From Leucoraja erinacea (lineage: Eukaryota): a stretch of DNA of 64,000 bases. The stretch lies in contig NC_073405.1 in NCBI RefSeq assembly GCF_028641065.1, positions 4,464,001 through 4,528,000 on the forward strand. The letters run 5' to 3'. Numbering within the stretch: position 1 is the stretch's first letter; each line of letters opens with the position of its first letter. This document shows, piece by piece, positions 1-64,000 of the stretch. The notes beneath the pieces are model-generated. The model ran no database searches. It saw only the letters and a program-made list of their open reading frames with translations, and had not been told where the DNA came from. The position numbers were made by a program, and so were the translations under genes.

Positions 1-197
1 TTGCAGATTCTTCATTTCCAATAAAAAATGATATGTTTAAAAAAACACCATCTGAACTTGCATTTCCCAAAACCCTGTTTTGTTTTTTTTAAGTGATAAA
101 AACAAATCACCGACTTTTAGGGCTAAATCAAGAGCACGCAGTGAGAGTACAGCAGCTTGCACCCAAATCAGGTAACCCAATGACTAGCCAAATTGAG

Positions 198-258
198 CTG
201 AAATTTATAAACCAGACACCAGTAAAGTGTCTGAAATTTTTAAACCAGACACCAGTAA
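198..258. repeat. 33-bp-period tandem duplication
   Basis: ctgaaattt(a/t)taaaccagacaccagtaa occurs at 198 and again at 231. Confidence 0.9.
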
Positions 259-498
259 GAATCACATTCCCTCCCTTCTCGTTCAAACTATCCAGTCCCA
301 TCACTACTCGCAGATCAGTACCCTCCCTTTCGAAGAAACCAACGGCAAGAAAGTGAATACATCTGCTTATTGGCTGGTCCTCCAAAGCTCGTAACTCAAA
401 AAACATGTGGAACAGCTCCAATTAATCGAACGTGCTCTGCATTGCAATTCGGGTTCGCAGCGCAGTTAACAGATGCAATCCTATTTTTCTTTAAAACT

Positions 499-542
499 TT
501 TTACTCTGAGCACATTCCTATTTTACTCTGAGCACATTCCTA
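499..542. repeat. perfect 22-bp tandem duplication
   Basis: ttttactctgagcacattccta x2 (499-520, 521-542). Confidence 0.95.
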
Positions 543-3539
543 TCCTGACGATCACGTACTAACATTTTGTACAGGTACTTCCATCGCACCCCATCCACCA
601 AATCAGAAAAAGCAAGGCGGAGCCGCATTTCACCACGCTTCCTGAAATAGCGTGATCTCCCTGACATCATAACCACAAACCAGTCAAAGCACAGATGGCA
701 TTTAAAATGGGTATATTCAAAAGGAAATGGGTTTCATATGTACAGTGGGATCTCTTCGAAATGCACGGTGGACGTTTTAAGGAAACCATGCAACGTACGA
801 AGTTATTATTTTGGCTAAACTGATCTAGCCTTACCAATCGTGTCTTGCATTCACATTTCAAAATAAAAATCCCGATCGATGGGCGCGGCAATTTTGTTTT
901 TCTAAAAACATCGTCGTAATCGAACGCAAAACCAGCATACAGCTTTATGATGGAACTCCAGTAAGGTTCCGTGAATTTGACTCAACTGGTCACGATAAAA
1001 TCGAGTGTAAAAACAGTTTAAGTCGTGAACGCGAGTTGTCCATTGTTCAATCCAGCGCGTAAATTTTGGGTGGGATCAATCGTTACTCAGCGTCAGATCT
1101 GGAGCACAAAGAATAAGGCGTCGACGAATACACATTAAGATCGAACCCCAGCCTAGTTGTGAGAAATGAAGAGATGCGTCTGGGTGTCCAAAGAGCCATA
1201 GAAACAAATAGTTTTTTAATACATTTGACAATAAAACAACTACTCAATCTCCAAATGTGAATGGTATTCTCATATGGTGAAATGAAATCCAGGCATTCGA
1301 GCTCAACAGATGTGCCTCAACAATGGAAATGAAATTATACCGCCATTTTGAGTAATAATCCACCGAAGCAGATTCCACAAATCCCACCAATAACTACAGC
1401 ATCGAAGGAACTATAACTTCATAAAGTATTATTCCATGTATAAGACAAATACAATTAAATCATTCTACAAAAAATGAAATCGCACAGGGTTTAACTAACA
1501 CCCATTATTTTTATTGATTAGAAATAGGAGATTAATTAGTTTGCGAATAACACCTTATAATAATTTATCCTTCCAAGTACATTCAGGCCTCCTTGTGGAT
1601 TACTGTACCATTAAGAGGATAGACAAATATTTGGGTTTCCGCACAAAGACGGCAATATTTGTCAGTACTTGGGCTACATTTTATCAATCCACATTTCTCT
1701 TTTCTCCAGGAGGAATTTTAAATGCATCTGCCATTGGAACACAAGTTATATTTTTAGCAATGTAAGCGCAGGAATTTACAGCCCAAAACTGGATCACCAT
1801 GCAGAATAAACCATACATTTTGCTCTCTTTGCCAAATTCAACTTTTGTTAATTCCGAGTTTCTAGCCACACCCCAAGAGTCCGCCTTTTAATTTTGGAGT
1901 CATGTCGCCAAAAAAAAAAATCATGTGAAGCTATATAGACAACTTTTTAAAATATTTGCAAAAACACCAATTAGAAGCACAAGCCAAAACCATGACATTC
2001 GACCAAACTACACGTCGTTTTGATGTTATGCGTTCTCTTAAAAGCAGTGTGAAGATTTGGATATCCCATTTGATCGTGGACCACCTTGGCCACAACAAAT
2101 CCGAATATTAGAATAGCCAGAGAAAATGATTGTTTAAAATAGTTGACTTTAGCTTAACACCACAAACCACAAGGACAAAAAAATACACCAAAATACACCA
2201 AGCCAAAAATCAATTCCACGTGTTCAGAAGCAATCACTAATTTGCTTGGGGAATCAACTTCAATTGATAGTACACCACCTCTAGCATGACATGAAATACC
2301 AGAATTCAACACATCGCCTCATAACACTAACAGGCAGAAAAAATCTGCTTATCCTCTAAACATTTGTCCATGAACTGTAACAATTTAACACAGCAAAAAA
2401 AAAAAAACCTGCTAACCTTTGACCCCCCCCCCCACGTTTTACAGGCTTTGTACCAAAAGGCACTCCTTCACTACAGCCCAAGTACTGACCAAATGCAATT
2501 AAAAAAGTCAAAATGAAACGCTGTTTGATAAAGTGACTTTACAAGACTAGTCCAGCGTAATAACAGACGGTTTCATCGCTTGCGCATCCTATAAATAAGC
2601 GTTCATTGTAATACTGTTGCATTCCAGAAATATTTTTCTTCATTGTAAAATATTCGAGTATACTGTGTGATAGATACTATGCCTCCCCACTAAATATTAA
2701 ATGACAGAAAATATATTCACGCTTGAGTGAATATCTGAGTTTGTGTTGCACGCTTGACTTTTCACTGAACTTTTTAACCATTATCAGAATTGCAGAATGA
2801 TTTGCAAGTGGCCATTCGTACTGTATTCTCACGGATACTTAAGAAATAATATTACATGCAGAGGCAACCGGCAGGTAGCTCGACACAGGGCTAAAGATCA
2901 GCCACTTAAGGCGGCTGTGAATGGAAGAGGGGGGGAGAGATTGTGCCGAGCCGCAACTTCTGGAGACAAAATTAAAGCTCTGGTTAAAGGCAGGAGACCT
3001 AGTTAATCACCTACGAAACAAAGTAGCATAGATAATTGTCTAATGGAGAAATTGCAATCAAGCATCAAGGGCAACTAGCCACATCTGTCACTCGATTTAC
3101 GGTACACAGATACGAGAAAATAAAAACATTACACACTTGACCAAGCAGATAAAAGTAGATCAACAAACACTTGAGTAAAGTGTTACAAATTATACCACAA
3201 CTGGTAAAACATTACTGCCGGATTGGGGGGAAAACTATGTTTGATGACTGAATTTACTCAAGACGATTAGATCCCACATGTTAAACCAATAACGTAAACA
3301 GCGTTTCTTTTAAGGCAAAAAGGGGCCACTCATTCCTAAAATAATTGGAAACAGGTGAAAATGGAAGAGTCCTCGAAAAATGCACAGGCAATTAAACAAC
3401 TATACACTTAATAAAGTTGGACATTATCCACCCCACTGGCCGTACTATCTAGTATAAATACGGCAAAGATGTATATATTTTTACATGCACACGTGGATTA
3501 ATTGTACAAGCTGTCAGCCCAATGAACAAAGTACTTTAC

Positions 3540-3889
3540 TTTTTGGTCAGCTCATCCAGTTCTGTTTTGGTCTTGCCCAACTCAATCTGCAACTTCGCCT
3601 TTTCGCGGGCCGTCTCGTCCAGCAACCTCCTGGCGTCCGCCAACTCAGTCTCGTAAATGGACTTAATGCCGGTCAACTCCCTGGTCGTTACCTCTTCCTT
3701 CTCGGAGATCTTCAGCTGCAGCACGCTATTCTCGGACTCGAGCGAGCGCACTTTGTCGATGTAGGTAGCCAGGCGGTCATTGAGGTTCTTCAGCTCCTCT
3801 TTCTCCTGAATGCGAGTGATCCGAGTCGGGCTCAGAGGCGTTTGGGCCGCGCTGCCCCGGGACGGTTTCTGGGCCGGAGTAGCTGACAT
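3540..3889 (-). CDS. LMNB2: B-type lamin (lamin B2) coding exon 1: head, coil 1A and start of coil 1B
   Basis: gccATG start. Protein has the TPLSPTR CDK1 site, the IF motif [16 protein letters not shown] and the LMNB2-type [11 protein letters not shown]. 350 nt ending in phase 2 at donor AA|gtaaag, the usual lamin exon-1 phase. The lamin call is certain; B2 versus B1 rests on diagnostic residues and neighbouring genes. Confidence 0.88.
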
Positions 3890-4019
3890 GGCAACAAAAA
3901 ATCTATTTTTTTTTCTCTCCCCCTTACAAATCGCCGGTATTTGCCAATTTAATTACAAGCTCGGACGCGTACCGGTCAGCAACTCCAACCGCCACCAACC
4001 CCCTTTTATTCAATGAACT

Positions 4020-4410
4020 AGAAAATGGCGCCGCTCTCATGCGGGCCTCGCCGAGTGAAACACAGTGGCTGCCGGGACTTGTAGTCCTACTCATCCCGCC
4101 TTTATAAATATTTAATCAGGGGGTGAGCAATCGGTTCCCTACACCACAGTGCACGGAGGCAGACTTATAAATATAGCAATACCAAGTGCATTTGTTCGTT
4201 ACGGTATATTCTTTAATACATGTGTCGAAAGGTTCGAGAGTTTGTGGACTACAAACGCCAGCACCCTTTGTCCGGGGACTTGGCGCCGCTCCTGTTGCCC
4301 GCCAACAGAGCCGATTGGCCCAGTGGCCAACGGTTATCTGTCAGTCACGTGTGGCCCCGCCTCCGGGCGGCGGTTCCGCGCGTTTTTTAAATTTTGGCGC
4401 CGCCCGAGGA
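4020..4410. promoter_or_regulatory. CpG-rich LMNB2 promoter
   Basis: YY1-like AAAATGGCG (~4022); ACTAYRnnnCCCR (ZNF143/THAP11-type) motif ggactacaagtcccggc on minus at 4071-4087; ATTGG/CCAAT ~4314; USF E-box GTCACGTG 4344-4351; GC box ~4365; E2F-like TTTTGGCGC ~4391. Confidence 0.75.
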
Positions 4411-5675
4411 ACTGCGATCTAGTATTTTTTTTTCTGAGAACAGTCTGAGGGAGGGAAGCCGTCAACGTCAACAAGAGAGACCAGTTGGCAAAAGACAATA
4501 TCAGATTAGGAAACGAAACCAAGTATGGAGAGAGAAAAAAAACAATCATACCCCTGGAGAAAATATTATTGACTGTAAACATGTGCCGCCACCTCGTTGT
4601 CACACAGAGTTTTCACTTTTAAATCCGTACATTTCGAACATCTCCTTTCCTACGCAGAGACAAAATTCATTTTAACGCCAGGTACTATTATATATTTCTT
4701 CCAAATTCGCCTTACTACGTTTAATTCTCCATCATGGTACTTAATATTACAGGAAACACTTTTTCTCACAGAGAGTTGTGAGTCTGGAATTCTCTGCCTC
4801 AGTGGCCGGTTCTCTGGATACTTTCAAGAGAGAGTTAGATAGGGCTCTTAAAGAAAGCTGTCAATGTTACTGTGTGATTTGATGACAAGGGACACACATT
4901 TAAAGTAATAGACCAAAGATGCTCAGAGAAAGAGTAATAATGATCAGGAACTCACTGTAATTGAAACCAAGTCAATAGGATTTTTTTTTAAAGAATTAAA
5001 TGGATACTTCGTGCAAATAATTTGCAGAGTCGCAGGGAAAGGGAACAACCAAATCTCAGTTCTGACAGAGTCTCTGCCCTGAAATGTTGACTCTTTTTTC
5101 TCATCCCACGGACGTGGCCTGACGTTCCCACAGATGTGGCCCGACTTGCTGATGCCATCGTTCTCTGTTTTTGTTTTAGATTTCCACCATCTTTTATTTT
5201 TGAATGGCTGGTTGCTCTACACAGACTTGATCGGTTAAATGGCTGCATTCACTGAGCTGTGATAAAATTAGGCCAGAATAATTATTGTTGAGTGACTTCC
5301 TCCCCGACTCTAGTAATCTCCAGAATGACCAATTAATTTAAATAATAAATTATTGCCTGCTAAATTAATTAAGTTCTCCATCTGGCATGTTGGGATTGGA
5401 ACATATACAGGCCTCTAGCACCTATCGTGTAAAGTGATAATGACTCAATGGAAAAACAAGCTCAAAATTAAGCAATTAAATGTTGAGATTATTGTGAATG
5501 GAAATACATTACCAGTCATTTTGTGTGATTTTGAATTATGAATCAGATGTGGGCATACAGGAAATGAATAATATCTTCCTGGACTCTGTCCCAAATTATA
5601 GATGTTTTACAAAAGCTATCGAAGTGAACAAGGTGCTCCAGTTCAGATGCAAAATGGTACAAATCTCACAACATA

Positions 5676-5945
5676 TTAGGAAGGAACTGCAGATGCTAGT
5701 TTAAACCGAAGATAGACACAAAAAGCTGGAGTAACTCAGCAGTTCAGAAAGCATTTAAGAAGGAACTGCAGATGCTGGAAAATTGAAGGTAGACTAAGAA
5801 TCGAAGGTAGCTCAGAAAGCATCCATGGAGAAAAGGAATAGGTGACGTTCTGAGGAAGGGGCCTTGTCCTGAAACATCACCTATTACTTTTCTTCAGAGA
5901 TGCTGCCTCACCCGCTGAGTTTCTCCAGCATTTTTGTCTACCTTC
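5676..5945. mobile_element. palindromic Penelope-like-derived short repeat (two nested/overlapping copies)
   Basis: aggaaggaactgcagatgct...gagtaactcagc arms with inverted ...gctgagtttctccagcatttttgtctacc; degenerate CTGAGGA...GAAACATC centre. Confidence 0.75.
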
Positions 5946-6731
5946 AATATATTGAAGTTTGCATCACTGATGTGCTAGATTGAGCAGAGATTAAATAATC
6001 ATATCAAATAGAATCTTCACCACAAATACTACATTTTGTGAGTATTTCCTTCACATCCATGCTCTTGTCCTTTTATCCTAGTTTTAACAGGACCTTCTAA
6101 TATGGAAATGGGAATGCTTTTCAGCCGATGAGCATTGCAGGGTTTAAAGTGCCCGGGATGACATTCTCATTGTAAGGTTGCTGTAGTGTCTGTTGTTTTT
6201 TTGTTGCTACCAGCATTAGTAAAGTAGCTCTAAAACAAGTTTTAAAAAGTAGCCTGCACATAAATCACTACTTTCATTTTCTGTTTTATTTTAAGTTTAA
6301 TAGTAATTTAGTTCATTAGTTAATTGGACTGCTTATTCCTGTGATGTATTGGACTGCGAGTGATGAATTAAATGTAATAAATGTTGTGTTGATTCTTGTT
6401 TCTTCGCTCCTGTACAGCTCAGTCCCATTATCAGTCTAGATAAAAAGTAATCAAGGAAAAAATGCTACATAAAGAGCCACCCTGACATTGAATTATCAAA
6501 TTATTGAGTAACACTGAACTAAATCATGCATGCAAACCACAATTTCACAACGTGTTACATCTTTGTGGGTGAAAAGTACTTTTGTCAGCTCTTCACTGAG
6601 AAACTCTGATTTTTGAATAGACTGTGGGTTTGAAAATGAAATCAACATGTCTTTCGCACTTCTTGACGTTTCACGGAAGGTTTTTAATCTAGAATTTAAA
6701 TATAAAGGCCACATGCCACATTGTCAACAAA

Positions 6732-7237
6732 ATAGAGAGAGTACAGAGGAGATTTACTAGAATGTTGCCTGGGTTTCAACAACTAAGTTACAGAGATAGG
6801 TTGAATAAGTTAGGTCTTTATTCTCTGGAGCGCAGAAGGTTAAGGGGGGACTTGATAGAGGTCTTTAAAATGATGAGAGGGATAGACAGAGTTGATGTGG
6901 ACAAGCTTTTCCCTTTGAGAATAGGGAAGATTCAAACAAGAGGACATGACTTCAGAATTAAGGGACAGAAGTTTAAGGGTAATATGAGGGGGAACTTCTT
7001 TACTCAGAGAGTGGTAGCGGTGTGGAATGAGCTTCCAGTGGAAGTGGTGGAGGCAGGTTCATTGGTATCATTTAAAAGTAAATTGGATAGGCATATGGAT
7101 GAGAAGGGAATGGAGGGTTATGGTATGAGTGCAGGCAGGTGGGACTAAGGGGAAAAAAAAAATTTGTTCGGCACGGACTTGTAGGGCCGAGATGGCCTGT
7201 TTCCGTGCTGTAATTGTTATATGGTTATATGGTTATG
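6732..7237 (+). mobile_element. CR1-clade LINE (HER1-like) 3' fragment
   Basis: ORF 6762-7148 LYSLERRRLRGDLIEVFKMMRGIDRVD...TRGH...FFTQRVVAVWNELP is a CR1 ORF2 C-terminus; (ATATGGTT)n tail. Confidence 0.9.
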
Positions 7238-9094
7238 TCATTTCTCAGATACTTGTATCTCCCTCTGAACTATGATCAAACTGCTGAACATCAAACTCTT
7301 CCAACTGTATTTTATGGGGTAAATTTGTTTCAATTCTCTTCTCTCTTTCCCCAACGTCCATGCACACAGCACCCCATGGTAACAATTCTATGCCCCTGGA
7401 TCTGTGAAATAGCAGCAGTGATCACAATGTCACCATGCTGCCCATTCTATAATGCATTTCGTTGTCTCTGTACTGTACACTGACAATGACAATTAAAATT
7501 GAATCTGAATCTGAATCTGATTGGCATGGTGCACTTCACTTCCAAGAGGTTTTCCATTGGAAAAAACTGGGAGGATTAAATGAGACATTGTTCAACCTAC
7601 ATTACAGGAACCAATTCAGTCATTGAGCTGAAATGTAGGTGCCTTTTGCACACATTCTCAGGCTGAACTCCAAGCTTCATTGATGTGTTCACTGATTTAA
7701 AAAAACAACACGAGGAAGGGGATTGGTTTCCTTGCAACCTCCCTGTAGTAATCAGACACCATTGTCGTTTAAGAACACAGCTGCTACTTTAACCTGAGGT
7801 GTTCATAGAAATTGACAGGCAATCACTCCTTTTGACACTTGTGTAATGATACTCTTAAACAATACTGCTTTTGAGCTTGCTGTAATAAAATCAACTTATT
7901 GCTTTTGAAGGTAGACAAAAATGCTGGAGAAACTCAGCGGGTGAGGCAGCATCTATGGAACGAAGGAATAGGTGACGTTTCGGGTTGAGACCTTCAGACT
8001 GAAAAGACATTTACTTTTGAAAATCCTGCAGAAAAAGTAATTTTGTTATTGTGAGTTAAAAACTCTAAACCCTTAACCCCTTCCCCCCCATTGACACAAT
8101 TGTTTTTATAATGCAATTTTCTATGAGGAGGTTCATATGAAAGCAACTTGCGTTTTAGCAGAACCATTTGTCCCCTAGTTATTGACTTATTTAGTTATTG
8201 TTTTCTTTAAAAGGTCCTTTCCCTTTTACTGTTTATACCTAATTTATATCTATAAACAGTTAACTACAATTAACTTCCCACTCCCCTCCTTCCCGCTTAG
8301 TCTTTGTTCCAAATCTCTACCCTTCTCGGTATTTAGATTCAAATTTGAAGGAGCCACTGGATCCCGGAACTCCCGTGCGGCAGCAAGGTTTAACTCTTTT
8401 CACTGAGGTGGAGTGAAAATAATGAGAGGAAAAGATAGAAAAAAAATGTAGGATTATATAAACATTCATGTCAAACGGTATTTCAAGTATGATGTATTTA
8501 GTTTGCAGCAACAACTCACTTTGATTTTAAATCATTAAATCTTTGAAAATGGTGATCTTGTTGAATTCCAAAGTCTGATTGCCAGTTTCTCCTAAAAAGG
8601 GAATGTTTATTGAAGAGATTCTTTAGTCTGCATAAAGTGCGCTTGTCATCCGCTTGTGGGCAGATTACACATTTTCTGTGTCAGTTGGACACGACCTGGC
8701 AAAAAGTTGCAAATTATATTTGTCAAAGGATATCATATCATATCATATCATATGGAAATTGTGTAAATCTACAAAATAATTTGTTTACAGTTTCTGATTT
8801 TTGGGTCGGGTGAACCATCCTGTTACACAAAATTGTTAACATCACTTTCATTTGACATGGTTATAATAAAGTATTATATTTTTCCTTGCTTGACTTCCTT
8901 TGCTGAAATTGTTCATCTTTAGTTTGACAAAATTAAATGGTTTCTTAATAATAAAGAAAGATTCAATATCCCTCGTCTCTAGTTTTACCATTAGACGTCT
9001 ATAGTATAAAATAGTGCATCTCATTTCCAAAAAAGAGTTCGGTGACAATAAAGTATTTTGGAATTTCCTGAAGCCATGAAAAGCCAAACACCTC

Positions 9095-10100
9095 AAGATC
9101 CAAGATGCAAGAGATTCAAGAGAATATTGTCATGTGTCCCAGATAGGACAATGAAATTCTTGCTCTTGCTTTGCTTCAGCACAACAGAATATAGTAGGCA
9201 TGAATACAGAACAGATCAGTGTGTCCATATACCATTATATAAATATATACACACATGAATAAATAAAACAGATAAAGTGCAAATAAACAGATAATGGGCT
9301 ATTAATGTTCAGAGTTTTGTTTGAGTTGAGTTTAATAACCTGATGGCTGTGGGGAAGTAGCTATTCCTGAACCTGTATGTTGCACTCTTCAGGCTCCTGT
9401 ACGTTCTATCTGAAGGTAGCAGGGAGATGAGTGTGTGGCCAGGATGGTGTGAGTCCTTGATGATGCTGCCAGCCTTTTTGAGGCAGCGACTGCGATAGAT
9501 CCCCTCGATGGTAGGGAGGTCAGAGCCGATGATGGACTGGGCAGTGTTTACTACTTTTTATAGTCTTTTCCGCTCCTGGGCGCTCAAGTTGCCGAACCAA
9601 GCCACGATGCAACCAGTCAGCATGCTCTCTACTGTGCACCTGTAGACGTTAGAGAGAGTCCTTCTTGACATACTGACTCTCCGTAATCTCAGGAAGTAGA
9701 GGCGCTGATGTGCTTTCTTTATAATTGCATCAGTGTTCTCGGACCAGGAGAGATCTTCAGAGATGTGCACGCCCAGGAATTTGAAGCTCTTGACCCTTTC
9801 CACCATTGACCAGTTGACATAAACGGGACTGTGGATCCCCATCCTACCTCTTCCAAAGTCCACAATCAGTTCCTTGGTTTTGCTGGTGTTGAGTGCCAGG
9901 TTATTGTGCTGGCACCATTTGGTCAGTCGGTCGATCTCTCTTCTATGCTCTGACTCCATCCCATCAGTGATACAGTACGTCCCACAACAGTGGTGTCGTC
10001 AGCGAAATTGATGATGGAGTTTGCACTATGACCAGCTACGCAATCATGAGTATAGAGTGAGTACAGCAGGGTGCTGAGCACGCAGCCTTGAGATGCTCCC
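9095..10100 (-). mobile_element. Rex1/Babar-type LINE fragment (RT C-terminal half and 3' UTR)
   Basis: Minus strand gives KFADDTT-like RT motif near 10000 and WCQHNNLALNTSKTKELIVDF...KKAHQRLYFLR; (TCTTGA)-like tail near 9100. Confidence 0.88.
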
Positions 10101-10189
10101 GTGCTTGGTTCTTGGTTACTTGGTCCTCCAAACTATTTCAACTAGAATTTAAACTGGAGGTGGTGAAGGGAGGGATTGCTGATTCAGAT

Positions 10190-10835
10190 TCAGATTCAGA
10201 TTCAATTTTAATTGTCATTGTCAGTGTACAGTACAGAGACAACGAAATGCATTTAGCATCTCCCTTGAAGAGCGACATAGCAAACGATTTGAATACAAAA
10301 AATAATAATAAGTGTCCGGGGGGGGGGGGTGGATTGGCAGTCACCGAGGTACGTTGTTTAGTAGAGTGACAGCGGCCGGAAAGAAGCTGTTCCTCGACCT
10401 GCTGGTTCGGCAACGGAGAGACCTGTAGCGCCTCCCGGATGGTAGGAGGGTAAACAGTCCATGGTTGGGGTGAGAGCAGTCCTTGGCGATGCTGAGCGCC
10501 CACCGCAGACAGCGCTTGCTTTGGACAGACTCAATGGAGGGGAGCGTGGAACCGGTGATGCGTTGGGCAATTTTCACCACCCTCTGCAATGCCTTCCGGT
10601 CGTTATCGAGGCTGACACCTTTATACCAATTCGAACAGTCTATGGTCTGTGAATGAGGAAGTCGAGGATCCAATTGCAGAAGGATGCGCAGAGACTCAGT
10701 TCTGCGAGTTTGGTAACCCGCTTGGAGGGCATGATTGTATTAAATGCTGAGCTGTAATCAATGAATAACAGCCTGACATATGAGATTTTGTTGTCCAAGT
10801 GATCCAGAGCGGAGTGGAGAGTCAGTGAGATCGCG
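10190..10835 (-). mobile_element. Rex1/Babar-type LINE fragment(s)
   Basis: LQRVVKIAQRITG...HPNHGLFTLLPSGRRYRSL...NSFFP; (GAATCT)n tail at 10180-10205; fused to an LFIDYSSAFNTI segment. Confidence 0.85.
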
Positions 10836-12519
10836 CCTATACACGTTCTTAACTAATATTGTTTGGCTAGAAGAATCAAGAAGCATCATGATCCAAAGCT
10901 GCTGTACAACCAGTCATGTTGGGAGAAATATGGTGACTGATCACTGTGGTTACTTTTGGTGTTAGAGAAATTTCAGGAATTCTAGAATTAGGTAGATAGA
11001 AGATATTCATTAAAGCAAGAACTAGTCTTCAAAATGGGATTAAAAAAAACTGTTCACAATGGCAATGATAATAGAAACATAGAAAATAGGTGCAGGAGTA
11101 GGCCATTCGGCCCTTCGAGCCTGCACTGCCATTCAATATGATCATAGCCGATCATAATGTCAGGCCATTAAAAACAATCATCAAGTGTGGGTCATTCTAA
11201 TTCTGTACAATTCTAAAAATGCTGGGAAGGCAGTAGATGAATTTTAATTGGCCATTTTTTAAACCATGTTGAGATCAGGGAAGATATTAGAGAAAAAGGT
11301 TTAAAGAAGGGTCAGACTTGTTTCTTTCCTCAGATGAGACCTGATCTGCTGAGGTGGTCATGCTAGTAACTATCTCTGTCTTGGACTGGTCTTATGGATT
11401 TCTGTATATTGGGGCACTATTGGAAGTACCAAAATGTACTTTTTCTGGGTAAGTGGAGGAGATAGATTCAGAATTTAGATAGAGAATGATGGCTTGGAGT
11501 TGGGTGGGTGAACAAGTTATCAAGGATTGGTAAGAGGCATCGTTCTACAAGAAGGATTGGGCTACAAGAAAGGTTGGGAGAATGAAGACAGTGGGGAATA
11601 CGGAGATCGTGACTTCTTTTGAAGGGAGGCCAGGGTCAGATGCAAAATCAGTAAAATGGGTAGACCAGACTTACACGCAATACTCCAGATGTGGTCCAAC
11701 CAACATCTTATAGAGTTGCGTCATGACTTCCTGTTACCACACGCCTTCTGTACCACCCTAACTACTTGTGTGGCCACTTTCAGTGAGCTGTGAACTTGGA
11801 CACCAAGAGCCATCTGCACATCAATGCTGTTTTATCAATTTTAACTCTCATCAAATTTAACTAAAAGTCTCTTACAAATTTACGAGCTGCAAGTAAAAAA
11901 AAAAGACAAAATCCTTTAAAGAAATTTAAAATTACATCTTAATCCTAGATGTTTTCATATTCTCATTTTGTGATTGAACAACCTGATACATTTTTAATTG
12001 CTCATTTGGTAATTCAAATGTAATCATGTATAGTCTTTCCACTGACTGGATAGCACGCACCAAAAAGCTTTTCACTGTACCTCGGTGCACGTGACACTGA
12101 ACTGAACTGAACTGAACTCGTCAAGCACCAGTCAATGTTCCACTAATAAGAAACATGAGCAAAAGTCTCACCCATTGTGTTTACTTGCATTGTGTCCAGT
12201 TCACCGTACCACTATAATCAACATCAGAATTAATTTGCCTTTCTTTACCTCACTCTTACAACCGCTGGCCTTGATATTCGCACAGTCTTCTTCTTTTCGA
12301 ATTTCATGCATAAATTGTGTGTATGTCTGAGTCTATGTGCCTGAGATGCTGCTGGAAGCAAGATTGTTCATTGTATCTGTACCTCATCATTCCCTTGCAT
12401 GGGATAATAAAAAAAGTTCCATTTGAATTTAAACTTGGATACCCATTTTTGTATTTCCGCATTGTTGTGGGTTTACGGCACAATTTAAAATGGGAAGTTA
12501 TTCGTGCCATATGAATATG

Positions 12520-13472
12520 GCACAAATAGACTTTAGGAGAGCTCCCCCTCCCCTCCCCCCCACTCACCATCAACAACACCACAGTCACATCTGTGGAGTC
12601 TTTTAAGTTCCTTGGAACCATAATCTCTAAGGACCTGAAGTGGGAGGACTCCATCGACTCCACAGTCATAAAGCCCCAACATAGAAACATAGAAAATAGG
12701 TGCAGGAGTAGGCCATTCGGCCCTTCGAGTCTGCACTGCCATTCAATATGATCATGGCTGGTCATCCAACTCAGTATCCCATCCCTGCCTTCTCTCCATA
12801 CCCCCTGATCCCTTTAGCCACAAGGGCCACATCTAACTCCCTCTTAAATATAGCCAATGAACTGGCCTCAACTACCTTCTGTGGCAGAGAATTCCAACAA
12901 AGGATGTACTTCCTGCGGCAACTGAGAAAACACAATCTGCCACAGGCAATGATGGTCCAATTCTATACTGCCATCGTAGAGTCTGTCCTCACCTACTCCA
13001 TCATGGTCTGGTTTGGCTCAGCCACTAAGCATGACATCTGGAGGCTGCAGCGAATCGTCCAATCAGCTGAGAAGGTTGTTGCCCCCCCCCATTGACAAAC
13101 TGTACACTGCAAGGGTCAGGAAGCGAGCGGATAAGATCATTTCTGACCCCCTCTCACCCTGGCCACAAACTCTTTGAAGTACTTCCCTCTGGAAGGCAAC
13201 TCAGGCCTGTCAAAGCTGCCACAGCCAGACATAAAACAACTTTTTTTCACGAGAAGTAGCTCTACTCAATAACCAAAAGTCCGTAGCCTTCTTGAATTCT
13301 GGTATTTTATTTCATTCACATATTTAAACTAATGTTTTATTATAAATGTTTAATATTTGATGTGTCATTCTTAATTGTTACTGTATGTTGTGTTGATACT
13401 TGCGAGCGGAGCACCAAGGCAAATTCCTTGTATGTGTAAATACTTAGCCAATAAACTTATTCATTCATTCAT
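12520..13472 (+). mobile_element. Rex1/Babar-type LINE 3' fragment interrupted by a CR1 piece
   Basis: VESFKFLGTIISKDLKW...QQRMYFLRQLRK...LPSG; ends in aataaac(ttca)n tail. Confidence 0.85.
12682..12893 (-). mobile_element. CR1/HER1-like 3' end nested in the Rex LINE
   Basis: (tagaaaca)n tail and taggtgcaggagtaggccattcggcccttcgag terminus; flanked by a ccaaca duplication. Confidence 0.85.
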
Positions 13473-15351
13473 GATGAGTAACTAAAGTTTCAAAAATAAG
13501 CCTGGCGGCCAGTCCAGTGTTATTACAATCCAATTACCCTGAAAATACCTAACAAGGGCGGTCTCTGAGCAACTCGATCTGATATCCCCTACAATGTCCT
13601 AAAAGGAATGCATGGGTAATGACTTCATTCTATGCATGCCTGAACATCCCCAGCTATATATTTTTATCATGACTTGATAATATATTGCCAGTTCTTCATT
13701 ATCATTGGGTCCGTCCTGGAGCTCCCTTCCCAGCAGCATTTTGAGAGAACAGTACCGTCACCAGAAGGTTGAAACATTTGTAACAGCTCACCGACCCCTT
13801 TTCAAAGGCAGTTAGTGGTGACCTTGCCATTGATGCCCAGATATCCACAATTTTTTTTTTTTAAACTAGACGGCCTTCTGAACTGCTCTGCCATTATATT
13901 GCTCAATCCACAATTATTCTCATTTACCTGGCATGTTACAACATATTTGGCAAAGGTGTAAATTTAAGTAAAAGGGAAAGATTAAGCTACAGAACAAATA
14001 TGGCACACCCACAGATTGGAATGACTCACTACATTTTATACATTATATTCCGTTCTGCAGAGACATATAATATGATATTAGCGCAATCATTAATACATTA
14101 TTTAGAAAATGTATTACATGAGAAACAACTGCTACCTCAAAACCAACTGCTACTACATCCCCATGTATTTCTTTAATATCCAGAAGTTCATCAACCTCTA
14201 TTTTTAATGCAATCAATGATGCAGTCACCACAGAAATCTGGAGTAGAAAGTTCTGAAGATTCACCATCATTATTCAGCAATGATCCATGTTTGGAGCACT
14301 ATTCCTGTTGTATTTATGTGCCTTAAAGGAATACATTTGTTGCAAATTATGTGAGCTATTATCTGTCCATTAAAACCTTGACTTTTGTCTCCTAACATGG
14401 GGCTGAGTGCCCCCCATCCCCCCTGGACTGTCTCCCTCGGATGGTCACGTCGCACAGACACATATGCACTTTAGTCTGTTGAACTGTTTTGACTGTTTCA
14501 CTGTTCTATTACAATCCATGTACTCTGGATATCAATATCTAAATCCTAATTTTATTAGTTATTTATGATATGACATTGGTTGGAAGTTGCATACCAAATC
14601 TCGTTGCTCTTATGTGCAATGACAATAAAAGATATTATTATTAACAAGCCAATTTTGGATCCAATTTACCAAATTGCTCTAGATCATTGGGCACATTAAT
14701 CTATATATACACTTTTCAATTTAAGGTATGAGGACTAGACTGTTACTCGTATTTTAATTTAAATAGAAAATGCTGGAAACAGTAGGTTAGGTAGCATATG
14801 AGAAAAAATAAATGTTTTAGTAGAAGACCCTTTATCCAACTTCTTCAAAGTTGGCATTACTGGAAAAGAAGTAACAGTAAATTCATACCTTTGTAATTTC
14901 CTTAGTTTAGACAGAACTATCTAATATTCAAACAATGTAAAATGCTACAAGATTATGGTCCCGCTCTCTCATCTTGCTATCACCATCCGGAAGAAGGTAC
15001 AATTAAATTCTTGGAGACGCTAGGAATTGCAGATGCAGGTTTACCAAAAAAAAAGTACAGGAATAACTCAGCAGGTCTGGAGAACATGGATAGATGGGAC
15101 CCTCTTCCTTCAGAGGAAGGAAAGTAGATGGAAGGGGGGAAAGGGGAGAGGAGAAGGTGTAAATCCAGGTAGTGCACTGGGAAGAAGAAAGAAGGGGGAG
15201 GTTGTTAGGAAGTATGTTGCATTAAGTTGTACAATGTACTTTGGCTTGCACTATTATGGTCTGGTTACCTAGTATAACTGATGATTTATTGTTGATTGCA
15301 CATTTATTTGGTGAGGTGATGCATTAATATGCTTGCAAGGCTGCGTTGTTC

Positions 15352-15870
15352 TAGTGAGGCCACATTTAGAGTGTTGTGTTCAGTTCTGGGCACCATGTTA
15401 TAAGGAAAGATGTTGTCAAGCTGGAAAGGGTATAGAAAAGATTTACAAGGATGTTGCCTGAACTAGAGGGTCTGAGCTATAGGGAGAGGTTGAGCAGGCT
15501 GGGACTCTTCCCTGGAGTGCAGGAGGATGAGGGGTGATCTTATAGAGGTGTATAAAATCGTGAGAGGAATAGATCGGTAGATGTACAGTCTCTTGTCCAG
15601 AGAAAGTGAATCGATGACCAGAGCACATAGGTTTAAGGTGAAGGGGAAAATATTTAATAGGAATCTGAGGCTAACTTTTTCACACAAAGGGTGGTGGATG
15701 TATGGAATAAGCTGCCAGGGAAGGTAGTTGAGGCTGACTCTCCCAACGTTTAAGAAACAGCTAGACAGGTACATGTTTGGATGGATAGAGACTAAGCGCA
15801 GGCAGGTGGGACTAGTGTAACTGGGGCATGTTAGCCAGTATGGGTAAGTTGGGCCGAAGGGCCTGTTTCA
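15352..15870 (+). mobile_element. CR1-clade LINE 3' fragment
   Basis: Degenerate LVRPHLE.CVQFW...RRMRGDL coding and gggccgaagggcctgtttc 3' end. Confidence 0.85.
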
Positions 15871-15877
15871 ACATTCA

Positions 15878-16225
15878 TTAATAATAATAATAATAATAAT
15901 ATTTTTATTGTCATTGCACATCAGTGCAACGAGATTTAGTATGCGATGTAAAAGAAAAGTAAAATAAATAAATAAGCTGTGTGACGTGACCATCCGAGGG
16001 AGACGGGAGACAGTCCGGGGGGGTGGGGTGCACTCAGCAGGGCCGGTTCAGAGCCGCTATAGCTCTGGGAATAAAGCTGTTTCTGAGTCTGGAGGTTCGG
16101 GCGTAGAAGGCCTTGTAACGTCTGCCGGAGGGAAGTAGTTCGAACAGACCGTTACAATCAAAGGATCTTTGGTTACAATGGTGTGAGGAGTCTTTATGGA
16201 TGCTGACTGCCTTCCTGAGGCACAT
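15878..16225 (-). mobile_element. Rex1/Babar-type LINE 3' end
   Basis: LFELLPSGRRYKAFYARTSRLRNSFIPRAI; (TTA)n tail at 15878-15900; the same 3' UTR recurs on plus at ~14404-14642. Confidence 0.85.
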
Positions 16226-16399
16226 CAGTAGGAATGGGCAATAAAATGTGTGAAAATAGATGCAGGATGGAATAAAGTGGCATTTTTATTGTTGATATAT
16301 ATATGTGAGATATAAATATAAATATAAAGCACCAAAACGAAGAGTTTTTTTTTTCAAACAGACCATTAGAGAAAACTCATGACATTAAGTGGAGAGCAA

Positions 16400-16491
16400 G
16401 CGCCAAGATGGCGGCTGCGGCTGCGGTTCCACCCGGCCCGGCCGCTAGAGGGCGTAAGCCTCGACGTCCCAGCATCCCGCTTTGCCGCAGT
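16400..16491 (+). promoter_or_regulatory. RPL36 CpG-island promoter
   Basis: Consensus YY1 site CAAGATGGCGGC 16404-16415; CTCF-core-like CCGCTAGAGGGCG 16442-16454; ETS-like CTTCCGG at the presumed start. Confidence 0.7.
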
Positions 16492-16520
16492 CCTTCCGGT
16501 GTGGACGCCATTATCCGCAA
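16492..16520 (+). other. RPL36: probable non-coding exon 1 of RPL36 (pyrimidine/TOP-like start)
   Basis: ccttcc pyrimidine start in a CpG island followed by donor caa|gtaggt; exact TSS and donor (16521 or 16525) are inferred. Confidence 0.55.
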
Positions 16521-16949
16521 GTAGGTGAAGAGATGGATGCGAGTGCGATCGGGTTTTTATCCGCGCCATCCTCCGGCCGGGCGGCTCTTGCTGGGTGGGG
16601 ATGGGGAGAGCAGCCTTGTAGCCGGTGTCTGGGTAGAGTATTGGGTGTATGAGCGATGTATTGGAGCTGTAATTACGGGCGGAGCCGCCGTTGCTTCGTT
16701 CCCCTCTCCCATCTTCAGATCGGTGAAGCAGTCACAGTTCATGACTTTATCTCAGGTCCCCAGACCGTTGCCTGCTCTTCTAGGCACCAGGTGATTTGCC
16801 CCGGGCCTCGGGGACGGCCTTGAGTGCGGGTTCTGCATCTGTCGTGTGTCTCACTCACTCACACTCCAGTAAAACTGCCCCAAACCGCTGGTCGTTGTAC
16901 CCGGGGAGAAGCGGTTAGACAAGTGACCAGCCGCCTCTGTGGTTATAAT

Positions 16950-17310
16950 ATAGAAACATAGAAAATAGGTGCAGGAGTAGAGGCCATTCGGCCCTTCGAG
17001 CCTGCACCGCCATTCAATATGATCATGGCTGATCATCCAACTCAGTTACCCCATCCCTGCCTTCTCTCCATACCCCCTGATCCCTTTAGTCACATCTAAC
17101 TCCCTCTAAAATATAGCCAATGAACTGTGGCCTCAACTACCTTCTGTGGCAGAGAATTCCACAGATTCACCACTCTGTGTAAAAATAGATTTTTTCATCT
17201 GGGTCCTAAAAGACTTCCCTCTTATCCTTAAACTGTGACCACTAGTTCTGGACTTCCCCAACTTCGGGAATAATCTTCCTGCATCTAGCCTGTCCAATCC
17301 CTTAAGACTA
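16950..17310 (-). mobile_element. CR1/HER1-like 3' fragment
   Basis: KGLDRLDAGRLFPKLGKSRTSGHSLRIRGKSF on minus; (tagaaaca)n tail. Confidence 0.85.
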
Positions 17311-17441
17311 GAGATCAATCATGATTGAATGGCAGAGTAGACTCGATGGGCTGAATTCTTCTACTACAAAGACTTGTGTGAAAATGCTGGAGTAACTCAG
17401 CGGGACAGACTGGAGCAAAGGAATAGGGGACTGAAACGTTT

Positions 17442-17479
17442 CAGGTCTGAAGAAGGGTCTCGAACCGAAACGTCACCTG
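17442..17479 (+). ncRNA. minimal type-I hammerhead ribozyme motif inside a Penelope-like palindromic repeat
   Basis: CAGGU-CUGAAGA-A-GGGUCUCGAACC-GAAACGUC-ACCUG: stem I CAGGU/ACCUG is perfect, core intact, stem II weakened, palindromic ACGU stem III. Activity untested. Confidence 0.55.
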
Positions 17480-18661
17480 TTACATGGAGTTGCAGCTGGA
17501 GTGATGCTGTAGAATCTATATAGAGTACCCTCTGACTCCCGTTAGAGCGCCTTCAAGCAATGAATGACATTTCCAAAAGCCAATGTAGTTTTTCAGTGAA
17601 GCTTTACCAAAGGGTCATGAGATCTAAAACAATAACAATGACTTTCTGTCTCAAAATAAAGGCCTTCTAAGAACTGCAATTGTATTTCAAGAGACTAGTG
17701 AATCTATTTTTTAGTTCTGGCAGACCTGAATGCTGAAGTGCCTTAGTTGCTGTATTTTACATGTATTCATAACCCTCTGTGGCAAGATAGTTGTCTGAGA
17801 CTATTGTTCATTGTTCCAAGATTCTCCTGTCAACCAAAATTACCTCTTAGCTCATCTACCATTGTTACCATCTTAAGAGTGTAATGTTTTGATGTTATCT
17901 CCTTATTAAACTTCAGAACATATTGGAGCACCCCTTAAATTGCAGTGGTTTCCTCAGTTTTAGTAATACCAGATAATTAGACAGTACAATGAACAATGAC
18001 ACAAAAAGATTGCATTAATAATGTTCTAAATGTTTAAAATGAAGATTAGAATGTTATTAATTCTGCCATGTTTACTTAAAAGACAATGTTGGCATTTTTG
18101 CTAGTGTGGTTGATGTAGAAAGGTTATTCCATCAGTGTTTTGAATCTTTGAAAAGGGAATGTGAGACATGTAAGCATTTAGAATATTGACTTTATGGGCT
18201 TAATGCTCATTCCATAAATTTGAAAATCATTGTGCATGAAGTTAAATGTAAAAGTGTGAGTTGATATATTTTGATGTGAAGAATGGGAAACTGGTTCATG
18301 CTTGGTACAATTTTAAAATAAGTCTAAGAAGAAATAGACAATTTATGCTTCCATTTTTAAGTTAGGCAGATATGGTTTGGGTCTTAGTTAATTGGAAATA
18401 TATGGAGAGTTTGTATTGCATATTTGCCAGCAAATCAGCTATACATTGATAAAATGGAGAAATGGTTGCTTCCTTATGGCAAGAAGATATTTAAGAGATC
18501 AGACAAGTATTTTAAATCATAGTTTTCTATGTATGTAAACCAACTTCCTTTCATGAAATGTCCAGGACACAGCTAATGTGTCACTAAAATTGATGTAGAA
18601 CTTGTCAGCTTTATGCAATCATTTTTCTTGACTTTAAAAAAATGTCTATTTCTATACAGAA

Positions 18662-18754
18662 ATGGCAATCAGGTATCCTATGGCAGTTGGCCTGCACAAA
18701 GGCCACCCTATCACCAAGAATGAGAGAACCCCAAGGCAGTGTCGCAGACGCGGG
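18662..18754 (+). CDS. RPL36: 60S ribosomal protein L36, coding exon 1 (exon 2)
   Basis: Acceptor tatacag|aaATG; [31 protein letters not shown]; donor GGG|gtgagt. Confidence 0.96.
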
Positions 18755-18832
18755 GTGAGTAACCACTTGTTACAGTAGCTGCATGTTTTATTTCAATGCC
18801 CAATGTTTCACTTGACGGATGTGTTGAGAACT

Positions 18833-19090
18833 GCACAGTGGCACAACGGTAGAGCAGCTGCCATACAACAAAAGATACCCGGGTTCGATCCTGACGGTGG
18901 GTGCTGTCTGTACGGAGTTTGAACGTTCTCCCTGTGGCCGCATGGGTTTTCTCCGGTTTCCTCCCACATTCCACAGGGTTGTAGGTTAATTGGCTTCTGT
19001 AAATTGCCCCTAATGTGTGGGATAGAACCATGTCGGTATTTGTTGGTCGCCGCGGTTTCGGCGGGCCAAAGGGTCTGTTTCCATGCTGTC
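18833..19090 (+). mobile_element. tRNA-derived V-SINE (HE1-like)
   Basis: A box TGGCACAACGG, B box GGTTCGATCC (18882-18891), V-domain-like ggagtttg..gttctcc...ggtttcctcccaca, CR1-like 3' end. Confidence 0.85.
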
Positions 19091-19874
19091 ACAAAATGAC
19101 AGACTAGTCTTATAATAAGGGTCCTCTAAGAACTACATTTGTTTTTTAAGGGGCTAGTGAATCTATGTACAGTACAGTGCTTTATGGTTCTTCCGTTTAC
19201 TCTGATATTTAATTAATTCATGGCTGATGTGAATTTTTTGGATTTGATACCCATTCTTCTGCCTTATCTCTAGTGATTAATTCTGTAGTTCTCCACAACT
19301 GCACTAAGACCAAAGAAGACCTTGCCTTATCTTGCTGTTACTCTCTGCTCAGCCTCCTCGCCGAAGCATCATGAGCCAAAGCCCCACCACTTGCCTTCAC
19401 ATACGACACGCGCTTCAACACAAGCTCTCCCAAAATGGCCGCTCCACTTGTACCTTCTGCATTCTACACCACTTGGCACAGTCAATAGGTTTTAGAAACC
19501 CAGATATAATACATTCAATGGTTTCCCCTTTATCTACCCTGTTAGATACTCTCCGTAAATTAAATATATATTTTAAAGTGGTGCAAAAAACAAACTGCTA
19601 GAGGAACTCAGTGGGCCCAGCAGCATCTGTGGAGGAAATTAGACTGACGTTGTTTTGGGTTGGAACCCTTCAGTTCAAGCAGTTTGCTTCTTGATCATGA
19701 TTCTAGCGTCTGCAGTGTTTTGTCTCTTTAAATGTGGCTTTCCTTTTCATATATCCCAAGATAAAATCATGATCAAAAATGCTGCACAGTCTACCTGTTG
19801 AATTAGCAAGAATATCTCCACTAAAGAGACGTGGGTTTTGGAATTGAATGTGTTCCATGAATTGTCTTTTTCAG

Positions 19875-20009
19875 CGGCTGACCAAGCACACCAAGTTTAT
19901 CCGAGATCTGATCCGTGAGGTCTGCGGTTTTGCCCCTTACGAGAAACGTGCAATGGAATTGCTGAAGGTCTCTAAAGATAAGCGTGCACTCAAATTCATT
20001 AAAAAGAGG
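19875..20009 (+). CDS. RPL36: 60S ribosomal protein L36, exon 3
   Basis: tttcag|[45 protein letters not shown]|gtaagt. Confidence 0.98.
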
Positions 20010-20769
20010 GTAAGTAACAACATACCAAATATTTAATTTTCTGACCTTATGCATAATCTTAAATCTTTATTCCGGTCCTGTTACATATATAACTCTTATC
20101 TGAATATTCCCTTAACCTGTTTCAATGCACTTCATTGGTATCATCAAACATTTCTTGCAATATTTAACCTTTCTGTACTCAGTTAAATTATTCATCAACA
20201 GCTTGCATTTACTATTAAACCTACTAATACTGAAATAAGAAAATATTAAATATACTTTAGTGTCTTTCTATTGCTGACATTCAACAATCTGACGAAAGGC
20301 ACGGTAGCATTCGGAGCAATTTTGGCGTTTGTTTTGTGCTGCATTATTCATAATTCACAAAATAGGAAGTCCCACAGATAGCAACTCGAGTGAATTGTGG
20401 CTGTGAATTACATGTATGTTGCATGCTACGTACGTGTGTGAAATCTGGATAATTTGTGAGGGGTGTTGTTTGAAACTTACCCTAAGAGAACTGCACAGGT
20501 CGAGTTGCCTATGGATAAATTAGGCTTACAAGATGCAGCATTGTTTGTGGGTAAATGTAATGCTGTCAGTACTCAAAACATCAAATATATTACAGATTCT
20601 GGAAGTCTGAAATAAAAGCAGAAAATGTTCAGCAGGCTGGGTAACTAGAGCATTGACCATAATAAGTGGTCATGTTAACTTAAATTGTGTGTTAGAGGAT
20701 CTGGCAGGATGCAGCTTTTGTTCATGTCTGCAGTGTAAACATTCATTGAAATGTGTTCATTCCTTTTAG

Positions 20770-20859
20770 GTTGGGACTCATATTCGGGCCAAGAGGAAGA
20801 GGGAAGAACTCAGCAATGTATTGGCAGCAATGAGAAAGGCAGCAGCAAAGAAAGATTAA
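20770..20859 (+). CDS. RPL36: 60S ribosomal protein L36, last exon
   Basis: ttttag|VGTHIRAKRKREELSNVLAAMRKAAAKKD*; total 31+45+29=105 aa. Confidence 0.98.
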   Translation, partial: VGTHIRAKRKREELSNVLAAMRKAAAKKD

Positions 20860-20878
20860 TCTGTACCAAGTTGTTACC

Positions 20879-20884
20879 AATAAA
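20879..20884 (+). terminator. RPL36 polyadenylation signal
   Basis: AATAAA 20 nt after the stop codon. Confidence 0.85.
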
Positions 20885-22492
20885 ATCCATTTGTAAAGTT
20901 AACTTGTGAATAACCGGCTTTACATTTACAGTTGGACTATTTTTTCATGAAATAATTTATTGTATTTTATGTAGCCTTTTCATATTCATATTACCTTTTA
21001 CAAGTTAATGTGGCCCCTTTAATCTATACAGCTCACCATGTACTCCACCCTAACAAATTCCCCTTTGGATTTCCATAAATTCTAGAACTGTCTACATTCG
21101 GGGCATTCATCAGCAAGACAAGGTTACAATGTGCTCGTACATATAGAAATAAGGAAAGCACAAATGCATTGCTGGATAAATAATACAGAAGAGGGGGTTA
21201 TTCCTAGGACATTTGGATTAACTGGAGGAGGTGGGACCCATAAATACCAGCCCTTGTATGTTAGCGCGGGGACTAGTGACTAGAGGGATGTTTTGCTAGA
21301 AATGGGGCACCGATAGGAGATAAAAATAGACAAATCTAGCCAAGAAATCTTAATAGTATGGGGTAGGTTCAGATAAATCTAGTGTAAACACTACAATCAT
21401 TAAAACAAGGTTTTGTATGCTGCAAATTACAATTAGGTAATAACACCAATTTTTAAAAATTGCACTGGCTACAAGATGTTCAAAAAATAATGGAAGAATA
21501 TGCTGTTGAGAATATAGTATCAAGGACACAATCTGTTCAGTACTGGAACTATTCTGACTTGGGGGGTGGGGAGACAATGATCAGATTTGAGATGCCCAAA
21601 TGCCACAGTGATGGTGGGTGAGATTCCAACTATGCAAATCAGACAATAGAATAGAAGTGAGAAAAGGTTTTTTTTTTAGGATGTTTAAAACGCAATGGGA
21701 TAGGTGGCATAGCTGGAGATGGTTTTAGAAAATGTGCCAAGCCAAGTGGAACAAGAATCAATGGGAGAGGAACTAAGAGGCAACTGGACATTTGGAACAG
21801 CTATGAAAAATACAGTGCAACATTTCAAGTCATAAGTGATAGGAGCAGAATTAGGCCATTCGACCCATCATGTCTACCCGACCATTCAATCATGGCTAAT
21901 TGAGCTCTCCCTCTAGATTCCTCCCAACCCCATTCTCCTGCCTTCTCCCCATGACCCTAGATACGCATGGCCAATGAGATAATGGCTAATATTATTGGGT
22001 TAAAATACTTGTGGGTTTGGGGAAACTAAAATCAAAGCTTGGATTGATCAAAGAGAACTGTATGCAATTGAAGCTCGAGCTCTTGTATGTCCACATTACA
22101 GCACAGCAGGAAATGGTCAGCTTATTAATCAGACTGATTACAGAAACATGTCGGTGAGGAAGGAATGAGGAGACAGGTAAGAAGTGTAGGAATTAAAAAC
22201 AAATCTTTTAGATATGTGAACTTGGGTTTTGAAAGACATCGGGGCAACCAGAAACATAGCAGGAGACCATTGAGTTCTTTGTGTCTACTTTTTCCATGCA
22301 TCAAGATCATAGCTGACATTTCTCATAGCTCTCAGTTCACTTAATACCTAGACCAAAACAAATAGATCACAGTACGGGTGAGGTAATGCTGAGGTCTGTG
22401 GTTGAGATTCTGAATGGGGTAAAAATTAAGAGGCGGTAATGAATAATGCTAATTGTACTTGGCGGGGTTTGATGTCTGAGGTTGTTGACAGT

Positions 22493-22540
<48 letters not shown>
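22493..22540. repeat. poly-G run (48 nt)
   Basis: Uninterrupted G tract; length may be a sequencing artefact. Confidence 0.9.
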
Positions 22541-22541
<1 letters not shown>

Positions 22542-24200
22542 ATGCAGAGGCCTTGGCTATAACCCATTAAACACATGGCATAATGGTACTGAAGTTCAGA
22601 ACATTGGAAATGTTACACCCTAGTTCAAAGGTGCAGAGTCAGACCAAATAACTCACTGCTGAGGTTAAACAGGATAGTTACGTCCCAAAACAACCAGGGA
22701 AAGAATTAGCAGCCAATAGTCCTGCAGGAATTAGAAAATACCAGCATTGATGTGGTTGAGACAAATTTGTCAAGGAAAATGCAGTTAGTGATACAAATAG
22801 AATTCTAAAAAGGTAATATACGCAAAGCTGGGAAGTAATTTGAAAAATATTTAATATGTGTAAACAGAGAGAAACTAAATGACGGACAAGAGGATACAGA
22901 ATAGGGTGATCAAGACAGTTTAAAAAAAGCAGAGAATGGGTCTGGCATGCACTTAGTGAGTAGTGGAAGCACATCCATTTATAATATTCAACAGTGAGAT
23001 GGAGACTATCTGGAAGGAAAGTGCAGATTTTAGTGAGAGGAATTATTTGGATTGTTCTTTAGAACTATACTACAGATGATATGGTTAAAAAGCCTCCTTC
23101 CACCCTGTAACCTGATAGAAGCAGTTTAAAATCAGACAAATTGGTGCAAACCTCCCCTTCCCTAGGCCTTCACCCTGTGGCTTCCAAGACAGAAAGACTC
23201 CTTACTAAATAGAAGTGGCTAAGCTCTAGCATTGGCTTCATCTCAGTGTTTACAATGAGATTCAGCAGCAAAGCTCGTCGATTTTCAATTGACAACTCCA
23301 TAAATCTTTAATTTCACATACCTGGAAATACAAAGTTAATACTTAAGTATAATGACCAGTAATATACTGAAGATCGACCATTAAGACCACAAAATTATTC
23401 ACAAGTTTGTGGTTTAAAACGAAGCACCAAATTCCCCAGCAAAGTATTGTAACAATAGTAGAGGTGTATTATCTTAAAGCTGCCATTATTTACTACTTGA
23501 TAATCATTTCTCCTCGTACGAGTGGAAATCATATTTATCCAGAATACCGACACAAGTTGTTTTTTTTTGCAAAATGAAATAGTTGAACTTACAAATACAA
23601 TTATGGTAGTTGGAGGGAGTGATCGATAAATCAATCCAATTTGCATTCTTCTGAACGATGAAGATAATTTAAAATTAAACAACCATATCTTTAAATTGGA
23701 GGCCAATGAAATTAATGAATGCAAGACAAAGTTAAAGTTACTGAAACAAAATGCCCACAGATTCTAATGTGCCTTATTCTCAGACATAGAAAGATGTCTA
23801 TAAGGTAATTATGTCAATTGTATAGATCAAGCAACATTGCAGAACACTAAAGTGATAGCATCTAAGTAAAAAGTAAAAACGTGTAAACCATTCAGAACGT
23901 TTATATCTGGAATGGATCACATGCCAGACACATTGACTGAAAGGACCAGTGAATATTAAAAACATTTTGATTAGGATATCACATACATGATAGTGCTTTA
24001 CATGAGGCAGCACTATCACAGCTCTTTGCAGATGGGGAACCTTGTTGAAATGTTCTCAACCATCCAGTGATACCAAGATACAAACTTAGCACACATAAGA
24101 GATAATGTGAACCATACCTCATAAATGTGGCTATTGCAACCCGCTGATGCCAATTGCCCCACAATCATTATTTCAAAATTAATGAATAATTCTGGAAACG

Positions 24201-24206
24201 TTTATT
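24201..24206 (-). terminator. probable LONP1 polyadenylation signal
   Basis: tttatt on plus (AATAAA on minus) about 230 nt past the stop codon. Confidence 0.6.
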
Positions 24207-24434
24207 AAATCAAATCTCTTAATAAAATTAATGACATTACAATGCCAAGATTGGTTACAATACTTTAAGTAAAATAACTACATATATCTTCATGCCCAAT
24301 TTGTTTTGCCGTCTTAAGTTCTCCATCAGTGTAATGGGACCAGCACACAACATCTGACTGTATTCCTACAAAGAGGGGCAATTCACAGAAATGTCTTGCA
24401 GTCAGTTCAATCAACTGTTCAATGGTCAGTAATC

Positions 24435-24584
24435 TTATTGATTTGGAAAGACGGTATGGTACAGATCCTGATAATGTTCAGCATAGTGCACCTCCAGTCC
24501 CTCTGTAATGAACTTCGGTAGATCGCAAAAGTCTTTTCTGTTTTCCAATGGCAAAATGATGCAATTTACACCAGCTCGCTTTGC
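24435..24584 (-). CDS. LONP1: Lon protease 1, exon 18 (last)
   Basis: ttttag|[49 protein letters not shown]. Confidence 0.96.
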
Positions 24585-25147
24585 CTAAAAGAAAAAGAAA
24601 ACACATTTTAGTGTCCGTCACATCTCTGGATTACTTGTATGAACATTTATTACCGTTAAAATGTTAAGATCCATTTGCAAACACTGATCTATATCAAGAA
24701 AATCATCATAGAACATAGTCGTACAGTACTTTGGCCCAACTTGTTCATGCCAAGCAAGATGCTGATCTATGCTTGTCCCATTTGTCAGTTTTTGTCCCAT
24801 GTCCCCCTAAACATTTGTCCATGTACCTGACTAAATGTCTTAAATGCAGTTATTGGTGTGGATGTTTGAGATTCACAATCAGACAAATACTAAAGTAGAA
24901 TTTAAATTGATTACAAAGAGCTTCAGCTAATTAACAGAAATTATTAATTTATAAGGCAGTTAACGTGCATTAACTGGACAATTCTGACTTCAATCCTAGG
25001 GTGTTGGTTCCAATTGTATGAAGGAATAGCTCAGTTTTATTGATTGCAGTTTGGTTTGCAGAACTGAACCATTCTATCAACTAGAGAGCGGTCCTGAGCT
25101 ACTATCTACGCATTGAAGACCCTTGGGCAATCTTTAATCGGGCTTTA

Positions 25148-25498
<351 letters not shown>

Positions 25499-25660
25499 TC
25501 AGAATCAAGGTTTAATTAGTGTCACAGATACTAAATGAATTAATGAACTAAACTCATTCATCATATACAATACCATGTACACGTACTGTACAACTCTGAA
25601 AATCTGCTAGCCAGCAATCCCGATGGTTCAGCATTTGGCTCATCATATTCCCTGATCATT

Positions 25661-25965
25661 CATAGAAACATAGAAATTAGGTGCAGGAGTAGGAGATTCG
25701 GCCCTTCGAGCCTGCACCGCCATTCAATATGATCATGGCTGATCATCCAACTCAGTATCCCGTACCTGCTTTCTCTCCATACCCTCTGATCCCCTTGGCC
25801 ACAAGGGCCACATCTAACTCCCTCTTAAATATAGCCAATGAACTGGCCTCGACTACCCTCTGCGGCAGAGAGTTCCAGAGATTCACCACTCTCTGTGTGA
25901 AAAAAGTTCTCATCTCGGTTTTAAAGGATTTCCCCCTTATCCTTAAGCTGTGACCCCTTGTCCTG
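25661..25965 (-). mobile_element. CR1/HER1-like 3' fragment
   Basis: Same terminus and tail as the copies at 12682 and 16950. Confidence 0.85.
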
Positions 25966-26282
25966 ATTCACACAATAACCTCACTGGGTTCTGTTACCTT
26001 AAAACCCAATGCGTTTACAGCAATATTATCGTGTAACATTTGAAACAAAGTAAATAGAGTGCGGTGGAGTATTAATATAACAGCAGCCGATAGTCTGGGG
26101 GTAAAATAAATCATCTAGTCCAGCACCAAAGTCCCAGGCGAGCTGGATTACAGGGGTTTTACTGTAGGCTGCATGTAGGACTATGTAGAAACATAGAAAA
26201 TAGGCGCAGGAGTAGGCCATTCGGCCCTTCGAGCCAGCACTGCCATTCAATACGATCATGGCTGATCATCCAAAATCAGTAT

Positions 26283-26459
26283 GCTCAAGAAGGAACTGCA
26301 GATGCTGGAAGATCGAAGGTACACAAAAATGCTGGAGAAACTCAGCGGGTGCAGCAGCATCTATGGAGCGAAGGAAGGGTTTCGGCCCGAAACGTCGCCT
26401 ATTTCCTTCGCTCCGTAGATGCTGCTGCACCCGCTGAGTTTCTCCAGCATTTTTGTGTA
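26283..26459. mobile_element. young palindromic Penelope-like-derived element nested in a CR1 3' end
   Basis: Near-perfect inverted arms of about 55 bp; perfect 16-bp TSD catccaaaatcagtat (26267-26282, 26460-26475). Confidence 0.85.
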
Positions 26460-27544
26460 CATCCAAAATCAGTATCCCATTTTGGCTTTTTCCACATATC
26501 CCTTGATTCCCTTAGCCCCAAGAGCTAAATCGATCTCTCTCTTGAACACATCCAGTGAATTGGCCTCCACTGCCTTCTTTCTGTTCATATTAAGCCGCTT
26601 AATTTGTTTATCCAAATATAAAGACAACTGTTTGTTCAATTTATGCATGTTAAAATTAATTAATATGGATCACTGATAGCTTTTATTGCATAAATTAATA
26701 GTATACTCAGCTAACTGTAAATGCTGGAAAAGTATGAAGATAAATGTTTTCAATATTTTCTCCATGCCACTTGTATATAATCACTTCCTAACATCTGTAA
26801 TACTTCATCCCAACAGTGGAACACAACTTCATATTTCAAAGATAACATGTGACAAATAGGATGATTTTTTTTTTAAAGATATAAAATAATTACGAGTAAT
26901 TGTAACTTGCTAAATGCAAGTAAACTTGAGTGACGATGCCTCCAACCACACTTGGCAATCACTGGCTGTCTTGTTAAACCAGCTCAGTCGTAAATAATGC
27001 AAAAGTTTACATTTTCTAATAGCTTTAGTTTTCATGGTCACTACAGCGATATGAATATTGTCACCGATCAGCTGCCATGGCTTTGCAATAATTGGAAAAG
27101 CAAAACTACGTTGGTTCCACCCAAAACACTGCTGTTTTGTGTGAAAGTAGTGACCTATTGATTTAATATAGAGATGCAATATGGTGTATTTAGCCAGTGC
27201 AGTCATTTGGTGTACAGTAAATATCATCAACAAAATGCACACAAGAACTGCAGATGCTGGTTTACAAAATATAACAGGGTGCTGGAGTAACTAAGCAGGT
27301 CATACAGCATCTCTGGAGAATATAGATAGGTGATGTTTCGGGTCGGGACCCTTCTTCGCCAGTCCATGTTCTCCAAGAGTTACTCCAGCATTTTCTACTC
27401 AATAGAAAATGGCTTGTTAGCAGTTGTGTATATTTAGTTGTTGTAATGACGCTGTGGTAGCTATTCGTTGGAAATATTACATAATTAAAACCATTCAGGA
27501 ATGATCCATTTAATGCAATTGATCATTAATTAAATTAATTAAAA

Positions 27545-28770
27545 CCAAACCCAGCCTGCCATAATGACTTTCGACCAGTGGCCCTAACACCCATTGTAAT
27601 GAAGTGTTTTGAGCGACTAGTTATGCAGCACATCAAAAATAGTCTACCTGCCGACCTAGACCCACTGCAGTTCGCCTACAGAGCCAACCGATCCACAGAG
27701 GACGCAGTCTCAACAACACTGAACCTCGTATTGTCACATCTCGATCGGAAAAATACCTATGCCAGGATCCTGTTCATAGACTTCAGCTCTGCTTTCAATA
27801 CAATCATTCCGCAGCAGCTGGTGGAGAAGTTGGAGCTATTGGGGGTTGATGCTGGCACATGCAACTGGGTCCTGAACTTTCTGTCGCAACTGCAGCAGAC
27901 AGTCAGGGTGGGCAGTAGGACATCAAAAACCATAGCCGTGAGCACTGGCTCACCCCAAGGCTGTGTCCTAAGCCCCCTTCTGTTTAGTCTGCTGACACAC
28001 GACTGTACTGCCAGACTCAATAACAACTTCATCAACAAGTTCGCTGATGACACAACAGTGGTGGGTCTCATCAGTGACAATGATGAATCGGCGTACAGGA
28101 TGGAGGTGGAGCTGCTCACAGGTTGGTGCAAATCCCACAACCTCATTCTTAACGTGGGAAAAACTAAGGAGATGGTGGTTGACTTCAGGAGGGCGGGGAA
28201 ACACACACCATACACCTCTGCACATCGACGGAGCTGATGTGGAAAGGGTCAGCAGCATGAAGTTTCCTAGGACTACATCTGTCTGATGACCTGACATATT
28301 GTCACCACTACAGCTCTGCCAAATGGCCCAGCAGCGACTAATTGGAAAAGCAAAACTACGTAAAGGTTCCCCCACTACACACCTACGGACTTTTTTAGGG
28401 GGACTGTGAAGAGTACATTGACCTACGGCTCATTCCTGGTTCGGGATTGCAAGGCGAGAACGGCAAACTAGACAGGATAGTAGCCAGTGCAGTTATTGGT
28501 GCTCCACTCCCCTTCCTGCTGACATATACAGGAAGAGATGTATCAGCAGAGCCATCTCCATCATCAAAGACCCTTACCAGATCGCATGACATTTTCTCCA
28601 TCCTGCCATCTGGGAAGAGGTACAGGAGCATTAGCTGCAAAACCAGCAGGATGCTCCTCAGCTTCTTCCCACAGGCTATAAGACTATAAATGGGTTTGCC
28701 CCCTGCCAAGTCGCGCACAAACCCCCACACTTCAGCAGAGCCAGTTGTGCCGCTGCTGGTCGGAATTTCT
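27545..28770 (+). mobile_element. Rex1/Babar-type LINE, 5'-truncated RT region
   Basis: ORF 27578-28237: RPVALT...DPLQFAYR...[12 protein letters not shown]...[13 protein letters not shown]...KFADDTT; frameshifted downstream. Confidence 0.92.
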
Positions 28771-28974
28771 GACTCAATAGAAAATGGCTTGTTAGCAGTT
28801 GTGTATATTTAGTTGTTGTAATGACGCTGTGGTAGCTATTCGTTGGAAATATTACATAATTAAAACCATACAGGAATGATCCATTTAATGCAATTGGGAC
28901 CACTTTTATGCAATGAAATGCTCGTGCAAACTAAACAATGACAACTGGTTCATTAAAGATTGTCAAACACTTAC

Positions 28975-29183
28975 TTCAGGCACGTGGAGATGAATATGGG
29001 AGTAAGTCAGGAAATCATTGGTAGGATCTTTCTGCATGAGGAAGGACCTGGCAAAGGTATAGGCAATTTTGGCACTTTCCTTCATCACGTCCCCCAGCTG
29101 ACCAGTCACTTCAAGTGAACCATCTTTACTTTCTTTGTCTCTTGGTCGACGAAGAGACGTTTCCACAAAGAGAGTAGAACCAC
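28975..29183 (-). CDS. LONP1: Lon protease 1, exon 16
   Basis: [12 protein letters not shown]...[28 protein letters not shown]...HIHLHVPE; 209 nt, phases 1/0. Confidence 0.97.
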
Positions 29184-29676
29184 CTGATTGAAGATTATGA
29201 AGTACAATTAAGTTAAGAAGTTTATTTTTATATTTTCTCCCTAGATCCTCTTGACTAATTATGTAAAGATAGGCCAGACGGCATCAGTTCCAATGAAAGG
29301 TTGTTACCTGTTCCTCTCTCCATCTACACTACCGAACCTGCTGAGTAGTTCTTGCATTTTCTGTTATTGTATTAGAAATGAATAAACTTTACAGGTGTGA
29401 TTCCTACGGTTTCAACATCTTCATGTATTAATTCAATACTTGTGCCTGTGAAACGGAGGCATCAATTCCCTAATCCACCTCCTCCTGCTAGGATCAAGAA
29501 CAACTTGCTTCCTCGCAGGCTATATGGGTTCTGAGCTTCTGACTGCAGGAATTGTGATCTTTCTATCCCTTACACAGAGCTTCCAGTGTTCCCAGAAACA
29601 GTTCAGTACCATCTGGAATGACCTTTGCCCACTTGGGGAGGACATGGGACAGATATCTTGGAACCAATGGAGACCT

Positions 29677-29876
29677 ACGTGGGGTTTTCCCCGGGAGCTC
29701 CGGTTTCCTCTCACACTCCAAAGACGTACAGGTTTGTATGTTAATTGGCTTGGTAAAATTGGAAATTGTCCCTAGTGTGTGTAGGATAGTGTTAGTGTGA
29801 GGGAATCGCTGATCGGCGTAGACTCAGTAGGCTGAAGGGCCTGTTTCCATACTGTATTTCTAAACTGAACTAAACT
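29677..29876 (+). mobile_element. V-SINE (HE1-like), 5'-truncated
   Basis: V-domain and gaagggcctgtttcc...(taaac)n tail. Confidence 0.8.
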
Positions 29877-30696
29877 TTGAGGTCCGGATCTTCAAAGACT
29901 TTTTCCCTTGTCAAGCAAACAATAGATGTACTGGGACATAGAAAGCAGTGGTGAATTTTATCATCCACGTATGCCTTTGTTGAGAGATGGTTCCCCACAT
30001 ATGCAGTGATCCACATTTACAGAGTCTCTGGTTAGAGAAATAGGAATGGTCAGACCATGGTTGAAAATTACCAAGATGAAAGACACAAAATGCTGGAGTT
30101 TGCATCCCTGGAGGTGACATTTCAGGTCGAGACCCTTCTTCAGGCCAATAAAATAAATCTTCAAAAGATTGTTGGTAGCCTTGCAACCATTTTCATTTTA
30201 GACAGCCCATCAAGTCTGCTCCGTCATTCAATCATGGCTGATCTATCTCTCCCTCCTAGCCCTATTTTCCTGCCTTCTCTCCATCACCCGACACCCGTAC
30301 TAATCTACTAGCCATCTAGGCCATAAAAATATGCATTAACTTGGCCTCTACAGCCTTCTGTGGCTAGGAAATCCAGATATCCACCATCCCCTTTTACTGA
30401 AGACATTCCTACTCATCTCTTCTATCTCAGCATAGAGATTTCTAAAGGATTTAGTGAATTTGGTTAAAAGACAATTCAGTTTTGGACTGGCTCCAATTTG
30501 AGTATTGTGCAAAATAGACAGGATAGGAGAAACACAAGCTTAGTGAGGTCTGGAGGTAATAAGTGTGTACAGTGGTATCTCAGAAAAAGGGATGAAGCAA
30601 GGGTAAAGACAAACAACATTGACGATTTGAGAATTAGCAGGAATGTTTATGCCCTCGTTACGAATGATTTCCAAATTGTAAAGCTCATCCACTTAC

Positions 30697-30862
30697 CCAT
30701 AGCTGTCCAAGCTAAACCCATTACAACTCCTGAGGGGGTGACATCATACATCCGCTCCACTGTGAAGATGGGTTTCCCAACAAAATCCTGAAGGTTCTCT
30801 GGTGTTGCCACTACCTTGTCCATCTCTTTGTGTACGATCTTATACGCAGCCTTGCGGAGTAC
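30697..30862 (-). CDS. LONP1: Lon protease 1, exon 15
   Basis: [10 protein letters not shown]...[30 protein letters not shown]; 166 nt. Confidence 0.97.
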
Positions 30863-31204
30863 CTGCAGAACAGTAATACTGTCATTTGTACCTGCAGAGA
30901 TCCACCAAAATTATTAAAATGGAAAATGAAATGCAAGTGATTGCAAGCAATGCACGAAAACTTTAAAAAACGAACTCGGAGAAATCTCATGTAAAATCAC
31001 ACTAATTGAACAGAGCAAAGGACAGCAATATGGTCACGGTTTTATTTCCATTAGTTGTCCACGTGGAGGGCAGGATATAAAATTCAGATGTTGAAGTTGG
31101 TCATAGAAATAGGAATGGGAAAGACCATGGTTGAAAATACTGCTGGAGAAACCCGTTTATCGACTTGTATTTGCATTTATGGAGAGATGCATTTTAACCT
31201 CCTG

Positions 31205-31370
31205 TGCAGGAAAGAACTGCAGATACTGTTTTAAATCGAAGGTAGACACAAAATGCTGGAGTAACTCATCGGGACAGGCAGCATCTCTGGAGAGATGAAT
31301 TGGGTGACGTTTAGGATCGAGACCCTTGAAGGGGTCCCGCTGAGTTACTCCAGCATTTTGTGTCGACCTT
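31205..31370. mobile_element. palindromic Penelope-like-derived short repeat
   Basis: Family arms; imperfect 15-bp TSD cattttaacctcctg / cattttaactttctg. Confidence 0.75.
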
Positions 31371-31639
31371 CATTTTAACTTTCTGGTACAGCTGGATCAC
31401 CGTAGTGGTCATGAAAACACAAACCTCCTCTTTTATATCTTAGTTAATACAGGATAACAAATAGAGGAAATATAATATGTCTCAAAATAATGTCTAATCC
31501 TATGTCCTATCTAGCATGGTCGAAAATAAGATAGCAAAATGTTTACAATTCAGATTTTTGTTTATTTAATAATTCTTGGTTCTTGGTCCTCCAAAATATT
31601 CCAAATGGAATTTAAACTGGAGGTGGTACCTCATGGTGG

Positions 31640-31952
31640 GACCCCATCTCCCCCACACCTCTCTCCCCCACACCTCTCCATCTCCTCACCCCTCTCCTCC
31701 CCCTCCCATCTCTCCCTCCGCCCCCTTCCCCCTACCGCTCGGTCCCTCTTCCACCTCTCCCCCTACCTCCCCATTCTTCCACTTCTCGCCCACTTACCCC
31801 ACCCCTCTCTCCACCTCCCCACCCCTCTCAACCCCCACCCCTCCCCCTCTCAACTCCCCACACCCTTACCCCTCTGTCCCTCCCCCACCACTCTTCCACC
31901 CCTATACCCCCCCCCCCCCCCCTCTCTCCCTCTCTCCCCCATCCCCCTCTCC
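31640..31952. repeat. C/T-rich low-complexity tract
   Basis: Almost purely CCCT/CCCA runs. Confidence 0.9.
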
Positions 31953-32216
31953 CTGCGGTCATACACAATAATAATAAATAACAAAACATACAATAAACAC
32001 AAATTAACATCCACCACAGTGAGTTCACCAAGCACCTCCTCACTGTTGTGGAGGCAAAAGTCTTAGTCTCCGTCTCTTCCCTCCTTGTTCTCCCTGCGCT
32101 GAGGCGACCCAGGCCGAAGATGCCGCCCTCCAGTCCAGCGGACCTCCAAAGTGATGTCGCCGCAGCCTCAGCTCCGATTCGGGCCGTTGCCGAAAGTCGG
32201 AATGCCGTCTCCACTC
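31953..32216 (-). mobile_element. GC-rich non-autonomous retroelement fragment (same family as 45735-46600)
   Basis: Reverse complement matches 46300-46545 (gagggaagagacggagactaagact...ggtgaactcactgtggtggatgt). Confidence 0.8.
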
Positions 32217-32365
32217 CGAGTCATTATATTTCATTGATATTTTTATGACATACAGACAATTTTAATCACGGTTGGGGTTACTTTGCATGTACGTACAAGT
32301 ACAATGTCATCTTTTGGCTCTCCTCCATGTTGGAATGCTTATATCACTCATCATAATGCACTTAC

Positions 32366-32506
32366 CTTTTCCACTTGTTTTTGCAGATTGCGAACCCCAC
32401 TCTCCCTGCAGTACTGTTTGATCAGAATCGTTAGTGCTTCAGGGGTGATATGTGCCTTCTCATTATCCAGCCCACAGCTAGTCATCGCTTGAGGAACGAG
32501 ATAGCG
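32366..32506 (-). CDS. LONP1: Lon protease 1, exon 14
   Basis: RYLVPQA...[20 protein letters not shown]; 141 nt. Confidence 0.97.
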
Positions 32507-32764
32507 CTGCAATAAGAATCCAGGTTTACCATCTTAAAGCCATGCATCTGTGTAGTACCGTATGTGATCAGGATGTTTCAAACAGCAAAAGACAACAGCA
32601 CAGTCAGTTTTATTTCCTGTAGACATAACACAGAAATTAATCTGTGCACAGCAAGGAAGCATTTATAGCTGAAATATGGAAGTGGGATTCTAACTTATGA
32701 ATCTGTACCACAGAAGCCAAAAGAATGTAATACAATAGTTAAAATGTGAACATAGATGAAATCT

Positions 32765-32986
32765 TTGTTTAGTTTAGTTTAGAGATACTGAGTGGAAACG
32801 GGCCCTTTGGCCCAGAGTCCGCGCGACCAGCGATCCCTGCACACTTACACTATCCTACACACACTAAGGAGAATTTACAAATATACCAAGCCAATTTAAC
32901 CTACAAACCTGTTCACCTTTGGAGTGTGTGAAGAAAATCGGGGATCCCTGAGAAAATCCATGCAGGTCACAGGGAGAATGTATAAA
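32765..32986 (-). mobile_element. V-SINE (HE1-like), minus orientation
   Basis: (gttta)n tail followed by the reverse complement of the SINE body. Confidence 0.8.
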
Positions 32987-33129
32987 CATCTTCACTTATA
33001 TTCCATATAACGTGGGTACCATTAACATTTGGACTTCCTGTGTCCACAGTTCAATGCAAATTCTTGAATTATGACATACACCTCATTTTTATAGAAACAT
33101 GTAACGTTTTTTTTCCCTCTTGCTATCTA

Positions 33130-33264
<135 letters not shown>

Positions 33265-33855
33265 CTATCAAATTTAAGAGACACACCGTTAGAACGAGAC
33301 GAGGAAACAGTTTTTCTCTCAGAGAGTTGTGAGTCTGTGGAATTCTCTGCCTCAGAGGGCGGTGGAGGCAGGTTCTCTGGATGCTTTCATGAGAGAGCTA
33401 GATCGGGCTCTTAAAATTAGCGGAGTCAGGGGATATGGGGAGAAGGCAGGATTGGGGATGATCAGCCATGATCACATTGAATGGCGGTGCTGGTTCAAAG
33501 GGCCAAATGGCCTACTCCTGCACCTATTGTCTATTCGAAGAATACATAAATATATTTTCTTCCTCCAATCCCAAGAGACTCAATTCTCGCTGAACACTGC
33601 ATTACAGGAGTGAGCTAGTCGGAGACAAACGTGTGTCACTTTAACCCTGGGCGACAACTGCCCGATCCCTGTGAATCCCAGACAAATATGTCTTGGTGCC
33701 TAGCACGTGGACTGGATGCAGCCTGCAGCAGCACAGAGTGGGAGGCTTCATTAGGCCAGACCAGGCACTTTGCATTAATTTCCATTTTTCCAGCTAGTAC
33801 GGTATTTTGCCTCTGGAATTGCAAGGCTGAAACAGCAAGGAAACCTAAAACCTAC

Positions 33856-33978
33856 CTTTGACAAATCGACTGGCACGTCAAGGTAATGGTCCAAAAAGTT
33901 AAAATTCTGCTCTGGATCAAGAAGTTCCAGGAGAGCTGACGATGGATCCCCTTGATAACCACGACCAATTTTATCAAT
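33856..33978 (-). CDS. LONP1: Lon protease 1, exon 12
   Basis: [41 protein letters not shown]; 123 nt. Confidence 0.98.
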
Positions 33979-34149
33979 CTGTAGAAAATGTGGATAAATG
34001 ATTGGTGTGATCAGAAATGTAACTTCTCTTCACACTACTTAACTAGCTTATAGTACTGTCCCGTAATGAAAATAGTGCTTTTGCAACTGAAAATTAACAA
34101 AAAACAATTGAATAATTGGAAATTCTGAATACAGATGAAAAGGAATTTA

Positions 34150-34410
<261 letters not shown>

Positions 34411-34506
34411 TTAAAGAATTAAATACGGGTAAAAATGAATTATGCTACAGATAGAATACGATTGCTCTGAAATAGATTTAATGGGTCAAAATGGCCTCCT
34501 CCAATT

Positions 34507-34797
34507 GGGTGGCACAGTGGTAGATTTGCTGCCTTAGAGCACTAGAGCCCCGGGTTTGATCCTGACTACGGGTGCTGTCTGTACGGAGATGGTACATTCT
34601 CCCCGTGATCTGCGTGGGTTTTCTCTGGGATTCTCAGTTTTCTCACACACTCCAAAGACGTGCAGGCTTGTAGATTAATCAGCTTCAGTAAAAATTGCAA
34701 ATTGTCCCTAGTGTGCAGGATAGTGTGCGTGTGCAGGGATCGCTGGACGGCGTGGACTCAGTGGGCTGAAGGGCCTGTTTCCGCGTGGTAAACTAAA
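34507..34797 (+). mobile_element. V-SINE (HE1-like), near full length
   Basis: tRNA-like head with B-box-like gggtttgatcc, V-domain, CR1-like tail. Confidence 0.85.
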
Positions 34798-35558
34798 TAC
34801 GTGTAGGATGCTGAAGGCGGCTTTTGGCACGCTTGCCTTCATTGGAGGGTATTGTATACAGAGCTTGGGATCTTAAGTTATCACTACAAGACATTGGTAA
34901 GCCCACATAAGGCGGACTATATACAGTTCCAATCACCCTGCTCTAGGAAGGATGTCCTTCAACTGGAAAGGGTACAAAAGTGATTTTCCAGAATGTTACG
35001 GATCTGAAGGGTTTGAGTAAAATCCACCATTAAGTCATGCAGTCATTGGATGATCAGCCATGATCATATTGAATGGCGGTGCAGGCTCGAAGGGCCGAAT
35101 GGCCTACTCCTGCACCTATTTTCTGTGCTTCTAAGCTTGTTTATTTAATGCATTAATAAATTCTACCATCAGTAATAATCTTAAGAAAAACTATTTTGCT
35201 GCATCAACCCTTACCATAAACAGTAACAATCTTAAAATGCTAACTCTACTCCACCATCAGTTTCCATATCCCATAATGTGATATATTCAGTTCTTATTTT
35301 GAATGAGTTTGCAGTTTCTGACACCATGTGGTCCTCTTAAACAATTACAGGTTATATTTCGTTCATATAGCACTAGTGAACTAGATTTGATGGATAGAAT
35401 CCATTTTTGAATCCACAAGTAACTCAGTGATGTAAAACACTATGTTTTGTTGTGGTTAAAAGACTTGCTAGTGCTTTAAGAAGTCCACTAGAATGGCATT
35501 CAAATCCAAATTAAGTCTACTCAAGATTGAACACAAATCACAAAAACAGCTGTCATCA

Positions 35559-35804
<246 letters not shown>

Positions 35805-36021
35805 TCACAGAAAATATGAAAGTTACAAAATCAAGCAAAAGATCACAGCCAAATGGGATCCCAATGAAAGTTTTTTTTTTTAAAAAGCATTGTTAAAGAG
35901 ATCCATATTTAGCAACTTCTGCAACAAGATCACGTGGCTTCCACTACAAGTCCAGCATCAGGATTAAAGTATTACCCAGACTAAAACCAGAAGAGGCAAG
36001 GCTACTTTAAAAAGGCATCAG

Positions 36022-36632
36022 TAGGCAATAGGTGCAGGAGTAGGCCATTCAAGCCAGCACCGCCATTCAATGTGATCATGGCTGATCATCCCCAATCAGT
36101 ACCCCGTTCCTGCCTTCCCCCCATATCCCCTGACTCCGCTATCTTTAAGAGACCTATCTAGCTCTCTTGAAAGTTTCCAGAGAACCGGCCTCCACCGCCC
36201 AAGAGGCAGAGAATTCCACAGACTCACCAGTCTCTGTGGGGGGAAAAAGTGTTTCCACATCCCCATTCTAAATGCTTATGCCTTATTCTTAAACTGTTGC
36301 CCCTGGTTCTGGACTCCCCCCAACATAGGGAACATGTTTCCTGCCTCTAGCATGTCCAAACCCTTAATGAGCTTATGTTTCAATAAGATCCCTTCTCATC
36401 CTAAATTCCAGAGTATACAAGCCCAGTCGCTCCATTCTCTCAGCATATGACAGTCCCACCATCCCGGGAATTAACCTTGTGAACCTACGCTGCACTCCCT
36501 CAATAGCAAGAACGTCGTTCCTCAAATTTGGAGACCACAATTGCACACAATACTCCAGGTGTGGTCTCACTAGGGCCCTGTACAACTGCAGAACGACCTA
36601 TTTGCTCCTATGCTCAACTCCTCTTGTTATGA
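36022..36632 (-). mobile_element. CR1-clade LINE 3' fragment
   Basis: YRALVRPHLEYCVQLWSP...EGVQRRFTRLIPG on minus. Confidence 0.9.
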
Positions 36633-36683
36633 GCCATTAATTATGCGCCATTAATCATTGACAATAAATGATGGACTCTTTGG

Positions 36684-36890
36684 ATTGTCACCTTGTCGTG
36701 GTGGAGAAACTTGTGTGGACCTGAGATCCTGGAAGCGATGCTGTCTGGAGCTATGCTCCTGGTGGGGCCACCCATGGCGGTAAGGTTGAGGGGGAGGACT
36801 CTGACAAAGAGCAATCCAACCAAGACCTCAATGGTGGAACAGGCGGAGGACGATGGCTGACCTTAGTGGAGCGTCACAATGGCTGGGAAG
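36684..36890 (+). mobile_element. RTE-clade LINE 5'-UTR-like fragment
   Basis: caccttgtcgtggtgg...gagctatgc...gggccaccca..ggcgg...ctgacaaa resembles the recalled BovB/RTE 5' region. Confidence 0.55.
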
Positions 36891-36971
36891 GCTACAAATC
36901 TGTAAGTAATTTACATATAGATGGTCGACCCCTAAATATGGTCGATCAGCAAACCTGTAGAGTTCTCATAC

Positions 36972-37110
36972 CAGGATGCGTTTTTTGACCTCTTCCATGC
37001 CATAATGGTCTTCTTCCAGCACCTCCCGTGCACGTTTCAGACCCACATTTTCTTCACTGCATATTCCCCAAGGCATTGTTGTCAACCAGTCCAAGTAATT
37101 TCGAGTCACA
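36972..37110 (-). CDS. LONP1: Lon protease 1, exon 9
   Basis: [15 protein letters not shown]...[17 protein letters not shown]; 139 nt. Confidence 0.98.
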
Positions 37111-37903
37111 CTGAAGCAGATGAAGTGAAAACAGAATGTCAGCAAGGGCACAAATAATTTTTTAATTGTTTGATTCTGATTATACGACAAGATATTTTCG
37201 AATTTTATTTTTTTAAAGTAGATAGCTTGTTGAATTGAATATTGCATTGATTTGTAATTATTGAAGCCTCATACAGCATAATGTACAGCAGGGCTTTAAG
37301 CTGTAATTGCAAATTTAAAGTTTGCAAACTAATATCTTGAAAATTTTCCAGCATTCTACAGTGCATCAAAAGTATTAAATGGGTTACATAAGATGAAAAC
37401 AACACTTCTGCAAGCTTCCAGCAAGCATATTTATATTACAGCGCAATGAAGATTCAAATTGACAAGCAATATTAATTTGCATTTGTAACTGATCTAATGT
37501 CATGATTAATAGTAAATTTCAACTGCCATACAATACAGTTACAATGCAAAACCAGTATAGCTGCAAGCAAACTAAATGCCACAATATAATCTTGAAAGAA
37601 TGATCTGGTCATTATCGAATCACATTCAGCCGCCCATGTGTATATTTTTGATTTCCCTACAAAGTACATTTCCATTACTATCTTTCACTTCAGTGTCCAG
37701 GAATTGGGAAATAGGGCCATCAATTAAACAGCATACTGGATCTCTCAGAATTTGAGTGACGGTGGTCAAGGAATTCCTAGCAATCTGAATGTGATGAGAT
37801 CAACCTGACATTGCAATGCGATTTAAATGAAATGGTAAACAATTTACCAACTAGTTCACACAACTTCAGAAATCTCCTTTAAACTTTCTCCCTCTCCTAC
37901 CAT

Positions 37904-38185
37904 GGGTGGCGTAGTGATAGAACTACTGCCTCGCAGCGCCAGGGACCCAGGTTCAATCCTGACTACGGGTGCTTGTCTGTACAGAGTTTGTACATTCTCC
38001 CCGTGACCTGCGTGGGTTTTCTCCGAGAACTTTGGTTTCCTCCTACACTCCAAAAACGTCCAGGTTAATTAGCTTGGTATAAATGTAAAATTGTCTCTAC
38101 TGTGTATAGGATAGTGTTAGTGTGTGGAGATCACTGGTCAGTGTGGACTTGGTGGGCTGAAGGGCCTGTTTCCACGCTGTAAACT
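37904..38185 (+). mobile_element. V-SINE (HE1-like)
   Basis: B box ggttcaatcc, V-domain, CR1-like 3' end. Confidence 0.85.
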
Positions 38186-38902
38186 CTCACCATAAACCTC
38201 TACCCGTTAGTATTTGGCAGTTCAACCCTGAGAAAAAGACTGGCCATCATTTTATACACTTTTATCAGGTCACCCCCTCAATCCTCCTACACTCTAGAGA
38301 AAACAATTCAATCTGTCCTTAACTCTTTAATCCAGTTAACATCCTGGTGAACCTCTTTTGCACTCCCTCTCAGTCTCCACATCCTTCCTATAAAGCAAAG
38401 TTTAATACAGCAGCAACATGACTTGACACTTTTTCTACATTTGCAACTTTTATACTCAGATTCAGATTCAGATTCAGACTCCATGACCATAAAGGCCAGT
38501 ATGCCGTGCAGCTTCTTTATCACCCTATCTATTTGTGTTCAAGTCAAGTCAAGTCAAGTTTATTTGTCACATACACATACAAGATGTGCAGTGAAATGAA
38601 AGTGGCAATGCTCGCGGACTTTTGTGCAAAAGACAAACAACAAAACAACCAAACAAATTATAAACACAATCATAACACACATATTCTTTTACATAATGTG
38701 TTGAACCTTTAGGTAAATTTTGGTCTTGCACTCCAGGATCACTCTGGACATCAACACTTTCATTTTCAAATTCAACATTTTCAAACTTCAAATTTCTTTT
38801 CAAACAATACAAAGCTCAAGAAATGCAGTTTTCCTATTTAAAGGGCCCATTTGATATCTGATCCTGGAAAAGATGAATTTGCAAAATTCTGCAGGAATCT
38901 CA

Positions 38903-39124
<222 letters not shown>

Positions 39125-39684
39125 CTAAGAGTAAACAAATCCACTAAATTTTATACAAACGCTCAGCTTTGCAGCCAAATACAGTCATTACACCCACCAG
39201 GTAATTTATATATTTTAACATAACAATGTTACAAGATACAAGATACATTTAATTGTCATTTGGACCCCTTGAGGTCCAAACAAAATGCCGTTTCTGCAGC
39301 CATACATTACAAACACATAGACCCAAGACACAACATAATTTACATAAACATCCATCACATTGCTGTGATGGAAGGCCAAATAAACTTATCTCTCCACTGC
39401 ATTCCCCCCCCCCCCCCATGTCAGAGTCAAAGTCAAAGCCCCCGGCTGGCGATGGCAGAAGTTTTCAAAAACAGAGGGGTTCCAGGAAAGTCACATTTTA
39501 TTATCTCCAGCCTCAACCGAATTCCATGATTTTATCCAAAGAAAACAAATTTAAGGTTTCCGAGCAAGGAACAGAAAAATAATCCAGTTTGATAATTATT
39601 AGGAAAGGACTACACAAACGAGGCTTGTGATATTTCAGGGCCTAATAGTTAGTGATTCGTATAGAAATAAGGTCCGCTTTGTCA

Positions 39685-39867
<183 letters not shown>

Positions 39868-40497
39868 CTAAACAGAGACACAAGAGAGATAACACCCAAA
39901 CACATTATTTTTTACATATAGAAACAAGGAATTGCAGATGCTGGTTTACAAAAGAACACATAGAATGCTAGAGTAACTCGTCGGGTCAGGCAGCATCTCA
40001 GGAGAGCATGGATAGGTGACGTTTCAGGTCGGGATCCTTCTTTAGACATTTATATTTTTATATAGTGGGCTTCAGAAATAAAATCCTTCACAACAACATT
40101 ATCTGAAATGACACTAAGTTATACAATATGCTCTATTGGGACTTGGAGGCATTGAATTAGTGGCAGCATAGGAACAAGGGAGTAGGAACAGCATTGAAGC
40201 AAAATAAATAAAAACAAAAGCCAAATGTGTCATTGAGATTCAGGAAATGTCGAAATGTTTTTGAAAAGGTCAAGTAGTAGAAAGGACTTTGAATATGGAG
40301 AGAAGCCCAGAGGTAAAGTTCAGGTTTAGGAAGAACATGGGGGTTCAGGAGAGCCTAGATCTAGAAAGAATGTAAAGATGGACACCTTAAGGATACACAT
40401 TAATGTGAATTTGAAAATATGAAATTTAAATTCAAGGTATATTAAGCATGGGATTAAAAAAAATCGATAGAAGCCAATAGCTCTGAAGGGATAAACA

Positions 40498-40806
40498 GGC
40501 GGCATGGTGTCGCAGCAGTAGAGTAGCTGCCTTACAGCGCCAGATACCCGGGTTCGATCCAAACTACAGGTGCTGTCTGTACGGAGTTTGTACGTTCGCC
40601 CCGTGACCTGCGTAGGTTTTGTCCGAGATCTTCAAATTCCTCCCACACTCCAAAGACGTACAGATTTCTAAGTTAATTGGCTTGATATAAATATAAATTG
40701 TCCCTAGTGTGTGTAGGATAGTGTTAATGTGCGGAGATGGCTGGTTGGTGCCGGATCAGTGGGCCGAGGGGCCTGTTTCCGTGCTGTATCTCTGAACTAA
40801 ACTAAA
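40498..40806 (+). mobile_element. V-SINE (HE1-like), full length
   Basis: ggcggcatggtgtcgcagcagtagag head, B box GGTTCGATCC, V-domain, (actaa)n tail. Confidence 0.88.
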
Positions 40807-41277
40807 ATTAAACCAAAAACAGGACAGGACGTATGTTAGTTTATTAACAACCATGGTCAATCATTTCTTTTTAGGTAGATCAGCCAGAAAGGTTCATAAT
40901 GATCAACAAATCACAAGGCCTTAAAGCTTACAGGGTAGAAATAACTGAAATAGTTCTACTGTGCGGGAGAATGAAGTACCCAGTTTAATTGTCAGGCTCC
41001 CTGAACAATAAGCATTAAGGAACAAAATGGCAATATTGCAGGGGAAGTGGGCAAATGGACAGCCATGGAATTAATTAAACATATTGCCAAGAACTCCAGT
41101 CTTGAGCCTAAACCTGAAATGAGAGGCTGTGGTTTATGTTTTGCAAAGAACACCATTCCAAGAGACAGTGAGAAAGCCACTGGAATTTACAATGCACTCG
41201 GTGAATTTGTCCAATGCATTATTGGTAGTGATAAAAATAATATGAGAGAAGGCAAAGTGGGTTTGTTTTATATATCA

Positions 41278-41463
<186 letters not shown>

Positions 41464-41580
41464 TCAAACAACAACATTAAAACTATTTTAAACAAACTCA
41501 GACAAATATTTCTGTCAGAACATAAAGAGAGGCAAGAGTAAACCGATCAGGCCTTTGAACCTGCTCCACCATTCAAGATG

Positions 41581-41684
41581 GGTAGGAAGGAACTAGAAGC
41601 AAGACGCTGGAGTAACTCAGCGGGACAGGAAGCATCTCTTCTCTTCAGCTGTCCCGCTGAGTTACTCCAGCTTTTTGTATCTAC
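41581..41684. mobile_element. short palindromic Penelope-like-derived repeat nested in an old CR1 fragment
   Basis: gctggagtaactcagcgggacag / ctgtcccgctgagttactccagc arms; 15-bp TSD ccaccattcaa(g/a)atg. Confidence 0.8.
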
Positions 41685-42998
41685 CCACCATTCAAAATGA
41701 TCATGACTGATCCAATCTTGCCCTCAGCATCACCTTCCTGGTTTTACCCCCATAATCCTCAATTCCCCTGTTGTTTAAAAATCTGCCAACCACCACTTTG
41801 CATATATGGAACAACTCTGCAATTACAGTTTCAAAGTAGGGTTTTTGAAATGACTGGTGATCCTCAGTGGGGAAAAAAATCCCTCCATATCTCCATCCTA
41901 AGTGTGTGACTTCATATTTTGAAACTACGTTCTTTGTTCTGGAAAGCCTCACTGGAAAAACAGCATTCTCTCAGCACCCATCCTGCCAATCCCAGACATA
42001 ATCATCTATGTTTCAATAAGATCACCAGTCATTCTCCATACTCCAATGAGCATAGACCCAACTGCCTCAATCTTTCTTCATACATCAACTCCTTCATTCC
42101 AGAACTCTATTGCTGAATCTTTCACCGTATTGCCTCCAATGTAATCTGCATCCAAACTCTATGCAGTACCTTAAGCATGGTCTCTTAACTGCCCTACTTA
42201 CCAACTCCTATTCCAATAATAGGCAACATTCCATTAACCTCCTAATTTCTTAGTGTCTGCACACTTACTTTTTATTTTTCAAGTATTATAACGCCATATC
42301 AATATTTACTACAACATATTGCAGTGTCATACCATTGAAAATATTTTTCCATCCATCCTTCCAGTGGATGACCACCAATTTTCTCACTGAAACTCCATCA
42401 ACCAACTACTTATCCACTAATTCCATCCATCTATATCCTCCAAAACCCAGTGAACGTGGGGAGGAACAAAATTGTCTCCTTATACTTGGTCTATAACCAC
42501 AACTATTCCCACTAATAACAATGACAAGATAGTTAAGTACCTAATGTTAAAGTCACTGATTAATTTCTGCTGCTGAATATCCAATGAAACATATTTTCCT
42601 ACAAAATATATTTACAGCTAGGAATTAAATAAATACTAGATTTCAGTATCCACGTTGAAAACGCCACCACATAATGGGACCGAGATACAACAAGCTCCCC
42701 TTTTCCGGAATTAAACTTTAAGTTGTCTATAAGTAATCCAATTAAAGCTTATCCTATTATAACACCCTTTGCAATTGACAGGCAAATCAAGTTCACTGCT
42801 GCTCGTACCGTCATATTATTTCTCTAAACCTCCTTAGAACGATTACATCCTGTATAGAGCATGGAACACACAGACTTTTCTATTGATATCTTCAACTTTG
42901 TTACGTCAAACCAGGGTAGAACTTGCACAGTAAATGGTAGAGCCATTATTTGAAATTATGGTGTTCAGCAAGAACACAGGGAATGTTCAAGCAATTAC

Positions 42999-43060
42999 CT
43001 GTAAAGTGGATTCAGGGCAATGATATCACGAATAGTTTTCACAATTTCTGCTGTAAGCGC
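42999..43060 (-). CDS. LONP1: Lon protease 1, exon 5
   Basis: ALTAEIVKTIRDIIALNPLYR; 62 nt. Confidence 0.97.
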
Positions 43061-43428
43061 CTGTTTGATAAAAAGCCAGTTAATTTTTGCTCATCGTTAC
43101 GAAATGTTTTTCAAACCATTTACCAAAAATTTTTAAATTGTACATTTAAAAAAAACAATATTTTAAACAACATAGCTCGTCCCATTTTACCCCATCATTC
43201 TCCTCCCAGACCCACTCTGCAGCTTAACAAGCTGCTTTTGTGTCCTTCCCAATTATGTAAAAACAATTTGAACTGAAACGTTGACTTTGTTTCTTTTCCC
43301 ATGGCTGTAGCTTCACCATCTGAGTATTTCCAGCATTTTCTACATTTACGTTAAGTGAACATATCTGAAGAAAATGCAACAAAACTATTTTGAGAATATG
43401 ACACTTCAACTTTTCCCTTTAAACTTAC

Positions 43429-43666
43429 TTTGACCTCTTCTGTGACCTGAAAGTGTTCATGAGCAATATTTTCCACCTCTACCATTAAAAGTTCACCCGT
43501 TGGTGGCAGATGGGGCTCCAAATTTATTGCCAACTCTGAACTTTGGCAATTGGCTTCATCTTTCTTCTCAAGTTTTTGTTTGCTCTGAACTTTGTGCGGA
43601 TTCTGCTCAAAGTCCCCAGGTACTGATTCATCGGCTTCTACTTCCAGCTGCCTGGTTAACTGGATT
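43429..43666 (-). CDS. LONP1: Lon protease 1, exon 4
   Basis: IQLTRQLEVE...variable linker...LLMVEVENIAHEHFQVTEEVK; 238 nt, phases 2/0. Confidence 0.95.
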
Positions 43667-44300
43667 CTGGGGAATAAAGTTAACAAACGTTTTAGATTCA
43701 ATCCACGGTAACAAAAACAGTCTACGGAGTAAAATAAAAAAACACAATAACAGAGTAAACAAAAAAAAAACATAAAAGTCTAGAACCAATCAACAAAATG
43801 CAGCAAACATAATTCAGTGGGATTAGTTTCCTCCATGTCAAAATCTTCCTATGACTCTATATTTAAGTTCCTTGTGAATACCTGTCTGGGATTATGAGCT
43901 CAAATGAAACAGTAAAAGGAGAATTATTGGGTGCTGCATAAATGTAGAGATGGGACTAAAGGGTAACAAATGATAATAGGAACTGTAAATGTTTCAAAAT
44001 AGGGAATGTTTTTAGATATTGCCTGACTTGGATGTACTGCTTTTATTTCAGCTTTTAATCTTCCGGCTGAAACTTTAAATTTATTTTGTAATGTGTTACA
44101 GCTACATATTACAGAGGCAAGAAACTAAATTATTACTGATCACAAAATCTATACAAGTTGGTTTAATGAATCGAAGAACATTACAAATTCTAATATGACT
44201 CACATGCTTGACCTTGGCTACTACAAAGACTATGCAAAATACAAACCTTAAATTTATTTTGCAGAAAGAAATCAAGTAATTCAACGCAATGTCCAACTTA

Positions 44301-44462
<162 letters not shown>

Positions 44463-45442
44463 CTAACAGATTACTATATTTTGTACCATCTTTAAAGGCC
44501 TGCAATAAACATTTAAGAATAAGAGTAAAAGTAATATCTTCTCTATGTTTAAAATTGCATTAATCTTAAATCAAGAGATGGAAACTGAGTGAAGTAGGAA
44601 TAAGGTAAGCAACTATTTTCTTTGCCAAATTTCTTTCATCTCCTGAAGTTGTGACGGTGGCTACACGTGTAGGATGGTGGGGATTAAACATGTTTCCATC
44701 ACATTCTCACTTCATTCACTGTCCATCTATAGTGAAGCCTTTCTAGGAGGAATTACTTGGAGAGCAGGAATGTATGGTCAAACTGATTATTTTCACTTCT
44801 GATGACAGATCACTTTAACCAATTCTCTCTCCGTAAATGTTAACTAACCCATTGAGCAATTCCAGCATTTTTTTATTTTTGATTTCTGCCTATCTAGTCC
44901 AAGGCATTTAAGTCATTTATATAGTCATCTGAACACAAGTCAGCGGGCAAATAGGAGTCCTTACAGTCTATCTAGCTGTTAAACTGTCCGAGCCTCTGGG
45001 GAGTCAAGTGCAGTGAAAAACACGGCAATGGCTACAATATTTCTGGCAGCAAATTACGTTTCCCAGCTCCTGGCGCAAAGTTTAGGCAGAGAATAAGAGG
45101 AGGGAAAAAAATAATCTACTTTGCGGAAGAAAGATAATACGTCTGCTGGAAACACTTCTATATCTATTCACAAGGCTGACCGTAAAACATTTTGGACATC
45201 ACTGCTCACTCGTACTGACCTTCTGGGCTCAGATATTTATGGTGCTGCACGAATGGCCATGACTTATTTTCTATATTTTAGGTTCCTTTGAAGAGTTTTA
45301 CAATCATATAGCACACAAAAGTCATTAACCCCACGAAGTGTGTAGATATGTGAAAGAACTTCCCCATTAATTTTATTCGCTCGCTTTTCCCCCCCTCCCC
45401 ACAGTTTCAGTGTCAGTCTACTAGAACTGTTACATCGCTTAC

Positions 45443-45531
45443 TTGTCATCTTTTTTAAGAAATACACCCGCATATGGCTGAGCCAAACGCACTTTCCTTC
45501 GAAGGAGTTCCATTAATCTTTTGTTTTTGAC
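45443..45531 (-). CDS. LONP1: Lon protease 1, exon 2
   Basis: [29 protein letters not shown]; 89 nt. Confidence 0.97.
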
Positions 45532-45734
45532 CTAAAAAAGGAGCGAATACTCATATTATTCCGATAGGAATTTTTCTTTAAATACTAATATCCAAGACCT
45601 TAAAATTAAACCCAAAAGGAATTTTTTTTTTAATCTTACTGATATAAACTTGAATAATACTTACCAAGACATTAAAAAAAAAAATAGGTATGTGGATCAG
45701 TTTCAACTATAGGCATTTGTCACACTCCTTGCTC

Positions 45735-46602
45735 CAGAAGTGGCGGCGCTGTTAACAGCTGTGGCTCCCCTGCAGTCCATCTGTCTTTACTTTTTTCTGT
45801 TGTTTTGGTTAAGTTTTAGTTTGTTGGGTTGTGTTCGGGGAGGGGGGGTGGGGGGTGAAACATGTTCTGTCTCTTCCTTCAGGGGAATGCAACTTTTTCG
45901 TGTCGTATCCCCCTTCTCTGCCTCCGTCTGCGCTGAGGCCTAATGGCGAAGCTGGCGGCCTCCAGCCTGCGACCGACCCCGAGGCTCCGGAGGCAGAGCC
46001 AGCCAGGACTTACCAACGAGAGGCTGGCCGTCTTCGGGGCTGAGGCAGCGGTGGCCCGACTTGCTGATGCGGCGTTCTGGCTTTTGGCGGCGGCCTGGGG
46101 CTGATGCAGCGGGGCTCGGGGCTGAGACTGCGGGACCCGGAGCTGGGGCGGCGGCCTGGAGCTGGGGCGGCTGACCGGAGCGAAGACTGCGGGACTTGGA
46201 GCTGGGGCGGCGGCCTAGAGTGGAGACTGCGGGTCCCGGAGCTGAAGCGGCGGTCCGGAGCGGAGACTGCGGGACCTGGAGCTGGGGCGGCTGCCTCGGA
46301 GCGGAGACGACGTTCCGGCTTTCGGCGGCGGCGACATCACCACGGAGGTCCGCTGGACTGGGGGGCGGCATCTCCGGCCTGGATCGATTGCCTCAGCGCA
46401 GAGGGAGAGCAAGGAGGGAAGAGACGGAGACTAAGACTTTGCCTCCATCACAGTGAGGATGTGCTTGGTGAACTCACTGTGGTGGATGTTTAATTTGTGT
46501 TTATTGTACGTTTTGTTTTTATTGGTTCTGTGTATGACTGCAGGCAACATAATTTCGTTCAGACCGAAAAGTCTGAATGACAATAAAGGAATCTAATTCT
46601 AA
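45735..46602 (+). mobile_element. GC-rich non-autonomous retroelement with internal minisatellite and Rex-like 3' end
   Basis: Starts cagaagtggcggcg; internal gagactgcgggacc(t/c)ggagctggggcgg repeats; ends in stem-loop ttcagaccgaaaagtctgaa, then tgacaataaagg and an (aatct) tail. Confidence 0.7.
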
Positions 46603-46658
46603 TTCCACAAAATCAATTTCAGAAGAAATTCCAACCAGTCCAAATCTCCCATTTCCTT

Positions 46659-46828
46659 NNNNNNNNNNNNNNNNNNNNNNNNNNNNNNNNNNNNNNNNNN
46701 NNNNNNNNNNNNNNNNNNNNNNNNNNNNNNNNNNNNNNNNNNNNNNNNNNNNNNNNNNNNNNNNNNNNNNNNNNNNNNNNNNNNNNNNNNNNNNNNNNNN
46801 NNNNNNNNNNNNNNNNNNNNNNNNNNNN
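46659..46828. other. assembly gap (170 N) in LONP1 intron 1
   Basis: Run of N. Confidence 1.
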
Positions 46829-48061
46829 TTGCCAGGTGGCAATACATTATGCTGTCTGATCCTCCTCCAGAAGTGATCAAGCACACTCAGGTCAGGGACA
46901 CCACATAGATCAAAGATCAAATCAGTATGTTATTACACTGGGTAATATTTACCTGCATAGCTGGCTTGATCTATGATATCTGAGTACAGCATCATCACTG
47001 CTCATTTAATCAAGTCAAATCAAGTTATCTGCATGTTCTTGCATTCCTGAATTCTGTGCATTTCCTATTATACAAGCAGCATTTTATACACATCAGCTTC
47101 CATTTATTTGCCTCATGGTTTTACCAGAAGGACAGTAATCAGCTTGAAAGCAAACAAGAACTGTTCATTTAAGTATACAGGCTAACCTCTTCTAGCTTTA
47201 CGGCAAATAGCAAAGTAAACGGATTATGAAGATCCTTGAATGAATCATCCAGTCAACAGCAAGTGGGCTGCAGGGAGAATAAGTTTTCGTATGCGAAAGT
47301 CCTCAGAATATTTTAATCGGCTAGTACAGTATTTCTACAAAAGGTCTTTCACTCAAATTAATTCTGAACATTCAATCAATTCCCAAAGATTCTTGTTAAT
47401 GGCACAGTTGATGCAATTTCCTGCAAGTTCCAACCTTGTATTGCATCAGACTGTCAACATCAGTGACACAGCCAGAAATACTCTAGTCACATGAATATCT
47501 TCACAGTGAATGACTAATCAACAATGAATCCCCAGGGCCTTGCTACCATCTAAAATACACCCGAGTGTAGTGAAATATTCGCCACACACTTGAACAACGA
47601 GCTTCAACAACAGTTGAGAAACAAAATATATGTGTAGGAAGGAACTGCAGGTGCTGGTTTAAACCAAAGATAGACAAAATTCTGGAGTAACTCAGCGGGA
47701 CAGGCAGCATCTCTGGAGAGAAGGAATAGGTGACATTTCAACTGAATATACCCCTGGACAAGACAGCCTATTTGATTAGCACCTAATTCACCAATCCATC
47801 TCTACCAACCGAACCAGATGACCAACTAAACAGTCATCCAATAATCAATGTTCTTGCCAAAACCCTGAAAAGCGAGGGCCACTTCCAATGTCTCAGATGC
47901 TATCTTTCAGTGAAAGCAAATGTCAATGCTGAAATTCCTTCAATGCACAAGCACAACGACATAGAGAACCTCAGGGATCAGGAACACAGGGAAATCATGA
48001 ATAAGTAGCAGGGGGAGTGGACCACTTTACTATGTTCTGCCTCATTTGTGGAAGAGTCACA

Positions 48062-48715
48062 TTAGACAATAGGTGCAGCAGGAGTCGAGCCAGCACCGCC
48101 ATTCAATGTGATCATGGCTGATCATCCCTAATCAGTACCATGTTCCTGCCTTCTCCCCATATCTCCTGACTCCACTATCTTTAAGAACCCTATCTAGCTC
48201 TCTCTTGAAAGTATCCAGAGAACCGGCCTCCACCACTTCTAAGGCAGAGAATTCCACAGACTCACAACTTTCTATGAGAAAAAGTGTTTCCTCATCTCCG
48301 TTCTAAATGGCTTATCCCTTATTCTTAAACTGTGGCCCCTGATTCTGGACTCCCCCAACATCGGGAACATGTGTCCAAACCCTTAACAATCTTATACGTT
48401 TCAATAAGATCCTCCCTCATCTTTCTAAACTCCAGAGTGTGCAAGCCCAGCCGCTCCATTCTCTCAGCATATGCCCGTCCCGCCATCCCGGGAATTAACC
48501 TTGTAAACCTACACTGCACTCCCTCAATAGTAAGAATGTCCTTCCTCAAATTAGGGGACCAAAATGGCACACAATGCTCCAGGTGTGGTCTCACTAGGGC
48601 CCCGTACAACTGCAGAAGGACCTCTTTGCTCCTATACTTGACTCCTCTTGTTGTAAAGGCCAACATGCCATTCGCTTTCTTCACTGCCTGCTGTACCTGC
48701 ATGCTTACTTTCATA
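48062..48715 (-). mobile_element. CR1-clade LINE 3' fragment
   Basis: QVQQAVKKANGMLAF...LVRPHLEHCV.FWSP...EGVQ.RFTRLIPG. Confidence 0.9.
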
Positions 48716-50171
48716 GTCAACACAGCACCCACCAAACCAGAGCGGATTAAGTTTAAGGTATTGCCCAAGAAGCCAATTCCATCTACGACTGTCTGTGATG
48801 TTTACCATCCACAACTTGCTTTACAACACTCTCCCAAGTCTCCGTCAACAGTTTCTTCTAAACCAAAATCCTCTCTCAGAAGCATAAGAACTGAAGAGTC
48901 TGAAAAAGGGTCTAGACCCATAATCAGAATCTCCCAAAGTTGTGTGTCTGTTCATTTCCCCCCAAAGCAATATGCATGCCAATTGTGCTTGGTTCTAATT
49001 CCAACTCCCAGGGGATCGATATATAAGGAGTGGTTGAAGAAGGGTCTCGACCTGAAACGTCACCCATTCCTTATCTCCAGAGATATTGCCTGCCCCGCTG
49101 AGTTGAGTCTATCTAAGAACAACACGCTCATGTCAAGTTTTACCATCACTTCCAAGTTCTGCTCTAAGGCATAGCATCGTGGCTTGAATGTAATCATTTA
49201 TAGTCTTTCTAACTCGATAGCACGCAACAAAAGATTTTCACTGTACCTCGGTACACATGACTATAAACTAAACTGAGATGAACTATATTGAAACAAATGG
49301 TGTACTGTGATTACTTCATTTGTACCAAGTCCAAATCCTGGAAATTACTATTTAATTGAACAGCTAGATACCATCACCTGAGGTATAAGAGAGTTGCACT
49401 AACGGCTCATGGGGAATGACAGGTAAACAACAAAATGCTCACCTTACCAAATAAATCTACAGGCTTCTGGCAGCAATTACATTTGCCTGTTAGCTACAAA
49501 ACCGATTACAATTGACCGACCGTACACCAAGAACTTATAATATTGATATGAAATTACACATGGTCTTAAGTTTAAGTCTTGTATTCACACAATAAAAATC
49601 CTCACACCTATCTCCAATAACACCACGGAACATAAGATGTTTCAAAATAACCCATACAATACAATACTAGTCACATTGCACATAAAGTGCAACTGAAATG
49701 AGTTTGCATACGTCTACGTGATTCCAGTTAGATCGAACCAAGGAACGTCTCAGGTGTAATGTCAGATACCGCCCATCCACCTCAATAGGTCTGGATTCTG
49801 CTATAAACGTTCTAAACAGAATGCTTGTATTTCTGGAGTATGATGGGTCTTGACACGAAACGTCACCCATTCCTTCTCTCTAGATATACTGCCTGTCCCA
49901 CTGAGTGTTTTTTGAATATGTGTCTATGTGTATATGGATATGTTGTGAGTATATAAACACTGAGTTTTTCTTTTCTCTCTCTCGTTTGTCATATCATACT
50001 ATATTTGCATATTCTGTTGTGTTGCAGCAAGTAAGAATGTCATTGTTCTATGGGACATGTGACAATAAAACACTCTTGACCCTTGAGATACACCAACATT
50101 TTGTGTCTACCTGCTTGTATTTCGTAAACGCGTGCTACTTTATTCTGATTAGCCTGCCACCGGTTTCTTAC

Positions 50172-50675
50172 CTCAATAATTTTAATGAATCTGGGAAACA
50201 CGGGATTCCTGCTGACTGCGATCAAGGGGACGTTGGGGAAAACATCGGGCACGATCATAGGAGAGAGCGCTGTCATGGTAGGGGCCATGCCCGTGGCCCC
50301 TTCCCCACCATCTCCAGCTCCGCCTTCCACACCATCGTCCCCAGAGTTAACCGAATCACCGCCGTTCCTCTCACTGAAGTCCTGGAAGGTTCTTGTCTGT
50401 TGGAACCGAGAGGCAGCAGGGGGGTTGGGGTTGCCCTTGCCGCGGGCCGCGCTGGTCGCCCTGGTTACCGTCCAGCACCCAGTGCAGCCCAGTAACCGCT
50501 CGGCCGCAGCTGAATGCAACCGCCTGGTTAAACAAGTAGCAGCAGCCGCCGCCGCCTCCCCGGGCTTGTTCCCAACTGGAGCATGGTTGGGGACTGCCAC
50601 GAAAGGGCGATACCGAGACCTAACGGCTCGACCGCACAAGCGACTGAAGGAGCCGAGCCGCATGTACGCTGCCAT
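50172..50675 (-). CDS. LONP1: Lon protease 1, exon 1 (mitochondrial presequence and start of N domain)
   Basis: caagATGgca; Arg-rich, acid-poor [23 protein letters not shown]...; ends [33 protein letters not shown]|gtaaga; the 18 exons sum to 2925 nt = 974 aa plus stop. Confidence 0.95.
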
Positions 50676-50760
50676 CTTGGAAGCCCATTCAACCCCCACA
50701 ATGCGTTGCGGCAACATAACCAGCGGCACTTCCGGCAAGCGCCACTAACCAATCAGGGTT
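50676..50760 (-). promoter_or_regulatory. LONP1 proximal promoter/5' UTR
   Basis: ETS/GABP motif CCGGAAGTG (50727-50735, minus) and CCAAT (50749-50753) in a CpG-rich patch. Confidence 0.7.
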
Positions 50761-50969
50761 GACCAGTGTAGTCTTCTTGAATGAATACTGAATGAATGAA
50801 TGGATACTGATCTGGTGAGAAGGATGGGTGAGGGTTTCTGGCACATTGGCACACCATTTTATAAATAGGACTATAAATACTGGAAAATACAGACATATTC
50901 GACAGCAGATGGGCACACAATGCTGGAGTAACAACAGGGAAAGGCAGCATCTCTGGAGAAGGAATGGGT

Positions 50970-50997
50970 GACGTTTCGGGTCAAGACCCTTCTTCAG
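50970..50997 (-). ncRNA. minimal hammerhead core in a Penelope-like repeat
   Basis: Minus strand CUGAAGA-A-GGGUC-UU-GACCC-GAAACGUC: intact core and stem II, weak stem I. Confidence 0.5.
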
Positions 50998-52289
50998 ACT
51001 CTTGAATGGACCTCTCATATGCTAAGGATGAATTCCTGATCTTCCAATCTACATTGCTCTTGAACCTTTAAAAAAAATCTGCACTTTCTCTGTAGTTGTA
51101 ACCAATTTCCCTCCGGGGATAAATAAAGTTCTGTCGTATCGTAACACTATATTCAGAAGAAGTGTCTCGACCCGAAACGTCACCCATTCCTTCTCCAGAG
51201 ATACTGCCTGTTCCGCTGAGTTACAACTGCATTTTATGTCTATGGTGTAACCCAGAGTCTACTGTTCCTTCCTAGACATGTTCTGCAGATCAGGTAGTAT
51301 CTTGGGAGAATGAAAGGTTCCAGGTTTATTATTTTCCAGGTTTAAAAAGCTGGAATAACTCAGCGGGACAGGCAGCATCTCTGGAAGGAATGGATGACGT
51401 TTTGGGTCGTGACCCTTCCTCAGACTTCTCCAGGTTTATAATTGTCACAAACACAAAGACACTGTGAAAAACTTTGTTTTGCGTGTTATGCATTCAAGTC
51501 ATACCATGTGTGAGCAGAAGAGGGAAGTTTTCATGAAATAATTCCAGAGTTATGGTCCATGGTAACTGGAGGGTACAAGGAGAAACTATGTTATATTTCA
51601 AAAAAGACATGCTGTGTTGGAAAATATGTTGTAGGTGGAACTTAATTGGCCTCAGTAGGTAGATTTTGTCCATTGGTTCTCAGAGGTATCCACTGAGTAC
51701 ATTAATTGTGAAGGAAGTATTGATTAATTTTTAAGACCAGGGTGAGCTGACAGTGTTCACGGCCGACTGTTAAGCCCTAGCCAGGATTTTATCACACCTT
51801 TGTATAGCAGTGCTCTGCTCAAGACCGTAAGAAATTGCAGTGGGTTGTGAACACCATTGCAAAGCAGCCAATATAATCACTGCTCACATCCTGTTATTCT
51901 CTCCCTTCTCCCATCGACTTGAAGTCAGGTACCACCAGGTTCAAAAACACTATGTCATCAGACTCTTGAATGGACCTCCCAGATACCAAGGATGGATTCC
52001 TGATCTCCCAAACCACCTTGTTCTGCCCTTGAATCTTTTTTTTTTTTAAATCTGCACTTTCTCTGTAGTTGTAACTCTATATTCAGGTCTTTGTTTTTTT
52101 TTGTACTTCCTGATTTTTTCTGATGTGGAATGATTTGCTTGAATAACACGCAAAATAGTTTTTCCAAGTATCTCAGTACACATGACAATAATAAACCAAT
52201 AAATCCTTGCACCTCTTTTATGCAGAGCCTTGAGATTTAGGATGATTTGCTTCTGTATTTGTGAGTTCTGAGATGACCAACTCCTTCAA

Positions 52290-53735
52290 CAGAACCCCTT
52301 CCCCTATTGGTCCATCTCCTTCCCCATCTCATGCTCTCATCCCACTTCCTACATATATTCCCTTCCTCAAACTCCCCTCTTCTCCCCCACCATCGTGTTA
52401 CTACTTACTTGCTCCACTTATTCAATTCCATCCTACCTTCCTTCTTCCCACTTCCTCCATTCCCTCTGCCCCATTCCCTCATCTCCCACAAATTCAACCA
52501 TCCTTTATCCACACTTCCTCCTTCTCACTCCACCTCCACTGTCAACTCTCACTCCATTGGTCTTCTCCTCTGCCCACACCGTGCCCCAATTTCTCCCTCC
52601 ATTCACCTCTAGCCGCCTTCTAGACTTCGTCATCTCCATCTTCCATGCCTTCTTCTCAGTCGACCTAGACTGCACTTGTAAAACTACTCAGCTCCTCTAT
52701 CCTCCCTCTACCCCAAATCTCACTCCACCCCAGCTGTGCCCCCTCCTCTTCCCCCTCCACTATCTACATTTCCTCTACCATCACCTCAGCCCCATCACTC
52801 CTACCCTCCCTCCAACCCTACCACCCCAGTCCCTACCCTCCATCTGACATTATCCCTACGACCTCACCCTCCCTATCATCTCACTCCAAACTTACCCTTC
52901 ATTTGACCTCACCGCTTAACCATATCCTCCCTCTAATCTCACTCCTTCACCCTACCCTCTTACCTCACCCTTAACACTATTCTCCCTCTAATCTCACTCC
53001 CTACTCTCCCTCTAACCTCACTCACTATCCACACTTTCCCTTTAACCTCATCCCTTATCTTCCTTCTAACCTCATTCCCTAATCCTACCTCCCTATAAGA
53101 TCACTCCATACCCCTACCCTCCCCGACATCACCCCTTAACTCATATCTTCTGTCTAACCTCACTCCCTAACCCTATCCTCCCTCCCCTCCCCTCCCATCT
53201 CACCCCCTAGTCTCCCTCTACTCTGCATATATAGAGGGTACCCTACCTGCATCACTACCCTGCATATCTCCCTCTTCCCTCCATACCCCCTCTCTCCCCT
53301 CCACACCTCCCCTCCATACCTCTCCCCTCCTACCTCCCCCCTCCCCTCCCTGCCCTATCTCCCCTCTCCCCCATCCCATACCTCTCCCCCCTCCCCTCCC
53401 CTCTCCCCTCACCCTCTCCCCCCTCCCCTCCCTCCCCTCCCCCCTCCACCCCTCCCCCTCCCCCCTCCATACCCCTCTCCCCTCCACCTCCATACCCCTA
53501 CACCTCTCCATACCCCTCTCCCCTCCACACCCCCCCCCCCCTCCATTCCCTCCACCTCCCCCTCCATACCCCTCCCCCCTCCATACCCCTATCCCCTCCA
53601 CCCTCCATACCCCTCCACCTCTCCATCCATACCCTCTCCCCTCCACACCTCCACACCTCCATACCCCTCTCCCCTCCACCTCTCCATACCCCTCTCCCCC
53701 TCCCTCCCCCTCCCCCCTCCATACCCCTCCTCCCT
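52290..53735. repeat. long pyrimidine-rich low-complexity/minisatellite tract
   Basis: Plus strand nearly G-free; repeats such as taacctcactccct and ccatacccctctcccctccac. Confidence 0.9.
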
Positions 53736-53985
53736 CACGCGGGCGCGGGCGCCCCGGTTGCGCGCCAGGCCAGAGCGGTTATGGCGGTTGGGGGCAGCGG
53801 GCGACCAACAAACACTCTCTAATTTAGATGAGTGAAGTAATCGCTGACGGTTTCTCAATCCCCGTGGCGGTTACTCTTCTAAACGGGCCAGCGTGTGCGG
53901 TTAATGCAGAGTTCTGACAAGTAACGGGAGGCGCAGGGTGTCCGATCAATAGTTTACCGTTCGAAAACTATTTTGTGACACGAGT
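53736..53985 (+). promoter_or_regulatory. CpG-rich promoter/5' UTR of CATSPERD
   Basis: Abrupt CpG cluster (gcgggcgcgggcgccccgg...) directly upstream of the signal-peptide exon. Confidence 0.55.
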
Positions 53986-54059
53986 ATGGCCTTAATAACG
54001 CTTCTAATTTTAGCTCAGATGCTGCATTTAAGCATTCCCTCCCTGAACAGCGCGTGTAG
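53986..54059 (+). CDS. CATSPERD: CatSper auxiliary subunit delta, exon 1 (signal peptide)
   Basis: agtATGg; MALITLLILAQMLHLSIPSLNSAC-AG|gtaggg. Hydrophobic signal peptide ending in Cys plus a phase-2 donor, like the recalled human ...VTAQLCR; head-to-head with LONP1 as in human. Confidence 0.72.
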
Positions 54060-56371
54060 GTAGGGAAAAGTCCTATTTCTTCCCCCTATGTAATGTTTAC
54101 GAGATTTAGTTATATAGTGTATTTCACTTGGTTTATAACCAGCCTGGATTTACAATGAACCCCTTACATACTTGCTTCAAATGAAAACACAGTTTCATTT
54201 TATTTTTTTGTCACATGTACCGCGGTACAGTGAAAAGCCTTTTTGTTGCGTGCTAACCAGTCAGTGGAAAGACTATACATGATTCCAATTAAGCCATCCA
54301 CAGTGTACAGATAAAGGATATAAGGGTGCAAGATAAAGTCCAAAAAAGTCAGATTAAAGATTGATCGATTTCAGATCGAAAGCTGATTTACACTGGGGTA
54401 TCTGGATCGGTGCCCTTCTGGCCACTGATTTCATATCGATATCTGACTTTATTTAATTATAGATTAAGACCAAAACCTTTGAGCTTATTTATTTTGTTTT
54501 CAATAAGGTTGCTCTATGTACCACTGGACATCAGTGCCAATTAGGTCTTTCTCTCACTCATCATTCCTTTTAAGATACTGTTGGTATCCCCGCTGCTTCC
54601 TGCCATTCTATCCCTCTGCTCTGATCTTTTGGGAAATTGGGCGTGTTATATCAATGTTATATGAGACAAGTAACTATCCTTTAGGATGGAGGACGTACTA
54701 TGCGATATAACCGTTGATAGCCCTACATACACCTGTTCATTCACTCCCCCACCCCGAACATGGATGCTAATTGTGCTTTGTTCCAATTCCCATTCCCAGG
54801 GGATGAAGGGGGTGGATATATAACGAGTGTTTGAAGAATGGTCTTGACCCGAAACGTCACCCATTCCTTCTCTCCTGCTGAAGTTACTCCAGCATTCTGC
54901 ATCTATCTACAATGTCAGGTCTACCTGACAGAAATGTGAAATGCACTTTGGATGACAATAGATTAGTATACCATCTGTTTGACTCACTGAAAGTTCCTTT
55001 GGTATTAGTGGGCATGGTGTTGTTACAACTCAGGAAATCAACTCAACCTCCACTTCTGCATCACACCCAACACTTATTTGCCACTCTCCTTCGATCTTGA
55101 ATCCTTCAAGTTCTTTCCCATTGTTTACGCACCCAACCCTTTTTCTCTCTCCTTTCTCTCTCTATCTCCCCCTCTCTCCTTACCCAGTCATCCTTTTCAC
55201 TGCTTCCACACTCAAACCCTAATGGTCCAGTTGCTAACCCCTCATCTTCATTGTGTTTCCCTTCTCAATCTCCTGCTGTCCTTTTCCATTTCCCCACATT
55301 TATTCAATGATTCAAAATTAACCCATTTTAAAATGAGCTGACAATTATTTCAATTCAATTATCCACTAAAGCAAGACACATGGTTACCAATTAACAGCAA
55401 ATTTTCAACTGCTGGAATATTCACAAAATATATATAATTTTGTTTTGTGTATCATTGACAGAAATGCCAAATAGGAAGTGCTATTTCACTGGTTGTATAG
55501 GACATCAAATTAATTAATTAATTAAATCTCCAAAGGTGATAAACTATCTTGCTTTGGATTGTCAAATCCATAGTTGTTCAATTGTTATTGATTTATGTGC
55601 TTTCTTAATAGTGACTTGAATCTCATTTATTCTCTAAACATTGAAAAACGGCCATTCCCAGATGATTATGTAAGTAAATTTACTAAGATTTGTTACTAAG
55701 CAAGTTTTAAGATGCAGTGAAAGAGGAAGGGGAAGAGAGAACAAGATTGAGTGCCTGTGGTAGGGCAGCGGGTAGGGAGATCTAAATGGCTTAATTAACG
55801 ATAACACCTCATGAAAGGTACCAAGAATAAGGGAATGAAAGGTCAATTGGGGGGAGGAATGGCACAATAATAGAATAGATGAAGATGCTTTGGTGCTGAT
55901 ATCACTTTGGGATTCCTATAAAGGCACCACAAATACTTGCAGCAACAGTCCTATCATTTAGTTATGCAGCCATACAATGACATACAGAATGTATATACCA
56001 TCACAATTTATAGGCCACAGACATTGAAAGGAAGAAGAGAATAGTCTTATTCTAAACATCACTATTTATTTAAAATATTTGCTATGAATGGATTAGTAAT
56101 CCAAGACCGGAACTAATGATCCCAAAACATGACTTTGAATCATATGATGAGGACTTGGGATATTTAATAAACCTGTAACAACACCAAAATAATATTGAAT
56201 TTGCAACTACAGACTGTTGTATAAACATATTTGGTTTGCTTGCGACCTTGAAGGAAGGAAGTCCTCCCTCATTTAATCTGACCCATCATATTGTGGCTGA
56301 CTCTTAACTGTAATCCAACTGATTACCGCTGACAGTCCCTCCTCAGCTAATGAATCAACACTCGTCAATGT

Positions 56372-56577
56372 GTAGGAAGGAACTGCAGATGCTGGTTTAA
56401 ACCGAAGATACACACAAAAAGCCGGAGTAACTCAGCGGGTCAGACAGCATCTCTGGAGACTAGGAAGAGGTGATGTTTCTTCAGACTGAAGAAGGGTCTT
56501 GTCACAAAACATCACCTATTCCGTTTCTCCAGAGATGCTGCCTGACCCGCTGAGTTACTCCAGCTTTTTGTGTCCAT
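56372..56577. mobile_element. palindromic Penelope-like-derived short repeat
   Basis: Family arms, ctgaagaagggtc centre, 12-bp TSD actc(g/t)tcaatgt. Confidence 0.8.
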
Positions 56578-56994
56578 ACTCTTCAATGTTGAGCATCACC
56601 AGAAATGAGTATGGAGAACAAGAAGGACTAAACTTACCTCCAAAGGATATATTTTACTTGCATTACCAAGAGTGTCTCGATAGCACCAGCTCTTAACAAA
56701 GCTGGCTTAATCCTGAAGGACACAACTTACATCTGTGTCTGTTGCAGGAAGTGAGGAAACCAACAAAGTGGATTCATGAGAATAATCTGTCAACTGTGAA
56801 GACGTCTGCTGTGAATTTCTTGCAATTTCTGTTTTAATTTTAGATTTCCAATACCTATAGCTTTTAGATACCTGTGCACGCAATTCCTTGGTTGTGGAGT
56901 GTTTTTTTAAATAACATCAGCAGCACGAGAATTATATTCCACCACAATATGATCGATGATGCTGCTACAAGCAAGATTTTTCGTTGCACCTGTA

Positions 56995-58562
56995 AGAGTC
57001 AAGAGAGTTTTATTGTCATGTGTCCCAGATAGTACAATGAAATTCTTACTTGCTGCAGCGCAACAGAATATGTAAACATAACTATGTGTCAATAGACCAT
57101 AGACCATATAAACACAATAAATAAACAGATATAGTGCAATAATAATAATAGACTGTTACTGTTCTGAGCCTATTTTATGTTGTGTCTAATAGCCTGATGG
57201 CTGTGGGGAAGAAGCTGTTCCTGAACCTGGATGTTACAGATTTCAGGCTCCTGTACCTTCTTCCCGATGGCAACGGTGAAATGAGTGTGTAACCAGGATG
57301 GTGTGGGTCTTGGATGATGTTGGCAACCCTATTGAGGCAGTGACTGCGATAGATCCCTTCAATGGTGGGGAGGTCAAGAGCCGGTGATGGACTTGGCAGT
57401 GGTCACAACTTTCTGCTGTCTTTTCCGCTCTTGTCCGTTCAAGTTGCTGAACCAAACCACGAGGCAACCAGTCAGTATGCTCTTTACTGTGCACCTGTAG
57501 ACGTTTGAGAGAATCCTCCTTGACATACCGACTCCTCTCACTTCTATACTCTGACTCATCACCATCTGTGATTCGTCCCACAATAGTGGTGTCATCGGCG
57601 AACTTGATGATGGAGTTCGCACTATGTCCGGCTACGCAGTCATGAGTATAGAGTGAGTACAGCATCGCTGAGCACGCAGCCTTGAGGGCTCCCATGCTGA
57701 TTATTATAGAGGCTGACATATTTCCACCAATACGAACAGACTGTGGTCTGTGATTGAGGAAGTCGAGAATCCAATTACAGAGGGATGAGCAGATACCAAG
57801 ATCCATGATCTTGGTAACCTGTTTGGAGGGGATGATGGTATTAAATGCCGATCTGTAGTCTATGAACAACAGCCTGACGTATGAGTGTTTGTTGTCCAAG
57901 TGGTCCATAGCTGAATTGAGAGCCAGTGAGATTACATCCATCGTTGACCTGTTGTAACGGTATGCGAACTGCAGTGGGTCGAGGTTCTTGTTGAGGTAGG
58001 AGTTGATATGCGCCATGATCAATCTCTCAAATCTCTCATTACCACAGACGTTAGTGCCACTGGTCGATAGTCATTGAGGCACGTCACCTTGCTCTTCTTG
58101 GGCACCAGTATTATTGATGCCCTTTTAAAGCAGGTGGGAACCTCAGACCTCAGAAGTGAGAGGTTAAAAAAGTCCACAAAAACTCCAGCCAGTTGGTCTG
58201 CACAGGTTTTGAGAACACGACCGGGTATACCATCAGGTCCAGGCGCTTTCCGAGGGTTCACCCCTCTGAAGGATCTTCTGAGTCGGCCTCTGTGACTGTG
58301 ACTGAAATACCATCATGGCGAATGGGGGCTTGGGAAGGCACATCAGTGTTCTCCCTATCAAAGCATGCGTAGAACGCGTTGAACTCGTCAGGGAGTGTTG
58401 TTTTGCTGTCGTTAGAGCTGCCTCTTGATTTCGCCTTGTACGAGGTGATGGCATTCAACTGCCACAGTTGCCGAACATGCGTCTCATCCTCCAGCTTAGA
58501 GCAGATGATGGCCTTACCAAGGTCATATCTGGACTTCTTATAGATCTCTGCATCGCCAGACG
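56995..58562 (-). mobile_element. Rex1/Babar-type LINE, longest copy in the window (decayed RT)
   Basis: [11 protein letters not shown]...[11 protein letters not shown]...LDPLQFAYR...LFIDYRSAFNTI...IIKFADDTT; several frameshifts. Confidence 0.92.
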
Positions 58563-58782
58563 GCACCTAACTGTACTAGTGCATATGACAATAAACTCAA
58601 CTTGATTTTACTGCTGATTGTGCAATGTTTAAGATAATGAAGCTCCATCAATGCATAAAGCCTATAATCTGTGGATCTGTGCATTGATACTTGGACAAAA
58701 GACAGACGCGACATGATAAATGGCAAGAAACAATTGTGCCTCATAAGTACCAGGTAATGAATATCTCCGTTACCGTTGCCAG

Positions 58783-58882
58783 CTCTCCCACCATTAATGA
58801 CCAGCATCTCATTTGGAGCAACCAGATAATACCTATCAAGGTTGGGCATTCAGATTCAATAAATTTCAATCCTTTTGAAAAT
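58783..58882 (+). CDS. CATSPERD: candidate CATSPERD exon 2
   Basis: Acceptor ctccgttaccgttgccag; 100-nt open frame SPTINDQHLIWSNQIIPIKVGHSDSINFNPFEN; donor AAT|gtaaat; phases 2/0 bridge exons 1 and 3; sequence similarity weak. Confidence 0.45.
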
Positions 58883-59535
58883 GTAAATAATTTTTTTACA
58901 TTTAAGTAAATAAAACACCATCCTTTCACGTTTAGTGCATAAATGCTGACCCACATCCTATGTTCTAAATATATATTTTTATAATATCCTTTAAAGCTAT
59001 TGTTAAGGTGACTTTAAACTATTCATCTAGAATGGACTTAAATTTTATTGGAGACGAGATGTTCGCATCTTACTTTGTTAACAATTTCTATGTGGTTAAT
59101 GTTATGAAATATCATTGCAACTCTGCTTTTGAGCTATGTTTAAGAGGTCTGTAGGCTTTCTCGGTTTTAAAGAATGCATCCTGATGACGCAGAGTAGTAA
59201 ATGCTGGATTAATTTCGGTCACTGTTCGCTGCTTTGCTTCCGAGCATTAAATTGAAGACTCATTTCTAATTTTGCATTCAAATATATATTTTCCTTACAC
59301 TTACCTAGTACACTGCTTGCATATTTAGCTGGATCTGCAGCCTAACATTCTTTGTCTCTGTGCTATAGACTGAGCATGTATGGATTACTAAGCCATAAAG
59401 ATATACCTAAAATTAAACATTTTTATGATCTAAAATATCCAAATTACATTTATGACATATTATTACTGATGATGTTTTGGTAGTTTGCCTAATATCGGTG
59501 TTGTTATACATTGAGTGTATTTTACTTATGAACAG

Positions 59536-59612
59536 GATTTGTTACGAGTTCCACATAAATTTCAACAGTTAGTTGCTCATCCTTGTGACCGAAATGTTGC
59601 ATTATATATAAG
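59536..59612 (+). CDS. CATSPERD: CatSper auxiliary subunit delta, exon 3
   Basis: aacag|DLLRVPHKFQQLVAHPCDRNVALYI-AG|gtaaga; matches recalled human LIKHPCEKNIALYLG; 77 nt, phases 0/2. Confidence 0.82.
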
Positions 59613-61259
59613 GTAAGAACAAATTTTGAAGTATCAAAGTCAGAATTTGATTTTATGTTACGGCATTCAGTTAAAGCAAATATTCATTTTCATAAACTTA
59701 TTAGTTTGCTATCTTAACAAGACGAGATAAATTGAATCGTTTACATAGATATTCTTAAATGAGTTCATCTTTCTTACTCCCTTTTTATAAATGCTTGCCC
59801 TCTTATTTCTAACTCTCTTTACCTTCAGGACATTGGATTCATTTTTTAACACTCCTGTCTCTCTCACCCCTTTTAACAACAATTGTTTTGTTTCTGATCT
59901 TATTGTATTCCTCTTGAGGCAGTCAGCATCTGTATTTATATCCTAGAGTCTATAGACCAAAACATAAGCTTTGGGTAGTACTAGATATGGTTTGCCTAAT
60001 ATTGGATCTTTTTCACACCTGTAAAATTCACTTGATATTCAGGGTCATTCCCAGGAAGTGCTCAGTGCTCTATGACAATTTCCTGCTCCTAATATCCGTG
60101 CATCTCTAAAGGCTCACCTCACAATTCCCTAAGCTCTTCATACCTTGCCAAAGTATTCATAATATGGCAGCGCTTCAATTAATGTTGCTGCCTCTTAGCT
60201 CCACTGTCCTCAGTCCTATTCTGGCTTCTTGTGCTCCGGGTATGGCATTTGCTTGTTCCCTTTGCGACTGTGTGGGTTTTCTTTGCATGCCCCGGTTTTC
60301 TCCCAATTCTCAAAGATATGCTGCTAAATTAACCAGCTACTATAAATTATTCCTTAGTGTAGGCCAGCAGCAAAATAATTAAAGTGGATTTGATGGTCAT
60401 ATGTGACAGTAAATAAATTGCCGGGACATGGGACACGAAGGAGATGGAGTATTGGGCAATTGGGATTACACCACTGGTAACAGGCATACCAGTGGGCTGA
60501 TGACATCCTTCAGAGTCTTATAAATATGTTTATGTCAAGGGCTTACTTTGGGTCAATGTCATATTTCCTGAGAGCTCGTACAACTCCATTTGGACAACTC
60601 CCAAGTTCTATCCCTCAGGAGTAAAGCTGTCCTTGAATTCTATCTCTCAGTGGTAGAGGTGTTCCTGCCAGATGTCTTCATGGACAGCTCTAACCCTGAA
60701 GGAGTGCATTTGGGAGATAGTGACCACCGGATATTTTTATACCTGCCGTTCTCTTGGCACCTCCGTGAGTGTCTCTACAATGACAAATAGCCCACGATAT
60801 GTAATGGGTTATTCATGATAAAGGCTCCTAACAATGATGGAATTGAACTCTTTATCCATAATATAGTAATCTTATTATGCTCTTTTAACACAAGGAATCA
60901 CTGCTAATTGCACATTGGATGTGCTCATGCAACTTTTAAGTCTGCATAAAAATAAAGCCTCAAAGTTGGGGTATTGTTGAATGGATACTGCATCTAATTA
61001 TGTTACCTTGTTCATATCCTTCAACATTTCATCGAACCACATATGGGGTATCATCATACGAGAAGAATTTTGTGAGAAGAATATACTAGGCATTGGATGT
61101 TAATTGACTGCACTAAAGCACAAATTTTGGAACAGTCCTATTTCACATTTATTGCTGAAGGTTAATGATATACTCATTATTTGGAAAGCATTCTTATGTA
61201 GCTACATGTGATCCACTATGATCTAGTGGCATTTGAACAAATATGCTTGCCATTAACAT

Positions 61260-61858
61260 CGTTCTGCAGTTGTACAGGGCCCTAGTGAGACCACACCTGG
61301 AGTATTGTGTGCAGTTTTGGTCTCCAAATTTGACGAAGGACAGAATTGCTATTGAGGGAATACAGCGTAGGTTCACAAAGTTAATTCCCGGGATGGCGGG
61401 ACTATCATATGCTGAGAGAATGGAGCGGTTGGGCTTGTATACTCTGGAATTTAGAAGGATGAGAGGGCATCTTATTGAAACATATAAGATTATTAAGGGT
61501 TTGGACACGCTAGAGGCAGGAAACATGTTCCCGATGTTGGGTGAGTCCAGAACCAGGAGCCACAGTTTAAGAATAAGGGGTGAGCCATTTAGAAAGGAGA
61601 TGAGGAAACACGTTTTCACACAGAGAGTTGTGAGTCTGTGAGATTCTCTGCCTCAGAGGGCGGTGGAGGCCGGTTCTCTGGAAACTTTCAAGAGAGAGCT
61701 AGATGGTGCTCTTGAAGATAGCGGAGTCATGGGATATGGGGAGAAGGCAGGAACAGGATACTGATTGTGGATGATCAGCCATGATCACATTGAAAGGCGG
61801 TGCTGGCTTGAAGGGCTGAATGGCCTACTCCTGCACCTATTGTCTATTGTCTATTGTT
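61260..61858 (+). mobile_element. CR1-clade LINE 3' fragment
   Basis: LQLYRALVRPHLEYCVQFWSP...RTRSHSLRIRG; (ctattgt)n tail. Confidence 0.92.
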
Positions 61859-62323
61859 AGTACCTGGTGGGTCACCATATTGGAGCAATGTCAACAGCCA
61901 TGAGGCTAGAATAATTTTGCTGTACACAATGTAAGAACTTATGGGTCTGATAAGAAAAGGAGCAGAAATATTACTTATTGTGAATATTCTTGATTTCTTC
62001 CTAATATAAATAATACAAACCATCAATGGAAACATTACATTTTTAACTTGTAGCAATTATAACCATCCTATGTATAGAAGTTTCAGCCTAAATGGGGGAG
62101 ATGAAAGATTGACTAAATATTGTTTTTTTTTAATCCAAAATGTATATATTTGATCTGTAAGGAAAATTATCGTGTGCAATTGCCATTGTCATGTTTGAAG
62201 GGGTACTAATATTGAAGAGCATTGCTATAACCTTTGCAAATCTCTACTGCATTGCTCTGTTGCTCAATAATTCATATTCTCTGTTGATATGATCCAAGTC
62301 GCTTCCTACTAAGTCTTTCCCTG

Positions 62324-62374
<51 letters not shown>

Positions 62375-63100
62375 TTTATTTATGGGCGCCTTTCAAGTCT
62401 CAAGGACACCTTACAAAAATTTAGCAGGTAGAGGAAAAAACATGTAAGGGGAATGAAATAAATAGTAGAGACATGACTAGTACACAAAGTAAATACAGAA
62501 TTCAATACAAAACACAGTATGAGGCAATTAATCCACAGATGAAAAAGGGACGGCACGTGGGGCTAAGGATAGGCAGAGGTGAAGAGATGGGTCTTGAGGC
62601 GGGACTGGAAGATGGTGAGGGACACGGAATTGCGGATCAGTTGGGGGAGGGAGTTCCAGAGCCTGGGAGCTGCCCTGTAGAAGGCTCTGTCCCCAAAACT
62701 GCTGAGGTTGGACTTGTGGATGGAGAGGAGACCAGCTGATGTGGATCTGAGGGACCGTGAGGGTTGGTAGAGGGAGAGGAGGTCAGTGAGATATTGGGGG
62801 GGGGGGCAGATGGTGGAGGGCTTTGTAGGTGAGGATCAGGATTTTGTAGGTGATCCGGGGGGAGATGGGAAGCCAGTGAAGTTGTTTGAGGACTGGAGTG
62901 ATGTGATGCCAGGATTTGGTATGGGTGATGAGTCGGGCAGCTGCATTCTGGACCAGTTGGAGTCGGTTGATGTAGGTGGAGCTGATGCCAAGGAGAAGTG
63001 AGTTGCAATAGTCCAGTCGTGAGGAGATGAAGGCATGGATGAGTCTTTCAGCAGCGGGCGGTGTGAGAGAGGGTCTGAGTTTGGCGATGATGGCCTTGGC
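62324..63100 (-). mobile_element. L2-clade LINE 3' fragment with (TTA)n tail
   Basis: LIHAFISSRLDYCNSLL...LQLVQNAAARLIT...HITPVLKQLHWLP; (AAT)n at 62324-62372 is its tail. Confidence 0.9.
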
Positions 63101-63261
63101 ATGTCTTTTGGCCTCACAGACACACAGCACATACCTCCTGACATGTTTCATAGGAATTAGAATAACTATATCTGTCTCACTAAATTGTGCGACAATCTCC
63201 CTCTTCTTCATGATAGACATAATGTGCATTGTTGCTGTCTGACTTCCGTGCACTTTAAGCT

Positions 63262-63522
63262 TAGCTTACTTTAGAGATACAGCATGGAAACAGGTCGCCT
63301 AGTCCACGCCAACCATCGATCAGCCACACTAATTCTATATTATCTCACTTCTCAAATGCTCCCTAAACATTGGGAGAAACTTACAGCGCCAAAATAACCT
63401 GCAATCCACATGTCTTTGGGACGGGGAAAAATCAGAGCACCCAGAGAAAACCTACAAAGTCACAAGGATCCAACCCTCTCGGGCTGTGAGGCAACTGCTC
63501 TACCATCTATGTCACTGTGCCA
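63262..63522 (-). mobile_element. degenerate V-SINE
   Basis: ttagagatacagcatggaaacagg tail and reverse-complement SINE body. Confidence 0.65.
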
Positions 63523-63802
63523 TCCTTATGGACTGATGACTTTGAAAGTTGCACGAGAACATGTTAATTTAAGCTGCTCTGTTTGAGATCCACATAGGTG
63601 AATTTTTTGTGATGCTTCTTGCGTCTTCCACATTAATCCCTCTAAACCTTTCCCATCCATGTACCTGTCGAAATGTCTATTAAACTTGTTGTTCAACCTG
63701 CTTCAACTATTTCCTTTGGCAGCTTGTTCCAAATACCCGCCAAATGTAGCCACCACTTTATAACTACAAGTTTTTGTCTGTGTACCCATCCTACAAGTAG
63801 AA

Positions 63803-64000
63803 ACAAAGAACTGCTGATGCTGGTTTATAACAAAGATAGACACAACGTGCTGGGGTAACTCATCAGGCCAGGCAACATCTCTGGAGAAAAAGGATAGGCG
63901 ACGTTTTAGGTTAGGACCCTTCTTCAGATTTCTGAAGAAGGGTCCCAACCCGAAACGTCACCCATCCATTTTTTTTCTAGAGATGTTGCCTGACCCACTG
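63803..64000. mobile_element. palindromic Penelope-like-derived repeat with two inverted hammerhead motifs (truncated by window edge)
   Basis: Arms converge on gacgttttaggttaggacccttcttcag-attt-ctgaagaagggtcccaacccgaaacgtc. Confidence 0.8.

What the first reader, a model, noticed from the sequence alone, without database searches (positions are those of the whole stretch)
17442..17479. Complete minimal hammerhead ribozyme fold in the sense strand of RPL36 intron 1
Seen: CAGGU CUGAAGA A GGGUCUCGAACC GAAACGUC ACCUG. It has the CUGANGA and GAAA core boxes, a GUC cleavage triplet (cut after 17474), a perfect 5-bp stem I (CAGGU/ACCUG), an extra A after A9 and a loop-less palindromic stem III (ACGU). 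Known: Penelope-like retroelements carry minimal type-I hammerheads with a palindromic stem III thought to work as dimers, and an extra A at that position is tolerated in a viroid hammerhead. This copy is unusual because its flank restores stem I and it lies in the pre-mRNA of a ribosomal protein gene. Caveat: stem II has a mismatch (GAACC versus family GACCC), and a single copy should cleave poorly.
Basis: partly seen in the sequence, partly recalled or inferred. Interest (0 to 1): 0.7.

Follow-up and report, generated by a model that had tools for sequence, protein, structure and literature searches.

The report
Locked Penelope hammerhead relic in RPL36
The tiny self-cutting-RNA motif is really there, inside a ribosomal protein gene, but it is one worn copy of a jumping-gene end found over ten thousand times in this genome; its 'restored' stem comes from the element's own mirror-image arm, and that arm is predicted to fold it shut, so it is likely an inert passenger.

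Summary
The motif is as described, sense to RPL36, in the inferred intron 1. It is one copy of a Penelope-like (PLE) terminal repeat whose 31-nt core has 10,833 exact copies in this genome. Stem I is not restored by host flank: its 5' strand is the element's own inverted arm. That fold-back junction occurs 468 times and gives a stem I of 4 bp or more in 12 of 20 loci checked. At least 55 other copies have a 5-bp stem I and an intact stem II, which this copy lacks. With flanks included, the hammerhead-compatible fold drops from 28% to 0.05% or less. The gene holds no second sense core for a dimer. Two relatives share 17452-17522 unchanged, stem II mismatch included, but are too close (2-3%) to show selection. 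One oddity: a local palindrome supplies a second GAAA, so the locus can be drawn as a type-GCS non-circularly permuted hammerhead; this is untested and predicted unfavourable. The scan reported this family before in this genome, and similar intronic copies in other genomes. Verdict: ordinary PLE relic, likely inert.

The parts
17381..17446 (-). Inverted (mirror-image) arm of the PLE terminal repeat, decayed; its last letters supply the 5' strand of stem I
   Evidence: blastn to family 3' arms, 78% over 59 columns on the minus strand; alignments with fold-back loci
17431..17444 (.). Perfect 14-bp palindrome made by a short extra piece in the inverted arm; contains a second GAAA (17433-17436) and overlaps the stem I 5' strand
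   Evidence: palindrome test; 10 genome matches of a junction with a second GAAAC, this one included
17442..17446 (+). Stem I 5' strand (CAGGU); fold-back junction form with a likely CpG-decay G>A
   Evidence: CpG decay is inference
17447..17454 (+). CUGAAGA core box plus the family's extra A after A9
   Evidence: sequence; extra nucleotide is a described min-HHR trait (PMC4209133)
17455..17466 (+). Stem II/loop II with a G.A mismatch at the third pair (17464 A; C in about 91% of laid family RNA reads)
   Evidence: table 3
17467..17474 (+). GAAA box, loop-less palindromic stem III (ACGU) and GUC triplet; predicted scissile bond 17474/17475
   Evidence: sequence; cleavage not tested
17475..17479 (+). 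Stem I 3' strand (ACCUG); ACCU is family sequence, the G is a substitution in a decayed right arm or the first flank base
   Evidence: alignment to L017 runs on to 17500 at 83%; unchanged in organisms C and E
17427..17479 (+). Alternative type-GCS layout (hypothesis): block G 17427-41, block C 17442-61, block S 17468-79
   Evidence: helices checked by duplex folding; layout defined in PMC10085705; untested
16521..18659 (+). Host RPL36 intron 1 (inferred limits)
   Evidence: GT..AG ends; downstream exons hit PF01158; not checked by spliced reads

Best explanation
This is a decayed fold-back copy of the terminal repeat of a very abundant Penelope-like retrotransposon, sitting sense in the RPL36 gene and likely doing nothing. 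Shown: the family, its copy number, its place just behind the element's reading frame, the inverted arm and the recurrent junction. Inferred: during insertion the new DNA likely folded back on its own stem II sequence, so the mirror image of the stem II 3' strand came to lie right before CUGA. The family sequence after the GUC triplet resembles that same strand, so a 3-4 bp stem I forms automatically; one CpG-type change and one further base extended it to 5 bp. Predicted: in the pre-mRNA the inverted arm pairs with the GAAACGU core, stem II is broken and no dimer partner is near, so the intron is spliced uncut. The insertion predates the split from at least two related species and has likely drifted neutrally.
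For: 10,833 exact core copies, 0 for the reversed control. Family stem I is usually short: 28 of 30 loci have 2 WC pairs or fewer. 939 of 10,833 have GGT upstream. 55 copies have 5 WC pairs plus intact stem II from just two patterns. 468 exact fold-back junctions; 12 of 20 such loci have a stem I of 4 bp or more with wobble, 9 of 20 by WC pairs alone. Core lies about 85-145 nt behind the element's reading frame in 7 of 8 loci printed, of 10 fetched; a 601-aa frame of the family hits RVT_1 at E 1.4e-4. Hammerhead-compatible share of the ensemble: 0.28 for the 38-mer, 4.5e-4 to 5.9e-6 in four flanked versions. Catalytic dimer -14.3 kcal/mol against -27.6 for two monomers and -34.9 for a non-catalytic palindrome dimer. 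One sense core only in 16480-22500. Organisms C and E share the stem II mismatch. Family-derived RNA reads run on past the scissile bond (2,830 loose-end reads behind 17477/17478 in X24, 4,889 in X22) and no start or end peak was found. A single S. mansoni min-HHR showed no cleavage in vitro (PMC4209133).
Against: All catalytic core letters and the G10.1-C11.1 pair are intact, true of only 4 of 16 cores in the window. Natural hammerheads with a 2-bp stem II are common and active (PMC3088659 passages), so the mismatch need not be fatal. 17452-17522 has no difference in two relatives, while 9 sites vary in the next 198 nt (P about 0.04-0.09 for the 71 nt, boundary chosen after the fact; 0.28-0.39 for the 28 motif letters). 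Folding energies ignore pseudoknots, Mg2+, proteins and co-transcriptional folding. The RNA reads come from other copies, strand is not resolved, and cut RNA is under-sampled in such libraries. The RT Pfam hit is below the curated cut-off and no GIY-YIG model hit.
Confidence: 0.86

Rival explanations
1. The locus folds in one strand as a type-GCS non-circularly permuted hammerhead: the second GAAA at 17433-36 serves as G12-A15.1, the inverted arm completes stem III with 17468-73, a new stem II forms between 17456-61 and 17427-32, and stem I is. This would remove both the dimer need and the stem II mismatch and give slow monomer cleavage.
For: All three helices can be written: stem II 6 bp (two G.U, -5.7 kcal/mol as a duplex), stem III 6 bp (-3.5), stem I 5 bp (-5.1). 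The order G-C-S matches the GCS type; the one GCS RNA tested cleaved at 0.014 per min in 25 mM Mg2+, and it too has very short linkers, 2 and 0 nt (PMC10085705). Insertions of up to two letters beside CUGAnGA are known. The predicted minimum-energy fold already holds most of this stem III.
Against: G10.1.U11.1 wobble instead of G-C, and a 2-nt insertion after A9. Only 11 nt run from A15.1 to the core against 17 in the tested GCS RNA, so stems would have to be shortened (geometry reasoned, not modelled). The competing hairpin is -13.8 kcal/mol. All three helices follow from the family's internal GAC/GUC repeats, so they need no selection; 9 other junction copies also have a second GAAAC. No covariation is available, and the 5' half was not recovered in relatives.
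Confidence: 0.06
2. The copy is a weakly active type I hammerhead that cuts a small share of RPL36 pre-mRNA as a trans dimer with another transcript or with protein help, with no selected role.
For: Core intact; stem I pairs at 0.69-0.99 in the isolated 38-mer. Dimeric and trimeric min-HHR constructs show low activity (PMC4209133). Family RNA is abundant in both laid RNA runs.
Against: The catalytic dimer is less stable than two monomers even without flanks (-12.9 against -14.6) and far less with them. No cis partner. Partners would need matching stem I strands, which most family copies lack.
Confidence: 0.06
3. The copy has been co-opted, like the conserved intronic hammerheads of amniotes, to tune RPL36 pre-mRNA splicing or decay.
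For: Sense orientation; insertion shared by three relatives laid (organisms B, C, E); no change at 17452-17522 in C and E. Precedent of domesticated intronic hammerheads (PMC6155905 passages).
Against: The shared sequence includes the stem II defect. Conservation of the motif letters is not significant at this depth. Location is expected by chance. Fold predicted shut. No canonical stem III, and no loop 1-loop 2 partner was identified.
Confidence: 0.02

Closest known systems
Minimal type I hammerheads (min-HHR) in pLTRs of metazoan Penelope-like elements (Cervera and De la Pena 2014, PMC4209133; read: parts 1-2 of 4 of the main text)
   Same: CUGANGA and GAAA boxes, one extra letter between positions 9 and 10.1, G10.1-C11.1, palindromic 15.2-16.2 with no loop 3, short stem I; mostly single dispersed copies from truncated PLEs; some pairs close together on opposite strands.
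   Different: This copy has a broken third pair in a 4-bp stem II, sits against its own inverted arm and has no tandem partner. The parts read do not name a cartilaginous-fish family.
Inverted 5'-truncated insertions of EN+ PLEs (Craig et al. 2021, PMC8557442; read: passages)
   Same: An inverted truncated copy next to the pLTR makes an inverted-repeat structure; hammerhead near the 3' end behind an RT-EN frame.
   Different: Here the turn-around lies at the hammerhead itself, the whole insert is about 100-120 nt and the right arm is largely lost. PLE clade not tested.
Type-GCS non-circularly permuted hammerhead GCS-1 (Eckert et al. 2023, PMC10085705; read: abstract, sections 13, 15, part 1 of 18, passages, supplement passages)
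   Same: Block order G-C-S, GUC triplet, near-zero linkers, a four-pair inner stem II of similar letters.
   Different: GCS-1 has stems of 4, 8 and 7 bp, G-C at 10.1-11.1 and no insertion. The window layout has a wobble at 10.1, a 2-nt insertion, shorter stems I and III, and a strong competing hairpin.
Conserved intronic hammerheads of amniotes, such as RECK (review PMC6155905; read: passages)
   Same: Type I motif, retroelement origin, intronic position.
   Different: Those are conserved across birds and mammals and drawn with tertiary contacts; this is one of thousands of repeat copies with only shallow, uninformative conservation.

Membership tests
Truncated/inverted PLE pLTR remnant carrying a min-HHR motif | Homology to a high-copy family whose motif lies just 3' of an RT-bearing reading frame | tested here: met
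   10,833 exact cores; core about 85-145 nt behind the frame in 7 of 8 printed loci; RVT_1 hit at E 1.4e-4, below cut-off
Truncated/inverted PLE pLTR remnant carrying a min-HHR motif | C-terminal GIY-YIG endonuclease in the parent element | tested here: inconclusive
   No Pfam GIY-YIG hit; a Cys-rich LYIGET-type stretch is seen and read as the PLE endonuclease from recall
Truncated/inverted PLE pLTR remnant carrying a min-HHR motif | Inverted truncated copy adjacent to the repeat | tested here: met
   17381-17446 aligns in reverse to family 3' arms
Intact min-HHR (Cervera and De la Pena) | CUGANGA, GAAA and NUH triplet | tested here: met
Intact min-HHR (Cervera and De la Pena) | Extra nucleotide after A9, G10.1-C11.1 pair, palindromic 15.2-16.2 | tested here: met
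   17454 A; 17455-17466 G-C; ACGU at 17470-73
Intact min-HHR (Cervera and De la Pena) | Continuous stem II | tested here: not met
   G.A mismatch at the third pair; two pairs in the family register or three in a shifted one
Intact min-HHR (Cervera and De la Pena) | Second motif nearby on the same RNA for dimer folding | tested here: not met
   One sense core in 16480-22500; the intron 2 remnant is antisense
Intact min-HHR (Cervera and De la Pena) | Site-specific self-cleavage | not testable with these tools
   Needs in vitro assay or end-specific sequencing
Type-GCS permuted hammerhead | Blocks in the order G, C, S with three helices | tested here: met
   Helices of 6, 6 and 5 bp can be written
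Type-GCS permuted hammerhead | Conserved G10.1-C11.1 pair | tested here: not met
   G.U in this layout (17456/17432)
Type-GCS permuted hammerhead | Covariation or shown cleavage | not testable with these tools
   5' half not recovered in relatives; no assay
Domesticated intronic hammerheads of amniotes | Conservation beyond neutral expectation across distant species | tested here: inconclusive
   Only relatives at 2-3% divergence were laid; P(0 changes in 28 nt) 0.28-0.39

The most novel reading that the evidence does not exclude
Fold-back insertion of a Penelope end built, by accident, a self-sufficient type-GCS non-circularly permuted hammerhead in RPL36 intron 1: the inverted arm supplies a second GAAA, stem III and a replacement stem II, turning a dimer-only ribozyme into a one-strand cutter. 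It would be a eukaryotic GCS example and would show a route by which such permutations arise, which PMC10085705 leaves open.
Probability: 0.06. Interest if true: 0.65.

Novelty: new member of a known kind. Interest (0 to 1): 0.15.

Why it matters
As most likely read, it matters little: it shows how PLE fold-back junctions mass-produce hammerhead look-alikes with a closed stem I, a caution for motif scans in such genomes. If the GCS reading held, a transposon's insertion mechanism would be shown to create permuted ribozymes, and a 60-nt RNA with two distinguishing point mutants would test it cheaply.

Tried and rejected
Rfam scan at E <= 10: no hammerhead family matched; this says only that the motif is below those models. 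'Host flank restores stem I': rejected, the 5' strand is element-derived. Type II reading using the upstream GAAA with cleavage at the upstream GUU: rejected by inspection, only 6 nt are left for stem I and its loop. Cis dimer partner in the gene: none. Run search: no RNA holder listed. Locus-specific RNA depth in the unique intron right of the motif was 0-2 in X24 and 0 in X22, so no test of cleavage at this locus was possible. The left junction was not among the longest pieces in organisms C and E, and organism D had no piece over most of 17532-17693; a hole proves nothing. Of 24 runs listed, 6 were laid (X3, X6, X10, X11, X22, X24); neither lay spanned a splice junction. Pfam on two endonuclease-side frames: 0 of 2 hit. 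In one search two of ten ORF loci (L107, L109) were dropped by my motif filter before counting. Lunse et al. (PMC5785218) is not held; I saw only its title in a reference list and a review's summary, and its variant classes may bear on this motif. PMC3365414 had no ribozyme passage. Energies were not calibrated on the published GCS RNA; that comparison is by stem and linker lengths only. Searches listed no paper on a hammerhead in an RPL36 intron or on this fish family (listings only; no search used the gene name). The supplement of bioRxiv 10.64898/2026.07.22.740005 was not seen and may list this family.

Full report
1. Observation. The RPL36 coding exons are on the same strand. The motif lies between an inferred non-coding exon 1 (donor at 16521) and the acceptor at 18659; these limits come from sequence only. 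The core pattern is enriched in the window, 16 matches against 6.42 expected, which points to a repeat. The 38-mer is no more stable than its shuffles (z = 0.26), and Rfam found no hammerhead.

2. What it belongs to. The family form of the 31-nt core occurs 10,833 times exactly in the genome, the reversed control 0 times. The window holds 16 cores within 8 substitutions, 4 of them with all catalytic letters, so a sense core in a 2,140-nt intron is expected with probability about 0.23. Some copies continue upstream into a reading frame. A search with one such frame gave 150 scored matches among 108,132 first-look candidates. In 7 of the 8 loci printed (10 fetched) the core lies about 85-145 nt behind the frame. 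A 601-aa frame hits RVT_1 weakly; its C-terminal part is read as a PLE GIY-YIG endonuclease from recall, since Pfam did not hit it. This fits Penelope-like elements, whose pLTRs carry minimal hammerheads with exactly these traits and are mostly found as single dispersed motifs (PMC4209133, parts 1-2). That the host is a ray- or skate-like fish comes from earlier scan notes and recall; it was not tested here.

3. Where stem I comes from. But the letters 5' of the core are not host flank. 17381-17446 is the reverse complement of the family's own 3' arm and core end. Inverted truncated copies beside the pLTR are a described PLE trait (PMC8557442 passages). The same junction occurs exactly 468 times, and 26 of the first 100 listed (counted by eye) carry the A seen here, a CpG-type change. 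The junction places the mirror image of the stem II 3' strand before CUGA, and the family letters after GUC resemble that strand, so stem I closes by construction: 12 of 20 junction loci have 4 or more pairs, 9 of 20 by WC pairs alone. Genome-wide, 939 exact cores have GGT upstream, and two of the possible 5-bp patterns alone give 51 + 4 copies with stem I and stem II both perfect. The fifth pair here needs G17479, either a substitution in a decayed right arm (alignment to L017 reaches 17500) or a flank base.

4. Can it fold? In the bare 38-mer stem I pairs at 0.69-0.99 and 28% of the ensemble is hammerhead-compatible. In four flanked versions stem I pairs at 0.002 or less and the compatible share is 4.5e-4 to 5.9e-6, because 17436-17442 pairs with the GAAACGU core. 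The catalytic dimer is -12.9 kcal/mol against -14.6 for two monomers without flanks, and -14.3 against -27.6 with them; a non-catalytic dimer through the palindrome reaches -34.9. The gene holds no second sense core. Of 9 loci with perfect stems that I folded with 60-nt flanks (9 of 55), one (L066) has stem I at about 0.5, two at about 0.1, six at 0.02 or less; the window copy is at 0.00. Against my reading: 2-bp stems II are common in active natural hammerheads (PMC3088659 passages), and these energies leave out pseudoknots, Mg2+ and proteins. A single min-HHR showed no cleavage and dimers only low cleavage in PMC4209133. For an Anolis PLE, no RNA-seq reads began or ended at the cut site (PMC11167929 passages).

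5. Relatives. Contigs of organisms B, C and E start inside the core (17449 or 17452) and run into the unique intron at 2-3% divergence, so the insertion is shared. In the narrow lay the pieces of C and E carry 3 and 2 other letters over 17452-17567, all accounted for by sites at 17523-17543 seen. They therefore equal the window over 17452-17522, including the stem II mismatch and the stem I 3' strand. B has one difference that I could not place. Three shared sites group C with E against the window and B, so the mismatch is likely ancestral to all four. Nine sites vary in 17523-17720; no change in the 28 motif letters has P 0.28-0.39, and in the 71 letters P 0.04-0.09 with a boundary chosen after the fact.

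6. RNA. Two raw RNA runs of the same species label were laid in part (about 5% and 1% of each run). Reads from other family copies continue past the scissile bond in family sequence (1,834 + 996 in X24; 3,173 + 1,716 in X22), and no place showed many starts or ends. This is weak evidence: strand is unresolved and cut RNA is under-sampled. The locus itself could not be tested.

7. One real oddity. The inverted arm holds a perfect 14-bp palindrome (17431-17444) that brings a second GAAAC. Ten junctions genome-wide have a second GAAAC, this one included; 6 of the other 9 look like a repeated fold-back. With it the locus can be drawn in the order G-C-S of PMC10085705: stem II 17427-32 with 17456-61, stem III 17436-41 with 17468-73, stem I as before. 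The single GCS RNA tested there cleaved at 0.014 per min and also has linkers of 2 and 0 nt, and the authors leave the origin of such permutations open. The window layout has a wobble at 10.1-11.1, a 2-nt insertion, shorter stems and a -13.8 kcal/mol competitor, and all its helices follow from the family's internal repeats. I give it 0.06.

8. Mechanism and verdict. Shown: family membership, copy numbers, inverted arm, recurrent junction, shared insertion with a shared defect. Inferred: fold-back priming at insertion and neutral drift since. Predicted: a locked hairpin and no cleavage. It works like a dead PLE min-HHR; it is not filed as an intact min-HHR, because a continuous stem II and a partner copy were tested and not met. 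Earlier scan notes reached like readings for this family and for intronic copies in other genomes; they are unchecked AI notes and not counted as support. Interest 0.15.

Noticed in passing
L066 (G000:C3:4005304-4005341, minus strand): A family copy with perfect 5-bp stem I and intact stem II whose predicted fold stays open in context (stem I about 0.5, stem II about 0.7); a better candidate for a cleavage test than the window copy. Gene context not checked.
   Followed up: partly
L090-L093, L096, L098, L099: A subfamily with a different stem II (UUCG loop, wobble closing pair in most) and a GUU triplet keeps the hammerhead layout; several copies show a double fold-back that brings a second GAAAC.
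   Followed up: partly
window 17384-17401 in run X22: Read depth on the inverted arm is about 2,330-2,516 on + against 44 on -, while the core is about 3,000 against 5,560. Unexplained; may come from how split reads are classed or from internal oligo-dT priming.
   Followed up: no
window 19590-19671: Older antisense remnant of a related PLE end in RPL36 intron 2, 72% to family arms, with a degenerate core.
   Followed up: partly
window 63897-63963: Two cores on opposite strands a few bases apart, another head-to-head fold-back insertion.
   Followed up: no
window 17100-17356: Pieces of another very high-copy repeat directly upstream of the insertion, with deep pile-ups in all four DNA runs; family not identified here.
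   Followed up: no
window 18830-19080: tRNA-headed SINE-like element in RPL36 intron 2, judged by eye and from recall (V-SINE-like); not tested.
   Followed up: no
window 46659-46828: Run of 170 N, far from the finding.
   Followed up: no
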